In this document: one piece after another, positions 1 to 64,000 of the stretch
How positions within the stretch are numbered: the first letter of the stretch is position 1
How the letters are laid out: every line of letters starts with the position of its first letter
DNA from: Escherichia phage LH2
Strand: one strand, 5' to 3'
Sequence record: OQ378934.1
DNA length: 64,000 bases
Position numbers and translations under genes: made by a program
The notes under the pieces: generated by a model
Database searches by the model: none
What the model was told of the DNA's origin: nothing
The model's input: the letters and a program-made list of their open reading frames with translations, nothing else

Positions 1-240
1 AAATCCAAATAGAATTCAATTGAATTGTCCATATTGTGATAAGAAAGATTTATCACCATCAACATATAAACGATGGCACGGCGACAATTGCAAAACAAGG
101 TTCAACGACTAGTCTTCGGACGTAGGGTCAAGCGACTCGAAATGGGGAGAATCCCTCCGGGATTGTGATATAGTCTGGACTGCATGGTAACATGCAGCAG
201 TTCATAAGAGAACGGGTTGAGAATTAGCGAGCTCAATCGA
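1..240 (+). mobile_element. 3' portion of a group I self-splicing intron interrupting nrdB (contains the end of an intron ORF followed by a structured, GC-richer segment)
   Basis: Zinc-finger ORF terminates at 112; 113-240 is non-coding and GC-richer; the downstream ORF aligns only to the C-terminal ~170 aa of class Ia RNR small subunit, implying an upstream exon; matches the known T4 nrdB intron arrangement. 3' splice site not pinned down. Confidence 0.45.
2..112 (+). CDS. C-terminal fragment (5'-truncated by window edge) of intron-encoded homing endonuclease, I-TevIII-like, with CxxC...HxxxC zinc-finger tail
   Basis: Frame 2 translation NPNRIQLNCPYCDKKDLSPSTYKRWHGDNCKTRFND-stop; location inside the nrdB intron. 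Confidence 0.4.
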   Translation, partial: NPNRIQLNCPYCDKKDLSPSTYKRWHGDNCKTRFND

Positions 241-750
241 ACATACGGTACCTTTAACTTCCACAAAAACATGGAAATCATGGAAGGTAATGCCAAGATT
301 ATGAAGTTCATTGCTCGTGATGAGCAGCTTCACCTTAAAGGCACTCAATATATTATTCGTCAACTTCAATCCGGTACTGATGGCGATGAATGGGTTAAAA
401 TTGCTCAAGAGTGTGAACAAGAAGCAGTTGATATTTTCATGGAAGTTAACCGCCAAGAAAAAGATTGGGCAGTTCATTTATTTAAAGATGGCGATGTTCC
501 TGGATTAAATACAAATAGCATGTGGAGCTTTATTGATTACTTAACTGTATCTCGTATGAAACAGTGTGGTCTTCCATGTCCAATTACCGATGCTCCGGTT
601 AAACATCCATATCCTTGGATTCGTGAATATCTTAATTCTGATAATGTTCAATCCGCGCCACAAGAAGTAGAACTTTCATCTTACCTTGTAGCACAGATTG
701 ATAATGATGTTGATGATAAAGTTATGATGAGTTTTAAAAAATATTTTTAA
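241..750 (+). CDS. nrdB: Ribonucleotide reductase small subunit NrdB, exon 2 (C-terminal part); 5' boundary approximate
   Basis: Translation ...NMEIMEGNAKIMKFIARDEQLHL...PWIREYLNSDNVQSAPQEVELSSYLVAQID... matches conserved class Ia R2 C-terminal region (compare E. coli [43 protein letters not shown]). Confidence 0.75.
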   Translation, partial: TYGTFNFHKNMEIMEGNAKIMKFIARDEQLHLKGTQYIIRQLQSGTDGDEWVKIAQECEQEAVDIFMEVNRQEKDWAVHLFKDGDVPGLNTNSMWSFIDYLTVSRMKQCGLPCPITDAPVKHPYPWIREYLNSDNVQSAPQEVELSSYLVAQIDNDVDDKVMMSFKKYF

Positions 751-754
751 GGAG

Positions 755-777
755 TGGGCCGCAAGGCCCATTTTATT
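755..777 (+). terminator. GC hairpin (gggccgcaaggccc) followed by atttt; putative nrdB terminator and/or RBS-structuring element for denA
   Basis: 5 bp G/C stem with GCAA loop directly after nrdB stop and between an SD-like ggag and the denA ATG. Confidence 0.3.
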
Positions 778-2365
<1,588 letters not shown>

Positions 2366-2368
2366 GCT

Positions 2369-2398
2369 GTTTACAAGTCCCTCGTGTTGTGTTATAGT
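2369..2398 (+). promoter_or_regulatory. T4 early-type promoter (GTTTAC -35, 18 nt spacer, TATAGT -10) upstream of alc, embedded in an inverted repeat
   Basis: gtttac at 2369-2374, tatagt at 2393-2398; near-identical element repeated at 14886-14915. Confidence 0.5.
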
Positions 2399-2426
2399 AG
2401 ACTTACTGACATAACATGAGGACTTT

Positions 2427-2933
2427 ATGATGGATTTACAGCTTATTACTACTGAAATGGTCGTTGAAGCATACGGTGATACTACAGATGGGATTTCTGT
2501 ATTTAAAGGAAATCGTCGAGTTGGATATATCACCGATCTTAAGAAAGATTTAGCTAAGCAAGTCAAGCGGAAAACGACCATTAAAGAATATCGAAATCGT
2601 CGTCTTGAGCAAGCCCGTGATATGCTTCCTGATGCAGTTGAGGAGATGAAAGTCTTTTTAGAAAATCAGCTTGCGAAATATGATTGTGATGTGTTCATTA
2701 ATCAGACTCAACCTAATGTTCATATCAATAATTGTAAATGCTACATCATCGTTAATCCTTTGACGGGAAAACATCGTCTTGGAATTAGTAATCCAAATCG
2801 TAGCGCATCGGATATGGCAGAAGATGTTGCGGCATGCTTTAAAATTTCTAAATCTCCGGCGGAACATCATATTTTAATTAACGGTCTTTCTCAAGACGAT
2901 ATTATAGAGGTTATTAAAACTTTATGCATGTAA
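2427..2933 (+). CDS. alc: Alc, inhibitor of host transcription (168 aa ORF)
   Basis: Size and position after rnlA as in T4; SD gagga 6 nt upstream; early promoter upstream. Confidence 0.75.
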   Translation: MMDLQLITTEMVVEAYGDTTDGISVFKGNRRVGYITDLKKDLAKQVKRKTTIKEYRNRRLEQARDMLPDAVEEMKVFLENQLAKYDCDVFINQTQPNVHINNCKCYIIVNPLTGKHRLGISNPNRSASDMAEDVAACFKISKSPAEHHILINGLSQDDIIEVIKTLCM

Positions 2934-3277
2934 GTAATTTTACAGCTGGATTGCTATTACTTGTAATAGCATTTGGCGGAACATCTATTATTTTAAAAAA
3001 TAAGGTAGAAAGATTAGAAACATCAGTTACTGAAATTACAAAAACAGCCAATGAAAACGCCTTAGCATTAAATAATTTGCGAATTCAGTATAATTATATT
3101 GATGCGATGAATAATAAAAATCGTGAGGCAATTGCTGCTATTGAGCGTGAAAATGAAAAACTGCGCAAAGATGCAAAGAAGGCGGACGTGGTGGCTCATA
3201 AGCCAGGATTGGTTGAAAAACAAATCAACAAATCCTTCAACAAGTTCGCAGAAGACATCCAGGACCTTTCTAAATGA
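2924..3277 (+). CDS. pseT.3: Small membrane-anchored coiled-coil protein (pseT.3-like), 117 aa
   Basis: N-terminal hydrophobic helix FTAGLLLLVIAFGGTSIIL then charged helical region; start overlaps alc stop. Confidence 0.5.
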   Translation: MHVSNFTAGLLLLVIAFGGTSIILKNKVERLETSVTEITKTANENALALNNLRIQYNYIDAMNNKNREAIAAIERENEKLRKDAKKADVVAHKPGLVEKQINKSFNKFAEDIQDLSK

Positions 3278-3573
3278 TTAAACTATCAGCAGTAATATTA
3301 TCTATTGGTCTTCTAGTTGGTTGTTCGACAAAGCCTCTAGAAGTAAAGAAAGAAACAGTTCATCCTAATTGGCCAGTACAAATAAAGTCATACGATGAAG
3401 CTAAACTATCTTGGCAGGTTAAAGTTATTGATGGTAAAGCTTGGGTCGGTATGCCATTCGAAGATTCTCAGGAATTTCGTATTTGGCTTAATGATGTAAA
3501 ACGATATGTACATGACCAGAAAACTATGATATGTTATTATCGTCAAGAGTTAAAAGAGGATAAATGTAAATGA
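3274..3573 (+). CDS. pseT.2: Predicted lipoprotein (pseT.2-like), 99 aa
   Basis: Signal peptide with lipobox MIKLSAVILSIGLLVGC; ATGA overlap with upstream gene. Confidence 0.5.
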   Translation: MIKLSAVILSIGLLVGCSTKPLEVKKETVHPNWPVQIKSYDEAKLSWQVKVIDGKAWVGMPFEDSQEFRIWLNDVKRYVHDQKTMICYYRQELKEDKCK

Positions 3574-3797
3574 TTTCATGGCATCAATTTGAACATCTCA
3601 AAGGATTGATTTATGAATCCGAGATGGCTGCAATGATTTATGGACGCCAGATTCAGCGGTTAGAATCTTTACCTCCAACTAATGATGTTTTATTAGCTCA
3701 ATCACGTGCTAATCTCAAAAATGAATATCAAAATAAGTGGGGTAAAGCATCTAAAAACCTACATGATTATATTCAATCATTAGTTGAGAAAAAATAA
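3570..3797 (+). CDS. pseT.1: Hypothetical small protein (pseT.1-like), 75 aa
   Basis: ORF translationally coupled between the lipoprotein ORF and pseT. Confidence 0.45.
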   Translation: MISWHQFEHLKGLIYESEMAAMIYGRQIQRLESLPPTNDVLLAQSRANLKNEYQNKWGKASKNLHDYIQSLVEKK

Positions 3798-4702
<905 letters not shown>

Positions 4703-4703
<1 letters not shown>

Positions 4704-4900
4704 TGGCGTGGCATCATGAAACTTGGTCTATTGTTATTGTAAATAGTGGTTTAGTTGGTACTAGTAATGGGCAATTTTGTGTATTCACTAGTGAAATCAG
4801 AGCTTGGGAGGAATGCCTTAAATTAAGAGAAAAGAATCCTGATGTTGAACTAACAGTAAAGAAAACTAAACTGCCTTTACCATGGAAAACTTATGAATAA
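4703..4900 (+). CDS. Hypothetical early protein, 65 aa
   Basis: ATG overlapping pseT stop (TAATG), SD gggag upstream; ORF-track start at 4673 is an in-frame upstream extension. Confidence 0.4.
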
Positions 4901-5093
4901 CATAGAAAAGATTTATCAACTTTGCGATAAAATTGAAAAAGAAAAGAAATATCTATTTTGTTTATGGCCTATTGTTGATGGAAGAATAGACTTAGATATT
5001 CTTGATTATGAAACAGAAGACATAGTAGATGGTTCAACTTTTGATAATGCGTTGGATGTTATTAATTGGCTTGAAGAAAATTATGTGGGGTGA
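4893..5093 (+). CDS. Hypothetical small acidic protein, 66 aa
   Basis: ORF overlapping neighbours by a few nt (coupled). Confidence 0.4.
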   Translation: MNNIEKIYQLCDKIEKEKKYLFCLWPIVDGRIDLDILDYETEDIVDGSTFDNALDVINWLEENYVG

Positions 5094-5095
5094 AT

Positions 5096-5371
5096 ATGTT
5101 TCCGACTTATTCTAAAATCGTAGAAGTAGTGTTTAGCCAAATTATCGCTAATAATATGTTTGAAAAGCTTGATAACGCAGCCGAGCTTCGAATTCATGCT
5201 CAAGTGACTCATGTATTGAACACTTTGCTTCCAGACCAGGTGGATTCTATTGCCATTACGCTGTATCCAGGTTCCGCGCATATCATTGTCGTATTTGGTC
5301 TTGATGCTGAGCTAGTCATCAAAGGCGATATTCGTTTTGAATCGCAGACATCAGAATTCAAAGCAATTTAA
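5096..5371 (+). CDS. Hypothetical protein, 91 aa
   Basis: ATG at 5096 preceded by gtgggg; ORF-track start at 5090 is a GTG. Confidence 0.4.
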   Translation: MFPTYSKIVEVVFSQIIANNMFEKLDNAAELRIHAQVTHVLNTLLPDQVDSIAITLYPGSAHIIVVFGLDAELVIKGDIRFESQTSEFKAI

Positions 5372-5373
5372 TA

Positions 5374-5403
5374 GTTTACTTTACGGTAGAGTTGTGATAT
5401 TAT
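5374..5403 (+). promoter_or_regulatory. T4 early-type promoter (GTTTAC, 18 nt spacer, TATTAT) with inverted repeat ggtagag/ctctacc
   Basis: gtttac 5374-5379, tattat 5398-5403; located in the 62 nt gap before the 5434 ORF. Confidence 0.45.
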
Positions 5404-5433
5404 AGCTCTACCAAAACAAACGAGGAAATTGAA

Positions 5434-5961
5434 ATGAGCGAATGGTTTGAAGAAGATAAGGTTTATCGCTTTAAAACTGGGTATAAAGATATTTTTAATG
5501 AAACTTGCGGGGCTAATAAACGAATTGCCCAGTTTATTGGGGAAAATTCATTTAAAGTAAAAATTGACCCTGCAAAGAATGTTATTAGCATTAAACGCGA
5601 AATTGATGACTGCTGGTATAAAGCTGTTGATGTAATGGGCGAATCTTATAAAGTTAGCCCGTTATTTTCAATTGCTTATATGTCAGAATATTCTTTTTTC
5701 GAAGAAGTTCAAAAAGATGATTCTGTCAGTAAATTTGAAATTAAAACTGATAAAGAAATTAAGTGGAAAGTAGTAGGTATTACTGGTTGTATGTTTTATA
5801 TCTATGCTCAAACTGATACGAAGGAAGAAGCTAAAAAGAAAGCTCTAGAATATCTTGAAGAGTATGAAGAAGGCCCGGTAATGATTACTCAAGATGCTGA
5901 ATTAGTTTCTGTCAAATTAGTTAAAAACGTTGAAAGTAAGGAGCTGGGATCAACATGCTAA
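5434..5961 (+). CDS. Hypothetical protein, 175 aa
   Basis: ORF with SD gagg upstream, preceded by early promoter. Confidence 0.5.
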   Translation: MSEWFEEDKVYRFKTGYKDIFNETCGANKRIAQFIGENSFKVKIDPAKNVISIKREIDDCWYKAVDVMGESYKVSPLFSIAYMSEYSFFEEVQKDDSVSKFEIKTDKEIKWKVVGITGCMFYIYAQTDTKEEAKKKALEYLEEYEEGPVMITQDAELVSVKLVKNVESKELGSTC

Positions 5962-6191
5962 GTGAAAAACCAATTACTGTTAAAGAATTCCAAGAAAAAG
6001 TTAAACTATTTGCACAGGAATTAGTAAATAAGGTTTCTGAACGATTTCCTGAAACATCGGTTCGTGTTATTACCGAAACTCCTCGTTCAGTATTAGTAAT
6101 TGTGAATCCAGGTGATGGCGATCAAATAACGCATCTTAAACTGGATTTTGATGGATTAGTTGAAGCACAAAGGGTGTATGGCGTACTATGA
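5955..6191 (+). CDS. Hypothetical protein, 78 aa
   Basis: Coupled ORF. Confidence 0.4.
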   Translation: MLSEKPITVKEFQEKVKLFAQELVNKVSERFPETSVRVITETPRSVLVIVNPGDGDQITHLKLDFDGLVEAQRVYGVL

Positions 6192-6526
6192 TGAATTTAA
6201 CTGATATAATTGATAATTGTCTTGAAAATGATACTGGTGATCATAGAGCGCTTGACTCTGAAACAGCAAAGTTCATTAGAATAACTTTAATGAATGACAC
6301 TCTAGTGAATAGTATTCATCCTTCTGTGTATGATGCTATTATTGTGACGAAGTATCCAGTTGAGCTTCACAAAAAGATGACTGGCGCAGTTTTTATTGAT
6401 AAGAAAAACCGCTTTAAAGATGGGCAGAATATAATTAGTTCTGTTATTAAAAGTATAACTAAACTTCGTCACGAAATTTATCGTGTTGAAACTGCTAAAT
6501 CTGCTTATCTGGTGATTATGAAATGA
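6188..6526 (+). CDS. Hypothetical protein, 112 aa
   Basis: Coupled ORF (ATGA overlaps on both sides). Confidence 0.4.
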   Translation: MMNLTDIIDNCLENDTGDHRALDSETAKFIRITLMNDTLVNSIHPSVYDAIIVTKYPVELHKKMTGAVFIDKKNRFKDGQNIISSVIKSITKLRHEIYRVETAKSAYLVIMK

Positions 6527-7104
6527 AAGCGAGTACAGTACTTCAAATTGCATATTTAGTATCGCAGGAATCAAAATGTTGCTCCTGGAAGGTAGGAGCA
6601 GTAATTGAAAAGAATGGACGTATTATTTCTACTGGGTATAATGGTTCCCCCGCAGGGGGTGTGAACTGTTGTGATTATGCTGCTGAGCAAGGTTGGTTGT
6701 TGAATAAGCCTAAACATACTATCATTCAAGGTCATAAGCCTGAATGCGTATCATTTGGTTTAACTGATCGTTTTGTCTTGGCGAAAGAACATCGTAGTGC
6801 TCACTCGGAATGGTCATCTAAAAATGAAATTCATGCTGAACTAAATGCAATTTTGTTTGCTGCACGAAATGGTTCTTCTATTGAAGGTGCTACTATGTAT
6901 GTAACACTTTCTCCTTGTCCGGATTGCGCAAAAGCGATAGCTCAATCTGGTATTAAAAAGCTAGTTTATTGTGAAACATATGATAAAAATAAACCTGGCT
7001 GGGATGATATTCTGCGAAATGCAGGTATTGAAGTGTTTAATGTTCCTAAGAAAAACTTGAATAAGTTAAACTGGGAAAATATCAACGAATTCTGTGGTGA
7101 ATAA
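6523..7104 (+). CDS. cd: dCMP deaminase, 193 aa
   Basis: Zinc-binding motifs HAELNAI and PCPDCAKA; length as T4 Cd. Confidence 0.9.
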   Translation: MKASTVLQIAYLVSQESKCCSWKVGAVIEKNGRIISTGYNGSPAGGVNCCDYAAEQGWLLNKPKHTIIQGHKPECVSFGLTDRFVLAKEHRSAHSEWSSKNEIHAELNAILFAARNGSSIEGATMYVTLSPCPDCAKAIAQSGIKKLVYCETYDKNKPGWDDILRNAGIEVFNVPKKNLNKLNWENINEFCGE

Positions 7105-7340
7105 TGAAATTTCGTTTGGTACAACTCACAGCAATTAGTTCTTATTCTAATGAGAACATTTCATTTGCTGTAGAGTATAAGAAATATTTTTTCTCTAAAT
7201 GGAAACAGTATTATAAGTCAGAATGGGTTTGTATTGATAGGCCGTATAGTTGGAAATCTGATTTAGAAAAATGCCAAAAGTTGCTTTCCACTCTTAAAGA
7301 ACGTGGAACAACTCATATTAAAACTGTAATAGGTAAATAA
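7104..7340 (+). CDS. 31.2: Hypothetical protein (31.2-like), 78 aa
   Basis: ORF between cd and gene 31. Confidence 0.4.
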   Translation: MKFRLVQLTAISSYSNENISFAVEYKKYFFSKWKQYYKSEWVCIDRPYSWKSDLEKCQKLLSTLKERGTTHIKTVIGK

Positions 7341-7649
7341 ATGAAACTGACGACTGAGCAAAAAGTAGCAATTCGTGAAATTTTGAAAACTAAATTGTCC
7401 ATGGGTATTTCAAACGTGGTTTTTGAAAAGTCTGATGGTACTATTCGTACTATGAAAGGCACCCGTGATGCTGACTTTATGCCAACTATGCAAACCGGTA
7501 AATTGACTGAATCTACTCGGAAAGAATCTACTGATATGATTCCGATATTTGATGTTGAACTCGGTGCATGGCGAGGTTTTTCTATTGACAAATTGATTTC
7601 CGTTAATGGCATGAAAGTTGAGCATTTGCTTCAATTTATTGGTAAATAA
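7341..7649 (+). CDS. 31.1: Hypothetical protein (31.1-like), 102 aa
   Basis: ORF between cd and gene 31. Confidence 0.4.
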   Translation: MKLTTEQKVAIREILKTKLSMGISNVVFEKSDGTIRTMKGTRDADFMPTMQTGKLTESTRKESTDMIPIFDVELGAWRGFSIDKLISVNGMKVEHLLQFIGK

Positions 7650-7650
7650 A

Positions 7651-7675
7651 TGCTTTAAGAATTATTTGTTATTAT
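7651..7675 (+). promoter_or_regulatory. MotA-dependent middle promoter for gene 31 (MotA box TGCTTTA + TATTAT -10); a second MotA-box-like tgcttca at 7628-7634
   Basis: tgcttta 7651-7657, 12 nt spacer, tattat 7670-7675. Confidence 0.45.
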
Positions 7676-7705
7676 TAATTCATCTGTTAACAAAAAGGAA
7701 AAACG

Positions 7706-8041
7706 ATGTCTGAAGTACAACAGCTACCAATTCGTGCTGTCGGTGAATATGTTATTTTAGTTTCTGAACCTGCGCAAGCCGGTGATGAAGAAGTTACAGA
7801 ATCAGGACTTATTATTGGTAAACGTGTCCAAGGTGAAGTTCCTGAACTGTGTGTAGTTCACTCTGTTGGTCCTGATGTTCCTGAAGGTTTCTGCGAAGTT
7901 GGTGATTTGACTTCTCTTCCAGTTGGTCAAATTCGAAACGTTCCTCATCCTTTTGTAGCTCTGGGTCTTAAGCAGCCAAAAGAAATTAAACAAAAATTCG
8001 TAACCTGTCACTATAAAGCTATTCCGTGTCTTTATAAGTGA
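7706..8041 (+). CDS. 31: Gp31 co-chaperonin (GroES-like), 111 aa
   Basis: [29 protein letters not shown]... matches T4 gp31; length 111 aa. Confidence 0.9.
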
Positions 8042-8049
8042 TATAAATA
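8042..8049 (+). promoter_or_regulatory. Late promoter motif TATAAATA upstream of rIII
   Basis: Exact tataaata immediately after gene 31 stop. Confidence 0.35.
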
Positions 8050-8188
8050 ATAATATGAATTGGGTGTCGGAATAATAAGTTAACCGAACAATTCTATGTG
8101 GTAGTCTACAACTGAGAGATCTGTCGAAAGAAGATGAAATTCAGAAGAACGTGACTACCGAGTTTTAATCTCTAACGAGAATTTTTAA

Positions 8189-8437
8189 ATGATTAAACAA
8201 TTACAACACGCTCTTGAACTGCAACGAAACGCATGGAATAATGGTCACGAAAACTATGGCGCATCTATTGATGTTGAAGCCGAAGCTCTTGAAATCCTGC
8301 GTTATTTCAAACATCTGAATCCTGCTCAAACTGCATTAGCCGCTGAGCTTCAGGAAAAAGATGAACTTAAATATGCTAAGCCTCTGGCTTCTGCCGCACG
8401 AAAAGCAGTTCGTCACTTTGTGGTAACACTGAAGTAA
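8189..8437 (+). CDS. rIII: rIII lysis-inhibition accessory protein, 82 aa
   Basis: MIKQLQHALELQRNAWNNGHENYGASIDVEAEALEILRYF... matches T4 rIII; 82 aa. Confidence 0.85.
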   Translation: MIKQLQHALELQRNAWNNGHENYGASIDVEAEALEILRYFKHLNPAQTALAAELQEKDELKYAKPLASAARKAVRHFVVTLK

Positions 8438-8835
8438 TTTATTGGAGAGTCACTGCCTTAGTGTGAAGTTAAAACGAGGAGCCGTCGAACTGTCTGATTA
8501 ATGATTTGCGAATCATTATAGTTTTAAGACCCCGGCAGTTTTACGGTGTACCTCTTGAATGTTATTCTTATAGCGGCAAGTGCATGCTACCCCGAGGTGA
8601 TGGCTAATCGGGAGTACGCCTCAAGGCCTATATATCCATCAGTATATATCTTATCCTCGAGAAATCGGACCCGGAACCTTTAAGCTAACGGTGTGCAACA
8701 GATAAGAGCTATAAGGTATGATGACGGGTTTATGGTTATCCTGGTCGTTAAATATTCAAAAACCTATGTTCCCCTTGAGGGCTTGCGCAGGCAATGCCAA
8801 TAAGTCCTGCATTTTCATTTAAAAGAGAATTTATA

Positions 8836-9012
8836 ATGGCAAAACAAGCTAAAGCAAAGAAAGCAGTTGAAAAGAAAGTTGGTGATTCTAAACGCGCTGG
8901 TTACAAGCGTGGGTCGAACTCTCGTATCAATCAAACTGTTGAGAAGATCATGCGCCGAGCACGTGCGGTTCTTCGAGATGATGCTTCTCGTTTTGGTAAG
9001 CAGAAAGCATAA
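8836..9012 (+). CDS. Small lysine/arginine-rich basic protein, 58 aa
   Basis: MAKQAKAKKAVEKKVGDSKRAGYKRGS...; followed directly by a strong intrinsic terminator. Confidence 0.5.
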   Translation: MAKQAKAKKAVEKKVGDSKRAGYKRGSNSRINQTVEKIMRRARAVLRDDASRFGKQKA

Positions 9013-9016
9013 GTTA

Positions 9017-9046
9017 AGGACTCCTTCGGGAGTCCTTTTTTATTTT
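9017..9046 (+). terminator. Rho-independent terminator (aggactcc-ttcg-ggagtcct + T-run)
   Basis: Perfect 8 bp stem with UUCG tetraloop followed by tttttatttt. Confidence 0.8.
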
Positions 9047-9065
9047 CCAAAGATTGCACAAAGTT

Positions 9066-9095
9066 GTTTACAGTATGGTTCCTTTGTGATAGTAT
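9066..9095 (+). promoter_or_regulatory. T4 early-type promoter (GTTTAC, 18 nt spacer, TAGTAT/TATTAT)
   Basis: gtttac 9066-9071; -10-like 9090-9098. Confidence 0.4.
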
Positions 9096-9122
9096 TATCT
9101 TACACAAACAAAGGAGAATAAA

Positions 9123-9173
9123 ATGAAAACGATTAATCGGGTTACGGTCATTGGGCTGATGTTGAAATTATAA
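9123..9173 (+). CDS. 16-codon mini-ORF with strong SD (aaggag), hydrophobic peptide MKTINRVTVIGLMLKL
   Basis: aaggagaataaaATG; stop 9 nt before the NADAR ATG. Confidence 0.3.
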   Translation: MKTINRVTVIGLMLKL

Positions 9174-9182
9174 GTATTAAAG

Positions 9183-9641
9183 ATGTCTGAATTAGAGATT
9201 AGAAGCAATTTTAGATGGCCATCATGTGCATTAAGCAATTTCGCCCAATGGCCTTTCGTTATGGATGGTATCCAATTTGGAGGTCTCGAAGGATTCCTCC
9301 AAGGATGTAAGGTGAAAAATGTTGAACACCAACGTCGTATATTTGGGTTATCTGGGCTTGCCGCCCAACAAGCTGGAAGGTCTTATGCTAGAGCTCAGGA
9401 CCGTGGCACGTTGTTCTGGCTTGGAACTCCGTTTTCAAGATACTCCTCAGCGTGGAAAGAATTATACACAAATGCATATTTTGAAGCAGCGTTCCAAAAC
9501 AAGGGCTTTCGTGATGCATTACAAGTCTCGAAAGGAAAAGTTTTGAAGCACAGCATGGCTAGTGGTCTAACAAAAGATGATACAATACTAACCGAAGCTG
9601 AATTTATTGATGTGTTAAACCTATTAAGAGACTCTCTATGA
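9183..9641 (+). CDS. NADAR-domain protein (YbiA-like), 152 aa
   Basis: SNFAQWPFVMDGIQFGGLEGFLQGCK resembles the YbiA/NADAR core (E. coli YbiA FSNFAAWPIKVDGKTWPTSEHYFQAQK); GC content visibly higher than flanking genes. Confidence 0.6.
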   Translation: MSELEIRSNFRWPSCALSNFAQWPFVMDGIQFGGLEGFLQGCKVKNVEHQRRIFGLSGLAAQQAGRSYARAQDRGTLFWLGTPFSRYSSAWKELYTNAYFEAAFQNKGFRDALQVSKGKVLKHSMASGLTKDDTILTEAEFIDVLNLLRDSL

Positions 9642-10501
9642 AGCCTACTATTTTAACTGATATTGATGGAGTATGTTTAAGCTGGCAATCAGGTCTTCCT
9701 TATTTTGCTCAGAAATATAATCTTCCATTAGAACATATTTTAAAAATGATCCAAGATGAGAAATTTATTTCTCCGGGTAAACTCTTTAATTGTGATGAAG
9801 AACTTGGCGTCAAGTTAATTGAAAAATACAATCGTTCAGATTTTATTCGTTACTTGTCTCCGTATAAAGATGCCCTGTGTGTAATTAACAAATTAAAAGA
9901 AGATTATAATTTTGTAGCTGTTACAGCATTGGGTGATTCTATTGACGCTCTGTTAAATCGTCAATTTAATTTGAATGCTCTTTTTCCTGGTGCCTTCTCA
10001 GAAGTAATGATGTGTGGTCATGATTCTTCAAAAGAAGAGTTATTCAAAAAGGCAAAAGAGAAATATAACGTAATTTGTTATATTGACGATCTCGCTCACC
10101 ACTGTGACCACGCGAGTGAAATATTGAATGTTCCTGTTTATTGGATGGCTCGAGGAGAGCGTGACAATATTCCAAAAACTGCGCAGCGAGTTTATACATG
10201 GAATGATGTAGAAAATAAGCTTTTTTCGCCGAAGGAAAATAAAGAAAGTTTTGATAGTGAAAAAGCTATAAAAGATGTAATTGAGAAGATGGTTAAAAAC
10301 GATTCTTTTCGTTGGAACACTACCTGGAGAACTCCTGGATTTAATCCGTATAATCCATATTATACACATCCATATAATCCATATTATACACACCCGTATC
10401 ATATGAATCCATTCCATACGTGGAGTTATACTAAGCCTGGTGATGCAGGGTATTTTAATAGATTTACTAGTGGTGATAATATTTTCCAAGGAGCATTCTA
10501 A
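9638..10501 (+). CDS. HAD-superfamily hydrolase (possible nucleotidase/phosphatase) with C-terminal Tyr/Pro-rich tandem repeat, 287 aa
   Basis: N-terminal HAD motif I LTDIDGVCL; C-terminal NPYNPYYTHPYNPYYTHPYHMNPFH. Confidence 0.55.
   Translation: MKPTILTDIDGVCLSWQSGLPYFAQKYNLPLEHILKMIQDEKFISPGKLFNCDEELGVKLIEKYNRSDFIRYLSPYKDALCVINKLKEDYNFVAVTALGDSIDALLNRQFNLNALFPGAFSEVMMCGHDSSKEELFKKAKEKYNVICYIDDLAHHCDHASEILNVPVYWMARGERDNIPKTAQRVYTWNDVENKLFSPKENKESFDSEKAIKDVIEKMVKNDSFRWNTTWRTPGFNPYNPYYTHPYNPYYTHPYHMNPFHTWSYTKPGDAGYFNRFTSGDNIFQGAF
10346..10410 (+). repeat. 24 bp direct tandem repeat (about 2.5 copies) inside the HAD gene 3' region
   Basis: ccgtataatccatattatacacat / ccatataatccatattatacacac / partial third copy. 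Confidence 0.8.
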
Positions 10502-10770
10502 TGTTTGTCGTTCACACTATTTATGAAAATGAAGGTAATACTACACGTGATTACGGTCACGTAAATCAATTTTTTAGATGCAATCCAGAATTCCGAGCTC
10601 AAAAAGACGAACGAATTTTTAAAAAATGTGTAGAGCAAGGTTTCATTTACGTCAAGCACTGGATGCAAGGAAATAAAGTTAGAACTACATATCATAAGTC
10701 TTTGCCTGAGCTTAATGATGAATTGATTTATAATAGAGCTGTAAATCAAACTCTGAAGGATGAACAATGA
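10501..10770 (+). CDS. Hypothetical protein, 89 aa
   Basis: Coupled ORF (ATGA overlap with gene 30 start). Confidence 0.45.
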   Translation: MFVVHTIYENEGNTTRDYGHVNQFFRCNPEFRAQKDERIFKKCVEQGFIYVKHWMQGNKVRTTYHKSLPELNDELIYNRAVNQTLKDEQ

Positions 10771-12227
10771 TTCTTAAAATTCTGAATGAAATAGCATCTA
10801 TTGGATCAACTAAGCAGAAGCAAGCAATTCTTGAAAAGAATAAAGATAATGAATTGCTTAAACGGGTATATCGTCTGACTTATTCTCGTGGGTTACAGTA
10901 TTATATCAAGAAATGGCCTAAACCTGGTATTGCTACCCAGAGTTTTGGAATGCTGACTATTACCGATATGCTTGACTTCATTGAATTCACGTTAGCTACT
11001 CGGAAATTGACCGGAAATGCTGCAATTGAGGAATTGACTGGATATATCACCGATGGTAAAAAGGATGATGTTGAAGTTTTGCGTCGAGTGATGATGCGAG
11101 ACCTTGAATGCGGTGCTTCAGTATCTATTGCAAACAAAGTTTGGCCAGGTTTAATTCCTGAACAACCTCAAATGCTGGCAAGTTCTTATGATGAAAAAGG
11201 CATTAGTAAGAATATCAAGTTTCCAGCTTTTGCACAGTTAAAAGCAGATGGAGCTCGGTGTTTTGCTGAAGTCCGAGGTGATGAATTAGATGATGTTCGT
11301 CTTTTATCACGAGCTGGTAATGAATATCTAGGATTAGATCTTCTTAAGGAAGAGTTAATCAAAATGACTGCTGAAGCCCGCCAGATTCATCCAGAAGGTG
11401 TGTTAATTGACGGCGAATTGGTATACCATGAGCAAGTTGAAAAGGAACCAGAAGGCCTAGATTTTCTTTTTGATGCTCCTGAAATCAGTAAAGCTAAAGA
11501 GTTTGCCGAAGTAGCTGAATCTCGTACTGCTTCTAATGGAATCGCCAATAAATCTTTAAAGGGAACTATTTCAGAAAAAGAAGCCAAATGCATGAAGTTT
11601 CAGGTCTGGGATTATGTTCCGTTGGTAGAAATATACGGTCTTCCGGCGTTTCGTTTAAAATATGATGTACGTTTTTCTAAACTAGAACAAATGACATCAG
11701 GATATAATAAAGTAATTTTAATTGAAAACCAAGTAGTAAATAACCTAGATGAAGCTAAGGTAATTTATAAAAAATATATTGACCAAGGTCTTGAAGGTAT
11801 TATTCTCAAAAATACCGATGGATTGTGGGAAAATGCTCGTTCAAAAAATCTCTATAAATTTAAAGAAGTAATTGATGTTGATTTAAAAATTGTAGGAATT
11901 TATCCTCACCGTAAAGACCCTACTAAAGCAGGTGGATTTATTCTTGAATCAGAGTGTGGAAAAATTAAAGTAAATGCAGGTTCAGGCTTAAAAGATAAAG
12001 CCGGTGTAAAATCACATGAACTTGACCGTACTCGCATTATGGAAAACCAAAATTATTATATTGGAAAAATTCTAGAGTGCGAATGCAACGGCTGGTTAAA
12101 ATCTGATGGCCGCACTGATTACGTTAAATTATTTCTTCCAATTGCGATTCGTTTACGTGAAGATAAAACTAAAGCTAATACATTTGAGGATGTATTTGGT
12201 GATTTTCATGAGGTAACTGGTCTATGA
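10767..12227 (+). CDS. 30: ATP-dependent DNA ligase (gene 30), 486 aa
   Basis: MILKILNEIASIGSTKQKQAILEKNKDNELLKRVYRLTY... with adenylation motif QLKADGARCF; matches T4 gp30. Confidence 0.9.
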   Translation: MILKILNEIASIGSTKQKQAILEKNKDNELLKRVYRLTYSRGLQYYIKKWPKPGIATQSFGMLTITDMLDFIEFTLATRKLTGNAAIEELTGYITDGKKDDVEVLRRVMMRDLECGASVSIANKVWPGLIPEQPQMLASSYDEKGISKNIKFPAFAQLKADGARCFAEVRGDELDDVRLLSRAGNEYLGLDLLKEELIKMTAEARQIHPEGVLIDGELVYHEQVEKEPEGLDFLFDAPEISKAKEFAEVAESRTASNGIANKSLKGTISEKEAKCMKFQVWDYVPLVEIYGLPAFRLKYDVRFSKLEQMTSGYNKVILIENQVVNNLDEAKVIYKKYIDQGLEGIILKNTDGLWENARSKNLYKFKEVIDVDLKIVGIYPHRKDPTKAGGFILESECGKIKVNAGSGLKDKAGVKSHELDRTRIMENQNYYIGKILECECNGWLKSDGRTDYVKLFLPIAIRLREDKTKANTFEDVFGDFHEVTGL

Positions 12228-12412
12228 AAGCTTACTTAGAAACAATTGTCATTGCTCAAAAAGAAGGTGGAGATGTTTCTACTTCTGTATCACAAATCGT
12301 TCTTGAATTTGTAGATGCATATGCTTATAATAAATTCACAGAAACATTTGATGCCTATGAAAAAGGTCCAAAGTTTGAAATATATCGTACTCTCTTACCA
12401 TTAGATTATTAA
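12224..12412 (+). CDS. Hypothetical small protein, 62 aa
   Basis: ATGA-coupled to gene 30; followed by terminator hairpin. Confidence 0.4.
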   Translation: MKAYLETIVIAQKEGGDVSTSVSQIVLEFVDAYAYNKFTETFDAYEKGPKFEIYRTLLPLDY

Positions 12413-12434
12413 AGGCCTTCGGGCCTTTAATTTT
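12411..12434 (+). terminator. Intrinsic terminator (aaaggcc-ttcg-ggccttt + T-rich)
   Basis: 7 bp stem with UUCG loop followed by aatttt. Confidence 0.65.
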
Positions 12435-12441
12435 ATAAATA
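12434..12441 (+). promoter_or_regulatory. Late promoter TATAAATA upstream of alt
   Basis: Exact tataaata about 30 nt before the alt ATG. Confidence 0.5.
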
Positions 12442-12470
12442 GAATAAGAATAAACACTAGAGAGGATATG

Positions 12471-14525
12471 ATGGAACTCATTACAGAATTATTTGACGAA
12501 GATACTACTCTTCCGATTACAAACTTAAATCCAAAGAAGAAAATACCGCAAATTTTTTCAGTTCATGTTGATGACGCAATTGAACAACCAGGCTTTCGTT
12601 TATGTACCTATACATCTGGAGGTGATACTAACCGTGATTTAAAGATGGGCGATAAAATGATGCATATTGTTCCTTTTACATTAACTGCTAAAGGTTCAAT
12701 TGCTAAATTAAAAGGTCTCGGTCCAAGCCCAATTAATTACATCAATTCAGTTTTTACTGTTGCGATGCAAACGATGCGTCAGTATAAAATTGATGCCTGC
12801 ATGCTTCGTATTCTTAAGTCTAAAACCGCTGGTCAAGCTCGACAAATTCAAGTTATTGCTGATAGACTTATCCGCAGTCGTTCAGGTGGCAGATACGTCC
12901 TTCTTAAGGAACTCTGGGATTACGATAAAAAGTATGCATATATTCTTATACATCGCAAAAATGTATCGCTAGAAGACATTCCAGGAGTTCCGGAAATTAG
13001 TACCGAGCTCTTTACTAAAGTTGAATCGAAGGTCGGCGATGTTTATATCAATAAAGATACTGGAGCTCAAGTAACTAAAAATGAGGCAATTGCAGCATCT
13101 ATTGCGCAAGAAAATGATAAACGTTCTGACCAAGCTGTAATCGTTAAAGTTAAAATTTCCCGTAGAGCAATTGCACAAAGTCAGTCATTAGAATCTTCTA
13201 GATTTGAAACACCAATGTTTCAAAAATTTGAGGCTTCAGCGGCAGAATTAAATAAACCCGCCGACGCACCTTTAATTTCTGATGCTAACGAATTAACTGT
13301 TATTTCTACTTCAGGATTTGCATTAGAGAATGCTCTTAGCAGTGTTACAGCTGGGATGGCATTCAGAGAAGCTTCTATAATTCCTGAAGATAAAGAATCC
13401 ATTATTAATGCAGAAATAAAAAATAAAGCTTTAGAAAAATTACGAAAAGAATCTATTACTTCAATAAAAACTTTAGAAACTATTGCTTCTATCGTCGATG
13501 ATACTTTAGAAAAATATAAAGGTGCTTGGTTTGAAAGAAATATTAACAGACATTCGCATTTAAACCAAGATGCTGCAAATGAGTTAGTACAAAATTCTTG
13601 GAATGCAATAAAAACAAAGATTATTCGAAGAGAATTACGTGGATATGCTCTTACCGCTGGATGGTCATTACATCCTATAGTCGAAAATAAAGATTCATCT
13701 AAATACACACCAGCGCAAAAACGCGGAATTCGTGAATATGTAGGTTCAGGATATGTAGACATAAATAATGCTCTTTTGGGATTATATAATCCAGATGAGC
13801 GTACAAGTATTTTAACAGCACCTGAAATAGAACAAGCCATTGATAATTTAGATTCAGCCTTTAAAAATGGTGAACGATTACCAAAAGGTATTACTTTGTA
13901 TCGTTCACAACGAATGTTACCTTCAATATATGAAGCAATGGTAAAAAATCGAGTTTTTTATTTTAGAAACTTTGTGTCAACATCATTATATCCAAATATT
14001 TTTGGTACTTGGATGACTGATTCATCTGTGGGTGTTTTACCAGACGAAAAGCGTTTAAGTGTTTCTATTGATAAAACTGATGAAGGGCTTGTTAATTCTA
14101 GCGATAATTTAGTCGGAATTGGATGGGTTATTACTGGGGCTGATAAAGTCAATGTTGTTTTACCCGGTGGAAGTTTAGCGCCTTCAAATGAAATGGAAGT
14201 CATTTTGCCACGTGGATTAATGGTCAAAGTTAATAAAATAACCGATGCATCTTACAACGATGGAACAGTTAGAACTAACAACAAGCTTATTCAAGCTGAA
14301 GTTATGACCACAGAAGAACTCACCGAATCGGTAATCTATGACGGAGACCATTTAATGGAAACTGGTGAATTGGTTGCAATGACAGGTGATATTGAAATAG
14401 AAGACAGAGTTGACTTTGCATCATTTGTTTCATCAAACGTTAAACAGAAAGTAGAATCATCTCTCGGAATTATTGCGTCTTGCATAGATATTGCAAACAT
14501 GCCTTACAAGTTCGTTCAAGGATAA
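12471..14525 (+). CDS. alt: Alt, head-packaged ADP-ribosyltransferase (about 684 aa)
   Basis: Length and position next to gene 30 and gene 54 as in T4; late promoter upstream. ORF-track start at 12468 is an adjacent ATG. Confidence 0.8.
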   Translation: MELITELFDEDTTLPITNLNPKKKIPQIFSVHVDDAIEQPGFRLCTYTSGGDTNRDLKMGDKMMHIVPFTLTAKGSIAKLKGLGPSPINYINSVFTVAMQTMRQYKIDACMLRILKSKTAGQARQIQVIADRLIRSRSGGRYVLLKELWDYDKKYAYILIHRKNVSLEDIPGVPEISTELFTKVESKVGDVYINKDTGAQVTKNEAIAASIAQENDKRSDQAVIVKVKISRRAIAQSQSLESSRFETPMFQKFEASAAELNKPADAPLISDANELTVISTSGFALENALSSVTAGMAFREASIIPEDKESIINAEIKNKALEKLRKESITSIKTLETIASIVDDTLEKYKGAWFERNINRHSHLNQDAANELVQNSWNAIKTKIIRRELRGYALTAGWSLHPIVENKDSSKYTPAQKRGIREYVGSGYVDINNALLGLYNPDERTSILTAPEIEQAIDNLDSAFKNGERLPKGITLYRSQRMLPSIYEAMVKNRVFYFRNFVSTSLYPNIFGTWMTDSSVGVLPDEKRLSVSIDKTDEGLVNSSDNLVGIGWVITGADKVNVVLPGGSLAPSNEMEVILPRGLMVKVNKITDASYNDGTVRTNNKLIQAEVMTTEELTESVIYDGDHLMETGELVAMTGDIEIEDRVDFASFVSSNVKQKVESSLGIIASCIDIANMPYKFVQG

Positions 14526-14528
14526 ATC

Positions 14529-14714
14529 GTGGAACTTATTACAGAATTATTTGACGGCGCTTCGGCGCCGGTTGTTAACTTAAATCCTAAGCATAAAATA
14601 CCACAAATTTTTGCTATTCAAGCCGGCGAAGAAAGCGTGCTTCCTGGATTTAGATTTTGTACATACACCTCTGGCGGTGATACAAATAAAACGTTAAACC
14701 AGGCGACAAAATGA
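14529..14714 (+). pseudogene. Truncated alt paralog, part 1 (alt.-1-like; homologous to Alt residues 2-62), GTG start
   Basis: MELITELFDGASAPVVNLNPKHKIPQIFAIQAGEESVLPGFRFCTYTSGGDTN vs Alt MELITELFDEDTTLPITNLNPKKKIPQIFSVHVDDAIEQPGFRLCTYTSGGDTN. Confidence 0.6.
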
Positions 14715-14914
14715 TGCATATCGTAATGATAGGTGTTAATGAGAAACTATCATTAGTTAAGCTTAAAAACTTGGGTGGAAATCCAATTGGTGTCATTAAT
14801 GCTGTTTTTGATACTGCTCTTCAAACAATGAAACAGTATAAAATCGACGCATGCCTATTACGCGTACTAAAAAGTTCAAAATGTAGTTTACAAGTCCCTC
14901 GTGTTGTGTTATAA
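14711..14914 (+). pseudogene. Truncated alt paralog, part 2 (alt.-2-like; homologous to Alt residues 64-120), frame-shifted relative to part 1 and ending inside an early promoter element
   Basis: MMHIV...GVINAVFDTALQTMKQYKIDACLLRVLKS vs Alt MMHIVPFTL...NYINSVFTVAMQTMRQYKIDACMLRILKS; reading frame then runs into the gtttac...tataat element. Confidence 0.6.
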
Positions 14915-14915
14915 T
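14886..14915 (+). promoter_or_regulatory. T4 early-type promoter (GTTTAC, 18 nt spacer, TATAAT) within a ~50 bp element repeated at 2369-2422
   Basis: gtttac 14886-14891, tataat 14910-14915; inverted repeat cctcgtgtt...ataacacgagg. Confidence 0.55.
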
Positions 14916-14946
14916 AATCTTACTGACATAACACGAGGAACACAAA

Positions 14947-15237
14947 ATGAAATCTTCTTTGCGCTTTTTAGGTCAAGAACTTGTAGTTGAAGGCGTTATT
15001 CCTGCTGATAATGCTTTTAATGAAGCAGTTTACGATGAATTTATCAAAATTTTTGGAACAGATAAAAAGTTCGGAATTTTTCCTTCTGAAAATTTTTCAA
15101 AGCCAGAGCAGACTGAAAGTATTTTCCAAGGTGTAGTAACAGGTAAATTTGAGTCAGAAGCTCCGGTAAAAATTGAAGTTTATATTGAAGACAGTTTAGT
15201 TGCTTCAGTTGCTGCTTTTATTTCATTCCGTAAATAA
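14947..15237 (+). CDS. Hypothetical early protein (alt.-3-like), 96 aa
   Basis: SD gagga 7 nt upstream; early promoter upstream; bidirectional terminator downstream. Confidence 0.45.
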   Translation: MKSSLRFLGQELVVEGVIPADNAFNEAVYDEFIKIFGTDKKFGIFPSENFSKPEQTESIFQGVVTGKFESEAPVKIEVYIEDSLVASVAAFISFRK

Positions 15238-15243
15238 AAATAT

Positions 15244-15261
15244 GGGGACCGAAAGGTCCCC
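15244..15261. terminator. Bidirectional terminator hairpin (ggggacc-gaaa-ggtcccc) between convergent genes
   Basis: Perfect 7 bp G/C stem with GAAA loop, flanked by A/T runs on both sides. Confidence 0.65.
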
Positions 15262-15265
15262 ATTG

Positions 15266-16231
15266 TTATATTGCTCCTAATATTTTACTTTGCGAGTTGA
15301 CAATTCCCGTCATAGTATTAATGTTTGAAATGCTTCCTGAGGTTCCTCCTAGTCTACTAAGTCGTGAAAGCGAATTAGATAGTCCAGTAACACCTCCACT
15401 ATTTCCGAGAACGCTTTGAATGCCATTTATAGCAGCAGATTCAAGCCACTCAAGCGCAGCTTGTCTATCAACCGACCCAGCCTGCATGACTCTATACGCA
15501 AAAGTAACATCAAATGTAGTTATTTGGTTATCTCCATCATATGATAACTCAGGAGCGCTCACTGACACTGGAATGCATCCGGTGAACATCACAGCAGTAT
15601 GAGGTAATCCATTACGAGCATGAAGATTAACCTGAATGTCTGCTTCAACATCTTGCGGCAAAGCACGTAATCCAGTTACTGGGTCTTGAACAGCGTTAAC
15701 CCAGTCTTGCATCGCACGATAATTACATGCTTCTGAATCCATCCTAAATGAAATAACCAAAGGGTCTAATTCTCTCCCAGTTATACGAATATTAGGAGAA
15801 TTATAGTTCCAGTCAGTTTCATAGGATAATCTATTCTCTGGCATTTTTACAGAATATATCATCAATCCAGATGAGTTATATGCCATGTTAAAGAAGTCAA
15901 TTAAATATGTACCAACCGTAAATGAGCCTAATAAACTTTGAACTGTGCGTTGACTCATGGCACCAATAAGATATTTACTGACTCCTGATTTTCTTATTAG
16001 TTTTTGTGTGCCAGCTGTAATTAGCGTGGTAATTCCCTGATTAATATCACCTTGAGTTAATCCTAACCAATTTGAATTTAGGCCCAAGTTATTATAAGAA
16101 AAGTTGCTAATTGAACTTATCAACGAAGAGCTTTTAGTTGATGGAGTTGTCGCAAAAACGCAGCTAAACATATTATTACGTTGGAAATCTGCGTTTATTG
16201 CTTGATTATTAAATTCCTCTAAAGAATACAT
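15266..16231 (-). CDS. 54: Baseplate tail-tube junction protein gp54, 321 aa
   Basis: Size and order 54-48-29-28-27-51 as in T4 baseplate hub cluster. Confidence 0.75.
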   Translation of the reverse strand: MYSLEEFNNQAINADFQRNNMFSCVFATTPSTKSSSLISSISNFSYNNLGLNSNWLGLTQGDINQGITTLITAGTQKLIRKSGVSKYLIGAMSQRTVQSLLGSFTVGTYLIDFFNMAYNSSGLMIYSVKMPENRLSYETDWNYNSPNIRITGRELDPLVISFRMDSEACNYRAMQDWVNAVQDPVTGLRALPQDVEADIQVNLHARNGLPHTAVMFTGCIPVSVSAPELSYDGDNQITTFDVTFAYRVMQAGSVDRQAALEWLESAAINGIQSVLGNSGGVTGLSNSLSRLSRLGGTSGSISNINTMTGIVNSQSKILGAI

Positions 16232-17325
16232 TAAAAAGTCCCCGCATATAAAGAAGCACGGTTTAACGTGATAATTTCTCTCATAGTAATCTCAAGAGTA
16301 AATGTACTAGAGAGGTTTGGAGCAATAGCTAATCCATTAAAGTTACCGTTAGGCGTTTTATCAAATCTAATGCTCTGTATTTGACATGGGCCAAATATTT
16401 CCGTTTTTCCATCAAACTTAGATGTTGCACCAAAGTTTTTCACCATCCAAACTGTCGGGTTTGAAACTACTAGAACGTTCGTTAAACTTGCTGTCATTTT
16501 CTCAAATAGTGTTTTATTTTTAGCCGCGTCTTCCGGAGATAAAGGTTCAATTAACGTAGAACGATACCAATCATCCAAATACCCCTTTATTTCAGCAGCG
16601 TATTGAGATTTACCTGTTTCGCCATAAGAAAAATAGTTAAAATATTGATAGATATTAATAATAGCCATTAAATCTTCTGTTGAACGTGGAGTCAAATCCC
16701 ATGTAAACACTTTAGTTCTATTCTCAGCACCACCATACATACTTCTGGCTGTTGTATAAATCTGTTCATTATTATCAGCCATTATACCTTGCGTTATACT
16801 TTCCAGTGCCCCAAACACTGCAGTTGAAGCAATATTACTTAGCACACCAGTAGCAGTACCTCCGCCTCTGCTGATAAGACTTTCTTGAACATCATTAAAT
16901 CTATGTGATGATGTATCAACGTCAGATTTAGATCTCGGCAAAAGAATATTTGCAACAGGTGCTTTACTTATTGTTCCTGAATTATTATCTGATATTAATC
17001 CATTTGATAGTTTTGATACTGTACTACTAATAGTGTTTCTGGCTGTACGTAAAATACTCGAAGATGAAGAAGAGTAGTTAGATCTCATCGATCTAAGACT
17101 TCCAGAATCCCTAGATGACATATTGTATGCAGTAAATAATAATCCATTCTTATATAGATCTGTTACCTGGAAGTCCCCTGTAGTGTCATTACCACTAGCA
17201 CGCCCAGTTGGAAACTGGGCAGTGTATGTTTTAGTTGCTACTTCTGATTTAGTACTCTGTCCGGCTGAAATTTTCTCACCGGACTTTTTAATTAAATCAG
17301 CAGTTATTTCTTTAACAATTGCCAT
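16231..17325 (-). CDS. 48: Baseplate tail-tube cap gp48, 364 aa
   Basis: Size and synteny. Confidence 0.75.
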   Translation of the reverse strand: MAIVKEITADLIKKSGEKISAGQSTKSEVATKTYTAQFPTGRASGNDTTGDFQVTDLYKNGLLFTAYNMSSRDSGSLRSMRSNYSSSSSSILRTARNTISSTVSKLSNGLISDNNSGTISKAPVANILLPRSKSDVDTSSHRFNDVQESLISRGGGTATGVLSNIASTAVFGALESITQGIMADNNEQIYTTARSMYGGAENRTKVFTWDLTPRSTEDLMAIINIYQYFNYFSYGETGKSQYAAEIKGYLDDWYRSTLIEPLSPEDAAKNKTLFEKMTASLTNVLVVSNPTVWMVKNFGATSKFDGKTEIFGPCQIQSIRFDKTPNGNFNGLAIAPNLSSTFTLEITMREIITLNRASLYAGTF

Positions 17326-17333
17326 ATTATTCC

Positions 17334-19106
17334 TTAATTAACTCCAGTCGCATCAAATACACCAGGAGCAGTCGTGCTCGTTACAGGTGTCATATTATGA
17401 ACGACAGTATTTTTCTTAATAACATTATTAGTATTATTGATCGAAGGAGATGCTTGTTGAACAGGAGCTTGCTGTGCTTTGTTCTTTTCTATTACCTGGA
17501 CTTGTTTTGCTTCTGGCGATTTAGCAGAAGTTTCAGGTTTGGCATTAGGTTGATTTTTCTTGAGCTCTTGATAAGTAGCATCAATTTTAGAAAATCTAGC
17601 AGCAAGTTCTTTTTTAACTGCCGGTGAATTATTTAAATCCGGGTCATCCATCCGTTTTTTAAGGTCTTCATAGGCAGCTTCAACTGATTTAACCGTTGAG
17701 TCTTTACTCATATCAGCTGAATTAGCGTATTCATCAAAACGATTCATAGCAGCACGAGCTTCATTAGCTTTCATTAAAGCAATTTTAGCTTCCTCCGGAG
17801 AAAGTTGCTTTAATTTTTCTTCTTCCTCTGCTCTCTCTTCATCAGTCGTTAGTGCTTCTTTATTATCAACGCCACGAATCCAGTTAGATGCACGAGTTTT
17901 CCAGTTCGCAATCTTGTCTAACCCTTTTGCTATCGGACCAAGTTCTCCATTCATTCTTTTATATTGATAGTTTGCAACTTTTTCTTGGTCTTCTTTGTTA
18001 AGAGAAGCATTTGTAGTATTTTGGAAATTTTCTAGTGCTCTTCCTTCTACTTCATCAGCAGTATCCTTCATGCCAGGAATAACTCGAAGAATTGCCGCAG
18101 ATAATTTAGCCATTCCAAGCTGAATAAGTTCTCCTAAATTATAAAGAACCTTTCCAAGCCCTTCTACAATAGCTACCGTCAAACCGCCCCAATCTCCCTC
18201 TTCCCAGAATTTTTTAATTTCATCAATAGAACTAAAGATGCTATGTAATAAAGGACCCCATGTTCCGGTTTCGCTAGAGAATTTAGTAAAGTCTGTACTG
18301 AACAAATCCCAAGCCTGTGAAAATTTATCTGACCAATATTTAAAGTGAACCATCAGCAGGTCTATTCCGACAACAACAGCCAATATCATTGCTGTCATTT
18401 TAGCAGCTTCAATAGCAGCACTGACGGTATACTTAAATAACATGCTTGATATTTTATCAGTAATTGAAATGGATTTCTTAAATCCAAAATCAACAGTCTT
18501 TGTTAATTTATCTAAAGCTTGAGATAATTTTAAGTTAAATGCGTCTTTTTTCTGTTTTTCTTCTGGCGATTCTTGTTTGGGCTCAACTGGCTGAGGGGTA
18601 GGGAAAAAATCAGCATCAGGATCATTATTAACTGCTTCAGGAGCCGGTAATAAAGGACCCACAGATTCAGCTGTATCATCCTCAACAACTTTAACAGGAA
18701 TAGCGCTTTCAACCGTGGCTAAACTGGTTCCTGTTTGTTGAATTCCAGCTGTCTGAATTTTTTGCTCTAGTAAACTTGTTAATTTATCTAATTTGCTCCC
18801 GAGTGATTCACCGATTTCTTTATTAATATTGTTGCCAATTTCAACAGTTTCAGCAATTAACTCAGAACCGGCAGTAGTATCACTCACTGCGTTTTCTACG
18901 TTGTCAATTGCTCCAATTATTTCATTCGATTTTTCTTCGACAGTTTGAGCAATTAATTCAGAAGCAGCTTGAGCATCATCCAATTTCGTAGATATATCGT
19001 TAAGTCCAGATAAAGTGTTAGAAGCGGATTTAGCCGCTTCCTGTGTTGGTTTATTATCTGAAATAACTTTTCTACGCATCGTTTGCATTTCTTGTGGCTT
19101 TTTCAT
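17334..19106 (-). CDS. 29: Tail tape-measure / baseplate hub protein gp29, 590 aa
   Basis: Size and synteny; long helical, Ala/Glu-rich sequence typical of tape measure. Confidence 0.75.
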   Translation of the reverse strand: MKKPQEMQTMRRKVISDNKPTQEAAKSASNTLSGLNDISTKLDDAQAASELIAQTVEEKSNEIIGAIDNVENAVSDTTAGSELIAETVEIGNNINKEIGESLGSKLDKLTSLLEQKIQTAGIQQTGTSLATVESAIPVKVVEDDTAESVGPLLPAPEAVNNDPDADFFPTPQPVEPKQESPEEKQKKDAFNLKLSQALDKLTKTVDFGFKKSISITDKISSMLFKYTVSAAIEAAKMTAMILAVVVGIDLLMVHFKYWSDKFSQAWDLFSTDFTKFSSETGTWGPLLHSIFSSIDEIKKFWEEGDWGGLTVAIVEGLGKVLYNLGELIQLGMAKLSAAILRVIPGMKDTADEVEGRALENFQNTTNASLNKEDQEKVANYQYKRMNGELGPIAKGLDKIANWKTRASNWIRGVDNKEALTTDEERAEEEEKLKQLSPEEAKIALMKANEARAAMNRFDEYANSADMSKDSTVKSVEAAYEDLKKRMDDPDLNNSPAVKKELAARFSKIDATYQELKKNQPNAKPETSAKSPEAKQVQVIEKNKAQQAPVQQASPSINNTNNVIKKNTVVHNMTPVTSTTAPGVFDATGVN

Positions 19107-19636
19107 TCAAATAATCCAATAATATTGCCAATTCCGGTTATTGGACCATTAGGGCCAGGAATTGCTAAAGTTGTAAAAATATCATTTGCCCATTTTAAAA
19201 CGAATGCTGGCATCTCAAGAAAATTAATTTCTTTAACTTCATCATTGACCTTAAGCAAGCACTTGGATAACATATCGCTCACCGTTAAAAATTGTTCAAA
19301 TTTTCCAGGAGGTCTAAAATAAAATGTATTTCCTTGGTATTGAAATTCCAATCTTTGGCATACATAAACATCATTAATGTCATAAGTATAACCATCTATT
19401 TCTTTACGAGATTTAATTTTTCCATTAAATTCCAATAAATGAATAGAAACGAAATCAACTTCTGCCGGTGATAAATTTGGACAAATAGAATCAATAAGAA
19501 GTTTTAAATTTTCATCGGGTCCTTTAACATCTTTTAAAATGTTATAATGTTTAAGACCCATTTTAGGAATAGAAACTTCTTTATTGCTTATTGGAAGAAC
19601 TACTTTCTTCAGTGGTAGTATCAGATTTAAATTCAT
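19103..19636 (-). CDS. 28: Baseplate hub distal subunit gp28, 177 aa
   Basis: Size and synteny. Confidence 0.7.
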
Positions 19637-20756
19637 TTTTAACCTTAACTGGGTCTATTGTTTCCAGTTTCGTTGCATTAGTGAACATATATAGATGAGT
19701 TACTGAATTATTATTGGATAATTCGTGGATAACTTCATCAACGTAAAATTCTGTTTTAAATTGGTTTTTACTATCATTAAAAATAATTTTAACGCCAGGG
19801 GTTAAGTTAAAATTACCGACAGTAGAACATTTAGCATAGCCATCGTATTGTGCCATAGTTTGAAGACGAATAGCTTCTTCATATCCATTCCTATAAGTCA
19901 TTTCAGAATAAGCACCTGACCTTGACACTACAATAGAGTTTTCGCCTTTTCCTGTAGTAATCATTGGCAATGAAGAATCTAAAAATGAATGCGCATAGAT
20001 AGTAGCGTTTTTCATTGGGTCGCGTTTGTGAGGATTCGATTTAGTCAACCAAACGAAATCATATGCTAATGGATATTTTAATTCTTGGATGAATTGACCT
20101 ATTAAAGATGGCTCACCGACAATCATTGGATACGGTTCTTGATTTATCATCATATCATAGTCCATCATGTTAACTCCCATGATGTCTTGCCATACAAATA
20201 CAAATTTGTCACTTCCTACAGCTAGAGCAACTTCTCTGACATACGACAAATAGTTTTCAAATGTACTAGTCCACGGAATATCAGGAACATAAGCATTTAT
20301 AGCATTTATCGCTGGAGTTAATAGCGTGCGGTCTTGATAAATGACACCAAGCATTTCCTTTATAGATTCACCTGCATCAGGGAAAAACGGTCTGCCAAAT
20401 TTAAGATTTTCTATAGAATGAATAGTTCCCAATTCAATAGCAATGATGTTATCACCTTTTGAATCTACTGACACTGAAAAATGCTTACATCCATAAATTC
20501 TTGTTTTAACATTATTAATATCGTTTGCATTAGCTACAGAAATCTGAATTATTTCATTTCCATCCATTTTTGTATGGATATTTTTAGAATCATAAAACTG
20601 CAGCATTCCTTCATTTCGGCCATAAAGAGAATCCCGCATAGTTAATGTTGTAATAGTAGCAGCTAATTCAACAAATCTATTATTACTCCAAGCGTCGTAG
20701 CTATCAAACAATTTAACGCTGAGATTTGGATATCCTGGGCGTTGCAACATACTCAT
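19581..20756 (-). CDS. 27: Baseplate hub subunit gp27, 391 aa
   Basis: Size and synteny. Confidence 0.75.
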
Positions 20757-21505
20757 TATTGTTTATCCTTCTCAATCAGTTTTAATACGAATCCGCGCTC
20801 GGCAGGAATCATTTTCATTATTGAATTTAAGCTATAATTACTTTTTACGAGTGTGTGATTAATTTGATAAAAAGTAAATATCTCATCTGGGTTAACTAAT
20901 AGCTTAAACACATCTACTATATCAGTGTATTTTTTTACATACTTATCACAGCAGGACATGTGTAGCGTTAAATTAATAGGATTCATTGCATCAAGAATTT
21001 TTTCTAATGTTTCTATCTCGATGGCATCAACAAGTTCTATTTGACTTGATTCACTAATTTCCTTCCAATCATACCATGTTTCATCTACTTGAACAGAATG
21101 AATATTTTCAGTAATCATCTTTGCTTTATTTTCATAAAACTCAGAAGGAAACTTTAATTTAATTTTAACATTAGCTACATCAAAAACAGGTTCCTTTAGT
21201 TCTTTTTGATATATTTCAAATGGAACTGTCTTTTCTTTTTTACATTTTGGACATACAAATGTGACCGGTACTTTAGTTTTACCTATTGACCCTACAAATA
21301 CCTGCAAAAATATAAATGGCTGCCAAGTCTTCGGATAGTCTCCAAAATAATCGGCAATTAAATCAGCAATTATTTCTTTTTGTTCTTGTGGTGACCGATG
21401 TTCTATATCGTTTCGAACTAACAAAAAATCTCGATAATCTTCTACCGTAAATGGTTTAAAACGATGAACACCATCTGGTAATTTACAACGAATAATGTTT
21501 GCCAT
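20756..21505 (-). CDS. 51: Baseplate hub assembly catalyst gp51, 249 aa
   Basis: Size and synteny; late promoter upstream. Confidence 0.7.
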
Positions 21506-21522
21506 AGATGCTCCTTTTATTC

Positions 21523-21536
21523 TATTTATAAATATG
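21523..21536. promoter_or_regulatory. Overlapping divergent late promoters (TATAAATA on both strands) for gene 26 (+) and gene 51 (-)
   Basis: tatttataaata: + strand tataaata at 21527-21534; reverse complement of 21523-21530 also reads tataaata. Confidence 0.5.
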
Positions 21537-21555
21537 ATAAATAAAGGAGCTAAAT

Positions 21556-22182
21556 ATGTATGAATACAAATTTGACGTGAGAGTTGGTTCTAAAATAATC
21601 AACTGTCGTGCATTTACTCTTAAAGAATATCTAGAACTTATTACTGCTAAAAAGAACGGTTCAGTCAAAGAGATTGTTAAAAAGCTAATCAAAGACTGCA
21701 CAAATGCAAAAGATTTAAACCGCCAAGAATCAGAACTACTGCTGATTCATTTATGGGCACATTCTCTTGGAGAAGTTAATCACGAAAACTCCTGGAAGTG
21801 CACCTGTGGAACTGAAATACCAACCCATATAAATCTATTACATACACAAATAGATGCACCAGAAGACCTCTGGTATACACTGGGTGACATTAAAATTAAG
21901 TTCCATTACCCTAAAATTTTTGATGATAAAAACATAGCCCACATGATAGTATCATGTATAGAAACAATTCATGCTAACGGTGAAAGCATTCCAATTGAAG
22001 ACTTGAATGAAAAAGAGTTGGAAGATTTATATTCTATCATCACAGAGTCAGATATTGTAGCTATAAAAGATATGCTTTTAAAGCCTACTGTTTATTTGGC
22101 TGTTCCAATTAAGTGTCCAGAGTGTGGAAAATCTCACGCTCATGTAATAAGAGGACTCAAAGAATTCTTTGAGCTATTGTAA
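21556..22182 (+). CDS. 26: Baseplate hub subunit gp26, 208 aa
   Basis: Size and synteny. Confidence 0.7.
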
Positions 22183-22580
22183 TGGCAAATATTAATAAGC
22201 TTTATTCTGACATTGACCCAGAAATGAAAATGGATTGGGACAAAGACGTTTCCAGATCTCTTGGATTAAGGTCAATTAAAAATAGTCTTTTAGGAATTAT
22301 TACAACCAGGAAAGGGTCAAGGCCATTTGACCCAGAATTTGGATGCGATTTATCTGATCAGCTTTTTGAGAATATGACTCCTCTTACGGCTGATACAGTT
22401 GAGCGTAACATTGAAAGCGCAGTAAGAAACTACGAGCCACGTATTGATAAATTAGCAGTTAATGTAATACCGGTTTATGATGATTATACTCTGATAGTAG
22501 AAATACGCTTTTCGGTCATCGATAATCCTGATGATATTGAGCAGATAAAACTGCAACTGGCTTCTAGTAACAGAGTATAA
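22182..22580 (+). CDS. 25: Baseplate wedge / sheath initiator gp25, 132 aa
   Basis: Size and synteny; ATGG overlap with gene 26. Confidence 0.75.
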   Translation: MANINKLYSDIDPEMKMDWDKDVSRSLGLRSIKNSLLGIITTRKGSRPFDPEFGCDLSDQLFENMTPLTADTVERNIESAVRNYEPRIDKLAVNVIPVYDDYTLIVEIRFSVIDNPDDIEQIKLQLASSNRV

Positions 22581-22606
22581 TGCTTCACGTGTAAACGTGG
22601 TATAAT
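22581..22606 (+). promoter_or_regulatory. MotA-dependent middle promoter of uvsY (MotA box TGCTTCA, 13 nt spacer, TATAAT); corresponds to the region known in T4 as replication origin oriF
   Basis: tgcttca 22581-22587; tataat 22601-22606. Confidence 0.6.
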
Positions 22607-22646
22607 GAATCTAAGTCCATCCAATAACAATTGAATAGAGAACAAT

Positions 22647-23060
22647 ATGAGATTAGAAGATCTTCAAGAAGAATTGAAGAAAGATGTGTTTATAGATTCG
22701 ACTAAATTACAGTATGAAGCAGCTAATAATGTGATGTTATATAGTAAATGGCTTAATAAGCATTCAAGTATTAAAAAGGAAATGCTTAGAATTGACGCAC
22801 AGAAAAAAGTTGCTCTTAAAGCTAAATTAGACTACTACTCGGGACGAGGAGATGGTGATGAATTTAGTATGGACCGTTATGAGAAATCAGAAATGAAGAC
22901 AGTTCTATCAGCTGATAAGGATGTTTTAAAAGTTGATACTTCATTACAATATTGGGGAATTTTATTAGATTTCTGTAGCGGAGCTCTTGATGCTATTAAA
23001 TCACGTGGATTTGCTATTAAGCATATTCAAGACATGCGAGCATTTGAGGCTGGAAAATAG
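22647..23060 (+). CDS. uvsY: UvsY recombination mediator, 137 aa
   Basis: MRLEDLQEELKKDVFIDSTKLQYEAANNVMLYSKWLNKH... matches T4 UvsY. Confidence 0.9.
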   Translation: MRLEDLQEELKKDVFIDSTKLQYEAANNVMLYSKWLNKHSSIKKEMLRIDAQKKVALKAKLDYYSGRGDGDEFSMDRYEKSEMKTVLSADKDVLKVDTSLQYWGILLDFCSGALDAIKSRGFAIKHIQDMRAFEAGK

Positions 23061-23071
23061 TGAGGTTAATT

Positions 23072-23185
23072 ATGAAAGAAAATATTAGTAAGATTCTTGA
23101 TGAGATGGTGATTTCTGCTAATCGTATTACGGAAATCGTTAATGAAATGAAAGCCAGAGCAGCTGTTATGAAGGCTAATAAATAG
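23072..23185 (+). CDS. uvsY.-1: Small ORF (uvsY.-1-like), 37 aa
   Basis: SD gagg 6 nt upstream; between uvsY and the next small ORF. Confidence 0.35.
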   Translation: MKENISKILDEMVISANRITEIVNEMKARAAVMKANK

Positions 23186-23209
23186 ATATATAATTCAGAG
23201 GAGACAATC

Positions 23210-23377
23210 ATGTCAGATAAGATTTGTGTTGTCTGTAAAACTCCAATCGATTCTGCATTGGTTGTTGAAACAGACAAAGGTCCTGTACATCCTGGGCCTT
23301 GCTATAATTACATTAAAGAACTACCAGTTTCAGAAAGTTCGGAAGAACAATTAAATGAAACACAACTTTTGCTATAG
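23210..23377 (+). CDS. uvsY.-2: Small zinc-ribbon-like ORF (uvsY.-2-like), 55 aa
   Basis: SD gaggag upstream; CVVC...HPGPC motif. Confidence 0.4.
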   Translation: MSDKICVVCKTPIDSALVVETDKGPVHPGPCYNYIKELPVSESSEEQLNETQLLL

Positions 23378-23400
23378 TGTGACCTTTAGTCTATAGTTTT

Positions 23401-23430
23401 GGCCCTTCCTTTTTGGTTGGGCCTTTTTTT
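23401..23430 (+). terminator. Intrinsic terminator (ggccc...gggcc hairpin + T7 run) ending the uvsY operon
   Basis: G/C stem followed by ttttttt. Confidence 0.55.
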
Positions 23431-23433
23431 AAT

Positions 23434-23676
23434 TTAAAAGCTTTCTTCTACTTCATCGTCTGAATCTTCTAATTCAGCTCTTTTTCCTGCCAAAGCATCT
23501 CTCACAGAGATGTCATCAGTATCTTTTAATTCAGTTTCTTTAACTCTTTTCTTATAATAAGCTTCAAGTTCTTCTAGACCTTCTAATGTTTGGCAAGAGG
23601 CAATTTTACCCATAAATTCATCAATAGAAGCTTCATAAAGAAATTGTTTAAATTCTAGTAACATCTTTTTCTCCAA
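23434..23676 (-). CDS. uvsW.1: UvsW.1 small helicase-associated protein, 80 aa
   Basis: Acidic small ORF directly downstream of uvsW on the same strand. Confidence 0.5.
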   Translation of the reverse strand: MEKKMLLEFKQFLYEASIDEFMGKIASCQTLEGLEELEAYYKKRVKETELKDTDDISVRDALAGKRAELEDSDDEVEESF

Positions 23677-23689
23677 AGGGCCGAAGCCC

Positions 23690-25198
23690 TTATAAATTAA
23701 CTGTTTTCATTACGTAATTAAATTTTTCATCTGCGTAGCGCTGAATACGATCAATGCCGTGTTTTAAAAGATAGTTCAAATGCGAGTATTTTTTAGAAGA
23801 TGTTTTTGATTTAGAAACTACGCCCGCGTCATCTATGAGGTCCCAGACCGTTGCGATTGTTTTAGAACCATGCTTACGTAATACGCGACCTATTGTTTGC
23901 AATACAATAATTTTAGATTTAACACCGTGCGCTAAAACAACGTGATGCAGATTTTTAACTGAAATACCAGTAGAAAATACACCATAACTCGCTACTATAA
24001 TTATTCCTTTACCATTTTCAGCTAAGGTTTTCATTATATTGCGGGTTTCGGTATCAACTTCCCCTGATACGTAATAAACTTTATCGTATTCATTTTTAAT
24101 TAAATCGAAAATAGCTTTACCGTGCGATACATGTTTAAACATGACAAAAGCGTTTTCATCTTTTTGTGCAAGCTTAATAGCTAATTTAGCGATCCATTTA
24201 TTTCTTTTACTGAGCCCAGTAATAATTTTTATTTCTTCTTGGTAAGTTTTTCCCTTTAATTTAGTAGTGAACTCATCGGGATAGCGAAGAAAAATACTAT
24301 TAATTTTTAGCTCAGTTACTTGTCCATCTTCCATTAATTTAGAAGTCGTTACTGGCTTAAATATTTCACCAAACATTCCAACATACTGCATGATATTGGC
24401 TTTGCCATCACGTAATGAACCGGACAAACCAAATTTAAACATGCAGTTATTTAAACCTGATATGATAGATGAAATACTTTTTCCTGTAGCAAGATGGCAT
24501 TCATCATTCATCATCATTCCAAACTGTGAGAACCATTCTTTCGGTTGTTTTACTACAGTTTGCCATGTACCAACAACGACTGGTGCATCATTTTTATATT
24601 TATCATCTTTTGATGCTCCACCACCAATTTTCTTTATCATTGCATGACTGAATAAACGATAGTCAACAAAGTCATCAGCCATCTGAGTTGTCAGAGCAGT
24701 TGTTGGAACAATGATAAGAATTTTACCTTCATAATTTTCCAAATAATATCGAGCAAGCAAAGCTTGAATTAAGGATTTACCTGCGGATGTTGGAAGATTA
24801 AGAATTCTACGACGATTAACTAATCCTTCGAACACTGCATCTTTTTGATACCAATGCGGTTCAATTCTTTTATTTCCTGAATAGATTTCTAATTTAGAAA
24901 GCCATTCATCAAAATCTTTTCTTGATAATTCTTCTTTTTCGTTAATCTGTGGGTCAATCCAGGCTTTATAGCCAAAGTTATCACAGAACTTTTTAATTTG
25001 CCCGACTAAGCCGAATGGAAGAAGACGATTATAATCTAAAAGACGGATTCGTCCATCCCAGTTGCCATATCTGAAGCGAGGATTAAACCTATATCCATCG
25101 GCCTCAAACGAAAAGAAATCTCTTAATTCGTGGAACGTGCTCTCTTCACAATCGATGCGTACATGACTGAAGTCGTGAAAATGTACTTTAATATCCAT
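23690..25198 (-). CDS. uvsW: UvsW RNA-DNA and DNA-DNA helicase, 502 aa
   Basis: Walker A NLPTSAGKS, DECH box, SF2 helicase motifs; matches T4 UvsW. Confidence 0.9.
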   Translation of the reverse strand: MDIKVHFHDFSHVRIDCEESTFHELRDFFSFEADGYRFNPRFRYGNWDGRIRLLDYNRLLPFGLVGQIKKFCDNFGYKAWIDPQINEKEELSRKDFDEWLSKLEIYSGNKRIEPHWYQKDAVFEGLVNRRRILNLPTSAGKSLIQALLARYYLENYEGKILIIVPTTALTTQMADDFVDYRLFSHAMIKKIGGGASKDDKYKNDAPVVVGTWQTVVKQPKEWFSQFGMMMNDECHLATGKSISSIISGLNNCMFKFGLSGSLRDGKANIMQYVGMFGEIFKPVTTSKLMEDGQVTELKINSIFLRYPDEFTTKLKGKTYQEEIKIITGLSKRNKWIAKLAIKLAQKDENAFVMFKHVSHGKAIFDLIKNEYDKVYYVSGEVDTETRNIMKTLAENGKGIIIVASYGVFSTGISVKNLHHVVLAHGVKSKIIVLQTIGRVLRKHGSKTIATVWDLIDDAGVVSKSKTSSKKYSHLNYLLKHGIDRIQRYADEKFNYVMKTVNL

Positions 25199-25200
25199 AA

Positions 25201-25818
25201 TTATGCCTTACTAAATTTGCCTTTAGAGTCTCTTTTCATGAGACGACCTTTAATAAATCCGTCGGGAATAATACCGTCTGGTTGTATTAATTTATTTATT
25301 GCTCCATTATTGACCCAAAAAGTTCCTGTGGTAGTCGGTTTGACTTTACATCCTTTTCTGGACTTTCTATTAAGATGAACCATCCCTTTTACAAATCCTT
25401 CTGGAACAAGTTCTCCAGGTTTAATAAAAATATTTTTAGTTCCATTAGTGTAACAAGTTGTACCTAATACCGTGCCCGGTGAGTTTTCAAATCTCTTAGC
25501 GGAAGATTCTTTCATCTTTGCTATAACCTCTGCAGTCATAACAATTCCACCAATTCCACCAGGTTTCATATTATAATAATTTTTGCTTTTTATTAGTTCA
25601 GGAGTTATAATTTCTTCTTCATACATGTACGCTTCTTCGGAAGTTTTAAACTCTTTTAGTATTGTTCTAGAGAAATTCTTTTCACCATATTTCTTTATAG
25701 CCTGCTGAATTGCCTTACCGGAACCAAGGTAGCCATCATTCAAGTCATCAGTAGAGTGTTTTCCTATATACTTTTTACCATTTATTAGATTTGTCGTTTC
25801 ATATACAAAGTGATACAT
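25201..25818 (-). CDS. segE: GIY-YIG homing endonuclease (SegE-like), 205 aa
   Basis: HFVYETTNLINGKKYIGKH...GYLGSG...EEE...NMKPGG: GIY-YIG catalytic motifs; position between uvsW and hoc region as reported for T4 segE. Confidence 0.6.
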   Translation of the reverse strand: MYHFVYETTNLINGKKYIGKHSTDDLNDGYLGSGKAIQQAIKKYGEKNFSRTILKEFKTSEEAYMYEEEIITPELIKSKNYYNMKPGGIGGIVMTAEVIAKMKESSAKRFENSPGTVLGTTCYTNGTKNIFIKPGELVPEGFVKGMVHLNRKSRKGCKVKPTTTGTFWVNNGAINKLIQPDGIIPDGFIKGRLMKRDSKGKFSKA

Positions 25819-25846
25819 ACTATTTTCCGAGTAATAAATATATCTA

Positions 25847-25854
25847 TATTTATA
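25847..25854 (-). promoter_or_regulatory. Late promoter TATAAATA (minus strand) upstream of the segE-like gene
   Basis: Reverse complement of tatttata at 25847-25854, about 29 nt from ATG. Confidence 0.4.
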
Positions 25855-25867
25855 CTGAGGAAATATT

Positions 25868-26548
25868 ATGATAGATAAAGATTATATTGCAGAGCTGAAG
25901 GCTCTTGATGATAATAAAGAAGCTAAGGCTAAATTAGCTGAATATGCTGAACAGTTTGGTATAAAGGTCAAAAAGAATAAATCTTTTGATAATATCGTTA
26001 TTGATATTGAAGAAGCCCTCCAGAAGCTCGCTAGTGAACCTATGCCAGAGACTGATGGGTTATCTATTAAAGACTTAATCAATGCTGCTGATGCCGCAGA
26101 GGGGTTAAAATATGACGATGAAGAAGTCAATCCAGAGGCAGCACTTCTGATTGATTCTCCGGTTAAATCTGATATTAAAATTGAAGTAGTCGAAACGGAT
26201 AAAATTCCCGAAAATACCGATGTTTTGATTGAAGATACTCCTTTTGTTGAAGAAAAATTCGAACAGGCTATAACTGAGATTATTGAATCTGAAAAGCCGT
26301 CTGTATTTACTCTTCCGGAAAACTTTAGTCCTAATCTTCAGCTGATTGGAAAAAATCCAGGATTCTGCACTGTTCCTTGGTGGATTTATCAATGGATTGC
26401 TGAAACTCCGGATTGGAAATCTCACCCAACTAGTTTTGAACACGCGTCGGCACATCAAACTTTATTTAGCTTAATTTACTACATTAACCGTGACGGATCA
26501 GTTCTAATTCGTGAAACACGCAATTCTTCTTTCGTAACATTAAAATAA
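25868..26548 (+). CDS. inh: Acidic protein, 226 aa; possibly Inh (inhibitor of prohead protease gp21)
   Basis: Position immediately upstream of hoc and size; no catalytic motifs recognised. Confidence 0.4.
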   Translation: MIDKDYIAELKALDDNKEAKAKLAEYAEQFGIKVKKNKSFDNIVIDIEEALQKLASEPMPETDGLSIKDLINAADAAEGLKYDDEEVNPEAALLIDSPVKSDIKIEVVETDKIPENTDVLIEDTPFVEEKFEQAITEIIESEKPSVFTLPENFSPNLQLIGKNPGFCTVPWWIYQWIAETPDWKSHPTSFEHASAHQTLFSLIYYINRDGSVLIRETRNSSFVTLK

Positions 26549-26557
26549 GGATAACTT

Positions 26558-27688
26558 ATGGCTTTTACAGTTGATATAACTCCTAAAACACCTACTGGAG
26601 TTATAGATCAGACCCAGCAGTTTACTGCTACACCCAGTGGTCAAACTGGAGATGGACCTATTACATATGCTTGGACTGTAGATGATGTTCCACAAGATGG
26701 AGCTGAAGCAACTTTTAATTATGTACTAAAAGGACCTGCCGGTCAAAAAACTATTAAAGTAGTTGCAACAAACCCAGTTCCAGATACTGATGCTGAAACA
26801 GCAGAAGCTACTACAACTATCACAGTTCAAAATAAGACACAGACAACTACCTTGGCAGTAACTCCTGCTAGTCCTGCTGCTGGAGTGATTGGAACTCCGG
26901 TTCAATTTACTGCTGCCTTAGCTTCTCAACCTGATGGAGCGTCTGCCACGTATCAGTGGTATGTAGATGATTCACAAGTTGGTGGAGAAACTAACTCTAC
27001 ATTTAACTATACTCCAACTACAAGTGGAGTAAAAAGAATTAAATGCGTAGCCCAAGTAACTGCAGAAAATTATAATGAAAAGGAAGTTACTTCTAATGAA
27101 GTATCACTGACTGTTAATAGGAAGACAATGAATCCACAGGTTACATTGACTCCTCCTTCTATTAATGTTCAGCAGGATGCTTCGGCTACATTTACTGCTA
27201 ATGTCACTGATGCCCCGGAAGAAGCGCAAATTACGTATTCATGGAAGAAAGATTCTTCTCCTGTAGAAGGATCAACTAATGTATACACCGTTGATACATC
27301 ATCTATTGGAAGTCAAACTATTGAAGTTACTGCAACTGTTACAGCAACTGACTATGATAGCAAAACTATTACAGCAGAAGGTCAAGTTCAGGTAACTGAT
27401 AAAGTTGCTCCGGAACCGGAAGGTGAATTGCCTTATGTTCATCCTCTTCCACATCGTACTTCAGCTTATATCTGGTGCGGTTGGTGGGTTATGGATGAAA
27501 TCCAAAAAATGACTGAAGAAGGTAAAGATTGGAAAACTGACGATCCAGACAGTAAATACTACCTGCATCGTTACACTCTCCAGAAGATGATGAAAGACTA
27601 TCCAGAAGTTGATGTTCAAGAATCGCGCAATGGATACATCATTCATAAAACTGCTTTAGAAACTGGTATCATCTATACCTATCCATAA
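26558..27688 (+). CDS. hoc: Hoc, highly immunogenic outer capsid protein with tandem Ig-like domains, 376 aa
   Basis: MAFTVDITPKTPTGVIDQTQQFTATPSGQ...; repeated approximately 90 aa Ig-like modules; length as T4 Hoc. Confidence 0.85.
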   Translation: MAFTVDITPKTPTGVIDQTQQFTATPSGQTGDGPITYAWTVDDVPQDGAEATFNYVLKGPAGQKTIKVVATNPVPDTDAETAEATTTITVQNKTQTTTLAVTPASPAAGVIGTPVQFTAALASQPDGASATYQWYVDDSQVGGETNSTFNYTPTTSGVKRIKCVAQVTAENYNEKEVTSNEVSLTVNRKTMNPQVTLTPPSINVQQDASATFTANVTDAPEEAQITYSWKKDSSPVEGSTNVYTVDTSSIGSQTIEVTATVTATDYDSKTITAEGQVQVTDKVAPEPEGELPYVHPLPHRTSAYIWCGWWVMDEIQKMTEEGKDWKTDDPDSKYYLHRYTLQKMMKDYPEVDVQESRNGYIIHKTALETGIIYTYP

Positions 27689-27692
27689 TCTT

Positions 27693-27712
27693 AGGGGCTT
27701 CGGCCCCTTTCT
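27693..27712 (+). terminator. Intrinsic terminator (aggggc-ttcg-gcccct + T-rich)
   Basis: 6 bp G/C stem with UUCG loop after hoc stop. Confidence 0.65.
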
Positions 27713-27776
27713 TCATTTTGAAAGCACACAAAACACAATCAGAAAATGATGTATATAATGGCACCAACTCGATAAC

Positions 27777-27992
27777 ATGAGATTGATTATGAGAACTGAG
27801 GTTGTGGTGTTTACTCTTCATGAGTCTGGAAAGTCATTCATTGAAATTGCTCGTGAATTGAACTTACAGGCGAAAGAAGTGGCTGTATTATGGGCTCGAG
27901 CTATGACTGCTAAAAATAAATTTGAGACTCGAGAAAAAGTTGTCTATAGAAAAAGACATATTAATAAAAAGGTGAAAAATGGAACAGTATGA
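27777..27992 (+). CDS. 24.3: Small helix-turn-helix-like protein (24.3-like), 71 aa
   Basis: SGKSFIEIARELNLQAKEVAVLWARA resembles an HTH DNA-binding motif. Confidence 0.4.
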   Translation: MRLIMRTEVVVFTLHESGKSFIEIARELNLQAKEVAVLWARAMTAKNKFETREKVVYRKRHINKKVKNGTV

Positions 27993-28257
27993 TCTTTATG
28001 AAAATGAATCTTTTGCTAATCAATTACGCGAAAAAGCACTTAAAAGTAAACAGTTTAAACTAGAGTGTTTTATTAAAGATTTTTCGGAACTTGCTAATAA
28101 AGCAGCTGAACAAGGTAAAACATATTTTAGTTATTATTGCACTACTCGCGATAAATTGATTACTGAAGAAATTGGTGATTGGCTGAGAAAAGAAGGATTT
28201 AGCTTTAAAGCCAATAGTGATCAGCGTGATGGTGATTGGTTAGAAATTACATTTTGA
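27979..28257 (+). CDS. 24.2: Hypothetical protein (24.2-like), 92 aa
   Basis: Coupled ORF upstream of rnlB. Confidence 0.4.
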   Translation: MEQYDLYENESFANQLREKALKSKQFKLECFIKDFSELANKAAEQGKTYFSYYCTTRDKLITEEIGDWLRKEGFSFKANSDQRDGDWLEITF

Positions 28258-28266
28258 GGATTAATT

Positions 28267-29271
28267 ATGTTTAAAAAATATAGCAGTCTTGAAAATCATT
28301 ACAATTCTAAGTTCATTGAAAAACTTTACAGTTTAGGATTGACTGGCGGCGAATGGGTAGCTCGTGAAAAGATTCATGGCACAAATTTCTCACTGATTAT
28401 TGAACGCGATAAAGCAACTTGTGCTAAACGTACTGGACCGATTCTTCCTGCTGAAGATTTCTTTGGGTATGAAATTATTCTAAAGAATTACGCTGATTCC
28501 ATTAAAGCAGTACAAGATATTATGGAAACTTCGGCAGTTGTATCTTATCAAGTCTTCGGCGAATTCGCTGGACCTGGCATTCAGAAGAATGTCGATTATG
28601 GTGATAAAGATTTTTATGTATTTGACATTATTGTTACTACAGAAAGTGGTGATGTGACTTATGTCGATGATTATATGATGGAATCATTCTGTAATACATT
28701 CAAATTTAAAATGGCTCCACTTTTGGGTCGTGGTAAATTTGAAGAACTTATTAAATTGCCAAATGATTTAGATTCTGTCGTCCAGGATTATAATTTTACA
28801 GTAGACCATGCTGGATTAGTTGATGCAAATAAATGCGTTTGGAATGCCGAAGCAAAAGGCGAAGTATTTACTGCTGAAGGATATGTATTGAAACCTTGTT
28901 ATCCTTCTTGGATGCCTAATGGCAATCGTGTCGCTATTAAATGCAAGAACTCTAAATTTAGCGAAAAGAAAAAGTCTGATAAGCCTATTAAAGCTAAAGT
29001 TGAGTTGTCAGAAGCTGATAATAAATTGCTGGGAATTTTAGCTTGCTACGTTACACTGAACCGAGTAAATAATGTTATTTCTAAAATTGGCGAAATTGGT
29101 CCAAAAGATTTTGGAAAGGTGATGGGACTAACTGTTCAAGATATTTTGGAAGAAACTTCTCGTGAAGGTATTACTTTAACTCAAGCGGATAATCCTTCTT
29201 TGATTAAAAAGGAATTAGTTAAAATGGTACAAGATGTACTTCGTCCGGCTTGGATTGAATTGGTAAGTTAA
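28267..29271 (+). CDS. rnlB: RNA ligase 2 (Rnl2, gp24.1), 334 aa
   Basis: Nucleotidyltransferase motif [11 protein letters not shown] (KxHG), length as T4 Rnl2. Confidence 0.9.
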
Positions 29272-29275
29272 ATAA

Positions 29276-29297
29276 AAAGGGACCTTTCGGTCCCTTT
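29276..29297. terminator. Bidirectional terminator hairpin (aaagggacc-tttc-ggtcccttt) between convergent rnlB and gene 24
   Basis: Perfect 9 bp stem flanked by A-run upstream and gttttatt downstream. Confidence 0.7.
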
Positions 29298-29300
29298 GTT

Positions 29301-30584
29301 TTATTCATCAACGATAATTTTTGGTAGTTTAACACCTAATAAAACAGACAAATCTGAACGACCCGCCATTTTATCCATGTCTCCACCATCAATTATTCTT
29401 GCTTCTTTTTCATCTTTTGCTACAGTGTAAGGATTTGCAGATAAAGCATATCTAACCAATAAACCGATAGATGGCTGCAAACTTTCTGGATCAACTACAA
29501 CTTTAAATGCACCTACATGTTCAGGGTCATCTAAGTCAAGACCTTCTGTATACGGAGCATAGAAAATTGATCCAACAATTTCTTTTTCGCCAATATTTTC
29601 TACCACACCAACGATTACATAATCTAATGGGCTGTTAGTATCGCAATAAAGCGGTAAACCATTAGCTAAGAACCCGTAGGCATTTTGTGAAAGATATTTA
29701 TCATCTTCTGGTTTATGTTTTAACCAACCTGATGCAGCAAGAATCGCAGCGGCACGAGCTGAAGCAACACAGAACGTTGCTGTATAAGTTGATTCTTTTT
29801 GGATATGCGAAACCATTTCACACACCATTCGATATAATGAACGACCAGCTTCAGGCGCAGATGCATAACTCAAATCAATGAATCCAGTATCAGTAATTCC
29901 TGTAACTTTATAGCGTTTTGACACTGTAATCAAAGACTGCAGAATATCTTTATTGATTTCATCCGCCATTTCAGTTGCAAGCAAATCTTCCAAGAAATTA
30001 GGAGCATCGAATCCATTTGCTTCTAAATCTTGTGCTAATTCAACTGTGATGCCAGTTTTAAGTTTACGAGATTTAACTGCGGTTTGCCATTTATTAATCT
30101 GGAATCTAGCATCCGCAATTTCGCTATCAGAGCTTTCAAATTTGCTTGTTGATGCTGCATCAGAAAATAGACGAACCTTTAAAAGAACAATTGCAATCTG
30201 AAGAGCTAATTCTAAATCGCTTTCTTCAATATCAGCAAATGGTGTATCTTCTAATACTTTATAAACGATATTATTATATTTGAATAAATCGCCTTTATTG
30301 AGAGTTAATTTAGACTCTTCTGTTAATTCTGTGATTTGTTCTCGGTCTACGTACCCAGCTTCGCCAGCGTAAGTAGCACCAGTTTTAAATGTAAATTCGT
30401 TATCTGGGTTAAGGTATTTGATACCATAAAAAGCAGCAACAGGTTGATTAGTTCTTTGCGTTGCTACAATGTCAGAATATATTAATTTAGTGGTAGCGCG
30501 AGTCAAAGCAACGAGATTTGGGCGACCGATTGAGTTGCTATTCGTTGTGGTTGATTCGCGCAGAAGTTCGTTGATTTTAGCCAT
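29301..30584 (-). CDS. 24: Capsid vertex protein gp24, 427 aa
   Basis: Paralog-like similarity to the major capsid protein; size and synteny. Confidence 0.85.
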   Translation of the reverse strand: MAKINELLRESTTTNSNSIGRPNLVALTRATTKLIYSDIVATQRTNQPVAAFYGIKYLNPDNEFTFKTGATYAGEAGYVDREQITELTEESKLTLNKGDLFKYNNIVYKVLEDTPFADIEESDLELALQIAIVLLKVRLFSDAASTSKFESSDSEIADARFQINKWQTAVKSRKLKTGITVELAQDLEANGFDAPNFLEDLLATEMADEINKDILQSLITVSKRYKVTGITDTGFIDLSYASAPEAGRSLYRMVCEMVSHIQKESTYTATFCVASARAAAILAASGWLKHKPEDDKYLSQNAYGFLANGLPLYCDTNSPLDYVIVGVVENIGEKEIVGSIFYAPYTEGLDLDDPEHVGAFKVVVDPESLQPSIGLLVRYALSANPYTVAKDEKEARIIDGGDMDKMAGRSDLSVLLGVKLPKIIVDE

Positions 30585-30611
30585 TGCGCTTTCCTTTTGG
30601 TTTATATGATT

Positions 30612-30619
30612 TATTTATA
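30612..30619 (-). promoter_or_regulatory. Late promoter TATAAATA (minus strand) for gene 24
   Basis: Reverse complement of tatttata. Confidence 0.45.
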
Positions 30620-30634
30620 CCATAAAAACAACTA

Positions 30635-30654
30635 AAGGGACCCGAAGGTCCCTT
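30635..30654 (-). terminator. Intrinsic terminator after gene 23 (aagggacc-cgaa-ggtccctt, U-run on minus strand)
   Basis: Perfect 8 bp stem; A-run on + strand at 30624-30629 gives U-run downstream in the minus-strand transcript. Confidence 0.7.
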
Positions 30655-30667
30655 AAATCGTCAAAGA

Positions 30668-32233
30668 TTAGATACCTTTAACATATACACGGCGGAAGTA
30701 AGCGTTTTTACCAAGGCTATTCAGAATAGAAGGCATACCGCTCTGGATGCGAGAAGCCGGAGCTTGAGCAGCGGATTCTGCAAATGGGTTGATACCGATA
30801 CCGTAACGAGTTTTGAATCCCATTACTGGTTGGAAGTTCTTCGGATCGGAACCACGCAGCGGAGTCAGAGCTACATATGGAGCATAGTAAATACCAGCAT
30901 CCATTTCGTTCGGACCTTTATAACCTACAGTGAAATAATCCTGTTTAGCATACTGGTCGATATATACACGGTATTTACCACCCAGAACACCAGCAAATAC
31001 TGACTTGGTAGTATCAGTGTTAAAGCCGGTAGCCAGACCCTGTGCAGCATAAGAAATGCCAGTATCAACTGAAGCCAGAACGTTAACTACGTTACGGGAA
31101 GCGATAATGAAGTTACCTTCACCACGACCGGTCTGACGAGCAATTTCAACTGCTTCTTTGTCAATCTGGAACAACAGAGCTTTAAAGGATTCACCCGCCC
31201 AGCGAGCACCACGAATATCAATCGGATCCTGGAAGTCAAATACACCAGCTTTAGAACCTGGAGTCAGGGTCATACCAGATTTACCAACCTGAGCCGAGTA
31301 GTTAATCCAATCAACAACTTCACGGTTGATTTCCAGCATGATTTCGGTAGCCAGAATACCAGACAGTTCGGCATCAGCATCCATACCGTGAACAGCGCGG
31401 AGGTCTTGTGCTAATTCGATAGAGTAAGCAGCTTTCAGCTGGCGAGATTTAGCTTCGATAACTTGTTTATCGATACGGAAGCCCATTTCATTCCATGGGT
31501 TATCGGTAGAACCGTTGAAACCTTCCTGGAGTTCAGCGATAGAAGTAGCCATACCTTCAGCGATTTCTACCAATGCACCAGCTTCCATTTGTTTCTTAAT
31601 TTCAGCATCTAATTTAGCTGCATCAGTTGCGCTTGCACTAATTGTTACTTGAGCAGAAGCCTGCAGATACACAGTACCAGTGTCCTGGAAGAAGTGAGTA
31701 TAGATATCACCTACTGTGGTTTCTGTGCTAGCAGCCAGAGCCGGGAATTTCTTAGCAGCACCCTGACCAGAGAACATTGCATCTGGGCCATACATTGGGT
31801 GGAATGCTTCTTTAGCACCGGAAGCGATTGGGTCTTTACCATATACTGCGCGCAGTGCGAATACCTGGCCAGTCGGGCTGTTCATCGGCTGAACACCGCA
31901 AATATCGAAAGCAATCAGGTTAGGAATAGCACGACGTACCATACCCATAACAGCTGGGCCAATCTGAGTTACTGCGCCAGAAGTCTGACCAGCAGCGATG
32001 TTAGTAGCATTGTAACCGTGGTCACCACCGATTTCAGCTTCTGTTAAGAAAGAACCGAACGCCTGAGCGATTTTTTCGTCTTTGTACTCTGGAGCTGTCT
32101 GGAAATCTTTTTCCTGGTTTTCAAAGATTTTAGCGATAATCGCTTGTTTGCTATTAGCAATTTCCGGTAAACCTTCACCTTCCAGTAATGGCTTCCATTT
32201 GTTCAAAAGTTCAGCTTTAGTTTTGATAGTCAT
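30668..32233 (-). CDS. 23: Major capsid protein gp23, 521 aa
   Basis: MTIKTKAELLNKWKPLLEGEGLPEIANSKQAIIAKIFENQEKDFQ... matches T4 gp23. Confidence 0.95.
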   Translation of the reverse strand: MTIKTKAELLNKWKPLLEGEGLPEIANSKQAIIAKIFENQEKDFQTAPEYKDEKIAQAFGSFLTEAEIGGDHGYNATNIAAGQTSGAVTQIGPAVMGMVRRAIPNLIAFDICGVQPMNSPTGQVFALRAVYGKDPIASGAKEAFHPMYGPDAMFSGQGAAKKFPALAASTETTVGDIYTHFFQDTGTVYLQASAQVTISASATDAAKLDAEIKKQMEAGALVEIAEGMATSIAELQEGFNGSTDNPWNEMGFRIDKQVIEAKSRQLKAAYSIELAQDLRAVHGMDADAELSGILATEIMLEINREVVDWINYSAQVGKSGMTLTPGSKAGVFDFQDPIDIRGARWAGESFKALLFQIDKEAVEIARQTGRGEGNFIIASRNVVNVLASVDTGISYAAQGLATGFNTDTTKSVFAGVLGGKYRVYIDQYAKQDYFTVGYKGPNEMDAGIYYAPYVALTPLRGSDPKNFQPVMGFKTRYGIGINPFAESAAQAPASRIQSGMPSILNSLGKNAYFRRVYVKGI

Positions 32234-32251
32234 TTGTGTTAACCTTTAAAA

Positions 32252-33061
32252 TTAGAAACGAGATGCGACTTTCGCATATACACTTACAATATCTTCTGCA
32301 CCAGGTGCAGCTTTATCTTCTACAGCTTCAGTGACGAAATTCAGTCCGGCTGCTTCAGTATCAGGAGTATTTATACCCTCAGTAATAGTGCTTTCATCTT
32401 TATTAGACTTCTTCACCATTTCTACGATGGCACTCAATTTACTTGAGAATTCATCTGAATAATCCATACCTTCGACCAGAGCAGAGACTTTTTCTTTTTG
32501 AGACTCAGTCAGATCTTTAGTACTTTCGCTCAATGCCACTTCACGCTGCACATAATTGATATATGCGTCACGCTTATTGAGTTCTTCGAACAGACGAGCT
32601 GATTCTTCTTTATGTTCTTGCAGCTCTTCTTCCATTTCAGCTACAACATCAACTGATTCTTCTGGAACAACAACGTTGTGTTCAACAAAGAGCTCTTTTA
32701 ATCCACCAAGCATGGATTCAAACAGTTCGGCTTTGATGCCTTTATCAACTGCTAATTTATTTTCAGCGAGCCATTCTTTTGCAAGATGGTCGATGAATTT
32801 AGAAGCTTGCTCAGCGATTTTCTTCTCAGCTTTTTCTTCGGCTTCTTCTTTATTTTTTTCTACTTCTTCTTCTGCTTTTTCAGCAATTTTAGCGATATGA
32901 GATTCAGCTAATTTAACGGCGTGCTGCTTGACGGTAGCTTCGAATACAGTGCCGAAAGTTTCTTTTGCTTCCGGAGAAATATTAACTGATTCGAAAATAC
33001 TATCAAGAGCAACGGAAGCATCAATTTTTTGCGCTTCAGCAATCAGTTGTTCTTTAAGCAT
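32252..33061 (-). CDS. 22: Prohead core scaffold protein gp22, 269 aa
   Basis: Highly charged helical Ala/Glu/Lys-rich sequence; size and synteny. Confidence 0.85.
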   Translation of the reverse strand: MLKEQLIAEAQKIDASVALDSIFESVNISPEAKETFGTVFEATVKQHAVKLAESHIAKIAEKAEEEVEKNKEEAEEKAEKKIAEQASKFIDHLAKEWLAENKLAVDKGIKAELFESMLGGLKELFVEHNVVVPEESVDVVAEMEEELQEHKEESARLFEELNKRDAYINYVQREVALSESTKDLTESQKEKVSALVEGMDYSDEFSSKLSAIVEMVKKSNKDESTITEGINTPDTEAAGLNFVTEAVEDKAAPGAEDIVSVYAKVASRF

Positions 33062-33091
33062 TTTGTAGTCCTGTTGTTTAGATAATAATAT

Positions 33092-33730
33092 TTATAACGC
33101 TTTTTTCATGGCCTCTGCGAGAGCCATATAGGCGTCATCGGCACTTGTATCGGCTTCCGCCGTCTGTGATTCGGTAATTTCCTTAGGAGTTACCCATGCA
33201 TCTGGAGCACTTGGACCCCATACTGCATCAACACCTACAGTTAATTTGAATCCTTCGTTTACGATACGATAACCTTTATTTGTGTCAGTCAATGAACCTA
33301 ATCCACGAGAAGAAACTCCTGGAATCCATCCGGCACGAATATTAGCTGCTAATTTATCTCCAGGACCATGGTCACCTTCAATAACACGAGCTCGTCCGTA
33401 TACGTCATTTCCTTTCCACCACATATCTTCTATAATGATAGCGGCTTGCATCGGGTCAACATTAGCGCGTGGAGGATGATTTAATTCTCCGAGAGCTTGT
33501 TTAGTTAAAACTTGCTCATTGATATAGTCTTTTACCGCTTTTTCTAATATGCGTTTTGGATAAAGACGTTTATTTCTATTGACGACTTCCGCTTGCATGA
33601 ATATTCCTTCGATGTATAAACCAGGTTTTAAACCTAAGTCTTTTCCATCATGGGATTCAAGCATTGGCACGCCATCAATAATTTCGCCAGGTTGACCCCA
33701 AGTTTCAATTAGTAATTGGGGTTCATTCAT
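33092..33730 (-). CDS. 21: Prohead core protease gp21, 212 aa
   Basis: Size and synteny between 22 and 68. Confidence 0.85.
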   Translation of the reverse strand: MNEPQLLIETWGQPGEIIDGVPMLESHDGKDLGLKPGLYIEGIFMQAEVVNRNKRLYPKRILEKAVKDYINEQVLTKQALGELNHPPRANVDPMQAAIIIEDMWWKGNDVYGRARVIEGDHGPGDKLAANIRAGWIPGVSSRGLGSLTDTNKGYRIVNEGFKLTVGVDAVWGPSAPDAWVTPKEITESQTAEADTSADDAYMALAEAMKKAL

Positions 33731-34155
33731 TAGCTTAATCCTAATGCTTTACGGCGTTTAAGAGCTTTTTTACGCTTACGCTGAGCACGAGATTGACCTG
33801 CTGGATTGGCAATCTTCGTTTTGGTAGCTTTGCGAGCAATTTGTCTACGTTTTGCTTTAGACAGCCCAGTGGTTTGAAATGCATTACGTTCGCGCGTTTT
33901 GCGGTCTTTAGTACGTGTAATTTCACCACGAGCTGAAACATGCTTAACAATGAATTCATTTAACGGCATATTTTCATTAATAGAAGCTAATGCAACTGCT
34001 AAATCAGTTTCATCATCAAGCATATTCTCGATAATTGTATTTATATCGTCTTTATTTAAAGCAGAAGACAATTCGTCAAAGCGACCCTGTGCTTCAGGAA
34101 TAAGTGCTTCGACATTCTCGAGAACTAATTCATGAGTTTCAGGGATCAGAAGCAT
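33730..34155 (-). CDS. 68: Prohead core protein gp68, 141 aa
   Basis: Size and synteny. Confidence 0.7.
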
Positions 34156-34396
34156 TATTCATCATCCTCGTCTTCGTCATCTTCGTCAGAGTCTTTGTCT
34201 TTTTTGTCGTCTTTATCATCACCGTCTTCGTCATCATCCTCGTCTTCAGGTTCTTCACCTTCGATTAAGAAATTACGAGCGATAGCGATTTTTTCTTCTT
34301 TAATTAAATCAATCGTTCTTGCAGCCATGGCTTCAGCAAATAATTTACGAGCGGCTACGAGGTCGTTTGATTTAATAGCTTCAATTAAACCTTCCA

Positions 34397-34397
<1 letters not shown>
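34155..34397 (-). CDS. 67: Prohead core protein gp67 with poly-acidic C-terminus, 80 aa
   Basis: C-terminal [30 protein letters not shown]; size and synteny. Confidence 0.7.
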
Positions 34398-36022
<1,625 letters not shown>

Positions 36023-36054
36023 TTAAGCAGGATGGGGATTTCTCCCCATTCATT

Positions 36055-36546
36055 TTATTCCCAATAATCGAGAGCAAGAGTTACTTCAAATGTTTGGATT
36101 TCATTGTTTGAATCCCAATCTAATTGAAGTTCACCCACGTTAGTAGGCCACAGGCCTTTAATTTCGACTTCTTTTGTTACAGTTTTAGCGTCACGAGCAT
36201 ATTGGCGAACAACAGCGCTCTTTTTATACTCTGCTGGTTTTCCACCAGTAATTTCGTTCCCTTGCCCAGCAGCAATGCTTTGCCAATCAACAAACTTCTG
36301 GCGAGCATCATGTGCCTCATCGTTCATTACTGTAACAGTCCAGTCATCGAATGTACGATCGCCTGCTACGTTAATTTTACGGTTCATAAATCCGACTGGA
36401 ATTTTTTCTACAATACCAGCTGGTAAAGCAGTGGCTTTACATTGAAACGTAAAATTTTGTCCAAGATAAGAAATTTCTACTTGGAATAAGTTAGGTCGAG
36501 CAAAATCACCAGATTCAAACGCTCGTGTTACATCATCTACAAACAT
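36055..36546 (-). CDS. 19: Tail tube protein gp19, 163 aa
   Basis: Size and synteny. Confidence 0.85.
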   Translation of the reverse strand: MFVDDVTRAFESGDFARPNLFQVEISYLGQNFTFQCKATALPAGIVEKIPVGFMNRKINVAGDRTFDDWTVTVMNDEAHDARQKFVDWQSIAAGQGNEITGGKPAEYKKSAVVRQYARDAKTVTKEVEIKGLWPTNVGELQLDWDSNNEIQTFEVTLALDYWE

Positions 36547-36619
36547 ATTAGCCTCTGTAGTATTTATATCCCTATGTTTAACCTAGGGCATATAGAATTA
36601 AAGAATTAAGGATATAGTG

Positions 36620-36627
36620 TATTTATA
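36620..36627 (-). promoter_or_regulatory. Late promoter TATAAATA (minus strand) upstream of gene 19
   Basis: Reverse complement of tatttata; a second copy at 36560-36567. Confidence 0.4.
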
Positions 36628-36662
36628 TGGCCTGCCGAAACAGGCCTTTAGAATGCACCGTA

Positions 36663-38642
36663 TTAACCTGCAAGACCAGTTAACTCATCGAAATCTGCAC
36701 CAGTAGCAGTTGCTACGAAGTTCAAGGTAATGTAGTTAATGCTTCTAGCCGGTTGGATGTAGAATGTTGCAACAAACTCATTTCTATCAATTACTGACGG
36801 AGTGTTATTTGTTGTATCGCAAACTACACGATATTCATAAATTCCACCGAGAGCTTTAATTCCCTGTAAGTATTGGGCAGTTTCTGTGCGGAATGATGAA
36901 CGAGTAAACGCGTTGTTTAATTCGAACAAACGATATTTTGAACTACGTCCGATATTCGTTTTCAACATATTAAACAGACGACGAACGTTAATACGATCAA
37001 ATGGAGAAGGAACAGAAGTAGCTGTTTTATCACCATACAATACGTAACCATCACCACCTGTACCAGTTACTGGGTTGATAGCTTCTTGATATAAACGGTC
37101 GCGCTGAGCTTGGCGAGTTTCAATAGCAAGTTTAATAACGTTAAGAATCTGGCCACGATTATAACCAGCTGGAGACATCCAAGTCTGAGAAACGTTATCG
37201 GTTCTCGCGCATAAACCAGCAATATCAGCTGCTAATGGAACCCAACGATTCACATCATTATATTTGTCATACTGATACTTGTAGTTACCATCGATTGCTG
37301 CATAGGTTGAACTGATATTAAAGTTGTTATCAGTGTATGAACCTGCTGCAGTTCTCCAATTGACTAAGTTATCAACAGCACGAGTTACAGGAATTCCAAC
37401 TACAGTTTCACGCGGTGGTGAGCATAATACTAAGCAATCTTGGCGAGCATCACCAATTGAAACGACGTGTTTTTGGACAGTAGATGCTGTTTCTAAAGAT
37501 TCGCCAGCGCAAGAACCCGCAATAAACAACTGAACGTCAACAGATTCACGGTCAGCAAAGAAGTCCCAGGCTTCCATCAAATCTCCTGCTGTTACTTCAG
37601 CATTTGACGATAATCCACCAGACAGAGTTAAAATTCCGGAGAAGCCTTCTGGCCAGTTTTGTGCAGTTGCAAAAATATATTCTGAACCACCTTTTGCGAA
37701 AAAGTCATCAATATAGATGTTACTATCGTAAATATCTTTTTCGCCACGCTTTGTTGAAAGAACAATACTTTGAACAATAGCATCATTACGGCGAACTATA
37801 ATAGCGTATTGTGAATCAGTTTGTGGTCCATATCCAAACACTGCTTTGGCAGTAGATGCGCGTGTGCCGCCACCTGGATAAATTGGAAGTAATGCAGAAG
37901 CACCTTTTGCGTAGTCAGCTTTAGATACGATTTCAATTTCGATTTTATCGCCCAACTCGCCTGGATAAAGAGCTACTACTCCTGGAATTCCATATTTTTC
38001 GAGATTTGCTTGAAAGCCAACCTCTGTCATAGCAGCTTCAGCATTTTCAATTTCAGCTAATAAAATACCAGAATCAGTAATAATTTTTCCAAGGGTTATT
38101 ACTGCAGCTAAACCAGAGGAAGATGAAGAAATTTCCGCAGTCCAGCTAGGACCTAATTCCGGATATTCACCGACTTCTTTAGCTTTAGCGATAATTTTTG
38201 CAGTAGGAATATTAATTTTCTTAATTTTTCCATCTGTGTCTACTTCAGTAATTTTACCTTCAGTTTCAATAGCATCTGAAACATATTTGACCGTGATTTT
38301 ATCTCCAACTGCGTAGTTACTACCTGGGGTAGAAATTGTGTATTCAATATTACCGGCAATCGGAGATGAGTTTTTAGCGGTATCTCTATCAACAGCACGA
38401 ACTACTCGTAAGTCATTTCCGTACTGCAAGAAATTCATCGCAGACATAAAATAGTCAGCAGTTTCAGCGGTTGGTTGACCAAAAGTATTAACTAAATCTA
38501 CTTCATTTGTAACCTGTTTAATCTGAAAAGCAGGACCCCACTGGAATTTACCGGCCAAAGCTGCTGTACCAGTAGAGTTATTAACCACGGTGCTTTGAAC
38601 CGTAGTTTCTTTGAGCTCAATGCCCGGAGATAATAAAGTCAT
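36663..38642 (-). CDS. 18: Contractile tail sheath protein gp18, 659 aa
   Basis: Size and synteny. Confidence 0.9.
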   Translation of the reverse strand: MTLLSPGIELKETTVQSTVVNNSTGTAALAGKFQWGPAFQIKQVTNEVDLVNTFGQPTAETADYFMSAMNFLQYGNDLRVVRAVDRDTAKNSSPIAGNIEYTISTPGSNYAVGDKITVKYVSDAIETEGKITEVDTDGKIKKINIPTAKIIAKAKEVGEYPELGPSWTAEISSSSSGLAAVITLGKIITDSGILLAEIENAEAAMTEVGFQANLEKYGIPGVVALYPGELGDKIEIEIVSKADYAKGASALLPIYPGGGTRASTAKAVFGYGPQTDSQYAIIVRRNDAIVQSIVLSTKRGEKDIYDSNIYIDDFFAKGGSEYIFATAQNWPEGFSGILTLSGGLSSNAEVTAGDLMEAWDFFADRESVDVQLFIAGSCAGESLETASTVQKHVVSIGDARQDCLVLCSPPRETVVGIPVTRAVDNLVNWRTAAGSYTDNNFNISSTYAAIDGNYKYQYDKYNDVNRWVPLAADIAGLCARTDNVSQTWMSPAGYNRGQILNVIKLAIETRQAQRDRLYQEAINPVTGTGGDGYVLYGDKTATSVPSPFDRINVRRLFNMLKTNIGRSSKYRLFELNNAFTRSSFRTETAQYLQGIKALGGIYEYRVVCDTTNNTPSVIDRNEFVATFYIQPARSINYITLNFVATATGADFDELTGLAG

Positions 38643-38673
38643 TTTTAATCCTCTTTAATATGCTTTAATATAT

Positions 38674-41811
<3,138 letters not shown>

Positions 41812-41852
41812 GATTTCTCCTAATCTGGGCTTTAATTAGTTTATAATATTTA

Positions 41853-43554
<1,702 letters not shown>

Positions 43555-43567
43555 TTAAAAATCCTTT

Positions 43568-43583
43568 GGGGCCTTGCGGCCCC
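43568..43583 (-). terminator. Intrinsic terminator after wac (ggggcc-ttgc-ggcccc; U-run on minus strand)
   Basis: G/C hairpin; minus-strand transcript continues ...aaaggattttta. Confidence 0.55.
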
Positions 43584-43586
43584 ATG

Positions 43587-45050
43587 TTATGCTGGTGATA
43601 AAAAGGTAGAAAGTAATACCCATTCGCCGTCTTTACGAACGTAAGCTTGACCATCTTTTGGAGCTTCAGGAATATAACCTGCTTCTTGTAGAGCTTGAAC
43701 ATCACCTTGCAGAGAAGATATACTACCTTTGGCTGTATTCACTTCTTGTGTAACTGATGCAATGTTGGTTTCGTTAGCTTTTATTGAATTGGTTAATCCA
43801 CGTTCTTCGACAGTTGAACCGTTTGGATTAGTTCCATTTACTAAAGTATTTAACGCTACAACTTGCCCTTTAATTCCTGTGCTGTTATTACCAATCTCTA
43901 CTTGTAGGTTCTGAACATCGTTGTTCAAGCTTGAAACAGAAGTTTCAATTGTAGAAACTCGGTTTAAAAGAGACCCAGGAGGAGAAGGTTGTCCACCGCT
44001 AGAATCAGTTCCAACAATTTGGTTTAACCACGAAACATTCGCTCTTAAACCGGATGAAGTGTTTTCACCGACGATTCCATTTAGAGCTTCGATTGAAGTT
44101 TTATTATCTTTGATTTGGCCTTTAATACTCGAAGGAATATCATCTGAACCAATAGAAGTTTCAATAACGGTTAAACGCTGTTTAATACCTCCACTTTGAT
44201 TTAGCTCTAAATTGATAGATGCAATATTATTAGTGTTTGTATTAACACTCGTAATAATCGAATTATTTCCTGGATATCCTATTGAGGTCTTAATAGCACT
44301 AATGTCAGATTCAACTGTTGTCTGTTTAGTGTCAATTTCATTTAAGCGGCTGTAAACGGTTTGTGAAAACGATGGTGGTTTTGGTCCAAGCTCTTCACGA
44401 AGATTACCAACTTCAATAGTTAAAGAACCTACATCAGATTCAATAAATTTTGTTTCTAATTCGCTTAAACGTATTCCCTGTGAAGTGATGACATCAGTAT
44501 TATTAATAATGCGATGCTTCATTCCTGTGCTAGGATTTCCTACAACAGGAAGACCATTAATATCTTGGCCTGTATATTGCCCAAGTTCACGCTTTATCCA
44601 CAGTAAATCATTTCTGATCGTTCTGTATACAGAGTTGGCCTCGGAGTTAAATGGACCAATATCAGCAAGAATGCTGTCAACCGTACTATTAGTTCCATTT
44701 AATATTTCTGTATGTTCACTGGTTAGCGTTTTAAGGTCAGAAATATCCTTTTTATTGATACTTATTTGGGCCAAAGCTTCAATATCACCAGATACATCTA
44801 AGATGCCCTGAATTGTTTTAATATCGCTATTCGCGGATTCTAAAGATGTTTTAAGTATTCCAATGTTTTTATCAAGAACTTCAACATTTCTTAGTATAGA
44901 AACTGTAGGTCTATTCATTGAGCCTTCACTTCCATACTGTGTGTCAGCTCCTAATATTTCTTCGCCGTTTTTAATCCAGGAAATGCGGCTCTGGCCCTCT
45001 GCAGGAGGGCCGTCAACGAATGGTAAGTCATTCAGTACAATATCTGTCAT
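43587..45050 (-). CDS. wac: Fibritin (whisker antigen control), 487 aa
   Basis: Long coiled-coil sequence with heptad character, size as T4 Wac. Confidence 0.85.
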
Positions 45051-46630
45051 TCTTTTACCTTAATTATGTAGTTTAAAGAAATGTTCCATGGACGTGTTTC
45101 ATTTCCAATTAATTCAGGACGATTTAGTGTATATTTGGAATTTCGTTGTGATGCTGGGTCGATTTCATATCCATCATTGGTGAAGTATGAACGGTTATCC
45201 CAGTCAAGTCCTTTACGAGTACCAACAAAGTTTGAACGACGAGTATTACCAAATGCACCGGAATCGTCACCTTCACCAAAACCGCCAGCATGCTTATGAT
45301 ATGACATCTGTTGTTTTTGCACTTCACCAACATATCCACCGGTACAACCTACCGCCAGACGAGGCTTACCGAATTGGTCATTACCATTAACATTAGGGTT
45401 AGTTAAATGGATACCACGACCTGAGCCGCGAACAAATAATCCACGCATATCAGGCAAGCCTGGGTTAGAAGAACTACCACCATATCGTGTCCCAATTCTG
45501 GAAGCATATAATGGGCAATCCGACGCAGAAACAGTTCCGCCATGACAGAAGCGCCAAGCATCACTAGGAAGACTATCTGCCGCCCACATCATAATAGCTC
45601 CGACAGGAATAGTTCTATCTATTTCATTCTGTGTTACAACACGCTTACCTTGAATATAACCACCGGTCATGTTAACTGTTCCGGTAATATTTGCTCCACC
45701 TGAAGCTATTGTAAGCGTATTATTAATGCGAAGTGTTCCATTAATCGTTTGACCACCTCTTTGGTGGATAACATCAGCATTCCAAGCTAATGCTGATGAA
45801 GAATCACCTCCACTCTGTGAGCCGGCGGTTGTAGTTAATTTAACTACGCCTCTCATTGACGTTGTAGAACCACGACCATTAAGAGTTGCGCCAGTAACCG
45901 CAACAGAAGCATTATTCGAGTTAACTTCTGATTGTGTTCCTAATTTAATTACGCCTTTATATTCTTCAGTAGCAGATGAATTCATAAACGTATAAGGAGA
46001 AATTGCATAGCCTTCTCTCAAAGTTCCCTGACGAACCTGCGCTACTGTTGCTAATTGAACAACACCTTGGTCCGATTCGGTAGCTGTGGTTTCAGAAGGA
46101 GCAATTTGCGCAATTAATTTAATAGCTAACTGCTGTGTTTTTAATGGAGTCATTGCAGTAGTATCATCTGCACCAGCTAATGCTTGCGGTAGAGATGAAA
46201 TTTTAATAACACCATTCGAGGATTCAGTTGAAACACGAGTTTCAAAAGCATTATTAAGAGCAACAGTAAATTTAGCTGGAGTTATAGAAGATTCATTATT
46301 AACTCCGGCAATGGCTTCATCATTGGTTGAATATCTTGTTAATCCGTAAACAGTTTCAGTTGCATTTGGATAAGATAATCTTGTTGCCAACGTTGCTGGT
46401 GTAACTGCTTTGGTATTATTAGTTCCATCTATAACTTCCTGTTCAGTGGCAAGAAATAAAATTCCCTTTGTTGTTGACGATGCATCAGGAACTCCATTTA
46501 CGCCAGCAGGAGAAATGGCTGCTATAGCAGCCTGAACATCAGTAATCTCTGGTGGAAAATTCGTATCAGTAGGATCAAATTTTACATAACGAGATTCATT
46601 AGAAACGTGTTGGTATGTATTATTACTCAT
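45047..46630 (-). CDS. 12: Short tail fibre protein gp12, 527 aa
   Basis: Size and synteny; Gly/Thr/Ser-rich beta-structure sequence. Confidence 0.85.
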
Positions 46631-47286
46631 GCTGTTCTCTCAAAATGATAAAGTACTATTGGAGTTTGCTGATTATCTAAAGTTACAGTTTGTGCACCAA
46701 GCAAATTCCATGTGCCATATCCAGGCTTAGATTCTGAAATAATTTCTTGGGAAATAGTTATTCCATATGTGGAATATGTGCTTAATACATGTTTTTGATT
46801 ATCTAAATAAGTAACTTCTAATTTACTACCATCGGTTGGATGGTCTTTATATGAATTGATAGCAGTAAATGACGCAATAGCTTCTTGCAAGGCAACACGA
46901 ACTTTGGCGACAAACTCAATAGCTGTCATTCCAGTTGTTGCTGAAACTGGAAGACCGAATACTAATACAGTAACAGGAGAACCAGGAGGAAGCGAATCAT
47001 CTGTCACAGTTCCTGAAAATGCCCAATAATCAGTTTGAGAAACACCCTCAGGAGAAACACCAGTTTTATTAGTAATAATTGTACCAACGTCTTTTATAGA
47101 AAAATTATGAACATCATTAATAGCTGATTCTACATTTGGTTCATAAAATCCTTTCGCTAATTGAGAAATTGTCACTGACCCAACTGATTGACGATTCATT
47201 ACATCGATGTCGCCAGTTTTAGGTCTAAAACCAAGAAAATCGGCTAAGCGGGAAATAACTCCCGCTTTATTATTAAGTAAACTCAT
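46627..47286 (-). CDS. 11: Baseplate wedge protein gp11, 219 aa
   Basis: Internal ATG (MSLLNNK...) giving 219 aa; 1 nt overlap with gene 10 stop. Confidence 0.8.
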
Positions 47287-49094
47287 TATGCAATCCTTAT
47301 CCAACGATAAACTGTAATATATGGTTGAATGTTAGTTATTGATGTTGGCGGAGTGTGAGTAGAGTTAGTAGATGCTTTAGCTTCACGGTATTTCGTGTAA
47401 ACTGGACCGGATTCATCTGGATCGTATTGACATCCACCAACAATGACTGATCCATTTTCATCAACTATTAGAACTTCTTCATCTGTTTCAGTTGCAGGAA
47501 GATTAGCATTTTCCAATGTAACAGAAGTAGAACCACCTGTTCCACCTGCAGTATGTGAAGGATTTCCACCCGAATCTAAATCGTTGTTATTTAGAGCAAA
47601 GTTAGGGTCCGAAATATCTTCATTCCATCCAACTAAAACTTTTCCTTGCCCAAATAATTTCCATGAGCCGAATCCCATATATGTAACAGGGTTATTTGGA
47701 TTAACAGCGTTTTCATATATAGTTCCGATAGGATAAATCGTATCAAAGATATTTGAAACAGCGTTAAATTCGCGTTGATAGGATTGAACTGCTTCTACAT
47801 TTGGCCAACCAATTTTATCGAAGTCTGTTAAATTTACATCGCCAGAAATATCTACTCCTGGTCCTTGCGATACATAGAGATTATCAGTTTCATCAATAAT
47901 CTCATCTTTTGTTAATAATGTGCCTAAATCATTATTAAACCAGGTGATATTGATAATGTCGCCATGCTCAAATACTCTATCGAAATGTAAAATTTCTGGT
48001 ATGCCGTTTTCATCAGTTTCAATTGAATAATCGGTATGAGATTGTTCCCAAGTTCCACCTAAAACAGAGCATTCTACTTCGTCGTCTGAATCAGCACCAA
48101 CACAATGAAATAATGGCATTCCAACTGTTCCAGCCAATTCTTGTAAAATTCCATTAAAACGGACCTCAAGAGAATTAGGATTAATAGGTTCACCTGGAAT
48201 TAATCCAAAAGCTGAAAATGGAATTGATTTCATTGTTGATAAATCAGTAACGTAAATGCTTCCTTCTAAAGAAGTTTTTGACGTTAATTTTGAATCTAAC
48301 AATCTAATTTGACGTCTTGTATATGAACTTCTCCATTGTGATACACCATCCATAAATGTTTCAATTTGAACAGTGTCACCAATATTACAAGGCTGTCTTA
48401 ATCGAATATTAAATCCATCAAGAGGAACTAGTTCTCCTTCATTTTCGCCCGGAGAGCCAAAATCGCTGTTTTCACTAAATACATCGCCATAATACAATTC
48501 GTTACCACGATGTTTTACTCTGATGTTATTTACATTATAGCTAGTTCCACGGAAAACATCTAAAAAGTCTGTTTGTCCTTGGACTTCAACTAAAAATTCT
48601 TTACGAGCTACATTACTAATGTCTGAACTGGTAATTTTGTCAATTTGCTTATTTTTGACATATTCCCAACGTCCTGGGGCGCAATACACTAATTCCAAAT
48701 CACTGAATTGAACATTAATTTCAACTGGTACTGCAGACCCTTTAATCGTATCACCAGAAGCAGCTACTAATGTAACTGGGTTGACGTTCCATGTAGCAAA
48801 TACGTCTCTAGCTCTAATTACCTTGTTGTAATCATTAACTGTTCCTTTTGGAAGATTTATAGTCACTCTTCCAGAAGAGGTATTAATAGCGTATGATTTT
48901 CCCCATTCAGCTTTTAGTGTTTGCCCAGATGAAGCATCATAAGTTTTCCAGGCACCAGCTGAATATGGAACGTCTCCATCACCGAGCTCGTAATAAAGCT
49001 CATCAAAGTTTTCATTTATTTTTATACCACCTTTACGCAGGTAGTCACCGGTACCATCATCTACAACATTACCGATATTAATATTTTGTTTCAT
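47286..49094 (-). CDS. 10: Baseplate wedge protein gp10, 602 aa
   Basis: Size and synteny. Confidence 0.85.
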
Positions 49095-49960
49095 TATTGA
49101 GCCACCCCGATTTTCTGCGTAGCGATAACTTTAACTGCTGCTCTCATACCGACAGTTGAAGAACTTATAGTCGCCGTTACATAGTTTTCTTTAATACTAA
49201 ATGCAATATTAGCGATTTCGTCTTCTTCGGTTTCATTCCCAACTCGCATGACAGCATATTCAGAAGAAATGACCTCTGAATTGACAGTATCCACAAGAAT
49301 ATTTATTTCTGCCGTTTTAATTTTTCTTCCATCTACTGATTGGCACGTAACTAGCAATTTAGCCATATTGTATTCAGTACGATGAAATAGTGGAATATCA
49401 ACTGATCCGGATGTAGAAATATTCCATGTACCTTCAGCTGGTGATTCCTTTTGTCCAAACATACTTTCAATAGAATAATTCCAAACCGATGTAGAATTAT
49501 CAGATGAAATACAGCGTAAAGTTACTTTACTATATGGGCTAGTTACTACCAAATTACCTGAAACGCCTTTAATTGAATCAATAGCTTGAATTGTCAAAGG
49601 ATTAGTAACTGATATTGATCCATTAGAGTTAATGAATTCAACACAGTCGCCAAGTTCGCCTCTTTCAATGATAACTTTAACACCTACAGTAGAGGTATCA
49701 ATATCATGCCTAGTGCCAACTTTTACTGGAGTTGCATACTCTGCGATAGTGTGTTTTTGATAATATCCAGTAGCATGGATAATTTGACCATCTGCTCCAG
49801 TGCCATTTGCTACTGCCATTTTACGCTGATCGCCAAACGCATTATAAATTGCGTTAAAATCACTATTAATTTTATTACCACCGTCGAATAAGATATCACC
49901 AGTAGAAGCGTTACCAATTTCGCCGGTATCAATCAATTTCTTTGGTTCTTGAATGAACAT
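49094..49960 (-). CDS. 9: Baseplate wedge protein gp9 (long tail fibre socket), 288 aa
   Basis: Size and synteny. Confidence 0.85.
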   Translation of the reverse strand: MFIQEPKKLIDTGEIGNASTGDILFDGGNKINSDFNAIYNAFGDQRKMAVANGTGADGQIIHATGYYQKHTIAEYATPVKVGTRHDIDTSTVGVKVIIERGELGDCVEFINSNGSISVTNPLTIQAIDSIKGVSGNLVVTSPYSKVTLRCISSDNSTSVWNYSIESMFGQKESPAEGTWNISTSGSVDIPLFHRTEYNMAKLLVTCQSVDGRKIKTAEINILVDTVNSEVISSEYAVMRVGNETEEDEIANIAFSIKENYVTATISSSTVGMRAAVKVIATQKIGVAQ

Positions 49961-49984
49961 AGCGGTTTCCTTATGAGTTTATAG

Positions 49985-50020
49985 TATTTATAAAGAAAAA
50001 GGGAGCCCATGGGCTCCCTT
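49985..50020 (-). terminator. Terminator hairpin after gene 8 (aagggagccc-atgggctccctt) followed on the minus strand by late promoter TATAAATA (49985-49992) for gene 9
   Basis: Perfect 10 bp palindromic stem; reverse complement of tatttata immediately downstream. Confidence 0.55.
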
Positions 50021-50023
50021 AAT

Positions 50024-51028
50024 TTAAAATGTAAACAGAATATTGATTTCTTCTGTTTGATCCATTGCCATGATAATAGGTGGCCTATTTTCCATATAAA
50101 TCATTTCGCCCGAATGCCTCATTAAATCTTCCGGATCATAATAATCCTTTTCAGCTTTAACGTTTGGGTCATTTGGATGAGCTTTAGCTTCAAGAGGATT
50201 CGTGATTATTGATATTTGTCTAAATCCTTTATTTCCTGGCAATGCAGCTTCAGGAAAATAAACTGAATCTAAATATGCTTTAAAACGGATAGTATTTGCC
50301 TTAACACGGTAAATTAATCCAAAATCATCTTGTTGCCAAGTGAGATTATCTTCATACCCCCATCTAGTCGGGTCTTCTTTTAATTCCTCAGGCCAAGGAA
50401 CCACGATATATTCATTTGTGCATCTATTTATAGATACATCAGGCGGAATCTCAAATAGATATTCCCACACATACCCGTCTCCTGGTTCAATTGTTCCTTC
50501 AGCATCTCCTCGGCCTTCAGGCGGAGTCATTGACCTAGCAGAAGGAGTCCATTTTCCACCTAACTTAAGGCATTCATCTTTATCAGTTAAAGATGCGATT
50601 GAACACATTCCGGTATCAGGAACATCTAAACAGCGATATACTAACCAGCCTGCGCCTGATTCAGTAGCGTTGTAAGGAGCTGAGTTACACACTACAATGT
50701 CATTAATTCTAAATGTGTATGGATCAGGATATCGAGTATCTCCCCAATCTCTACGAGGAATAACTGCATCAAGCATTGATGGAAGAACTTTTACTGTTCC
50801 CATCATATGCGTCCACATGTCAGTTACACCTAATACAGAATCAGTGGGATAAGGCGGGGCAAAGCCCGCCTCATTTTCATTTGATGACCACGGTTCTGAT
50901 CTTCCAAATGTGATAAAGATAGTGTTTTTATCCGGACCACTTCCAATTGAATTATAAAAATTCAACATTTTTTCTGTTCTAAATTTTGAAGTAACTATCG
51001 CACGATAGATAACACTTGAATCATTCAT
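50024..51028 (-). CDS. 8: Baseplate wedge protein gp8, 334 aa
   Basis: Size and synteny. Confidence 0.85.
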   Translation of the reverse strand: MNDSSVIYRAIVTSKFRTEKMLNFYNSIGSGPDKNTIFITFGRSEPWSSNENEAGFAPPYPTDSVLGVTDMWTHMMGTVKVLPSMLDAVIPRRDWGDTRYPDPYTFRINDIVVCNSAPYNATESGAGWLVYRCLDVPDTGMCSIASLTDKDECLKLGGKWTPSARSMTPPEGRGDAEGTIEPGDGYVWEYLFEIPPDVSINRCTNEYIVVPWPEELKEDPTRWGYEDNLTWQQDDFGLIYRVKANTIRFKAYLDSVYFPEAALPGNKGFRQISIITNPLEAKAHPNDPNVKAEKDYYDPEDLMRHSGEMIYMENRPPIIMAMDQTEEINILFTF

Positions 51029-54000
51029 CTATTTTAACCTGTGTTGGATTTTCAGGGTCTCTTGGATTTCCTATATTATCTTTTAGACGTTTATTAACTA
51101 AATCTCTAAATTGCGCAAATGTTGTTCCAGATGCATCAAATAAAGGACTCATTAATTTACGTCGTTCAGACGGCAATTGACCTTGAAATATTGAATTATT
51201 ATTTTCAGCATTATAGTCATCAGGAAGAGGATATTTTACGCCAGCCATTGGGCCAGGCTCATAAATTGCTTCGCCTGTTACTGAATCATGCTCAATTTCG
51301 CCAGTTGGAGTCAATTTAGCTACTCTATCAGCGTATTCAGTAGGCAATCCAGAATCCCATTTATAGTTTTTGTATTTATTAATTATAGTCTCTGTATGTT
51401 TAAGAGTTAAACCGACATTAATAAACATTGTTAAAAGGGTAATTGCTATAAATCCAAATCCTACTGGATGAACAAAACGAATAACGTCAGATTTCCAGCG
51501 GGAAGAAGGTAAATTGGATTTAATTTTCATTACATAGTATGATCTACTTCTATTAATATAGTCTATATTGTTTTGAAGCAAATCCTTTCCTTTAACGCCA
51601 CGAATAATTTCGCCTTCAAAACCAGGGAGTCTTTCTGCTTTAACTTCTTGACCAGCAATTAATCGTCCCAAAAGATTATGAATAGTTACGGTCCATTGCA
51701 ATTTACCATTAGAATAGCTTCTTTCTATATAAGTAACATTACATCTTCCTGTAGCTGTATAAATCGTTTGTCCTACTAAGTCTTCAGTCAAAGAATCAGA
51801 TTGAACGATTATATCATATTCAGTACCAGCCCCAGATTCAATTTCAATTTCAACCTCTTCATTATAAAGAACTTTAAAAAGAAATTTGTATGATGCTTCA
51901 ATTCCTTTAGTTGAATAAAAATCATAGCTACGTGATTCGAAAAATCTTGCAACAGCATCACGTTTGTCAGCATTTAAATAAATGTTTCTTTTATATATCT
52001 CTGACCACAAATATTCCCACGCATGCTCTTCTCGTGGATATTTGTTACGAATTAAATTTCGTAAATTATTATACTGAGTTCCATATCCATCAGAAAGATA
52101 TTGAATATATGCTTCGCAAAATGCCTCAAAATTCGAATCCTGTAACAAATAAGAATCAGGCATCATTGTGCCAATCAATGGTCTTAAATCAGGGTCAGCT
52201 AATCCACGCTCTTCTTCAGGCGACCAAGGGGTTTCATGCTCTTGGTTTTGTAAAAATGCTTTTAAAAATACTTCAGTTGGCTTCCAAATAATTTCTACTG
52301 TATCTCTCACACGATAGTTAAAATCATAGTAAGAAATTATTTCACCAGAAGCTTTATAGAAAAGCATCCCAGATGCATATTTTTTAAATCCAGTGAATTT
52401 AACATTTGGCATTACTATCGTGCAATCGCCATCGTCCCAATATTCATGAACTAATCTATCTGGTGATGTTTCCGGAATATTTTCTATAACTTTAGTGTAT
52501 TTTAAATCAGCATAAACTACTACAACCCTATCAGAGTTGTTTATCCAACAACGTGTGTTAGATTTTTTAGACCAGTTAAAGAATGGTTCAGCGTAGTATT
52601 TCATCGGCTGAGGAGTAAAAGTTTCCCAATCAGACTTTTCATCTGCTATAAATGCCATCATATGATAATGCTTATCAGCTAGCCATTCACGAGGAAATTC
52701 ATATTTAACAGCGCCAATTAACTGGTATTTTGCTGCAGTTTCAGGGTCATTAACAACATTATCACTTAAAAATTTAAAATTACTCGAAGACAGAGAAACT
52801 AATTTACCGTCAGTTGACATATTCGCATATCCGGGTTGAATACGTCTTCTTTCTTCTTCGGTATTACCAAAAACTCTTTTCCATGTTTTTTCGTCATGAT
52901 TTAAAACATATATTCCTTTATCAGCGGAATCAATTATTTTTGATGTTCTAGGATTAGCATTTAATGTTTCAACTTCACCAATAATAAGAGCAAAAACTTT
53001 ATCACCAACAGAATCCATTTTATAGCATACTGCTTTAGGATTTCCGGTTATAGTCATTGTGTCAGGTTCAAAAAGTCTTTCCGAATATGTTGGAGATAAT
53101 GGGTCAGAATCTATAGGTGCATTACTCGTTTTTATGTATCTAACTTTGTCTCTGGCTACAACGTAAATGTAATCATCGGTGCAAGTAATAGCTTCTGCAA
53201 TGCGGTATACATTCGCTGGCAAAGTCGCGTAAGTGGCAAAAATTTCTACATCAAATCCTAAATGTAACTGGTCGCCAAGTTTAGCAAATGTTATATCCTG
53301 TGAACTGAATCTGACATCATCTGCTGACCATCTAACGTCAGTCGATTTACGGCCATAGAAGACCTTGTCGTATCCTAGAACGTATGTTGTGTTCGCAGAT
53401 TGGTAATATACAGTCTTAGATAAAGGATATCCTACGCGGTCATTGAAGAGCTTTACGGCTTTCCAGGTTTGTCCTTTATCATTAGATACTTTAACTACGG
53501 GTTGATAGCGCTCAAAAAGATATAGAATCCCTTCTGATTCCATCAAATAAACTCGGTTAATATCCTTACATACTTGCTGAATAGAACCTTGTATTTCATG
53601 ATACTCATTTTCACCAATAATAAAATTACTTATTGATGAAACATCAACATACGATGGGCTGAATTGAAATGATTCATTCATCAATGCAGCCATTATAGTG
53701 TCATTATTAAAATTAACATAATCAGAATTATTAAGAGTAAATTTTTCCTGAATGAATTTATTAGCTAATTGCATTTCAATCATGTTTTGAAATGTATAAG
53801 CATTTGTAGCAAAAGTTTCAAACTCTTCTGTATAAACCCAATCAGATTGCTCAAAATCTTGTACAGCTGTAGCTACTCTAATGATGTATGATGTTAGTGG
53901 ATCAGCATCATCAAAAAAGAAACTATTATTTGCTGTATATCCTAAATTAATCCAACGATATTGATCGCTCGGGAGATTTTCCCCCGAGTCTGTTTTTGTC

Positions 54001-54119
54001 TCAGCGATTTCTACAAAATAGTAGAAATTAGCACCAACGTCATCCCAGCGTACTTGCACCTGATTTGCGGATAACTTGGAAATTCTGAGACTAGTGACTG
54101 AAGGTGCTTTTACTGCCAT
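51021..54119 (-). CDS. 7: Baseplate wedge protein gp7, 1032 aa
   Basis: Size and synteny. Confidence 0.9.
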   Translation of the reverse strand: MAVKAPSVTSLRISKLSANQVQVRWDDVGANFYYFVEIAETKTDSGENLPSDQYRWINLGYTANNSFFFDDADPLTSYIIRVATAVQDFEQSDWVYTEEFETFATNAYTFQNMIEMQLANKFIQEKFTLNNSDYVNFNNDTIMAALMNESFQFSPSYVDVSSISNFIIGENEYHEIQGSIQQVCKDINRVYLMESEGILYLFERYQPVVKVSNDKGQTWKAVKLFNDRVGYPLSKTVYYQSANTTYVLGYDKVFYGRKSTDVRWSADDVRFSSQDITFAKLGDQLHLGFDVEIFATYATLPANVYRIAEAITCTDDYIYVVARDKVRYIKTSNAPIDSDPLSPTYSERLFEPDTMTITGNPKAVCYKMDSVGDKVFALIIGEVETLNANPRTSKIIDSADKGIYVLNHDEKTWKRVFGNTEEERRRIQPGYANMSTDGKLVSLSSSNFKFLSDNVVNDPETAAKYQLIGAVKYEFPREWLADKHYHMMAFIADEKSDWETFTPQPMKYYAEPFFNWSKKSNTRCWINNSDRVVVVYADLKYTKVIENIPETSPDRLVHEYWDDGDCTIVMPNVKFTGFKKYASGMLFYKASGEIISYYDFNYRVRDTVEIIWKPTEVFLKAFLQNQEHETPWSPEEERGLADPDLRPLIGTMMPDSYLLQDSNFEAFCEAYIQYLSDGYGTQYNNLRNLIRNKYPREEHAWEYLWSEIYKRNIYLNADKRDAVARFFESRSYDFYSTKGIEASYKFLFKVLYNEEVEIEIESGAGTEYDIIVQSDSLTEDLVGQTIYTATGRCNVTYIERSYSNGKLQWTVTIHNLLGRLIAGQEVKAERLPGFEGEIIRGVKGKDLLQNNIDYINRSRSYYVMKIKSNLPSSRWKSDVIRFVHPVGFGFIAITLLTMFINVGLTLKHTETIINKYKNYKWDSGLPTEYADRVAKLTPTGEIEHDSVTGEAIYEPGPMAGVKYPLPDDYNAENNNSIFQGQLPSERRKLMSPLFDASGTTFAQFRDLVNKRLKDNIGNPRDPENPTQVKIDE

Positions 54120-56098
54120 TGTGATATAGGCTCCAAATCGATAGTTAAGTATTGTGGACGTAAGTCATTTTCAAATACAATCAGTGAACCATCGCGAGTA
54201 AAGATAACATCATCGGTTGGGTCAGAATATAATTCAATAGTCTGAACTTCAAATTTTTCAGATGTTAAATTAATTTTAGCGATATTCCAATAAATCACAT
54301 CAGCTGGATAATTTATTTCACCGATAACATAGTATTTGTCGCGTCCATCAGAATTTGCTAATTTGTTAAAATCATTGCCTGTATACGGCTGAATGTTTTC
54401 ATTTTCTGTAACATCGCCAGAAGCAAATGGACCAATAATAACTTTACCAATTCCTTTAGAATCTCGGTCTGTTGATACTATACGAACGTCATATAATACA
54501 TCTTCTTCTAAACCAGTATCAGGATTTACAACCTTTCGTCCAGAATTAAATGAAAACGTATTAGATTCCATAGAACGATCTTTTATTTGATTATTGTATT
54601 TAATACCTGCTTCAGGCGTTTTATAGAAGTTTTGTACTTCACGAACAATTTGAATTGTCGCTGATGAACCAATGATAGAATGATCTGCATCATCTACATA
54701 TGTCAACATCTTAGACTTAGCAAAAGACGAGTTAAAAATTTCTACATCTTCGGTATAATAACGATCAATTTTATCAATTATTTGACCTTCGAGCCACTGT
54801 TCGGATTCTTGCAGTTTATTTAAAGCATATGTGACTTTTAAATTAGTCTTAATAAAAAGATAATTAGGAGAAATAATTGATGGCGTAATAGGAGCTAAAT
54901 TATAGTCTTTGAGATAATTTTTAATATCTTCACGTTGCACAGTAGTTAAATACAATCCTGATTTAGGTTTAGCAGCAATAAATGCATACCCAGGTTTAGT
55001 AGAATCAGTGAAAGTCTGAACAGCTTGAATAATAGAACCAAATCTCTCTGAAACAAATGTATCGTAGTCAGTCGCAGTTACGCAGCGTTGCTGGGTTTCG
55101 CGTTTAATAGTACCCAATTCGCGAATACGCTCAATATCTTCTGGATCACCGCCGCCATCTGCTCCGACAAAATCTGGGTCGTCGTTTGGATTTTCATTAA
55201 TATTGATGACAGTTATATTTGTTAATGTATCTGCATATGAAAATCCGACTGCGCCATTCGCATCAGCGCCATTAGTACTGATGTATTCAATAACAATCGT
55301 AGAGTTCTGAGTAGGTTTAAGACCTCCGATATAATTAGCGGTCAAAGCTCCTTCAGAAGCATTAACAGAAATTTCACCTTCACCAAAATAGAATTCAGTG
55401 TTTCCATCAATAGTTTCACGCATATAGTAAATCGTTGATGTTGAACCAGCATGAACCATTGACTTTCTCGTCCAGTTAATCCATTCCGCTCCATCAACAT
55501 ATAATTTAACCTGGTTTCTATCAATATTTTTATCATAAATGATAATAGGTGTTAATTTATCATAAATGATTTCAGTTCTTACTATACGTCCCTGGGCCAA
55601 TTTTAAACGTGGAAAATATTGGTTATTTTTATCACGAATAGCAATAACGTCTTCGGTAGAAACGAAGTTATATGGATTAACAGAAGTATCTTTTGCATAT
55701 GCTAAAAAGCGAGTTCCGCGAGGAATAGTAATGTAATTCCTATTCAATGCGTCGGTGCATGTTAACATAATTTCGGTCTGCGCAGCGGATTTTGAAGTAG
55801 GTAAATATCCGTTATCTTGTGCAGCTTGAACAACTGAACTTCGTAAGTTAGCAGTACGCATAAAGCTTTCATACACAGCAGCATTACCAAACTGCTGAAT
55901 GTACAACGTATTATAAGCCAAAAGGTCACACAGAACGTTTAATCTTGAGCCTTCAAAATCATAATCCAAAAATTCATTTTGGCCATTAAGCCATTCAATG
56001 AGGTTTTGTTTTATTTCAGCAAACGTACCCCCGACGAATATCTCGGGAATAGCATTTGCTGTTCTTGTTAATTGATAATTTACAGGGGTATTTGCCAT
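54110..56098 (-). CDS. 6: Baseplate wedge protein gp6, about 660 aa
   Basis: Size and synteny. Confidence 0.9.
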   Translation of the reverse strand: MANTPVNYQLTRTANAIPEIFVGGTFAEIKQNLIEWLNGQNEFLDYDFEGSRLNVLCDLLAYNTLYIQQFGNAAVYESFMRTANLRSSVVQAAQDNGYLPTSKSAAQTEIMLTCTDALNRNYITIPRGTRFLAYAKDTSVNPYNFVSTEDVIAIRDKNNQYFPRLKLAQGRIVRTEIIYDKLTPIIIYDKNIDRNQVKLYVDGAEWINWTRKSMVHAGSTSTIYYMRETIDGNTEFYFGEGEISVNASEGALTANYIGGLKPTQNSTIVIEYISTNGADANGAVGFSYADTLTNITVININENPNDDPDFVGADGGGDPEDIERIRELGTIKRETQQRCVTATDYDTFVSERFGSIIQAVQTFTDSTKPGYAFIAAKPKSGLYLTTVQREDIKNYLKDYNLAPITPSIISPNYLFIKTNLKVTYALNKLQESEQWLEGQIIDKIDRYYTEDVEIFNSSFAKSKMLTYVDDADHSIIGSSATIQIVREVQNFYKTPEAGIKYNNQIKDRSMESNTFSFNSGRKVVNPDTGLEEDVLYDVRIVSTDRDSKGIGKVIIGPFASGDVTENENIQPYTGNDFNKLANSDGRDKYYVIGEINYPADVIYWNIAKINLTSEKFEVQTIELYSDPTDDVIFTRDGSLIVFENDLRPQYLTIDLEPISQWQ

Positions 56099-56106
56099 TT
56101 TAAATC

Positions 56107-56400
56107 CTATTTAATGAATACTTTAGATGATGCCTGAGCCACAGTATCACCGCATGATATTGGATCAGCCATTTGAACAGCTTTCTTTCCAGTGACATAT
56201 ACCTTAGAAGTTCTAGGTTGTGTCACTCCGCCATGTGTTTCATACGGCTTTTTAATTTCTGTATGTTCTGTAATTGGATCACCTGCTACGAGAACAGCAA
56301 TTCCTCCGGTGAATACTTTACTTTGTGTGGCATTCACAACTGTTGGAGGCCATGCTTCATGGCCAGCAGTAACACACTTATCGTAACTTAATCCTGACAT
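56107..56400 (-). CDS. 5.4: gp5.4, PAAR-repeat spike-tip protein, 97 aa
   Basis: 97 aa ORF immediately upstream of gene 6; Cys/His-containing beta-rich sequence consistent with PAAR fold. Confidence 0.6.
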
Positions 56401-56978
56401 TTATAATACCCCGCTTTAACTCGCCCCTTTAAGGTACTATAATTTATATTAAGAGCTTTAGCTGCGATTTTAATACTTTTATATAAAACGCCGTTGATAA
56501 TAATAGATTTAGCATTAGGGGCTATTTTGCCATACATTGGGTTATTGGCGCCGCACATCTTCGGAGTTTTACCTCTAGGCCCTCTAGGCCCTCTTTTTCT
56601 AGACGATTTAATGCTAATTTTCAATCTAGTTTCACGCGAATGAGATTTACCGTAAAATCCATTTTTAACACCCGCTGTGCTATGTTTTGGGAAGCCACCG
56701 ATACCACCTAGTTTCATATTATAAGTTTTCTCAGATTTAACAAATTCCTCTGTGACTATTTCTGCCTCTGCGTCATACATAGCTTTTTCAGATTCAAAGA
56801 ATTTTATAATATGCTTATAAAAATTATCTATGCCATATTTTTTAATGGCATTTTTAATGGCAACGCCAGAACCCATATACCCATCATCCAAATTTGAAGT
56901 TTTATGGACACCTACATAAATTTTTCCCGTTGTTTTATTAGTTATTGAATACAAATAAAAATATTTATGGCCTCTCAT
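56388..56978 (-). CDS. GIY-YIG homing endonuclease (Seg family, possibly SegC), 196 aa
   Basis: [22 protein letters not shown]...GYMGSG...E...NMKLGGIGG: GIY-YIG motifs plus basic C-terminal DNA-binding region. Confidence 0.7.
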
Positions 56979-57501
56979 ACACGTAGCTTCTCAATTTATT
57001 AGCCCAACGACTCCAATTTCCAACTATAGTTTTTGTGTAATTTTTAACAAGAGTTTTTCTTATTGGAGCTGGAGGATTCGTCGGTTCAGTAGTATCAGAA
57101 GATGACCTAGAATTACTGCCAGAACCTCCAGATTCGCTTTGTTCTTGGTAGTCATATATTAATGTTACTTCGTAAGTGAATGTCTTCTGGAGGTTTTGAG
57201 GAGCTTTCCATAGATATAACTGAGTATTAGAATCAGTTGGAAGGTCTTCCCATGAAGCAGCGGTTTTAAATTCATTATCTAAACGATATTTCAACGCATC
57301 ATTTCCAAATCCAAATACAGATTCATACGTTCCATATAAACGATTTTCTTCTACTAAAACCCCAGGAGTTTCTTCGTAACTAGTTATATTTATAGATACT
57401 AACGTTTCACCTGTTTCTAATTGAGCGGTAAAGGTGACGTCGATAGAAGAACCTTCCATGGATTCTCCTAAATCAGCGCTCATTGGAAGTATATTAGCCA
57501 A
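56965..57501 (-). CDS. 5.1: Hypothetical protein (gp5.1-like), 178 aa
   Basis: ORF between the two GIY-YIG genes; Ser/Gly-rich linker then basic C-terminus. Confidence 0.45.
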   Translation of the reverse strand: MANILPMSADLGESMEGSSIDVTFTAQLETGETLVSINITSYEETPGVLVEENRLYGTYESVFGFGNDALKYRLDNEFKTAASWEDLPTDSNTQLYLWKAPQNLQKTFTYEVTLIYDYQEQSESGGSGSNSRSSSDTTEPTNPPAPIRKTLVKNYTKTIVGNWSRWANKLRSYVYERP

Positions 57502-58360
57502 TTGTTGAATTCTCTAATGATGTAAATTTATAATCACATTTTTTCAACGCTTTTAAAATTGCGTTATAACTTACATCCGGGAGGTCGTGTTCAATTGCTT
57601 TTTCTCTAAACCATTTGTATTTCTGTGGATGTGGTTTTCCCAAATCCTCCCAAAGTTTTTTGACTTTTTCTATACTAATCCAAGGTTCAACTGATCTTAG
57701 TTTTTTATTTCTAGCATCTAATCTCGATTTTCTTATCAAAGGATCATTCCATGATTGTTTCGTTCCTTCTATTTTTCCTGGATGATTGATTAATTTGTTT
57801 CTATATTCATCGGATTTCCATAAAGATTTAACGGTATTAGAAATACGAATTTTTAATGTTGGATCATTTTCAAAAGCAGTTTTCATCGCATTACTCATTT
57901 TCTTTCTATATTCTGGCGATGCGCATCTTTCTTTGTTTATTTTAGATATTTTCTCTGAAAATTCTTTAGTTGACGTTGATTTAGCTAATGCCTTCAATTG
58001 AGCTTTCCTATATTCAGGATTAGACCACATTCTCTTCAAATCTTCGGATGAAAAACCATCACCGCCGGATTTTATATTGGTACATAGAATATCAGATGAT
58101 TTATATTTCGAAATCCAATATCTTTCTCTTGAATTGAGGATTTCATAAGTAGAAACAAATTCAATTATTTCAAAATCTATTTTATAACCAGGTTTATTAC
58201 GTATCTTTTTAATATAATCACCGGAACCTCTATACTTATCATTTTCTAAATCAAAATATCTAGATTCATGTTTACCAATATAAACCCGTACTAATCCTTT
58301 CGGATTAGTAACGGTTGTTTTATATATGTATCTAAATTGAACAGTGTTAGATTTTTTCAT
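57494..58360 (-). CDS. Second GIY-YIG endonuclease-like protein with repeated NUMOD-like C-terminal motifs, 288 aa
   Basis: FRYIYKTTVTNPKGLVRVYIGKHES...RGSGDY...E...NIKSGGDG; C-terminal repeats ...W(S/K)xPEYR(K/N).... Confidence 0.65.
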   Translation of the reverse strand: MKKSNTVQFRYIYKTTVTNPKGLVRVYIGKHESRYFDLENDKYRGSGDYIKKIRNKPGYKIDFEIIEFVSTYEILNSRERYWISKYKSSDILCTNIKSGGDGFSSEDLKRMWSNPEYRKAQLKALAKSTSTKEFSEKISKINKERCASPEYRKKMSNAMKTAFENDPTLKIRISNTVKSLWKSDEYRNKLINHPGKIEGTKQSWNDPLIRKSRLDARNKKLRSVEPWISIEKVKKLWEDLGKPHPQKYKWFREKAIEHDLPDVSYNAILKALKKCDYKFTSLENSTIG

Positions 58361-58378
58361 AATTCACCTCTGAATTAT

Positions 58379-60109
58379 TTATAAACCTACGTCTATACGG
58401 CTACCATCAATTGTGTATTGACCAGATGAAATAGAACTCATAGATGCCATTTTTTCTGTCCAATCACCACCAACGTCCCAATCAACTGTCCCAGCAACTT
58501 TCCAAGAAAGATTTCCATTTACTGTGTTAGTTTGATTTCCTTCAACTAAAGTGGTAGCATCTCCTTTAACTGTAATGTCAGCATTACCTTCAACTACAAT
58601 AGTAACATTACCTTTTACTAGGATAGTTCCATTACCTTCAACTGTCTTGGTTTCATCGCCACGCACAAATATTGTGTTGCTTCCATCTATTTGGTGAAGA
58701 CGATTATCCATGTTGTAATAAATTTCTGATCCACCGACGTTAGTCTTTTTATCGCCGGCTACCAAAAAATTACCATCAGCATTTGTTATATCATACAAAT
58801 TATCAACAGTTTTTCTTGTTCTTCTTCCTGATGGTGATACTTCCTCATACGTTCCAGTCGGATGAACTAATCTGTATCGCTCTTGCCCAGGGGTATCATC
58901 AAATTCCTGAATATGACCGCTTTCAGTTTCCATTGTGTGAACATACGGATACTCACCTTTATATGAAGAAACAGGTTCTTTGAATAAAATTCTCGAATCA
59001 TTCGGAATAGGAGGGTCAGCCGGGTCAGAAGACTTTGCTACAGTAGCAGCCATTGCAGACAAAGACCTAGCTGGTGTTTTCACTTCAATACCGTATGATT
59101 CCAAATTGCCTGTAAGAATAATCATGGTAACACGGGATGCACGGCCTTTTGTTTGTTGATACCACAATGAATCACGACCGGCTTTATATGCTTTTTCCCA
59201 ATCTCCGGCTAACATAGCAGTTAACATTGTGTTAAATTTAGCTACACCGCCAACACCCATCTGAAATGCCATATTTTCTAATGCCATTTGACGAGAACGA
59301 TTAACTGCTTTCCAAACTGGGCCAACTTTAGAATGTGATTTAATGTCACGTTGCATATCAGCTAAATCACGTTCAAATAAAGTTACCGCTTCTTCCATTG
59401 TAATAGAACCTGGATTTCCGGTAATTTCACGACCAACTTGTTTTGATAAAACTTTATTAATTTGGGCCATATCACGAACTGGCTGCTTCATGATAAGATG
59501 ACCAATACCAATTGTCGGATATCCTTCTGTATCCCAATAAACTTTTAGTCTTAATCCTTCATCACGGCGAAGCATTTCAGCCATTGACATATTTGGATTA
59601 TCATCAGTTGGAATTTCTGATAATGGTCTATCATCAGGATTTATCGCAGTGTCTAGATTGCTATCTTGGATAATATTAGAAGACGAATCATATCCTACTT
59701 CTCCGCCTTGGTTTAATACGTTAGTATCATTTCCTAGACGTCTAGGATACTGCCCAGTTGGGTCAGAAAATCCTTCAAGTCTATTAGGTTTTTCGCGAAC
59801 TATCCCACCATACGTGCCAAGGACAATTCCGTTAGTTTTCCATTTGTCTAAAAAATGACCATAAACTCTAGTTCCTTCTACCGGACCAGTAACGGAGCCT
59901 CCAATTCCAGACATTGCTGCAGAAGTTATAGGTTGAATAACTGACATCCATGGTAATTTATCAGTTGGAATACCCATTACGTCGCCTTGTGCTCTTTGAG
60001 GTGGATGCAGACCAACTACACGAACACGAACACGACCTAATTTTAATGGGTCCATTCTATCTTCAACAACACCAACAAACCAATTAAGATTATTACTTAT
60101 CATTTCCAT
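58379..60109 (-). CDS. 5: Baseplate central spike / tail lysozyme gp5, 576 aa
   Basis: Lysozyme-like core GLRLKVYWDTEGYPTIGIGHL and C-terminal beta-helix repeats VEGN...; matches T4 gp5. Confidence 0.9.
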   Translation of the reverse strand: MEMISNNLNWFVGVVEDRMDPLKLGRVRVRVVGLHPPQRAQGDVMGIPTDKLPWMSVIQPITSAAMSGIGGSVTGPVEGTRVYGHFLDKWKTNGIVLGTYGGIVREKPNRLEGFSDPTGQYPRRLGNDTNVLNQGGEVGYDSSSNIIQDSNLDTAINPDDRPLSEIPTDDNPNMSMAEMLRRDEGLRLKVYWDTEGYPTIGIGHLIMKQPVRDMAQINKVLSKQVGREITGNPGSITMEEAVTLFERDLADMQRDIKSHSKVGPVWKAVNRSRQMALENMAFQMGVGGVAKFNTMLTAMLAGDWEKAYKAGRDSLWYQQTKGRASRVTMIILTGNLESYGIEVKTPARSLSAMAATVAKSSDPADPPIPNDSRILFKEPVSSYKGEYPYVHTMETESGHIQEFDDTPGQERYRLVHPTGTYEEVSPSGRRTRKTVDNLYDITNADGNFLVAGDKKTNVGGSEIYYNMDNRLHQIDGSNTIFVRGDETKTVEGNGTILVKGNVTIVVEGNADITVKGDATTLVEGNQTNTVNGNLSWKVAGTVDWDVGGDWTEKMASMSSISSGQYTIDGSRIDVGL

Positions 60110-60683
60110 AAGATTTCTCCATTATACGTATAAGGTCGTTCATAAATGAATTGATGTCTGATTTTGCTATTATTTTTATTTGACGAAGTTTTTCATTTTC
60201 AAGAACAGCAGCTTCATACGTATCGACCGCAGCAAGTGCTCCTTCATATTGAGGATATTTTCTAGCTTTATCACCTTTGTCATACCAAACATATGGATTA
60301 TCATCGTATGATATTAAATTATAAAATTTTTCACCGTTCTCATTCACATGATATACTATTTGGTCTCCACCTACATTTTTGTATTTTTGTATAGATGCTT
60401 GATAAGCAGCTTCTTGTGAAGTAATCCATCCATAATACGGGTCATAATTATCATTACACATCAATAAAACCCAATACAGCTGTGGATTTCCATATATAGC
60501 ATTTGCTAATTCTTCCGGGCGTGGTGAACCTTTAATATAATAAGTACGTAAGCGGTATCCCGCAAGAGCGCGTTTAAAATAGTCTTTATAGTTTCTAAAA
60601 ATATCTGTCATAGGAATAGTCGGCGCGTTTTTATTCACTGTTTTGGCCGCATATTCAATCGGATCAAAAAATGTAAAGAGCAT
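60093..60683 (-). CDS. 53: Baseplate wedge protein gp53, 196 aa
   Basis: Size and synteny; 17 nt overlap with gene 5. Confidence 0.8.
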   Translation of the reverse strand: MLFTFFDPIEYAAKTVNKNAPTIPMTDIFRNYKDYFKRALAGYRLRTYYIKGSPRPEELANAIYGNPQLYWVLLMCNDNYDPYYGWITSQEAAYQASIQKYKNVGGDQIVYHVNENGEKFYNLISYDDNPYVWYDKGDKARKYPQYEGALAAVDTYEAAVLENEKLRQIKIIAKSDINSFMNDLIRIMEKSYGNDK

Positions 60684-60696
60684 GGGCCCTCCTGTT

Positions 60697-60720
60697 TATA
60701 AATATATTATCTATTTATAA
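60697..60720. promoter_or_regulatory. Divergent late promoters: TATAAATA on + strand (60697-60704, gene 4) and on - strand (60713-60720, gene 53)
   Basis: Both exact octamers seen in the 47 bp divergent intergenic region. Confidence 0.5.
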
Positions 60721-60730
60721 GGAGAATCCA

Positions 60731-61183
60731 ATGGCATATTCTGGAAAATGGGTTCCTAAAAATATATCAAAATATAGAGGTGACCCTAAAAAAATTACGT
60801 ATAGATCAAATTGGGAAAAATTCTTTTTTGAATGGTTAGATAAAAATCCAGAAATTATTGCATGGGGTAGTGAAACAGCAGTAATTCCTTATTTTTGTAA
60901 TGCAGAAGGGAAAAAACGTAGATACTTCATGGATATTTGGATGAAAGATTCTTCTGGACAAGAATTTTTTATTGAAATAAAACCTAAAAAAGAAACACAA
61001 CCACCAGTTAAACCAGCACATCTAACGACCGCAGCGAAGAAAAGATTTATGAATGAAATTTATACATATTCTGTTAATACTGACAAATGGAAAGCAGCGC
61101 AATCTTTAGCTGAAAAGCGTGGAATAAAATTTAGAATTCTAACAGAAGATGGATTACGAGCTCTTGGCTTTAAGGGGGCATAA
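60731..61183 (+). CDS. 4: Head completion protein gp4, 150 aa
   Basis: Size and synteny (4-2-3-1-57A). Confidence 0.8.
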
Positions 61184-62007
61184 TGGCTATTTTTCAAATA
61201 ATTAATGAAAGCACTCCCCAAGTTCCAAAGGTTAAGCAATCATTAAACGAAAAGAAATGGATTCAGATAGGTCTTGAATATAAAAAGGCCAAAGCAAAAG
61301 GAATGACAGGAAAGCAATTTGCTGAAGAAAGAGGAATTAAATACTCTACGTTTACTTCAGCAATGTCAAAATATGCTTCAGGAATTAAAACAGCTGAAAA
61401 GATTCAAAAGCTTGAATCAAAACCAATGAATAAACTCAATAAGCAAGAAAGACAACTGCTTATGATAAATTCATTCAGACAAACATTGCGCGATAAAATT
61501 CGTAATGAAGGTGCAGCAATTAATAATAAAACCAGAAAGTGGTTTGCTGAAACTATTAAGCAGGTAAAAGGACATAAAGTTGTTCGCCCGCAGCCGGGAC
61601 GAATATATGCTTTTGCTTATGATGCTAAACACAAAGAAACTCTTCCTTATTGGGATAAATTTCCTTTGATAATTTACCTCGGTTTAGGTAAACATAATTT
61701 AATGTACGGATTGAACTTGCACTATATTCCACCTAAAGCTCGTCAGCAATTTCTAGAAGAGCTTTTAAAGCAATATTCGAATACACCTACTATTACTAAT
61801 AAAACGAAATTAAAAATTGATTGGAGTCAAGTGAAAGGATTTAGGGGTGCAGACCAAATGATTAAGGCATATATACCCGGTAATATTATGGGTAACCTTG
61901 TTGAAATCGCCCCGAAAGACTGGGCGAACGTTGTATTAATGCCACTCCAAAGCTTTTACTCCAAAGGAAAACGTTTCTCTGCAAACAAAGTTTGGTCAAA
62001 TATCTAA
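61183..62007 (+). CDS. 2: DNA end protector protein gp2, 274 aa
   Basis: Size and synteny; basic protein. Confidence 0.8.
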
Positions 62008-62113
62008 TTCTATTATCTTCCATTCTTTTCTATTGTTTGTTCTAATTGGAATTGAATGGAAGGGACTTAGACCCATTATACCATCAACATTTATGAAGCA
62101 TTATGAGGAATAT

Positions 62114-62644
62114 ATGTCGCAAGCACTACAACAAATTTTTAACCAAGCAAATACAACTAACTTTGTAGTATCAATACCACATAGTAATACTACATCTGCT
62201 TTTACTTTAAATGCTCAGTCAGTTCCTATTCCGGGAATTAGGATACCTGTTACTGATACCGTGACTGGGCCGTTTGGACTAGGCCGAGCACAGCGTCCAG
62301 GAGTTACATTTGAGTACGACCCACTCATCGTGAGATTTATAGTTGATGAAGAGCTTAAGTCGTGGATAGGAATGTATGAATGGATGCTAGGAACTAGTAA
62401 CTATCTTACAGGCGAAAATACTGCCCAAAAAACAGGTCCTGAATACATTACGCTTTACATTTTAGACAACAGTAAAACTGAAATCGTGATGTCAATAAAT
62501 TTTTATAAGCCTTGGGTTTCTGACCTGTCTGAAGTAGAATTTAGCTACACGGAAGATTCAGACCCAGCTTTAGTATGTACAGCAACGATTCCTTATACGT
62601 ATTTTCAAGTAGAAAAAGATGGTAAAATTATAGCAGAAGTTTAA
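62114..62644 (+). CDS. 3: Tail tube terminator / tail completion protein gp3, 176 aa
   Basis: ATG at 62114 with SD gagga; ORF-track start at 62033 is an upstream extension. Confidence 0.75.
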   Translation: MSQALQQIFNQANTTNFVVSIPHSNTTSAFTLNAQSVPIPGIRIPVTDTVTGPFGLGRAQRPGVTFEYDPLIVRFIVDEELKSWIGMYEWMLGTSNYLTGENTAQKTGPEYITLYILDNSKTEIVMSINFYKPWVSDLSEVEFSYTEDSDPALVCTATIPYTYFQVEKDGKIIAEV

Positions 62645-62668
62645 TGCTTCAGTTTCATGTGTTATAAT
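62645..62668 (+). promoter_or_regulatory. MotA-dependent middle promoter for gene 1 (TGCTTCA + TATAAT)
   Basis: tgcttca 62645-62651, 11 nt spacer, tataat 62663-62668. Confidence 0.5.
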
Positions 62669-62693
62669 CTTAACTAAATTTGAGGAGAAACAT

Positions 62694-63406
62694 ATGAAAC
62701 TAATCTTTTTAAGTGGTGTAAAGCGTAGTGGAAAAGATACTACTGCAGATTTTATCATGAATAATTATTCTGCAGTTAAATATCAACTTGCTGGTCCTAT
62801 TAAAGATGCATTGGCTTATGCATGGGGCGTATTCGCAGCAAACACTGACTATCCTTGCTTAACTCGTAAGGAGTTTGAAGGAATTGACTATGATCGTGAG
62901 ACTGATTTAAATCTGACTAAATCAGAAGTAATCACGATTATGGAACAAGCATTTTGCTATCTTAACGGTAAAAGCCCAATTAAAGGTGTGTGTGTTTTTG
63001 ATGACGCAGTTAATTTCGTAGCATTTAATAAGATTATTGACGTTATAAATAATATTGAAGATCAATGGTCAGTCCGTCGTCTGATGCAAGCCCTAGGTAC
63101 GGATTTGATTGTTAATAACTTCGACCGCATGTATTGGGTAAAATTATTTGCTTTAGATTATCTTGATAAATTTAACTCAGGTTATGATTATTATATCGTT
63201 CCTGATACTCGTCAAGATCATGAAATGGATGCGGCTAGGGCGATGGGTGCTACAGTAATTCATGTAGTTCGTCCTGGTCAAAAATCCAATGATACACATA
63301 TTACAGAAGCTGGATTGCCAATTCGTGATGGCGATTTAGTAATTACAAACGATGGTTCTCTTGAAGAACTTTTTTCTAAAATTAAAAATACACTAAAGGT
63401 ACTATA

Positions 63407-63407
<1 letters not shown>
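62694..63407 (+). CDS. 1: Deoxynucleoside monophosphate kinase gp1, 237 aa
   Basis: P-loop SGVKRSGKDT; position and size as T4 gene 1. Confidence 0.85.

Positions 63408-64000
<593 letters not shown>

What the first reader, a model, noticed from the sequence alone, without database searches (positions are those of the whole stretch)
9638..10501. HAD-family hydrolase with a C-terminal Tyr/Pro-rich tandem repeat
The N-terminus has the HAD motif I (DIDGV) typical of phosphatases and nucleotidases. The C-terminus is encoded by a 24 bp direct repeat (10346-10410) giving NPYNPYYTHPYNPYYTHPYHMNPFH, a low-complexity aromatic module unusual for a small phage enzyme and potentially variable in copy number. 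It is translationally coupled to the NADAR gene (ATGA overlap), suggesting they work together, for example in nucleotide or ADP-ribose-phosphate processing.
Basis: partly seen in the sequence, partly recalled or inferred. Interest (0 to 1): 0.5.

Follow-up and report, generated by a model that had tools for sequence, protein, structure and literature searches.

The report
T4 gp30.2 phosphatase with variable-repeat tail
This is the T4 gene 30.2 protein of a T4-like coliphage: a predicted small-molecule phosphatase most like deoxyribonucleotidases, whose floppy tyrosine/proline-rich tail gains and loses an 8-amino-acid repeat between phage isolates; real and tidy, but of modest novelty because the function is still only inferred.

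Summary
ORF 9638-10501 (287 aa) is the ortholog of phage T4 gene 30.2. It lies between 30.3 (AdfN, the NADAR anti-DarTG1 enzyme) and 30.1/DNA ligase.

The 24-bp repeat (10344-10399, 2.3 copies) is not chance: 0 of 100 simulations reach its score. It is a genuine copy-number polymorphism, with natural isolates carrying 1, 2, 2 plus an extra NPY, or 3 units, always in frame.

The tail is predicted disordered. It is under relaxed purifying selection (pN/pS 0.33 versus 0.04 for the enzyme domain).

The proposed partnership with NADAR is weak. ATGA/TAATG overlaps run through the whole 30.3-to-alt.1 gene chain. AdfN lies upstream in only 31 of 78 related loci, whereas DNA ligase lies downstream in about 65.

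The most likely function is an early/middle nucleotide monophosphatase carrying a fast-evolving docking tail. Substrate and partner are unproven. Interest is moderate.

The parts
9638..10501 (+). Gene 30.2 ortholog, 287 aa (stop TAA 10499-10501)
   Evidence: ORF list. 91-94% identical to T4 gp30.2 / P0001. PHROG 420, E=3e-89. The exact sequence is on 115 public contigs.
9638..10222 (+). HAD-superfamily phosphatase domain, residues 1-195, with a helical C1 cap (about residues 12-86)
9659..9673 (+). HAD motif I, D8-I-D10-G-V12 (nucleophile Asp and Asp+2 general acid/base)
   Evidence: D8 and D10 are invariant in 99 close and 67 distant homologs.
9923..9925 (+). HAD motif II, Thr96
   Evidence: Nearly invariant. 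Aligns with the motif II Thr of 3bwv.
10031..10033 (+). HAD motif III, Lys132
   Evidence: Invariant.
10085..10090 (+). HAD motif IV, Asp150-Asp151
   Evidence: Nearly invariant. Aligns with the DD of 3bwv and SDT1.
10241..10297 (+). Charged amphipathic helix after the domain, residues 202-220
   Evidence: AF2 helix, pLDDT 63-87. The equivalent helix 194-223 in the P0039 model has pLDDT about 94. pN/pS 0.26.
10298..10498 (+). Predicted disordered Pro/Tyr/His/Trp-rich C-terminal tail, residues 221-287
   Evidence: pLDDT 41-67. 47% aromatic and 20% Pro in residues 236-265. pN/pS 0.33.
10325..10339 (+). W-R-T-P-G, short motif conserved in the tails of related genera
   Evidence: Present in all 13 Tequatrovirus alleles, in RB69 and in 11 of 58 long tails.
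10344..10399 (+). 24-bp tandem repeat (VNTR), 2.3 copies, unit ATCC(G/A)TATAATCCATATTATACAC. Encodes NPYYTHPY twice and is built on a 9-bp NPY sub-repeat.
   Evidence: Natural alleles carry 1, 2, 2+NPY and 3 units.
10433..10468 (+). KPGDAGYFNRFT, a diverged allele of the distal motif KPGGIEYLYNRPT / GTGIEYLNRQPT
   Evidence: Two alleles occur within Tequatrovirus. The motif class is found in 17 of 58 long tails.
10488..10493 (+). AAGGAG Shine-Dalgarno sequence for gene 30.1, embedded in the last codons of 30.2 (..QGAF)
   Evidence: Read from the sequence. Explains part of the invariance of the GDNIFQGAF terminus.
9183..9641 (+). Gene 30.3 = AdfN, NADAR DNA ADP-ribosylglycohydrolase (neighbour)
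   Evidence: Pfam PF08010, E=1e-67. Function from PMC11825919.
10501..10770 (+). Gene 30.1 (DUF3045), start overlaps the 30.2 stop (TAATG)
   Evidence: Pfam PF11243, E=6e-63. ORF list.
10767..12227 (+). Gene 30, ATP-dependent DNA ligase, the most conserved neighbour of 30.2
   Evidence: ORF. T4 annotation. Synteny in 63-65 of 78 loci.
9067..9095 (+). Early-type promoter (TTTACA-17-TAGTAT with TG) that now precedes 30.3-30.2 directly
   Evidence: Consensus scan. Identical to the T4 sequence upstream of 30.8.

Best explanation
The ORF is the ortholog of phage T4 gene 30.2. In T4 this protein has early RNA and appears at middle times. It has three parts.

(1) Residues 1-195 form a Mg2+-dependent HAD-superfamily phosphatase. 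It has the DxDxV nucleophile/acid pair, Thr, Lys and DD motifs, and a helical C1 cap. A C1 cap closes over a small substrate. The nearest characterised relatives are the 5'(3')-deoxyribonucleotidases (NT5C/cdN/mdN). The most likely reaction is therefore hydrolysis of a (deoxy)nucleoside monophosphate, or a similar small phospho-metabolite, to the nucleoside plus phosphate during the period of phage DNA metabolism.

(2) A charged helix, residues 202-220.

(3) An intrinsically disordered Pro/Tyr/His/Trp-rich tail. It carries short conserved motifs (WRTPG, and a diverged GIEYLxNRPT-type motif). I infer that it acts as a flexible docking arm for a partner not yet identified.

The 24-bp repeat is a slippage or unequal-recombination polymorphism inside that tail. 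It adds or removes one NPYYTHPY unit in frame. It changes spacer length rather than switching the gene on or off.

Shown here: fold, motifs, repeat, copy-number variation, synteny, selection pattern. Shown in T4 by others: expression. Inferred: phosphatase activity, nucleotide substrate, docking role of the tail.
For: Identity: the region is 92-97% identical to many Tequatrovirus genomes with the T4 gene order cd-31-rIII-30.9-30.3-30.2-30.1-30-alt.

HAD fold:
- D8, D10 and K132 are invariant; T96, D150 and D151 are nearly invariant in 99 homologs and again in 67 distant ones.
- AF2 pLDDT >93 for residues 1-195.

NT5C link:
- Profile against PDB: best hit is mouse cdN 2jao.
- Broader profile: full-length match to 3bwv, a putative 5'(3')-deoxyribonucleotidase, E=4e-5.
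- NT5C is the commonest Pfam hit among distant family members, 24 of 67, best E=6.5e-9. It hits 18 of 99 close ones.
- Viral structural neighbours are annotated as 5' nucleotidases or deoxyribonucleotidases.
- In the alignment, invariant W16, F43 and Y64 fall opposite three aromatic residues of cdN. I recall these as lining its nucleoside pocket; that is from memory and was not verified.

Nucleotide-metabolism context in distant relatives: MazG next door (L083, L090), and a GMP reductase/IMPDH-family gene (L088).

Expression: the T4 30.2 protein was detected and classed 'early RNA, middle protein', like ligase and 30.1 (PMC9697503 supplements).

Tail:
- pLDDT 41-67. The second model shows only a nascent helix at IEYLN.
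- pN/pS is 0.33 in the tail versus 0.04 in the domain.
- All eight length classes seen differ by multiples of 3 nt.
- Natural alleles carry 1, 2, 2+NPY and 3 units.
- Motifs recur across genera.
Against: - The window protein matches no Pfam or NCBIfam model, even at E<=1. The NT5C link is transitive and weak for this clade.
- No biochemical or genetic data on gp30.2 were found.
- No partner for the tail is identified, and AF2 does not dock it on the domain.
- About 40% of family representatives, and nearly all the more distant relatives, have no tail. The tail is therefore dispensable for catalysis.
- Frame conservation could serve translational coupling to 30.1 and ligase rather than any tail function.
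Confidence: 0.55

Rival explanations
1. One reading: gp30.2 works with the NADAR enzyme AdfN (gp30.3). For example, it might dephosphorylate an ADP-ribose-derived product. Or it might be the 'additional T-even protein' that AdfN seems to need in order to neutralise DarT1 in vivo.
For: The genes are adjacent and overlap by ATGA in Tequatrovirus and neighbouring genera. PMC11825919 reports that AdfN fully rescues only T-even-type infections, cannot replace DarG1 in uninfected cells, and suggests a further T-even protein may be required. RB69, the phage that was rescued, has its own gp30.2.
Against: - Stop/start overlaps link every gene from 30.3 to alt.1, so the overlap is not specific.
- Only 31 of 78 related loci have AdfN within 1.5 kb upstream, and 21 of 29 long-tailed homologs lack it.
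- AdfN alone removes ADP-ribose from DNA in vitro. Guanine de-ADP-ribosylation needs no phosphatase step.
- In T4, 30.3 protein is classed late and 30.2 middle.
- Surveys of viral NAD/ADPr systems do not list a HAD partner for phage NADARs.
Confidence: 0.1
2. gp30.2 is a nucleic-acid end-healing 3'-phosphatase, like the HAD domain of T4 Pnk. It would prepare 3'-OH ends for the DNA ligase encoded just downstream.
For: DNA ligase is the most conserved neighbour: 63-65 of 78 loci, sometimes with overlapping genes. There are weak profile hits to the polynucleotide kinase PHROG 415 (E=0.0012) and to HAD_PNKP in 1 of 67 distant members. Pnk-type phosphatases appear among viral structural neighbours. 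30.2 has the same expression class as ligase.
Against: The model has a helical C1 cap of about 75 residues between motifs I and II. From general knowledge of the HAD superfamily, such a cap is typical of small-molecule HADs, whereas Pnk/PNKP phosphatases are capless. Nucleotidase hits are stronger and full-length. T4 already has Pnk. Gene order in T4-like genomes is broadly conserved, so adjacency alone is weak evidence.
Confidence: 0.1
3. The tail has no function of its own. It would be a drifting low-complexity extension, kept open only so that ribosomes terminate at the TAATG junction and re-initiate on 30.1 and then ligase. On this view the repeat polymorphism is neutral.
For: - Tails are absent in about 40% of family representatives and in most distant relatives.
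- At least five unrelated motif classes exist, and 14 of 58 long tails have no recognisable motif.
- Low pLDDT.
- The invariant C-terminus overlaps the Shine-Dalgarno sequence of 30.1.
- Indels are frequent.
Against: pN/pS in the distal tail is 0.33, well below neutrality. WRTPG and GIEYL-type motifs persist across genera that are about 50% identical in the enzyme domain. Coupling could be kept with a much shorter ORF, as in tail-less relatives, yet long tails persist in all 29 long-tailed loci examined.
Confidence: 0.25

Closest known systems
5'(3')-deoxyribonucleotidases, Pfam NT5C PF06941 (human/mouse cdN and mdN; S. epidermidis 3bwv)
   Same: HAD core with DxDGV motif I, Thr, Lys and DD motifs. 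Helical C1 cap inserted after motif I. Similar size, about 190-200 aa. Best full-length sequence and structure matches. Commonest Pfam hit among distant family members.
   Different: The window protein is below every Pfam threshold and 16-21% identical in structural alignments. It belongs to a separate, mostly T4-like-phage clade (PHROG 420). It carries a 90-residue helix plus disordered tail that NT5C enzymes lack. Activity is untested.
Phage T5 Dmp, deoxynucleoside-5'-monophosphatase (anti-Kongming factor)
   Same: An early phage-encoded phosphatase with a DxDGT-type motif I that acts on dNMPs. It shows that a phage nucleotidase can reshape nucleotide pools and blunt nucleotide-based immunity (bioRxiv 10.1101/2024.12.20.629578).
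   Different: No detectable homology beyond motif I: hhalign probability 1.4%. Different genomic setting (first-step-transfer DNA). No repeat tail.
T4 polynucleotide kinase/3'-phosphatase (Pnk), HAD phosphatase domain
   Same: A HAD phosphatase encoded by the same phage group and functionally tied to a ligase. Weak profile similarity.
   Different: From general knowledge of the family, the Pnk phosphatase is capless and acts on polynucleotide ends. gp30.2 has a C1 cap and no kinase domain.
In-frame tandem-repeat (VNTR) polymorphisms in coding regions, e.g. bacterial contingency and surface-protein repeats
   Same: A perfect short tandem unit whose copy number differs between otherwise near-identical isolates: 1, 2 or 3 units.
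   Different: The unit length is a multiple of three, so it varies length rather than switching expression. It lies in a cytoplasmic early enzyme rather than a surface or receptor-binding protein.

Membership tests
HAD (haloacid dehalogenase-like) superfamily, phosphatase type | Motif I DxDx(T/V), with the nucleophile Asp and an Asp at +2 | tested here: met
   D8-I-D10-G-V12. D8 and D10 are invariant in 99 and 67 homologs.
HAD (haloacid dehalogenase-like) superfamily, phosphatase type | Motif II Ser/Thr, motif III Lys/Arg, motif IV DD or (G/S)DxxxD | tested here: met
   T96 (>=90%), K132 (invariant), D150-D151 (>=90%). They align to the same motifs of 3bwv.
HAD (haloacid dehalogenase-like) superfamily, phosphatase type | Rossmannoid alpha/beta core fold | tested here: met
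HAD (haloacid dehalogenase-like) superfamily, phosphatase type | Match to a curated HAD sequence model above threshold | tested here: not met
   No Pfam or NCBIfam family at E<=1 for the window protein. Only sub-threshold hits in relatives: PF00702 in 22 of 99, HAD_2 in 10 of 99.
HAD (haloacid dehalogenase-like) superfamily, phosphatase type | Mg2+-dependent phosphoryl transfer through an aspartyl-phosphate intermediate | not testable with these tools
   Needs an enzyme assay with a D8N control.
NT5C 5'(3')-deoxyribonucleotidase family (PF06941) | Significant match to the family model | tested here: not met
   No hit for the window protein. 18 of 99 close and 24 of 67 distant relatives hit NT5C (best E=1.2e-4 and 6.5e-9). 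The family profile matches 3bwv at E=4e-5. The relationship is transitive only.
NT5C 5'(3')-deoxyribonucleotidase family (PF06941) | Helical C1 cap between motifs I and II forming the nucleoside pocket | tested here: inconclusive
   Helices 16-26, 32-40, 46-49, 54-65, 68-72 and 77-86 lie between strand 1 and strand 2. W16, F43 and Y64 align with aromatic residues of cdN. The role of those cdN residues is recalled from memory and was not verified (one search found no source).
NT5C 5'(3')-deoxyribonucleotidase family (PF06941) | dNMP phosphatase activity | not testable with these tools
   Needs biochemical assays on 5' and 3' (d)NMPs.
AdfN/NADAR-linked module (two-gene functional unit) | Conserved co-occurrence and adjacency with the NADAR gene | tested here: not met
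   AdfN lies upstream in 31 of 78 loci. 21 of 29 long-tailed homologs lack it within 5 kb. Only the flanks were searched, not whole genomes.
Coding-region VNTR | Tandem unit whose copy number differs among near-identical genomes | tested here: met
   1 unit in LDJ77, 2 in the window and AV121, 2+NPY in RPN226, 3.3 in BYEP01. TRF score 98 versus a maximum of 71 in 100 simulations.
Phase-variable (on/off) contingency locus | Repeat changes shift the reading frame or promoter spacing | tested here: not met
   Units are 24 and 9 bp. All eight length classes observed differ by multiples of 3, and every allele keeps the same C-terminus.

The most novel reading that the evidence does not exclude
gp30.2 is a counter-defence enzyme. 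In this reading its nucleotidase domain removes a nucleotide that host immunity needs. That could be a precursor or signal, as T5 Dmp does for Kongming. Or it could be the missing T-even-specific helper of AdfN against DarTG1. The repeat-expanding, motif-swapping tail would then be the interface in an arms race with a host factor or a phage partner. My evidence does not exclude this. The gene sits in a hyperplastic early region next to a proven anti-defence gene. The tail evolves about eight times faster than the enzyme at non-synonymous sites, with frequent in-frame indels. No function is known.
Probability: 0.1. Interest if true: 0.7.

Novelty: new variant of a known kind. Interest (0 to 1): 0.35.

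Why it matters
Gene 30.2 has been in the T4 sequence since the 1980s. It is kept next to the DNA ligase gene across very diverse T4-like phages, yet no function is recorded for it.

Placing it as a capped, NT5C-like phosphatase gives a concrete set of substrates to test. It adds a candidate to the list of phage enzymes that edit nucleotide pools. That topic has become relevant to nucleotide-based bacterial immunity.

The tail is a clean natural example of an in-frame minisatellite in a phage early enzyme. It could serve as a strain marker for Tequatrovirus isolates and as a handle for finding the protein's partner.

The work also corrects a tempting inference. The overlap with the NADAR gene is not evidence of a two-gene system.

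Tried and rejected
- Direct family assignment: Pfam and NCBIfam gave nothing for the protein itself. PHROGs gave only 'unknown function'. A single-sequence PDB search gave noise.
- Homology to T5 Dmp: rejected. hhalign aligned motif I only, probability 1.4%. Dmp itself has no Pfam hit.
- Rosetta-stone link to gp30.1: P0014 (302 aa) is HAD + DUF3045. In the related locus L028 the two genes overlap by 14 nt in different frames, so the fusion is probably a frameshift or an assembly error. The extra C-terminal domain of phiR1-RT P0067 shows no similarity to gp30.1.
- Domain fusions in long distant homologs (P0137, P0175, P0185, P0232): no informative second domain.
- Tail docking on the enzyme: a second AF2 run on a homolog with the conserved GIEYL motif still left the tail at pLDDT 43-62.
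- Tail motifs elsewhere: no other ORF in the window carries WRTPG, NPY repeats or the EYL motif.
- DNA-level role of the repeat: each unit contains TATAAT, and one sigma-70-like match lies at 10325-10354. However, promoter-like hits are at the chance level (16 found versus 14.9 expected).
- Literature: no paper in the library mentions gp30.2. The T4 genome review was not held. A search for the cdN pocket residues found nothing. The Kongming preprint does not discuss T4.
- The afdb50 fold library was unavailable.
Full report
**What the region is.** The window comes from a T4-like coliphage (Tequatrovirus). The stretch 9000-10800 matches 712 phage records; the best is Shigella phage SH-1 at 97.5%. 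The ORFs follow the T4 order cd, 31.2, 31.1, 31, rIII, 30.9, 30.3, 30.2, 30.1, 30 (DNA ligase), alt.1, alt, all on the + strand. The finding's ORF, 9638-10501 (287 aa), is the ortholog of T4 gene 30.2. T4 gp30.2 has 278 aa, and the cluster representative P0001 is 91-94% identical. The exact 287-aa sequence is already present on 115 public contigs. The upstream gene 9183-9641 is gp30.3 (Pfam Phage_30_3, E=1e-67). It was renamed AdfN in 2025: a NADAR DNA ADP-ribosylglycohydrolase that lets T-even phages escape the DarTG1 toxin-antitoxin defence (PMC11825919). The downstream gene is 30.1 (DUF3045).

**Check of the observation.**
- DIDGV is residues 8-12.
- The 30.3 stop and the 30.2 start overlap as ATGA at 9638-9641.
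- Tandem Repeats Finder reports a 24-bp period, 2.3 copies, 90% matches, score 98 at 10344-10399.
- The two full copies, 10344-10367 and 10368-10391, differ at one base.
- Only two arrays in the whole 64 kb score 50 or more, and this is the best.
- In 100 first-order Markov simulations of the window the highest score was 71.

The other array, 58535-58643, lies in gp5. It encodes the well-known octapeptide beta-helix repeats.

**The enzyme domain.** The protein itself hits nothing in Pfam or NCBIfam, even at E<=1. It belongs to PHROG 420, 'unknown function'. The HAD assignment nevertheless stands on four independent lines.
1. *Motifs.* In an alignment of 99 homologs, D8, D10 and K132 are invariant, and T96, D150 and D151 are conserved in at least 90%. 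These are HAD motifs I-IV. The same positions stay conserved in 67 much more distant relatives, 23-47% identical.
2. *Predicted structure.* AlphaFold2 models residues 1-195 at pLDDT above 93, as alternating strands and helices with a helical insertion between strand 1 and strand 2.
4. *Sub-threshold sequence hits.* They point the same way: PF00702 in 22, NT5C in 18 and HAD_2 in 10 of the 99 homologs.

An Asp at +2 from the nucleophile marks phosphatases and phosphomutases rather than dehalogenases. This rests on established knowledge of the HAD superfamily.

**Which HAD subfamily.** An exhaustive HMMER search shows the domain family is larger than the T4-like clade. It finds 1266 clusters at E<=1e-3 and 581 at E<=1e-10, nearly all 190-215 aa, i.e. 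domain only.
- Among 67 of these distant members, NT5C is the commonest Pfam hit (24 members, best E=6.5e-9).
- A profile built from them matches the putative 5'(3')-deoxyribonucleotidase 3bwv over its full length (E=4e-5). It matches pyrimidine nucleotidases around motif IV.
- The narrower profile's best PDB hit was mouse cdN.
- Viral structural neighbours are largely annotated as 5' nucleotidases or deoxyribonucleotidases.
- In distant relatives the gene sits next to MazG (L083, L090) or a GMP reductase/IMPDH-family gene (L088).

I therefore call the domain NT5C-like. I do not file it as an NT5C family member, because it fails the family model. Generic subfamily-IA HADs score equally well by fold, so the substrate remains an inference. 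T5 Dmp, the one phage dNMP phosphatase with a known biological role (anti-Kongming), is not detectably related beyond motif I.

**The tail and its repeat.** After the domain comes a charged helix (residues 202-220). Then comes a stretch with pLDDT 41-67. Residues 236-265 are 47% aromatic and 20% proline.

Comparing alleles in Tequatrovirus genomes gives a clear picture. The segment between WRTPGFNPY and HTW/QTW varies as follows:

| Phage | Segment | Protein length |
|---|---|---|
| TadeuszReichstein | NPY-QTHPF | 275 aa |
| T4 | NPYHPYQTHPF | 278 aa |
| T6 | NLYHPYHPYQTHPF | 281 aa |
| UoN_LDJ77_1 | one HPYYTHPY unit | gene cut at the 5' end of the fetched stretch |
| window, AV121 | two NPYYTHPY units | 287 aa |
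| RPN226 | two units plus an extra NPY | 290 aa |
| BYEP01 | three units | 295 aa |

In BYEP01, Tandem Repeats Finder reports 3.3 copies at 94% matches. I found BYEP01 by searching with a synthetic three-copy allele.

All eight length classes in a 60-record sample differ by multiples of three. Every allele ends in the same GDNIFQGAF. So this is a true in-frame VNTR built on a 9-bp NPY sub-repeat. It is not an on/off switch. A second small polymorphism (SG versus SGSG) exists, as do two alternative alleles of a distal motif (KPGGIEYLYNRPT versus KPGDAGYFNR-F/L/I-T). UoN_LDJ77_1 combines parts of both lineages, which suggests recombination.

**Is the tail functional?** Across 13 Tequatrovirus alleles, pN/pS is 0.04 for the HAD domain, 0.26 for the helix region and 0.33 for the distal tail. 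The tail is thus much less constrained, but it is not neutral.

Across the family, 58 of 99 cluster representatives have a tail of 40-148 residues. The tails are proline-rich (14% versus 4% in the domain) and fall into motif classes:
- GxE(Y/W)L..(Q/R)..T in 17,
- WxxPG in 11,
- L(R/K)A(Y/F/N)Y in 9,
- LLN..ND in 7,
- ALLGM in 4,
- SLRA(S/T)F in 4,
- none in 14.

RB69 has a different tail that keeps TWRTPG. Phages of Acinetobacter, Aeromonas and Vibrio, and the distant relatives, mostly have no tail. A second AlphaFold run on a Klebsiella-phage homolog with the conserved GTGIEYLNRQPT motif gave a confident long helix (194-223). It gave only a low-confidence helical turn at IEYLN, not docked on the domain.

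This pattern is a disordered segment with short conserved islands that turns over between lineages. It is what one expects of a linker carrying short linear binding motifs. That reading is an inference, and no partner is known.

The last codons also contain the Shine-Dalgarno sequence of 30.1 (AAGGAG, 10488-10493). Part of the terminal conservation, and perhaps of the frame maintenance, may therefore serve translational coupling rather than the protein.

**Relation to NADAR.** The ATGA overlap is real but not diagnostic. The same kind of overlap joins 30.2 to 30.1 (TAATG), 30.1 to 30 (ATGA) and 30 to alt.1 (ATGA).

In 78 related loci with a complete gene (IMG/VR):
- DNA ligase lies within 1.5 kb downstream on the same strand in 63, plus two where the genes overlap further.
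- AdfN lies within 1.5 kb upstream in 31.
- 30.1 is present in 24.
- Of 29 long-tailed homologs, 21 have no AdfN in the 5-kb flank.

In T4 proteomics, 30.2 groups with ligase and 30.1 as 'early RNA, middle protein', whereas 30.3 is 'early RNA, late protein' (PMC9697503 supplementary files). AdfN de-ADP-ribosylates DNA in vitro by itself.

The AdfN paper does leave a gap. AdfN cannot replace DarG1 in uninfected cells and barely helps T5 or Bas25, and the authors suggest another T-even protein may be needed. gp30.2 is a candidate only by position, and I give that reading about 10%. A DNA-end phosphatase role alongside ligase is also possible, but the C1 cap argues for a small substrate.

**What is known and what is new.** No paper in the searchable library mentions gp30.2. 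Surveys of viral NAD/ADP-ribose systems and of NADARs do not discuss it. Some database records already label orthologs 'haloacid dehalogenase-like hydrolase' or '5'(3')-deoxyribonucleotidase'. The HAD call is therefore not new.

What I found no record of:
- the NT5C-like placement by transitive profile and fold evidence;
- the family-wide helix plus disordered tail architecture;
- the 1/2/3-copy VNTR;
- the finding that ligase, not NADAR, is the conserved neighbour.

**Verdict.** The object is a HAD phosphatase variant, NT5C-like, with a fast-evolving repeat-bearing disordered tail. It is a new variant of a known kind. Interest is moderate (0.35): a well-defined, testable orphan gene of the best-studied phage, but with no surprising mechanism demonstrated.

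**Limits.**
- Structures are predictions.
- The synteny survey covers 5-kb flanks, not whole genomes.
- The loci are phylogenetically non-independent.
- The pN/pS estimates pool non-independent pairs.
- The role of the cdN aromatic residues is from memory.

Noticed in passing
window 9016-9182: Relative to T4, the window lacks genes 30.8 to 30.4 (about 1.4 kb). The first 16 nt of 30.8 are joined to the last part of 30.4, leaving a 16-codon ORF (9123-9173, MKTINRVTVIGLMLKL). As a result, the terminator (9016-9047) and the early promoter (9067-9095) that precede 30.8 in T4 now sit directly upstream of 30.3-30.2. Phage CJY920 matches the stretch as one piece of the same length, so it seems to share the deletion; most relatives do not.
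   Followed up: partly
window 58535-58643 (minus-strand ORF 58379-60109): This is the only other tandem repeat in the window with TRF score >=50 (24 bp x 4.5 copies). It lies in the gp5 tail-lysozyme/cell-puncturing protein and encodes its known VxGxxxxx beta-helix octapeptide repeats.
   Followed up: yes
window 9638-9641, 10499-10503, 10767-10770, 12224-12227: An unbroken chain of overlapping stop/start codons links 30.3, 30.2, 30.1, DNA ligase and alt.1 (ATGA, TAATG, ATGA, ATGA). This suggests one translationally coupled early/middle unit.
   Followed up: partly
window 9319-9546: The out-of-frame internal ORF annotated in T4 as 30.3' (75 aa) is also open here, inside the AdfN gene. The T4 omics supplement lists it as an early gene with no protein class.
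   Followed up: no
window 10433-10468; L097 (UoN_LDJ77_1): Two sharply different alleles of the distal tail motif circulate in Tequatrovirus. KPGGIEYLYNRPT is T4-like and close to the motif conserved in Klebsiella and Citrobacter phages. KPGDAGYFNRFT is window-like. LDJ77 combines a window-type repeat unit with the T4-type distal motif, which suggests recombination inside the tail.
   Followed up: partly
L028 5001-5910; protein P0014: In one lineage, 30.2 (215 aa) and 30.1 overlap by 14 nt in different frames. A 302-aa HAD+DUF3045 'fusion' protein (P0014, 3 member sequences) exists in public data. It is probably a frameshift or assembly error rather than a true fusion.
   Followed up: partly
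L083 5692-6000, L090 5692-6051, L088 5750-6613: Distant tail-less homologs (28-32% identical), on contigs some of which also carry T4-type genes, sit immediately upstream of MazG-like pyrophosphohydrolase genes or a GMP reductase/IMPDH-family gene.
   Followed up: partly
protein cluster of P0001: The 90%-identity cluster that holds gp30.2 also lists 152-aa AdfN (gp30.3) proteins as members. UniProt now names T4 gp30.3 'Anti-DarT factor NADAR'. The mixed cluster looks like a clustering artefact, perhaps bridged by read-through or fused gene calls.
   Followed up: no
L100 10268-10681 (RB69): In RB69 the truncated 30.3 (frameshift allele described in PMC11825919) ends 42 nt before 30.2. The ATGA coupling seen in T4-type phages is therefore lost there.
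   Followed up: no

Follow-up and report, generated by a model that had tools for sequence, protein, structure and literature searches.

Between alt, which encodes a packaged ADP-ribosyltransferase, and alt.-3, the DNA of Escherichia phage LH2 (OQ378934.1; the whole 64,000-nt stretch analyzed, a T4-like (Tequatrovirus) segment, is referred to here as the window) contains two small open reading frames that resemble the beginning of Alt itself. Are they a partial copy of alt, small proteins with a role of their own, one protein made by recoding, or the remains of a larger gene? We favor the last answer, with a probability of roughly 0.9: the two frames, known in T4 as alt.-1 and alt.-2, are the decaying pseudogene scar of a full-length second alt gene (here called alt2), left by a repeat-flanked deletion of 1,699 bp and a subsequent frameshift in a run of five A's.

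The order on the plus strand of the window is DNA ligase, alt.1, alt, the two small ORFs, and a 96-aa ORF, with genes 54, 48, and 29 converging on the minus strand. This matches the gene order of T4 (30, alt.1, alt, alt.-1, alt.-2, alt.-3, then 54, 48, 29). The features of the locus are:

10767-12227, plus strand: DNA ligase (ORF list)
between DNA ligase and alt, plus strand: alt.1, a 62-aa ORF
12468-14525, plus strand: alt, an ORF of 685 aa, 99% identical to T4 Alt; the packaged ADP-ribosyltransferase and older paralog
14518-14522, plus strand: Shine-Dalgarno sequence AAGGA of alt.-1, within the 3' end of alt, 6 nt ahead of the GTG
14523-14525, plus strand: TAA stop of alt, read from the sequence
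14529-14714, plus strand: alt.-1 ORF, 61 aa, GTG start, TGA stop (T4 annotation; phrog_23015, E 4.8e-46)
14711-14914, plus strand: alt.-2 ORF, 67 aa, ATG start (T4 annotation; phrog_15247, E 8.8e-50)
14947-15237, plus strand: alt.-3, 96 aa, DUF5498 (Pfam PF17602, E 1.4e-64; T4 annotation), the gene served by the promoter of the cassette described below

Over the 821 nt between the ends of alt and alt.-3, the window is about 98% identical to T4 and has the same gene order; judged by sequence, its small ORFs are evidently the orthologs of T4 alt.-1 and alt.-2. The matches to phrog_23015 and phrog_15247 run end to end, and both ORFs have matches in phrog_802, the Alt family, as well (positions 2-61 and 64-120, respectively). 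The stop of alt.-1 and the start of alt.-2 overlap as ATGA, and the two are read in different frames (14529 mod 3 = 0; 14711 mod 3 = 2). The AAGGA ahead of alt.-1 is unchanged in T4 and T6, while the start codon is GTG in the window and ATG in T4 and T6.

The likeness to Alt is far above chance. Joined, the ORFs align with residues 2-118 of the window's Alt (12468-14525) at 61% identity (E 2e-47), and the DNA of this stump is 66.5% identical to its own alt over 347 nt. A preliminary description of the locus, made from the sequence, had correctly placed the two ORFs and recognized in them the N-terminus of Alt, and the similarity stands at the DNA level as well. It had also viewed the pair as a decaying partial duplication. 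That the stump is a frameshifted, truncated, and decaying paralog of alt is borne out by the evidence below; its derivation is a different one, by deletion from a full-length tandem paralog.

This paralog is found in close relatives. We searched the 386-nt region by BLAST against 50,697 phage records. About one-sixth of the close matches cover 99% of the query. In most of them (T2, T6, RB27, RB68, and others), the match is confined to positions 2-347, with identities of 94-98%, and falls within a gene that the records describe as a full-length Alt-like ADP-ribosyltransferase. The alt gene of T6 and T2 (697 aa) has a second CDS, of 685 aa, 3 nt downstream of it, and then come the same promoter and alt.-3:

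6000-8057 in T6 (locus L002) and 6000-8057 in T2 (locus L003): alt2, intact gene, absent from the window

The intact duplicate that the preliminary description had proposed to seek in relatives is therefore present, in T2 and T6 and in some 400 records. At the DNA level, the stump shares 96.3% identity with the first 348 nt of T6 alt2 and 66.5% with its own alt. A search with 101 nt across the truncated junction matched 90 records at a coverage of at least 80%, and the deleted 1.6-kb segment matched 402 records at the same coverage; both are counts of records rather than of independent lineages, and they include RefSeq/GenBank duplicates and many T4 laboratory variants.

The proteins encoded by alt2 and alt are 43-46% identical, and are best conserved over the first approximately 300 residues (61-63% identity, versus 14-39% beyond). 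Pfam places an ADPrib_exo_Tox domain at residues 416-620 of the alt2 product (E 1.6e-19) and at residues 375-615 of Alt (E 1.4e-34), and the R, STS, and ExE motifs of the two proteins align. The joined 128-aa product of the stump has no Pfam domain, and the ADP-ribosyltransferase domain is absent from it. T4 and the window phage are natural deletion mutants for alt2. A sequence search of the PDB returned no solved structure for the N-terminal region of Alt, and weak CdtA-type matches to the enzyme domain only.

Alt itself also differs among these phages. Over the first approximately 300 alignment columns, Alt of T4 and the window shares 90-100% identity with the first Alt of T6 and T2, and in the C-terminal part 73%; a central block at about residues 280-410 (columns 300-450), immediately before and at the start of the enzyme domain, is only 26% identical and looks like a swapped or hypervariable segment. 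The longest alt ORF of the window opens with ATG ATG (12468-12473, MMELITE), one codon upstream of the start annotated in T4. The 7-residue propeptide of Alt (PMC9026906) would fit a cut of MMELITE after the Glu.

Alignment with T6 and T2 locates the break precisely. The left part of the window sequence corresponds to T6 L002 5972-6347 and the right part, from 14867, to L002 8038-8131. T6 and T2 contain two copies of the 9-mer CTAAAAAGT separated by 1,699 bp (in T6 L002, 6339-6347 and 8038-8046); the window has one, at the junction. When the 1,699 bp between the repeats are excised computationally from T6 or T2, the arrangement of the window and T4 results. The same junction is found in all 15 truncated copies that we aligned. 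The features of the break and of the frameshift are:

14867-14875, plus strand: deletion junction, a single copy of CTAAAAAGT (alignment with T6 and T2)
14876-14886, plus strand: last 11 nt of the ancestral alt2, TCAAAATGTAG, with its TAG stop at 14884-14886 (T6 L002 8047-8057)
14688-14691, plus strand: frameshift site, four A's where intact copies have five (alignments with alt2 of T6 and T2 and with SYGD1, N2, AV120, and SG1)

Since 1,699 cannot be divided by 3, the frame is lost through the final 11 nt of alt2 and into the promoter. Accordingly, alt.-2 comprises codons 63-115 of the ancestral alt2 and then a foreign tail of 12 codons (SKCSLQVPRVVL), which comes from out-of-frame reading of the alt2 3' end and the promoter. 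The alt-like sequence had been described as ending exactly where the promoter begins; the 5' homology stops at 14875, and the 11 nt of the alt2 3' end intervene.

The change of frame between the two ORFs, which the preliminary description also reported, is real, but the break lies at the A4 run rather than at the ORF boundary. T6 and T2 read GAT ACA AAT AAA AAC GTT AAG CCA GGC GAT AAA ATG ATG at this point; the window reads AATAAAACG, with one A fewer. The corresponding translations are GDTNKNVKPGDKMMH in T6 and GDTNKTLNQATK followed by a stop in the window. With one A missing from the run of five, the final eight codons of alt.-1 (TLNQATK and the stop) are out of the ancestral frame; alt.-1 therefore consists of alt2 codons 1 to about 53 and eight out-of-frame codons including the TGA, and BLAST matches these eight to Alt only by coincidence. 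At the start of alt.-2, ATG ATG corresponds to the internal Met codons 62-63 of alt2. Two phages, SYGD1 and N2, have the deletion but keep the A5 run and an unbroken ORF of 128 aa. Since they carry the deletion without the frameshift, the deletion came first and the frameshift later.

The history that we propose is as follows. An ancestor of T4 and the window phage carried alt and alt2 as tandem full-length genes, both encoding head-packaged ADP-ribosyltransferases. In the T4 lineage, a deletion of 1,699 bp between the 9-nt repeats removed alt2 codons 116 to approximately 682, joining the first 115 codons out of frame to the last 11 nt of alt2 and the untouched promoter. Later, the loss of an A from the A5 run split the 128-codon stump into alt.-1 and alt.-2. 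The stump is now free of selection and is gathering disabling mutations. In T4, the loss of DNA between short direct repeats through slippage or illegitimate recombination is a classic event, and a mechanism of this type probably operated here. The data show the deletion and the frameshift, the sequence in which they occurred, the relaxation of selection, and the transcription of the stump; how the deletion came about, and the lack of any function, are inferred.

The sequence that follows the stump is a cassette in which a stem-loop accompanies a predicted early promoter:

14886-14939, plus strand: early-promoter and stem-loop cassette, PeSL-like (promoter scan, fold, and repeat)
14886-14891, plus strand: -35 element GTTTAC (promoter scan)
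14910-14915, plus strand: TG-extended -10 element TATAAT, with a 17-nt spacer (promoter scan)
2369-2422, plus strand: second copy of the cassette, 54 nt, 93% identical, between ORFs 1205-2365 (386 aa) and 2427-2933 (168 aa)
15242-15263, no strand assigned: bidirectional terminator hairpin separating alt.-3 from the converging tail-tube gene 54

From T4 gene order, we take the ORFs that flank the second copy to be rnlA and alc, respectively. The predicted promoter, with 11 of 12 matches, outscores all others in the region, and its -35 element begins on the G of the TAG stop of alt2. The sequence from 14894 to 14941 is predicted to fold into a hairpin of -23.2 kcal/mol (z -4.2; none of 200 shuffled sequences folds as well), the 5' arm of which overlaps the spacer and the -10 element while the 3' arm covers the Shine-Dalgarno sequence of alt.-3 (GAGGA, 14935-14939). 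The first 30 nt from 14886 recur at 2369-2398 with one mismatch, and the full 54 nt at 2369-2422, with no chance matches expected for either; the preliminary description was thus correct in calling the promoter element repeated. It had also regarded the stump as fused to an early promoter. The promoter does lie directly downstream, but in T6 and T2 the same cassette comes after the stop of the intact gene; it is the native promoter between alt2 and alt.-3, untouched and involving no new fusion.

Several observations concern the cassette and its surroundings. The two copies in the window, 12.5 kb apart, are potential substrates for recombination. In MG010123.1 (Staphylococcus phage SAJK-IND), positions 31850-31896 contain 47 nt that are 98% identical to the T4-type cassette; this match lies about 280 nt from the end of the record and may represent contamination or a chimeric assembly end. 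The records OR584013 and PV654520, labeled as "Pseudomonas phage," are plainly Tequatrovirus genomes. The terminator hairpin at 15242-15263 reads GGGGACC GAAA GGTCCCC in the window and GGACC TTTC GGTCC in T4, so that, with a GAAA loop in one and a TTTC loop in the other, the hairpin appears flipped between the phages. A search of 14300-15400 against Rfam gave just two matches, both at chance level.

Is the stump expressed? No terminator-like site was found on the plus strand between alt and the stump, and a late-promoter motif (TATAAATA) is located at 12434, upstream of alt. In a published T4 time course, the RNAs of alt.-1 and alt.-2 are classed as middle, the same as alt, while the protein class of both is given as NA, that is, not detected (PMC9697503, Table S2), and the intensity of Alt.-1 is zero across all T4 samples (PMC9697503, Table S3). 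The T4 data thus show a transcribed stump, carried at the tail of the alt mRNA. Some translation of it may occur, as alt.-1 retains the old ribosome-binding site. The protein fragments that the preliminary description had suggested looking for in infected cells were not seen by T4 proteomics, though the RNA is present; this silence is weak evidence, supporting rather than decisive, as proteins of 61-67 aa easily escape shotgun proteomics.

The same study detected T4 Alt late and Alt.-3 early and strongly, with early alt.-3 RNA (PMC9697503). That alt.-3 RNA is early when alt, alt.-1, and alt.-2 are middle would fit with activity of the cassette promoter. A transcript started by this promoter, about 7 nt past the -10 element, would lack the 5' arm of the hairpin and leave the ribosome site of alt.-3 free, while read-through RNA from alt would mask the alt.-3 Shine-Dalgarno sequence. 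Extensions of the C-terminus of T4 Alt.-3 have been selected as escape mutations against the CmdTAC defence (PMC11618068); in the window, alt.-3 is intact at 96 aa.

The state of the stump among its carriers points to loss of function. An IMG/VR scan with the joined stump yielded eight loci, too few for statistics, and we drew on GenBank phage records instead. The alignment comprised 12 intact copies and 15 truncated ones, the latter from the window, T4, 11 further GenBank phages, and two IMG/VR contigs. The unbroken ORF is retained in only two of the truncated copies, SYGD1 and N2. Codon 6 has changed from GAA to TAA in eight of the 15, the A5 run is reduced to A4 in 11, and a T5 run within alt.-2 is reduced to T4 in four; F25 has lost one A from the A run at the junction, F1 has a 9-nt deletion, and the start codon of the window copy is weakened from ATG to GTG. 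No stop codon occurs in the first 115 codons of any of the 12 intact genes. Variant sites within the intact copies comprise two nonsynonymous and 38 synonymous changes, while variants exclusive to the truncated copies comprise nine nonsynonymous (nonsense included) and four synonymous changes, plus three indel events. The contrast of 9:4 with 2:38 is strong (Fisher exact p = 7e-6), with the reservation that sites, not events, were counted in 27 related, recombining sequences and the sites are not independent; an earlier test with only four intact copies was borderline (p = 0.05). Such a contrast is what should be expected if the deletion freed the gene from selection. Close relatives have the intact ortholog while the window copy is truncated and frameshifted, and selection is relaxed, with several independent disabling mutations among the carriers; both are marks of a pseudogene, and the stump probably has no function.

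Two observations run against the pseudogene reading. All 90 truncated records keep about 385 nt of the stump, and complete loss is seen in none of them; this universal retention could reflect a residual role or simply a recent event. In addition, both ORFs are open in T4 and the window, with the Shine-Dalgarno sequence and the ATGA overlap preserved. A rival reading is that the ORFs encode functional small proteins, made late together with Alt, that enter the prohead core or compete for packaging or processing by virtue of the shared propeptide (MELITE, with a gp21-type I-x-E cleavage motif) and N-terminal module. Alt.-1 does keep the N-terminus MELITELFD of Alt behind a good Shine-Dalgarno sequence, gp21 removes a 7-residue N-terminal propeptide from Alt (PMC9026906), the RNA is present in T4, and the first approximately 300 residues are the part best conserved between the paralogs. 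However, codon 6, which has become a stop in eight of the 15 truncated copies, encodes the cleavage motif's own Glu. Alt.-2 is hit by three more indel events, within it or at its end; changes exclusive to the truncated copies run 9:4, against 2:38 in the intact genes; neither protein is detected in T4; and the window has a weakened GTG start. We consider this explanation unlikely, and the competing N-terminal peptide suggested in the preliminary description finds no support, given the codon-6 stops, the extra frameshifts, the relaxed selection, and the T4 proteomics that lacks both proteins. There is, by our estimate, a slim chance that the stump is not inert, or that the loss of alt2 was adaptive. 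In the first case, the 128-aa form of SYGD1 and N2, or the split peptides of T4 and the window phage, would be produced late from the alt mRNA and, by way of the N-terminal module they have in common with Alt, would get into or obstruct the prohead core and tune the amount of Alt packaged. In the second, losing alt2 in the T4 lineage would have brought an advantage, for example escape from a host defence that senses the second packaged enzyme.

Partial duplication, in which only the first approximately 120 codons of alt were copied beside the early promoter and a stop and a new start were gained afterward, would account for the fact that the stump spans just residues 2-118 of Alt, and it is how the T4 GenBank note reads ("duplication of the first part of gene alt"). 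We judge it very unlikely. The stump matches the 5' end of the full-length gene of T2 and T6 far better (96% identity) than its own alt (66%); the 11 nt past the break are the 3' end and stop of that full-length gene, which are unexpected in a partial copy; and the 9-nt repeat lies at both ends of the deletion. Moreover, the full-length gene of the relatives would require a later, precise insertion of the 1.7-kb remainder with a working enzyme domain. As to programmed recoding, whether by a ribosomal -1 frameshift or by transcriptional slippage at the A run, the -1 relationship of the ORFs, the break at a homopolymer, and the ATGA overlap might suggest that a single 128-aa product is made. By inspection, however, the site UAAAACG does not fit the canonical X XXY YYZ heptamer, and four A's are far too few for efficient polymerase slippage; relatives show A5, A4, upstream nonsense, and extra frameshifts with no conserved recoding signal, and the joined product would still lack the enzyme domain. 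The probability of recoding is close to negligible.

Decay of a deleted alt2, our preferred reading, revises an existing annotation. For more than 20 years the feature has carried, in T4, the annotation of a duplication derived from alt; what it represents is an ordinary pseudogene remnant. In the T4 GenBank/RefSeq record, alt.-1 and alt.-2 are described as duplicating the beginning of alt, and the two appear among the paralogous alt duplications listed by Nolan et al. 2006 (PMC1524935). This was the only paper on alt.-1 and alt.-2 that our literature search recovered; Petrov 2010 does not mention alt, and no paper was found that states the deletion origin explicitly. The standard description as an old duplication of the first part of alt gives the wrong history: the stump would be the scar of a microhomology-mediated deletion, natural intermediates of which (deletion without frameshift) survive. 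T4, on which the three-enzyme model of ADP-ribosylation (Alt, ModA, and ModB) is built, lacks a fourth Alt-like gene that is apparently catalytically intact, to judge from its motifs, and that about four-fifths of the sequenced close relatives carry, T2 and T6 included. The literature search found nothing relevant describing a second alt gene in T2/T6-type phages, and no paper on alt2 targets or packaging. If the loss was adaptive, T4 would be a natural alt2 knockout, and alt2 the fourth ADP-ribosyltransferase of most T-even phages.

Duplicated alt genes, full or partial, have been described beside alt in other phages, namely RB49ORF183c, 44RRORF188c, and the full-length 44RRORF187c, the last a full-length alt duplicate in phage 44RR (PMC1524935). 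These loci belong to T4-like phages further removed from the window phage, at much greater divergence. The cassette downstream of the stump has its counterpart in the PeSL (promoter-early stem-loop) cassettes of T4-type phages (Arbiol et al. 2010; Comeau et al. 2014), with which it shares both the layout (stop codon, sigma70-like -35 and -10, stem-loop overlapping the -10, Shine-Dalgarno, and ATG; PMC2839356) and the repetition within the genome. The stem-loop of the window has no T tract. PeSL-mediated recombination was considered as the cause of the deletion and rejected; the deletion did not use the cassette, its right breakpoint lying 11 nt upstream, at the 9-nt microhomology.

The closest known system is the alt.-1/alt.-2 pair of T4 (NP_049810 and NP_049809; UniProt P39495 and P39494), which occupies the same position between alt and alt.-3 and shares with the window the CTAAAAAGT deletion junction and the A5-to-A4 frameshift. 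The window differs from T4 in starting alt.-1 with GTG rather than ATG, in the downstream -10 element (TATAAT in the window, TATAGT in T4), and in a few substitutions. The intact counterpart is alt2 of T2, T6, RB27, RB68, and approximately 400 Tequatrovirus records, named "Alt-like RNA polymerase ADP-ribosyltransferase" in RefSeq; the RB27 and RB68 records label this full-length paralog "alt.-2". Between the two, DNA identity over the first 115 codons is 96%, with the same alt upstream and the same promoter cassette and alt.-3 downstream; in the window, by comparison, the 1,699 bp that include the entire ADP-ribosyltransferase domain are gone, and a frameshift has been added.

Follow-up and report, generated by a model that had tools for sequence, protein, structure and literature searches.

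The open reading frame between uvsW and inh in Escherichia phage LH2 is almost certainly segE, the gene of a free-standing GIY-YIG homing endonuclease of T4-type phages. It appears to have been inserted between uvsW and a late promoter that already served uvsW, and it is linked to a strongly divergent 5' end of uvsW, which is probably a cleavage-resistant version of its own target. The gene itself is already known, and it was correctly recognised from the sequence in the preliminary description of this DNA. All positions below refer to the analysed stretch of 64,000 nucleotides (sequence record OQ378934.1), which is called the window, and the features are collected in Table 1.

Table 1. Positions of segE, its parts, its neighbours and the associated promoter elements in the window.
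Feature	Positions	Strand	Basis or remark
segE coding sequence (205 aa)	25201..25818	-	ORF list; Pfam SegE_GIY-YIG; T4 SegE ortholog
N-terminal GIY-YIG domain, aa 1-90	25549..25818	-	AlphaFold2, profile alignment, column conservation
Linker helix (aa 96-112) and C-terminal DNA-binding region (aa 113-205), predicted	25204..25533	-	model, I-TevI analogy
C-terminal repeat 1, aa 122-146, CYTNGTKNIFIKPGELVPEGFVKGM	25381..25455	-	predicted beta-hairpin
C-terminal repeat 2, aa 167-192, FWVNNGAINKLIQPDGIIPDGFIKGR	25243..25320	-	predicted beta-hairpin
uvsW helicase gene	23690..25198	-	Pfam UvsW_N, ResIII, DEAD, Helicase_C
Divergent uvsW 5' block linked to segE	25045..25198	-	probable cleavage-resistant target version, co-conversion tract
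inh	25868..26548		right-hand neighbour of segE
hoc	26558..27688		one gene beyond inh
T4-type late promoter TATAAATA	25847..25854	-	exact match; common to segE and uvsW
AATAAATA (7/8), candidate inh-hoc late promoter	25833..25840	+	one-mismatch scan
Perfect 9-bp inverted repeat ATAAATATA-tc-TATATTTAT	25834..25853	none	read from sequence
AATAAATA inside segE, candidate embedded uvsW promoter	25293..25300	-	one-mismatch scan

The identity of the gene was established by comparison with T4. Megablast of positions 24700-26400 matched 561 phage records, nearly all of them T4-like, and the T4 gene under the match is annotated as segE and flanked by inh and uvsW. Pairwise alignment with T4 (MT984581) over 205/205 residues showed that the two proteins have equal length and are identical at 200 residues (97.6%), and tblastn against T4 records gave the same identity. 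In phage phiC600P9 the protein is the same as in LH2 (100% identity). The five substitutions relative to T4 SegE (K47N, A96T, E97D, T120K and L149P) are all located at variable or linker positions, and none falls on a family-conserved column. At the nucleotide level the two genes differ at 13 of 615 positions with a dN/dS of 0.16, and segE appears to be under purifying selection in this comparison. In the profile searches, the product matched Pfam SegE_GIY-YIG (PF19835; E = 5.5e-9, 36.8 bits versus a cut-off of 25) and PHROG 314 'homing endonuclease' (E = 4e-43). The score with the general GIY-YIG model (PF01541) was 21.3 bits, just under its cut-off of 22.6.

Experiments have demonstrated both the nuclease activity and the homing of T4 SegE (Kadyrov 1997, cited in PMC2330249 and PMC2988022). 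T4 SegE is reported to cut the hoc.1-uvsW region of the segE-less phages RB30 and RB52, and its homing is described as almost 100% efficient in T4 x RB30 crosses; it needs the integrity of the gene as well as homology, and flanking sequences are co-converted (PMC2330249). In Table 1 of a review (PMC2988022), segE is entered as a free-standing and active GIY-YIG endonuclease gene with inh/uvsW as insertion site and uvsW as target gene. The two sources word the target differently, as the gene uvsW (PMC2988022) or as the intergenic stretch between hoc.1 and uvsW (PMC2330249). T4's own genome is reported to be cut less well by SegE than the segE-less allele. By analogy, the LH2 allele would be expected to cleave as the T4 enzyme does, from which it differs at only the five residues listed above. 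segE belongs to the cases on which the concepts of intron-less homing and of T-even phage marker exclusion were founded, and its presence here carries little weight as a discovery.

To describe the nuclease domain, an AlphaFold2 model and conservation columns were built on 61 homologs. The mean pLDDT of the model was 84.7, and it reached 93-97 over residues 1-80. The best PDB matches found by Foldseek were structures of the I-TevI catalytic domain (1MK0 and 1LN0; probability 1.00, TM 0.61-0.65 on target), and UvrC GIY-YIG domains stood lower in the list. At the sequence level, I-TevI was reached with the profile of 61 sequences, but not with a single-sequence search of the PDB. The latter search gave a marginal match to a phage tail tube protein (E = 0.002), which was regarded as chance.

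The key residues of the domain are Y6, Y17-I18-G19, H21, D28, Y30, G32-S33-G34, K43, E67 and N83. In the family profile, Y6 aligns with Y6 of I-TevI, Y17-I-G with Y17-V-G, E67 with E75 and N83 with N90; E67 is 97% and N83 100% conserved. The GIY motif is represented by F4-V5-Y6, in which the Tyr alone is retained, and the YIG motif (Y17-I18-G19) is exact. Y6, Y17 and G19 are invariant in the 61 homologs, and the spacing between the two motifs agrees with the usual distance of about 10 residues. The definition of the GIY-YIG superfamily, however, comprises a central Arg and a Glu besides GIY and YIG (PMC1564403). Residues 20-28 of I-TevI, which contain R27, are a nine-residue insertion relative to the SegE family in the profile alignment, and no conserved Arg was found in residues 1-95 of the family (61 homologs). 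The nearest conserved basic residues are H21 (98%) and K43 (100%), both of which belong to a signature of the SegE family itself (H21, D28, Y30, G32-S33-G34 and K43). The preliminary description had attributed complete catalytic motifs to the protein. This is right for Y6, Y17-I-G, E67 and N83, but overstated as a whole, because the superfamily definition includes the central Arg (I-TevI R27) that has no counterpart here. The active-site chemistry is also not simply transferable from I-TevI, since the canonical Arg has no aligned counterpart. SegE can still be placed in the GIY-YIG superfamily on its fold and its other motifs.

The missing Arg could alternatively indicate that segE is a decaying or domesticated relic, which no longer encodes a working homing endonuclease and is kept for its position between uvsW and the uvsW promoter or for an embedded uvsW promoter. 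The ribosome-binding site of segE is indeed weak (GGA about 9-11 nt ahead of the ATG), and embedded promoters are said in a review to favour the retention of such genes (PMC2988022). However, the lack of this Arg is common to the subfamily as a whole; it extends to T4 SegE, for which activity and homing with nearly 100% efficiency are reported. The reading frame is full length in about 158 records at no less than 95% amino acid identity, and the low dN/dS also argues against decay. No mutated catalytic residue was found at the family-invariant positions: all 14 invariant columns are kept in the segE product, together with the near-invariant H21 and E67. Finally, the linkage with a recoded target block, described below, is what an active enzyme would select for. 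A decayed pseudogene was rejected on the full-length frames, the dN/dS and the retained invariant residues, and we consider it highly improbable that segE is a relic of any kind. An intact endonuclease gene is the preferred reading.

The C-terminal half of the protein is probably the DNA-binding part, by analogy with I-TevI. A helix was predicted at residues 96-112 in the AlphaFold2 model, and the family profile gave a weak match to the I-TevI DNA-binding domain (1I3J; E = 0.065) in the linker region. Pfam NUMOD3, which is carried by many SegE homologs, was not detectable in SegE even at E <= 5. Instead, an internal repeat of about 25 residues was seen by eye and also appeared as a self-hit. 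Both copies are predicted to form beta-hairpins, with strands at 121-124 and 129-132 in repeat 1 and at 167-170 and 175-178 (pLDDT 83-93) in repeat 2. Repeat 2 contains a conserved W-x-x-N-G ... I-P-x-G-F-x-K-G-R motif that is also present at the C-termini of HNH endonucleases; W168, G172, P185, G187, G191 and R192 are conserved in at least 90% of the homologs, and PHROG 10820 (HNH endonuclease C-terminus) matches residues 153-199.

segE starts with an ATG at 25816-25818 and stops with a TAA at 25201-25203 on the - strand. On its left side lie uvsW, which is both the putative target gene and the co-transcribed neighbour, and then uvsW.1; on its right side an intergenic gap of 49 nt separates it from inh. 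The gene had been placed between uvsW and the hoc region, which holds for the uvsW side, but the right-hand neighbour is inh and not hoc. A search of 23000-27000 against Rfam (E <= 0.1) gave neither a group I intron nor a match to another family. Both uvsW and inh are uninterrupted, so segE is an open reading frame of its own in an intergenic slot. Together with the orthology to T4 SegE, these results support the view that the gene encodes a free-standing GIY-YIG homing endonuclease. Because uvsW begins 2 nt past the segE stop and its Shine-Dalgarno sequence AAGG lies inside the 3' end of segE (7 nt before the uvsW ATG), co-transcription of segE and uvsW is unavoidable. Translational coupling of the two genes is possible.

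The comparison with segE-less relatives, which the preliminary description had proposed, defined the insertion. segE is present in about one quarter of the related phage records and cleanly absent from the others. It is carried by the roughly 158 records mentioned above, and 447 records have an uninterrupted T2-type junction (coverage of at least 80%). The occupied and the empty allele differ in length by exactly 616 nt. The gene is therefore polymorphic at this site and not a constant feature of all relatives.

The divergence between carriers and segE-less phages extends into uvsW. In a sliding comparison, the block at the 5' end of uvsW showed 10-19 mismatches per 60 nt versus 0-3 per 60 nt in the adjacent part of the gene, and no excess of mismatches was found on the inh side. 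This block of about 150 nt is 25-30% divergent, mostly at synonymous positions, versus about 2% elsewhere in uvsW. The first 49 codons contain 34 nucleotide differences, with five non-synonymous codons, and begin with an indel of one codon. The two allele types are separated by 21 substitutions within their first 84 aligned nt. This corresponds to 75% identity, a divergence as large as that between genera; over nt 151-600 the identity is about 97.5%. The T4-type block was found at no less than 95% identity in 157 records, which matches the number of segE carriers. These results indicate that the block belongs to the mobile unit and travels with segE. It is probably a cleavage-resistant version of the SegE target and at the same time a co-conversion tract.

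Mosaic alleles occur among the segE-less phages. The uvsW gene switches from T2-type to T4-type near nt 85 in vB_EcoM-UFV10 (UFV10) and near nt 115 in UFV-AREG1, so the block has been broken by recombination. At 60-90% identity only, the segE-linked block was found in UFV10 and 31 other records, among which UFV10 was the one examined; its pattern would fit either a loss of segE or a partial co-conversion. All of the empty alleles examined retain the T2-type sequence in the first ~84 nt of uvsW, as would be expected if SegE had its target at the junction or right at the 5' end of uvsW. The presence/absence polymorphism, the linked divergent block and the mosaic empty alleles all support the earlier suggestion that this locus is a likely site of gene exchange.

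The promoter region was compared in the same way. The exact TATAAATA that had been reported 29 nt upstream of segE on its own strand is real, with 28 nt between the motif (25854..25847) and the ATG. The exact motif occurs 20 times in the window versus 9.3 ± 2.7 times in shuffled sequences, so one copy alone is weak evidence, and by count about half of the copies could be chance. The copy upstream of segE lies in a gap of only 49 nt and is invariant in every relative examined from Tequatrovirus, Mosigvirus and Gelderlandvirus; such conservation is far beyond chance.

The window and T4 were then aligned with the segE-less phages T2, UFV-AREG1 and Ac3. Between a point inside inh and the end of TATAAATA-TAGATATATTTATTAC, no difference separates T4, T2 and UFV-AREG1. 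Ac3 deviates at two positions, both within the coding part of inh; over the intergenic stretch the five sequences agree completely. The identity between empty and occupied alleles extends 16 nt beyond TATAAATA. After TAGATATATTTATTAC, the empty alleles have 13 nt (ATGGTATTTAGAC) followed by the uvsW ATG, whereas the occupied alleles have 12 nt (TCGGAAAATAGT), the segE frame, TT and then the uvsW ATG. The T2-type junction reads TATAAATA...TTATTAC-ATGGTATTTAGAC-ATGACTGACATT... and runs into uvsW, and in the segE-less relatives TATAAATA is located upstream of uvsW at about the same distance as from segE in the carriers. The alignment indicates that the late promoter is the pre-existing promoter of uvsW and that segE was inserted between the two. 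It is therefore shared and not private to segE. The preliminary description had segE driven by a late promoter, and both the motif and its position are borne out, but it is common to uvsW and not segE's own.

A stricter view would assign TATAAATA to uvsW only, with segE as a promoter-less passenger of incidental expression, or would deny that the motif is a promoter at all. The motif and its surroundings precede uvsW unchanged in segE-less phages, and the count in the window leaves room for chance copies. However, with the two frames 2 nt apart, a transcript must cross segE before it reaches uvsW, and the question is therefore one of ownership, not of expression. According to a review, the promoter of T4 segE lies in non-coding sequence upstream, and segE is listed among the genes transcribed from such a promoter (PMC2988022). 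No sigma-70-like promoter and no MotA-box (TGCTT) middle promoter was found upstream of segE, and the conservation of the motif across three genera also speaks for a promoter. We consider the stricter view unlikely and prefer a shared late promoter, whose use by segE is suggested by the sequence together with the statement of the review.

On the + strand, the element AATAAATA is located 27 nt ahead of the inh ATG and faces away from the segE/uvsW promoter. The review mentions a late promoter in front of inh (PMC2988022), and this element is a candidate for it. The arms of the inverted repeat (25834-25842 and 25845-25853) form the divergent promoter pair, one arm being TATAAATA. The repeat is identical in segE-plus and segE-less phages and looks like a compact bidirectional late promoter. 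Elsewhere in the window, exact copies of TATAAATA overlap on both strands at 21523..21534, between the divergent frames 20756..21505 (-) and 21556..22182 (+), and form another back-to-back late promoter pair like that at 25833-25854. The same review states that one or more promoters for the downstream gene are embedded in segE (PMC2988022). When the final 230 nt of segE were scanned on the uvsW strand, AATAAATA at 25300..25293 was the sole late-like candidate; it lies about 95 nt ahead of the uvsW ATG and may represent this embedded uvsW promoter.

The left half of the empty site, up to TTATTAC, is unchanged upstream of segE and overlaps both promoter elements. SegE could also be a DNA-binding regulator, which recognises the retained half-site over the bidirectional promoter and tunes segE/uvsW or inh/hoc. 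I-TevI represses its own late promoter, and this kind of autorepression is a documented precedent. However, downstream of the junction the occupied and empty alleles resemble each other no more than AT-rich sequences would by chance. An operator-like similarity between the 5' end of segE and the empty site was rejected, as only about 10/24 positions after the ATG agree (by eye), which is not above the AT-rich expectation. We give a regulatory role a small chance only. A wider proposal would combine promoter half-site binding that modulates the timing of uvsW and inh-hoc with an arginine-less, non-canonical SegE active site, in which H21/D28/Y30/GSG loop or K43 substitutes for the Arg. This proposal is speculative and, in our estimate, rather unlikely. 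The preferred reading is still that of a homing endonuclease gene under a shared late promoter.

The inh-uvsW slot is also occupied in other genera. The Mosigvirus vB-Eco-KMB38 carries there a SegE-like gene of 243 aa (48% amino acid identity), and the Gelderlandvirus STP4-a, a Salmonella phage, one of 211 aa (64%). Both genes have the orientation of segE and the upstream TATAAATA palindrome. The KMB38 protein differs from SegE by its longer linker and by a NUMOD3 motif that can be detected in it. In KMB38, the 5' end of uvsW is 79.8% identical to that of an empty Mosigvirus, versus 97.3% downstream, and Mosigvirus carriers thus seem to show a comparable local uvsW divergence that arose independently. 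Selfish nucleases have landed in the uvsW region repeatedly, in phages of three genera. The locus illustrates how a free-standing endonuclease gene can be slotted between a host promoter and a host gene, and how such a gene brings along a recoded copy of its own target.

Other traces of selfish elements were observed at uvsW. At its 3' end, positions 23755..23874 form a second sharply bounded divergent patch, with 17-25 mismatches per 60 nt versus T4, T2 and Ac3 and 1-4 versus UFV-AREG1. UFV-AREG1 encodes a 230-aa HNH/NUMOD3 endonuclease between uvsW and uvsW.1 (2347..3039 of the compared stretch), and there is a 4-nt overlap between this frame and the uvsW stop. In its appearance the patch resembles a footprint left by some other homing endonuclease, the gene for which is absent from the window. 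In Salmonella phage STP4-a, uvsW is broken right after the helicase motif MMNDEC by an intein-like sequence (CFDGDTLIKTPNG...; 1153..2999 of the compared stretch), which is followed by a frame with NUMOD3 and TnsA-like endonuclease matches, and in the annotation of the record, uvsW is split into separate pieces named 'DNA helicase'. Selfish nucleases of different kinds have a hotspot at the uvsW locus.

One or two further Seg-type genes are present in the window. A second GIY-YIG homing endonuclease gene of 196 aa at 56388..56978 (-) has NUMOD3 and I-TevI-type DNA-binding domain matches and sits between gp5-like and gp6-like frames, the position of the segC slot. A frame of 288 aa at 57494..58360 (-), immediately downstream of the gp5-like gene, matches PHROG 314 (E = 1e-25), and its product has a Seg-like N-terminus (YIYKTT...VYIGKH); no Pfam domain was detected in it. 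It may be a third Seg-type gene in the window. segD, which lies between genes 23 and 24 in T4, is absent here, since merely 83 nt (30585..30667) separate the gp24-like frame (29301..30584) from the gp23-like frame (30668..32233). For annotation it is useful to note that the phage is T4-like but does not have the seg gene complement of T4.

A mechanism of homing can be proposed for this locus. Late in infection, a gp55-type late promoter would give a segE-uvsW(-uvsW.1) message. In a mixed infection, SegE would cut the segE-less allele at the inh-uvsW boundary or the 5' end of uvsW, as described for T4. The C-terminal hairpin repeats and the linker helix would bind the target, and the tethered GIY-YIG domain would make the double-strand break. 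Recombinational repair from the segE-plus genome would then copy segE and the flanking recoded uvsW segment into the recipient. The resident genome would be protected in two ways, by the splitting of the site through segE and by its alteration through the 21 substitutions at the start of uvsW (first 84 aligned nt). In this scheme, cleavage and homing are taken from the T4 literature by analogy, and the DNA-binding parts, the promoter elements used and the basis of self-protection are our proposals.

Among the known systems, T4 segE is the closest. It has the same inh/hoc.1-uvsW slot, orientation and 2-nt spacing to uvsW, as well as the same upstream intergenic sequence, TATAAATA and uvsW 5' allele, and the five residues and 13 nt that differ make no functional distinction apparent from sequence. 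The Seg endonucleases SegB, SegC, SegF and SegG are likewise free-standing GIY-YIG enzymes in intergenic slots, with localized marker exclusion and co-conversion. Their slots, targets and C-terminal modules are not those of SegE; full-length identity is about 33% for SegB-type genes, and the segC-like paralog of the window is 52% identical to SegE over the nuclease domain. I-TevI shares with SegE the GIY-YIG fold, a modular build with the nuclease at the N-terminus and DNA binding at the C-terminus, expression from a late promoter and homing by double-strand break repair. In contrast to SegE, I-TevI is encoded by an intron (T4 td) and its target is the intron insertion site, whereas SegE is free-standing with a target in the neighbouring gene. 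The I-TevI helix with R27/H31 is absent from SegE, and in place of a zinc finger or helix-turn-helix, neither of which was detected in SegE, the protein has two beta-hairpin repeats.

Follow-up and report, generated by a model that had tools for sequence, protein, structure and literature searches.

Two free-standing GIY-YIG homing endonuclease genes beside gene 5.1 of a T-even phage: an intact segC and a putative new Seg-type member

Gene 5.1, in the late baseplate operon of this Tequatrovirus (T-even phage), is very probably bordered, one on either side, by two independent free-standing GIY-YIG homing endonuclease cassettes that are unrelated by descent. One holds segC, the known member of the pair; the other holds a 288-aa open reading frame (ORF) that would be a new member of the Seg kind, its activity being predicted. 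The window, meaning the whole 64,000-nt stretch of DNA that was analysed, has on its minus strand the order gp53, gp5, 288-aa ORF, gene 5.1, 196-aa ORF, 5.4 (PAAR), gp6 and gp7 (Table 1). The ORF map places the 196-aa and 288-aa ORFs around a 178-aa ORF as the original prediction had it, and the gp5 and PAAR domains found by Pfam agree with the baseplate-block context between gene 5 and 5.4 that it had assigned. The gp5 label matches the annotation in relatives. The 178-aa ORF, of unknown function in that prediction, is the maximal reading frame (56965-57501, TTG start at 57501) of T4 gene 5.1, a conserved gene of PHROG 1168 (unknown function) that belongs to neither cassette; annotated relatives use the ATG at 57459 as its start, and the 5.1 label is found in T4, T4T and vB_SsoM_113. 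Gene maps show both nuclease ORFs to be intergenic, outside any intron or intein, and an Rfam scan of the locus (E<=1) matched no RNA family, group I introns included. Scans for sigma-70 promoters and intrinsic terminators gave counts at chance level, and DNA repeats in the interval were limited to chance-level matches plus a Y.GSG-coding stretch common to both nucleases.

Table 1. Features of the gene 5 to gene 5.4 interval, in window positions
Feature	Position	Strand	Remarks
Gene 5.4, PAAR spike tip, 97 aa	56107-56400	-	Pfam PAAR_motif 9e-10; downstream neighbour
segC, 196 aa, full-length GIY-YIG homing endonuclease	56388-56978	-	
segC cassette, 564 nt	56401-56964	-	missing in segC-less relatives; ATAAAT on each side
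GGGCCTAGAGGGCCTAGAGG repeat within segC	56572-56591	-	codes GPRGPRG; one C fewer in T4 reference
Gene 5.1	56965-57459	-	164 aa from annotated ATG; PHROG 1168, 6.6e-73
288-aa ORF, putative free-standing Seg-like (SegF-like) GIY-YIG homing endonuclease gene	57494-58360	-	
C-terminal ~73 aa of 288-aa protein	57497-57715	-	three short modelled helices
Complete 288 cassette, 901 nt	57503-58403	-	stands in place of 13 nt (ATCGAGGATTGAC) in T4/T2-type genomes
Second TTATAAAT copy	57526-57533	-	first copy at 58377-58384
~Six diverged NUMOD3-like helical repeats, aa ~105-215	57716-58048	-	motif S..hK..W..PEYR.K
GIY-YIG catalytic domain of 288-aa protein, aa 8-100	58061-58339	-	Y11/Y13, Y27, E79, N95
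Predicted RNA hairpin	58348-58389	-	Shine-Dalgarno GAGG (58367-58370) in loop; start-codon AU in 3' arm
Late-promoter consensus TATAAATA	58376-58383	-	overlaps gene 5 stop codon; 16 nt upstream of 288-aa ORF ATG
Gene 5, baseplate hub / tail lysozyme, 576 aa	58379-60109	-	Pfam Gp5_OB 2e-65, Gp5_C, Phage_lysozyme; upstream neighbour
Recoded gene 5 3' end	58382-58403	-	GGT AGC CGT ATA GAC GTA GGT TTA

The original prediction was unsure which of the two ORFs, if either, corresponds to segC. This doubt is settled by an identity of 95.4% between the 196-aa ORF and T4T SegC over the full 196 aa, which marks the ORF, by sequence, as a full-length SegC orthologue. The locus is colinear with T4 at 97% DNA identity and the ORF occupies the same 5.1/5.4 site as T4 segC; it corresponds to T4 'segC' (140 aa) and '5.3' (56 aa) fused, one base missing from the GGGCCTAGA repeat of the T4 reference (NC_000866/AF158101) having split the gene there into segC and 5.3. 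Pfam detected NUMOD3 (PF07460; 32.4 bits, cut-off 20.4, aa 102-122) and SegE_GIY-YIG (PF19835; 27.0 bits, cut-off 25), with I-TevI_DNA-bd just below its cut-off (25.1 bits, cut-off 27) and PF01541 also below (19.3 bits, cut-off 22.6), and the ORF matches PHROG 314 at 2e-54. The motifs Y8-L9-Y10, Y21-V22-G23, E71 and N87 are present, and the predicted layout places a GIY-YIG nuclease at the N-terminus, a single NUMOD3 module after it and an I-TevI-type helix-turn-helix at the C-terminus. segC overlaps both of its neighbours: its start codon falls within the 3' end of gene 5.1 (14 nt shared), and its own 3' end extends 13 nt into 5.4. The gene has no promoter of its own and, since its ATG sits in the last codons of gene 5.1, would probably be translated through coupling to or re-initiation from that gene. 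The literature lists segC among the active, free-standing GIY-YIG genes, with its site at 5.1/5.3, and reports cleavage and homing for it (PMC2988022, Table 1, which cites Shcherbakov et al. 2002).

For the 288-aa ORF, a single-sequence Pfam scan found no GIY-YIG (PF01541, PF19835) or NUMOD match, even at E<=1, and NCBIfam TIGR01453 reached only 19.7 bits (cut-off 56). The ORF does match PHROG 314, 'homing endonuclease', at E=1.2e-25, and its family profile matches the catalytic domain of I-TevI (1LN0) at E=1.7e-6. The original prediction of GIY-YIG motifs in both ORFs is hence upheld, by Pfam for the 196-aa ORF and by PHROG 314, conserved motifs and the I-TevI profile match for the 288-aa ORF; the HMM search, whose failure for the latter had been named as counter-evidence, is negative with Pfam and positive with PHROG 314 and the family profile. 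Among 86 homologues, 42 match PF19835, 29 PF01541 and 27 NUMOD3, and the motifs Y11-I12-Y13, Y27-I28-G29, Y43xG45-S46-G47 and G99-G100 are invariant or nearly so, as are the YIY and YIG tripeptides among 13 homologues. The catalytic Tyr, Glu (E79) and Asn (N95) are invariant across the 86. In the profile alignment, E79 and N95 fall on the ErE and yNia motifs of I-TevI, whose catalytic residues are Glu E75 and Asn N90, with R27 as the conserved Arg after YIG. No residue of the 288-aa family is aligned with this Arg27, and the Seg proteins reported active likewise have no such counterpart; an R44 is present and is not conserved. In the predicted models, strands E9-18 and E24-33 carry YIY and YIG, and the alpha/beta fold of GIY-YIG was found for the ORF. 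The same YIGxH...YxGSG layout occurs in SegC and other Seg proteins, several of which are reported active (PMC2988022, Table 1). From these similarities we infer that the ORF is a GIY-YIG Seg-like homing endonuclease gene with a putative nuclease activity and target.

Among T4 paralogs, SegF comes closest to the 288-aa ORF (31.7% over 167 aa, E 1e-9), followed by SegB and SegA, and identity to SegC is 28%, over the N-terminal domain only. The ORF is identical in phage T6, and distant paralogs occupy other loci (thioredoxin, nrdD). It had been suggested that the gene was previously unrecognised as a nuclease, which is true of most GenBank records, where it is a 'hypothetical protein' (T6 included), and untrue of several labelled 'homing endonuclease', of one labelled 'putative Seg-like homing endonuclease, GIY-YIG family' and of UniRef ('Homing endonuclease'). 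The literature searched yielded no report of cleavage, homing or expression for this protein, and no name for or study of a gp5/5.1 endonuclease.

The 288-aa enzyme is predicted to consist of a GIY-YIG domain followed by some six diverged NUMOD3-like helices and, at the C-terminus, a small helical domain. The original claim of repeated NUMOD-like modules has support from hhalign, where the repeat region of the close family aligned with the NUMOD3 arrays of homologues (94% probability; E=1.4e-7) and SPEYRKKMSNAMK was paired with SDEHKKKISMANKG; Pfam is negative, and the repeats are diverged. The region is all-helical in the predicted model and is presumed, from its sequence, to be an extended DNA-binding region. 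At the C-terminus, AF2 placed helices at 230-240, 247-257 and 265-274, at pLDDT 50-60, which may form a helix-turn-helix; we rejected an assignment to the I-TevI/SegC-type helix-turn-helix, for which hhalign gave 0.4% probability, the register being suggestive by eye. The full-length model is poor (pLDDT 63, pTM 0.32), and a Foldseek search against the PDB found no match for either model.

Alignments with relatives fix the junctions of the 288 and segC cassettes to the base, and these junctions differ from each other. With the 288 cassette come a recoded gene 5 end, a predicted late promoter of sequence TATAAATA and a predicted hairpin that encloses the Shine-Dalgarno sequence. In relatives that lack the 288-aa gene, the same gene 5 end reads GGA TCG AGG ATT GAC ATT GGC; the recoding comprises 10 changes in 21 nt, with one I->V replacement and one extra Leu codon as the outcome, and the recoded tract was found only in 29 T6-type carriers and 3 deletion-scar records. 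The last three codons of the 288-aa ORF, ATT GGC TAA, are the original gene 5 end. We rejected a wider resemblance, in which the last ~50 nt of the ORF would be a degenerate copy of the 3' end of gene 5: beyond the shared ATTGGCTAA, local alignment did not outscore shuffled sequences (1322/2000).

The window contains 20 matches to the T4 late-promoter consensus where 9.3 would be expected, and at the site upstream of the 288-aa gene a 'promoter' feature is annotated in Yersinia phage fPS-2. The hairpin has a predicted energy of -11 kcal/mol (z -4.3; 0/200 shuffles as good), the T6/Manna version -8.7 kcal/mol (z -2.2), and the version of phage F2 is weak (z -0.05). Its 5' arm overlaps the late promoter, so that transcripts begun there would be without this arm. 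Control by late promoter and hairpin is known for I-TevI, segB and others (PMC2988022, section 12), and by analogy we infer it for the 288-aa gene; with both elements present in the cassette, translation of the ORF would probably be restricted to transcripts from its own promoter, as for I-TevI and segB.

Of ~553 related phage records, 32 have the 288-aa gene, 37 have segC and four have both (query coverage in segC-only records is 70%). T6-type phages carry the 288-aa gene only, T4-type phages segC only, and T2 neither; the 288-aa gene is missing in ~94% of close relatives. Synteny thus varies among relatives instead of being identical everywhere, in line with the original prediction, and its proposal of repeated invasion agrees with separate insertions that have 28% N-terminal identity, different junctions and independent presence and absence. 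ESh36 and three other records bear a deletion scar between TTATAAAT repeats, which recombination between the two copies would explain. Phage F2 has a copy of the 288-aa gene at this site, and the divergence of that copy nearly matches that of the flanking genes. Comparison with it gave a dN/dS of 0.092, indicating that the gene is under purifying selection, and a dS of 1.0, below those of gp5 (1.9), 5.1 (1.3) and 5.4 (1.6). Given the divergence of the F2 copy, part of the distribution is explained by long vertical residence and later loss, with no need of recent homing.

During co-infection with a relative that has no copy of its gene, either enzyme would bind a long, degenerate target located at the empty site or close to it. 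The likely target is the gene 5 3' end / 5.1 region for the 288-aa enzyme and the 5.1/5.4 junction for SegC. The cut would be a double-strand break, whose recombinational repair would copy the cassette and nearby markers into the recipient, and the carrier genome would escape cutting, its site being destroyed by the insertion together with the recoded flank. A bolder version, to which we give about even chances, is that the T6-identical 288-aa ORF is an active Seg homing endonuclease with its site in the last codons of gene 5, which code for the tip of the cell-puncturing needle, where the PAAR protein gp5.4 docks; that its cassette rewrites this tip from SRIDIG to SRIDVGL and carries an I-TevI-style late-promoter/hairpin switch; and that together with SegC it forms a double gene drive dragging 5.1 and spike-tip alleles through T-even populations.

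Several features of the 288-aa gene could also be read as domestication, in which a former homing endonuclease without nuclease activity is kept as a DNA-binding or regulatory protein and no longer spreads itself. The lack of a Pfam GIY-YIG match and of a counterpart to I-TevI Arg27 would fit such a history, and I-TevI itself also acts as a transcriptional autorepressor (PMC2988022, section 10). Purifying selection on the gene equals that on gp5, as a host-beneficial function would likewise produce. However, the catalytic Tyr, Glu and Asn have stayed invariant in all 86 homologues, Seg proteins with the same motif layout are reported active, and the linked recoded target tract is what an active cutter would select. 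The gene is also dispensable, since most close relatives lack it and some have cleanly deleted it, and we consider domestication very unlikely. The patchy distribution might instead reflect ancient vertical inheritance with repeated loss and ordinary homologous recombination, with no endonuclease-driven invasion at this locus. Phage F2, with flanking genes ~72-80% identical, has the 288-aa gene at exactly the same site and at comparable divergence, deletion of the gene is seen directly, and no long co-conversion tract shows in the mosaic flanks. Yet the lower dS of the gene relative to its flanking genes suggests transfer after the lineages split, and segC is listed as an active, mobile endonuclease (PMC2988022, Table 1). 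Moreover, the T4/T2-type empty site, with its gp5 end intact and unduplicated, differs from the deletion scar, which implies that most non-carriers never had the 288-aa gene or lost it by gene conversion and not by deletion. This account of the pattern is in our judgement unlikely.

Both nucleases might also mainly benefit the phage, by excluding the markers of co-infecting competitors or by stimulating local recombination or amplification, which would here protect the gp5-5.1-5.4 spike module or help it to spread. In T6, SegB is reported to drive segmental amplification of anti-defence loci (PMC13096335); in the window, the two nuclease genes bracket 5.1 and adjoin the spike-tip genes, and purifying selection is strong. 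The process would nevertheless be mechanistically the same double-strand break and repair, the sequence does not separate it from ordinary homing, and, chance matches and shared motif coding aside, the locus shows no amplification or repeat structure. Such a primary role seems to us rather improbable, though deserving of some weight, and two homing cassettes beside gene 5.1 is the reading that we retain.

For T-even phages, two homing nuclease genes next to 5.1 are ordinary biology, and no concept is changed by them. The practical value lies mainly in annotation: the 288-aa gene can be given the label 'Seg-like GIY-YIG homing endonuclease', and 'segC' and '5.3' of the T4 reference belong together as one 196-198-aa gene, whose C-terminal half supplies the DNA-binding helix-turn-helix. 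One putative free-standing endonuclease/target pair, at the gene 5 3' end, would be added to the T-even set. The 288 site is also seen empty, occupied, and deleted with a scar left behind, and a diverged species has an occupied version; this natural series would help in work on the homing cycle and on marker exclusion near the spike genes.

Among known systems, SegC of T4T (HM137666) shares with the 196-aa ORF the domain order GIY-YIG, NUMOD3 and I-TevI-type helix-turn-helix. The two differ at the N-terminus (MRGHKYF here, MPMQDHKYF in T4T SegC), and segC is intact in the window whereas that of the T4 reference is frameshifted. Over its last ~25 nt, gene 5.1 of the window is of the 'empty-site' (T2/T6) type, in contrast to the segC-linked recoded type of T4, Manna and ESh33. 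SegF of T4, encoded between genes 56 and soc, shares the motif ...PKG...Y.GKHES...NDKY.GSG... with the 288-aa ORF, and each is encoded by a free-standing gene that abuts or overlaps the one upstream of it. SegF is a paralog and not an ortholog, at another locus and with a different presumed target (gene 56 as against gene 5), and the 288-aa protein, of predicted activity only, is 64 aa longer with a longer, diverged NUMOD3-like array. I-TevI of the td intron (1LN0/1MK0) resembles the 288-aa system in its modular architecture of nuclease and extended DNA-binding region, and in the combination, predicted for the 288-aa gene, of a late promoter with a hairpin that sequesters the ribosome-binding site (PMC2988022, section 12). 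It differs in being encoded within an intron and in having a zinc finger, features not seen at the 288-aa locus, and its Arg27 is without an aligned counterpart in the ORF. SegB of T4/T6, although it lies in a tRNA gene cluster and is only 26% identical to the 288-aa ORF (BLASTP E 1.6e-8), has the same 'LWSTPEYREKF' motif adjoining a canonical NUMOD3 and is, as predicted for the 288-aa gene, a free-standing Seg gene with a late promoter and a regulatory hairpin (PMC2988022).

The window DNA is 96-98% identical to that of sequenced Tequatrovirus (T-even) phages, the closest records being Shigella phage SP21535, Salmonella phage Manna, Escherichia phage N2 and T6, with no identical record among the sequenced relatives matched. 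From 56.1 to 60.7 kb the minus-strand order is genes 53 and 5, the 288-aa ORF, the 178-aa ORF, the 196-aa ORF, the PAAR gene, and genes 6 and 7, and the ORF map agreed with the positions and sizes in the original prediction of two GIY-YIG genes within this baseplate block. The middle ORF, rightly described there as of unknown function, is T4 gene 5.1 (PHROG 1168, unknown function), which annotated relatives start at the ATG at 57459 (164 aa). In one phage T2 record (AP018813; L009, 6233-6768) gene 5.1 has a 1-nt gap relative to other phages and is annotated as two ORFs, one of them labelled 'DNA polymerase clamp loader subunit' in what looks like a mis-annotation.

Genes and ORFs around the two GIY-YIG genes of the window
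Feature	Position	Strand	Basis
gene 53	60093-60683	-	ORF map of window
gene 5 (gp5)	58379-60109	-	ORF map; Pfam-confirmed
288-aa ORF	57494-58360	-	ORF map
178-aa maximal ORF	56965-57501	-	ORF map
196-aa ORF	56388-56978	-	ORF map
97-aa PAAR protein	56107-56400	-	ORF map; Pfam-confirmed

The 196-aa ORF is SegC, the gene whose identity the original prediction had left undecided; it shares 95.4% full-length identity with the SegC annotated in phage T4T. Its GIY-YIG assignment was borne out by Pfam SegE_GIY-YIG (27.0 bits) and NUMOD3 (32.4 bits), both over threshold, and by PHROG 314 'homing endonuclease' (2e-54), with I-TevI_DNA-bd slightly under threshold (25.1 bits). The T4 reference (NC_000866), colinear with the window at 97% identity, is without one C in the repeat GGGCCTAGAGGGCCTAGAGG (L005, 5578-5616; window 56572-56591), and the resulting frameshift splits the gene into 'segC' (140 aa, ending ...GPRGLEVKL-stop) and '5.3' (56 aa, MCGANNP...). 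Since the repeat is intact and the ORF single in the window, T4T, Manna and ESh33, T4 '5.3' is the helix-turn-helix half of SegC and part of the mobile cassette; it is missing along with segC in T2, T6-type and ESh36-type genomes. Two further T4 records gave a segC alignment of 555 nt instead of 564, possibly through loss of one 9-nt repeat unit. SegC is already known, and its intact form already annotated in T4T; a review by Edgell et al. (PMC2988022) counts it among the active free-standing GIY-YIG endonucleases, places it at the 5.1/5.3 site and notes that it has no promoter and overlaps the ORF upstream of it.

The predicted GIY-YIG identity of the 288-aa ORF was supported by profile comparisons but not by Pfam, which returned only noise at E ≤ 1, whereas PHROG 314 matched aa 2-250 at 1.2e-25; an NCBIfam group I intron endonuclease match was sub-threshold. 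A profile of the ORF and 12 homologues aligned with the I-TevI catalytic domain (1LN0) over residues 5-93 (E = 1.7e-6) such that the GIY and YIG motifs and the Glu and Asn residues coincide, and retrieved 2861 proteins, 86 of which were sampled for domains (PF19835 in 42/86, PF01541 in 29/86, NUMOD3 in 27/86 and the I-TevI DNA-binding domain in 13/86). Y13, Y27, G29, Y43, G45-S46-G47, E79, N95 and G99-G100 are invariant in 86/86 homologues, with Y11, I12 and I28 kept in at least 90%, and the AlphaFold model of aa 1-105 has a beta-beta-alpha-beta-alpha topology (pLDDT 78, pTM 0.70). Residues ~105-215 comprise about six helical repeats (S..hK..W..PEYR.K); these proposed NUMOD-like modules likewise gave no Pfam hit at E ≤ 1 but aligned with genuine NUMOD3 arrays in profile-profile comparison at 94% probability. 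The last ~70 residues form three short helices in the model, and their likeness to an I-TevI-type helix-turn-helix was not significant.

Of the T4 proteins, SegF is nearest to the 288-aa ORF (31.7% over 167 aa, E = 1e-9), ahead of SegB and then SegA, and in T4 SegB the motif LWSTPEYREKF, common to the 288-aa repeats, adjoins a canonical NUMOD3; the ORF also resembles the 196-aa ORF over its N-terminal 128 aa (BLASTP, E = 2e-4). By family, these likenesses place the 288 gene as a putative GIY-YIG endonuclease, a new, unnamed free-standing homing endonuclease of the Seg class and a paralog of SegF and SegB. The conserved catalytic residues, together with the linked recoding of its presumed target, point to nuclease activity. 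The suggestion that it had escaped recognition held only in part: it is an unnamed Seg, and its gene 5/5.1 site was not found described in the literature searched, but UniRef, like a few annotators of genomes, already labels it a homing endonuclease.

Across ~553 phage records matching the region, the 288 gene was present in 32 (29 at 97.5-99.7% identity, including T6, and three of the F2/ZQ3 group at 82%) and segC in 37, many of them resequenced T4; only SP21535, CJY920, Manna and T4_ev151 have both, and T2 has neither. This variation in synteny, with each gene found without the other, agrees with the repeated invasion originally proposed and is evidence that the two genes would be mobile independently of each other. 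Distant paralogs of the 288-aa ORF (≤30% identity) lie at other loci, beside thioredoxin genes or nrdD.

The 288 cassette (901 nt) stands in place of 13 nt of T4/T2-type sequence. On the left side gene 5 then ends GGT AGC CGT ATA GAC GTA GGT TTA TAA instead of GGA TCG AGG ATT GAC ATT GGC TAA. This rewriting of 10 substitutions in 21 nt, within a gene otherwise 1-2% different, alters one amino acid conservatively and adds one codon; on the right side the 288 ORF ends in the original ATT GGC TAA of gene 5. The rewritten tract occurs only in the 29 T6-type carriers and three scar records. Scar records, which have cassette remnants and no 288 gene (ESh36, L006 2480-2545; 215Ecol030PP; LF73P1; LF73P3), retain the rewritten gene 5 end and the final 32 nt of the 288 ORF, as explained by deletion between two late-promoter-like TTATAAAT repeats.

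Phage F2 (Tequatrovirus efftwo; L007, 2501-3364) also has the 288 gene, with a junction exactly like the window's and with the recoded gene 5 end. Identity to the window is only ~72-80% in the flanking genes (dS 1.3-1.9) and 82% in the less diverged 288 gene (dS 1.0), whose dN/dS of 0.092 is on par with that of gp5 (0.089). These values mark the 288 gene as a protein-coding gene that has been maintained, and that may have been exchanged once the two lineages had separated.

The segC cassette (564 nt) has ATAAAT at both ends and takes its ATG from the 3' end of gene 5.1. The window's last ~25 nt of that gene (56965-56995) match the segC-less allele (T2, vB_SsoM_113), and SegC consequently begins MRGHKYF; the carriers T4, Manna and ESh33 have ~8 clustered substitutions there and a different N-terminus. 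A segC-less-type end beside segC implies a recombination junction no more than ~25 nt from the cassette. The SP21535 segC ORF equals the window's in length (591 nt) and probably shares its start. T4-type segC (97.7% identity) also occurs in PV654520.1 (H115), named 'Pseudomonas phage vB_PSGBLB0006' with P. aeruginosa given as host; this is a T4-like genome whose host label is unexpected, unless the record was mislabelled or is contaminated. Both homing and loss with ordinary recombination may contribute to the patchy distribution of the two genes. A dozen or more homing endonuclease genes is typical of a T-even phage, and two within 2 kb are unremarkable; 15 are listed for T4 (PMC2988022, Table 1).

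At the gene 5 stop codon, and overlapping it, is the T4 late-promoter consensus TATAAATA, 16 nt ahead of the 288-ORF ATG; in phage fPS-2 an annotator placed a promoter here too. The surrounding RNA is predicted to form a two-tier hairpin (-11 kcal/mol, z -4.3, 0/200 shuffles as good) with the Shine-Dalgarno GAGG in the tetraloop and the AUG partly in the stem; the majority T6-type version, with one extra C, still reaches -8.7 kcal/mol (z -2.2), and that of F2 is weak. Its 5' arms share sequence with the promoter, and a transcript starting there would therefore lack them. A second exact copy of TATAAATA lies within gene 5.1 (57387-57394, in region 57382-57396, minus strand), is kept in all aligned relatives and could serve the genes downstream as an internal late promoter. 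Another (25847-25854, minus strand) lies just upstream of a third Seg gene, a 205-aa ORF (25201-25818, minus strand) 97.6% identical to T4 SegE. SegC is without this promoter/hairpin element, and its 14-nt overlap with gene 5.1 is consistent with coupled translation. The putative switch on the 288 gene matches the promoter/hairpin arrangement described for I-TevI, I-TevII, I-TevIII, segB and Aeh1 mobE (PMC2988022, section 12).
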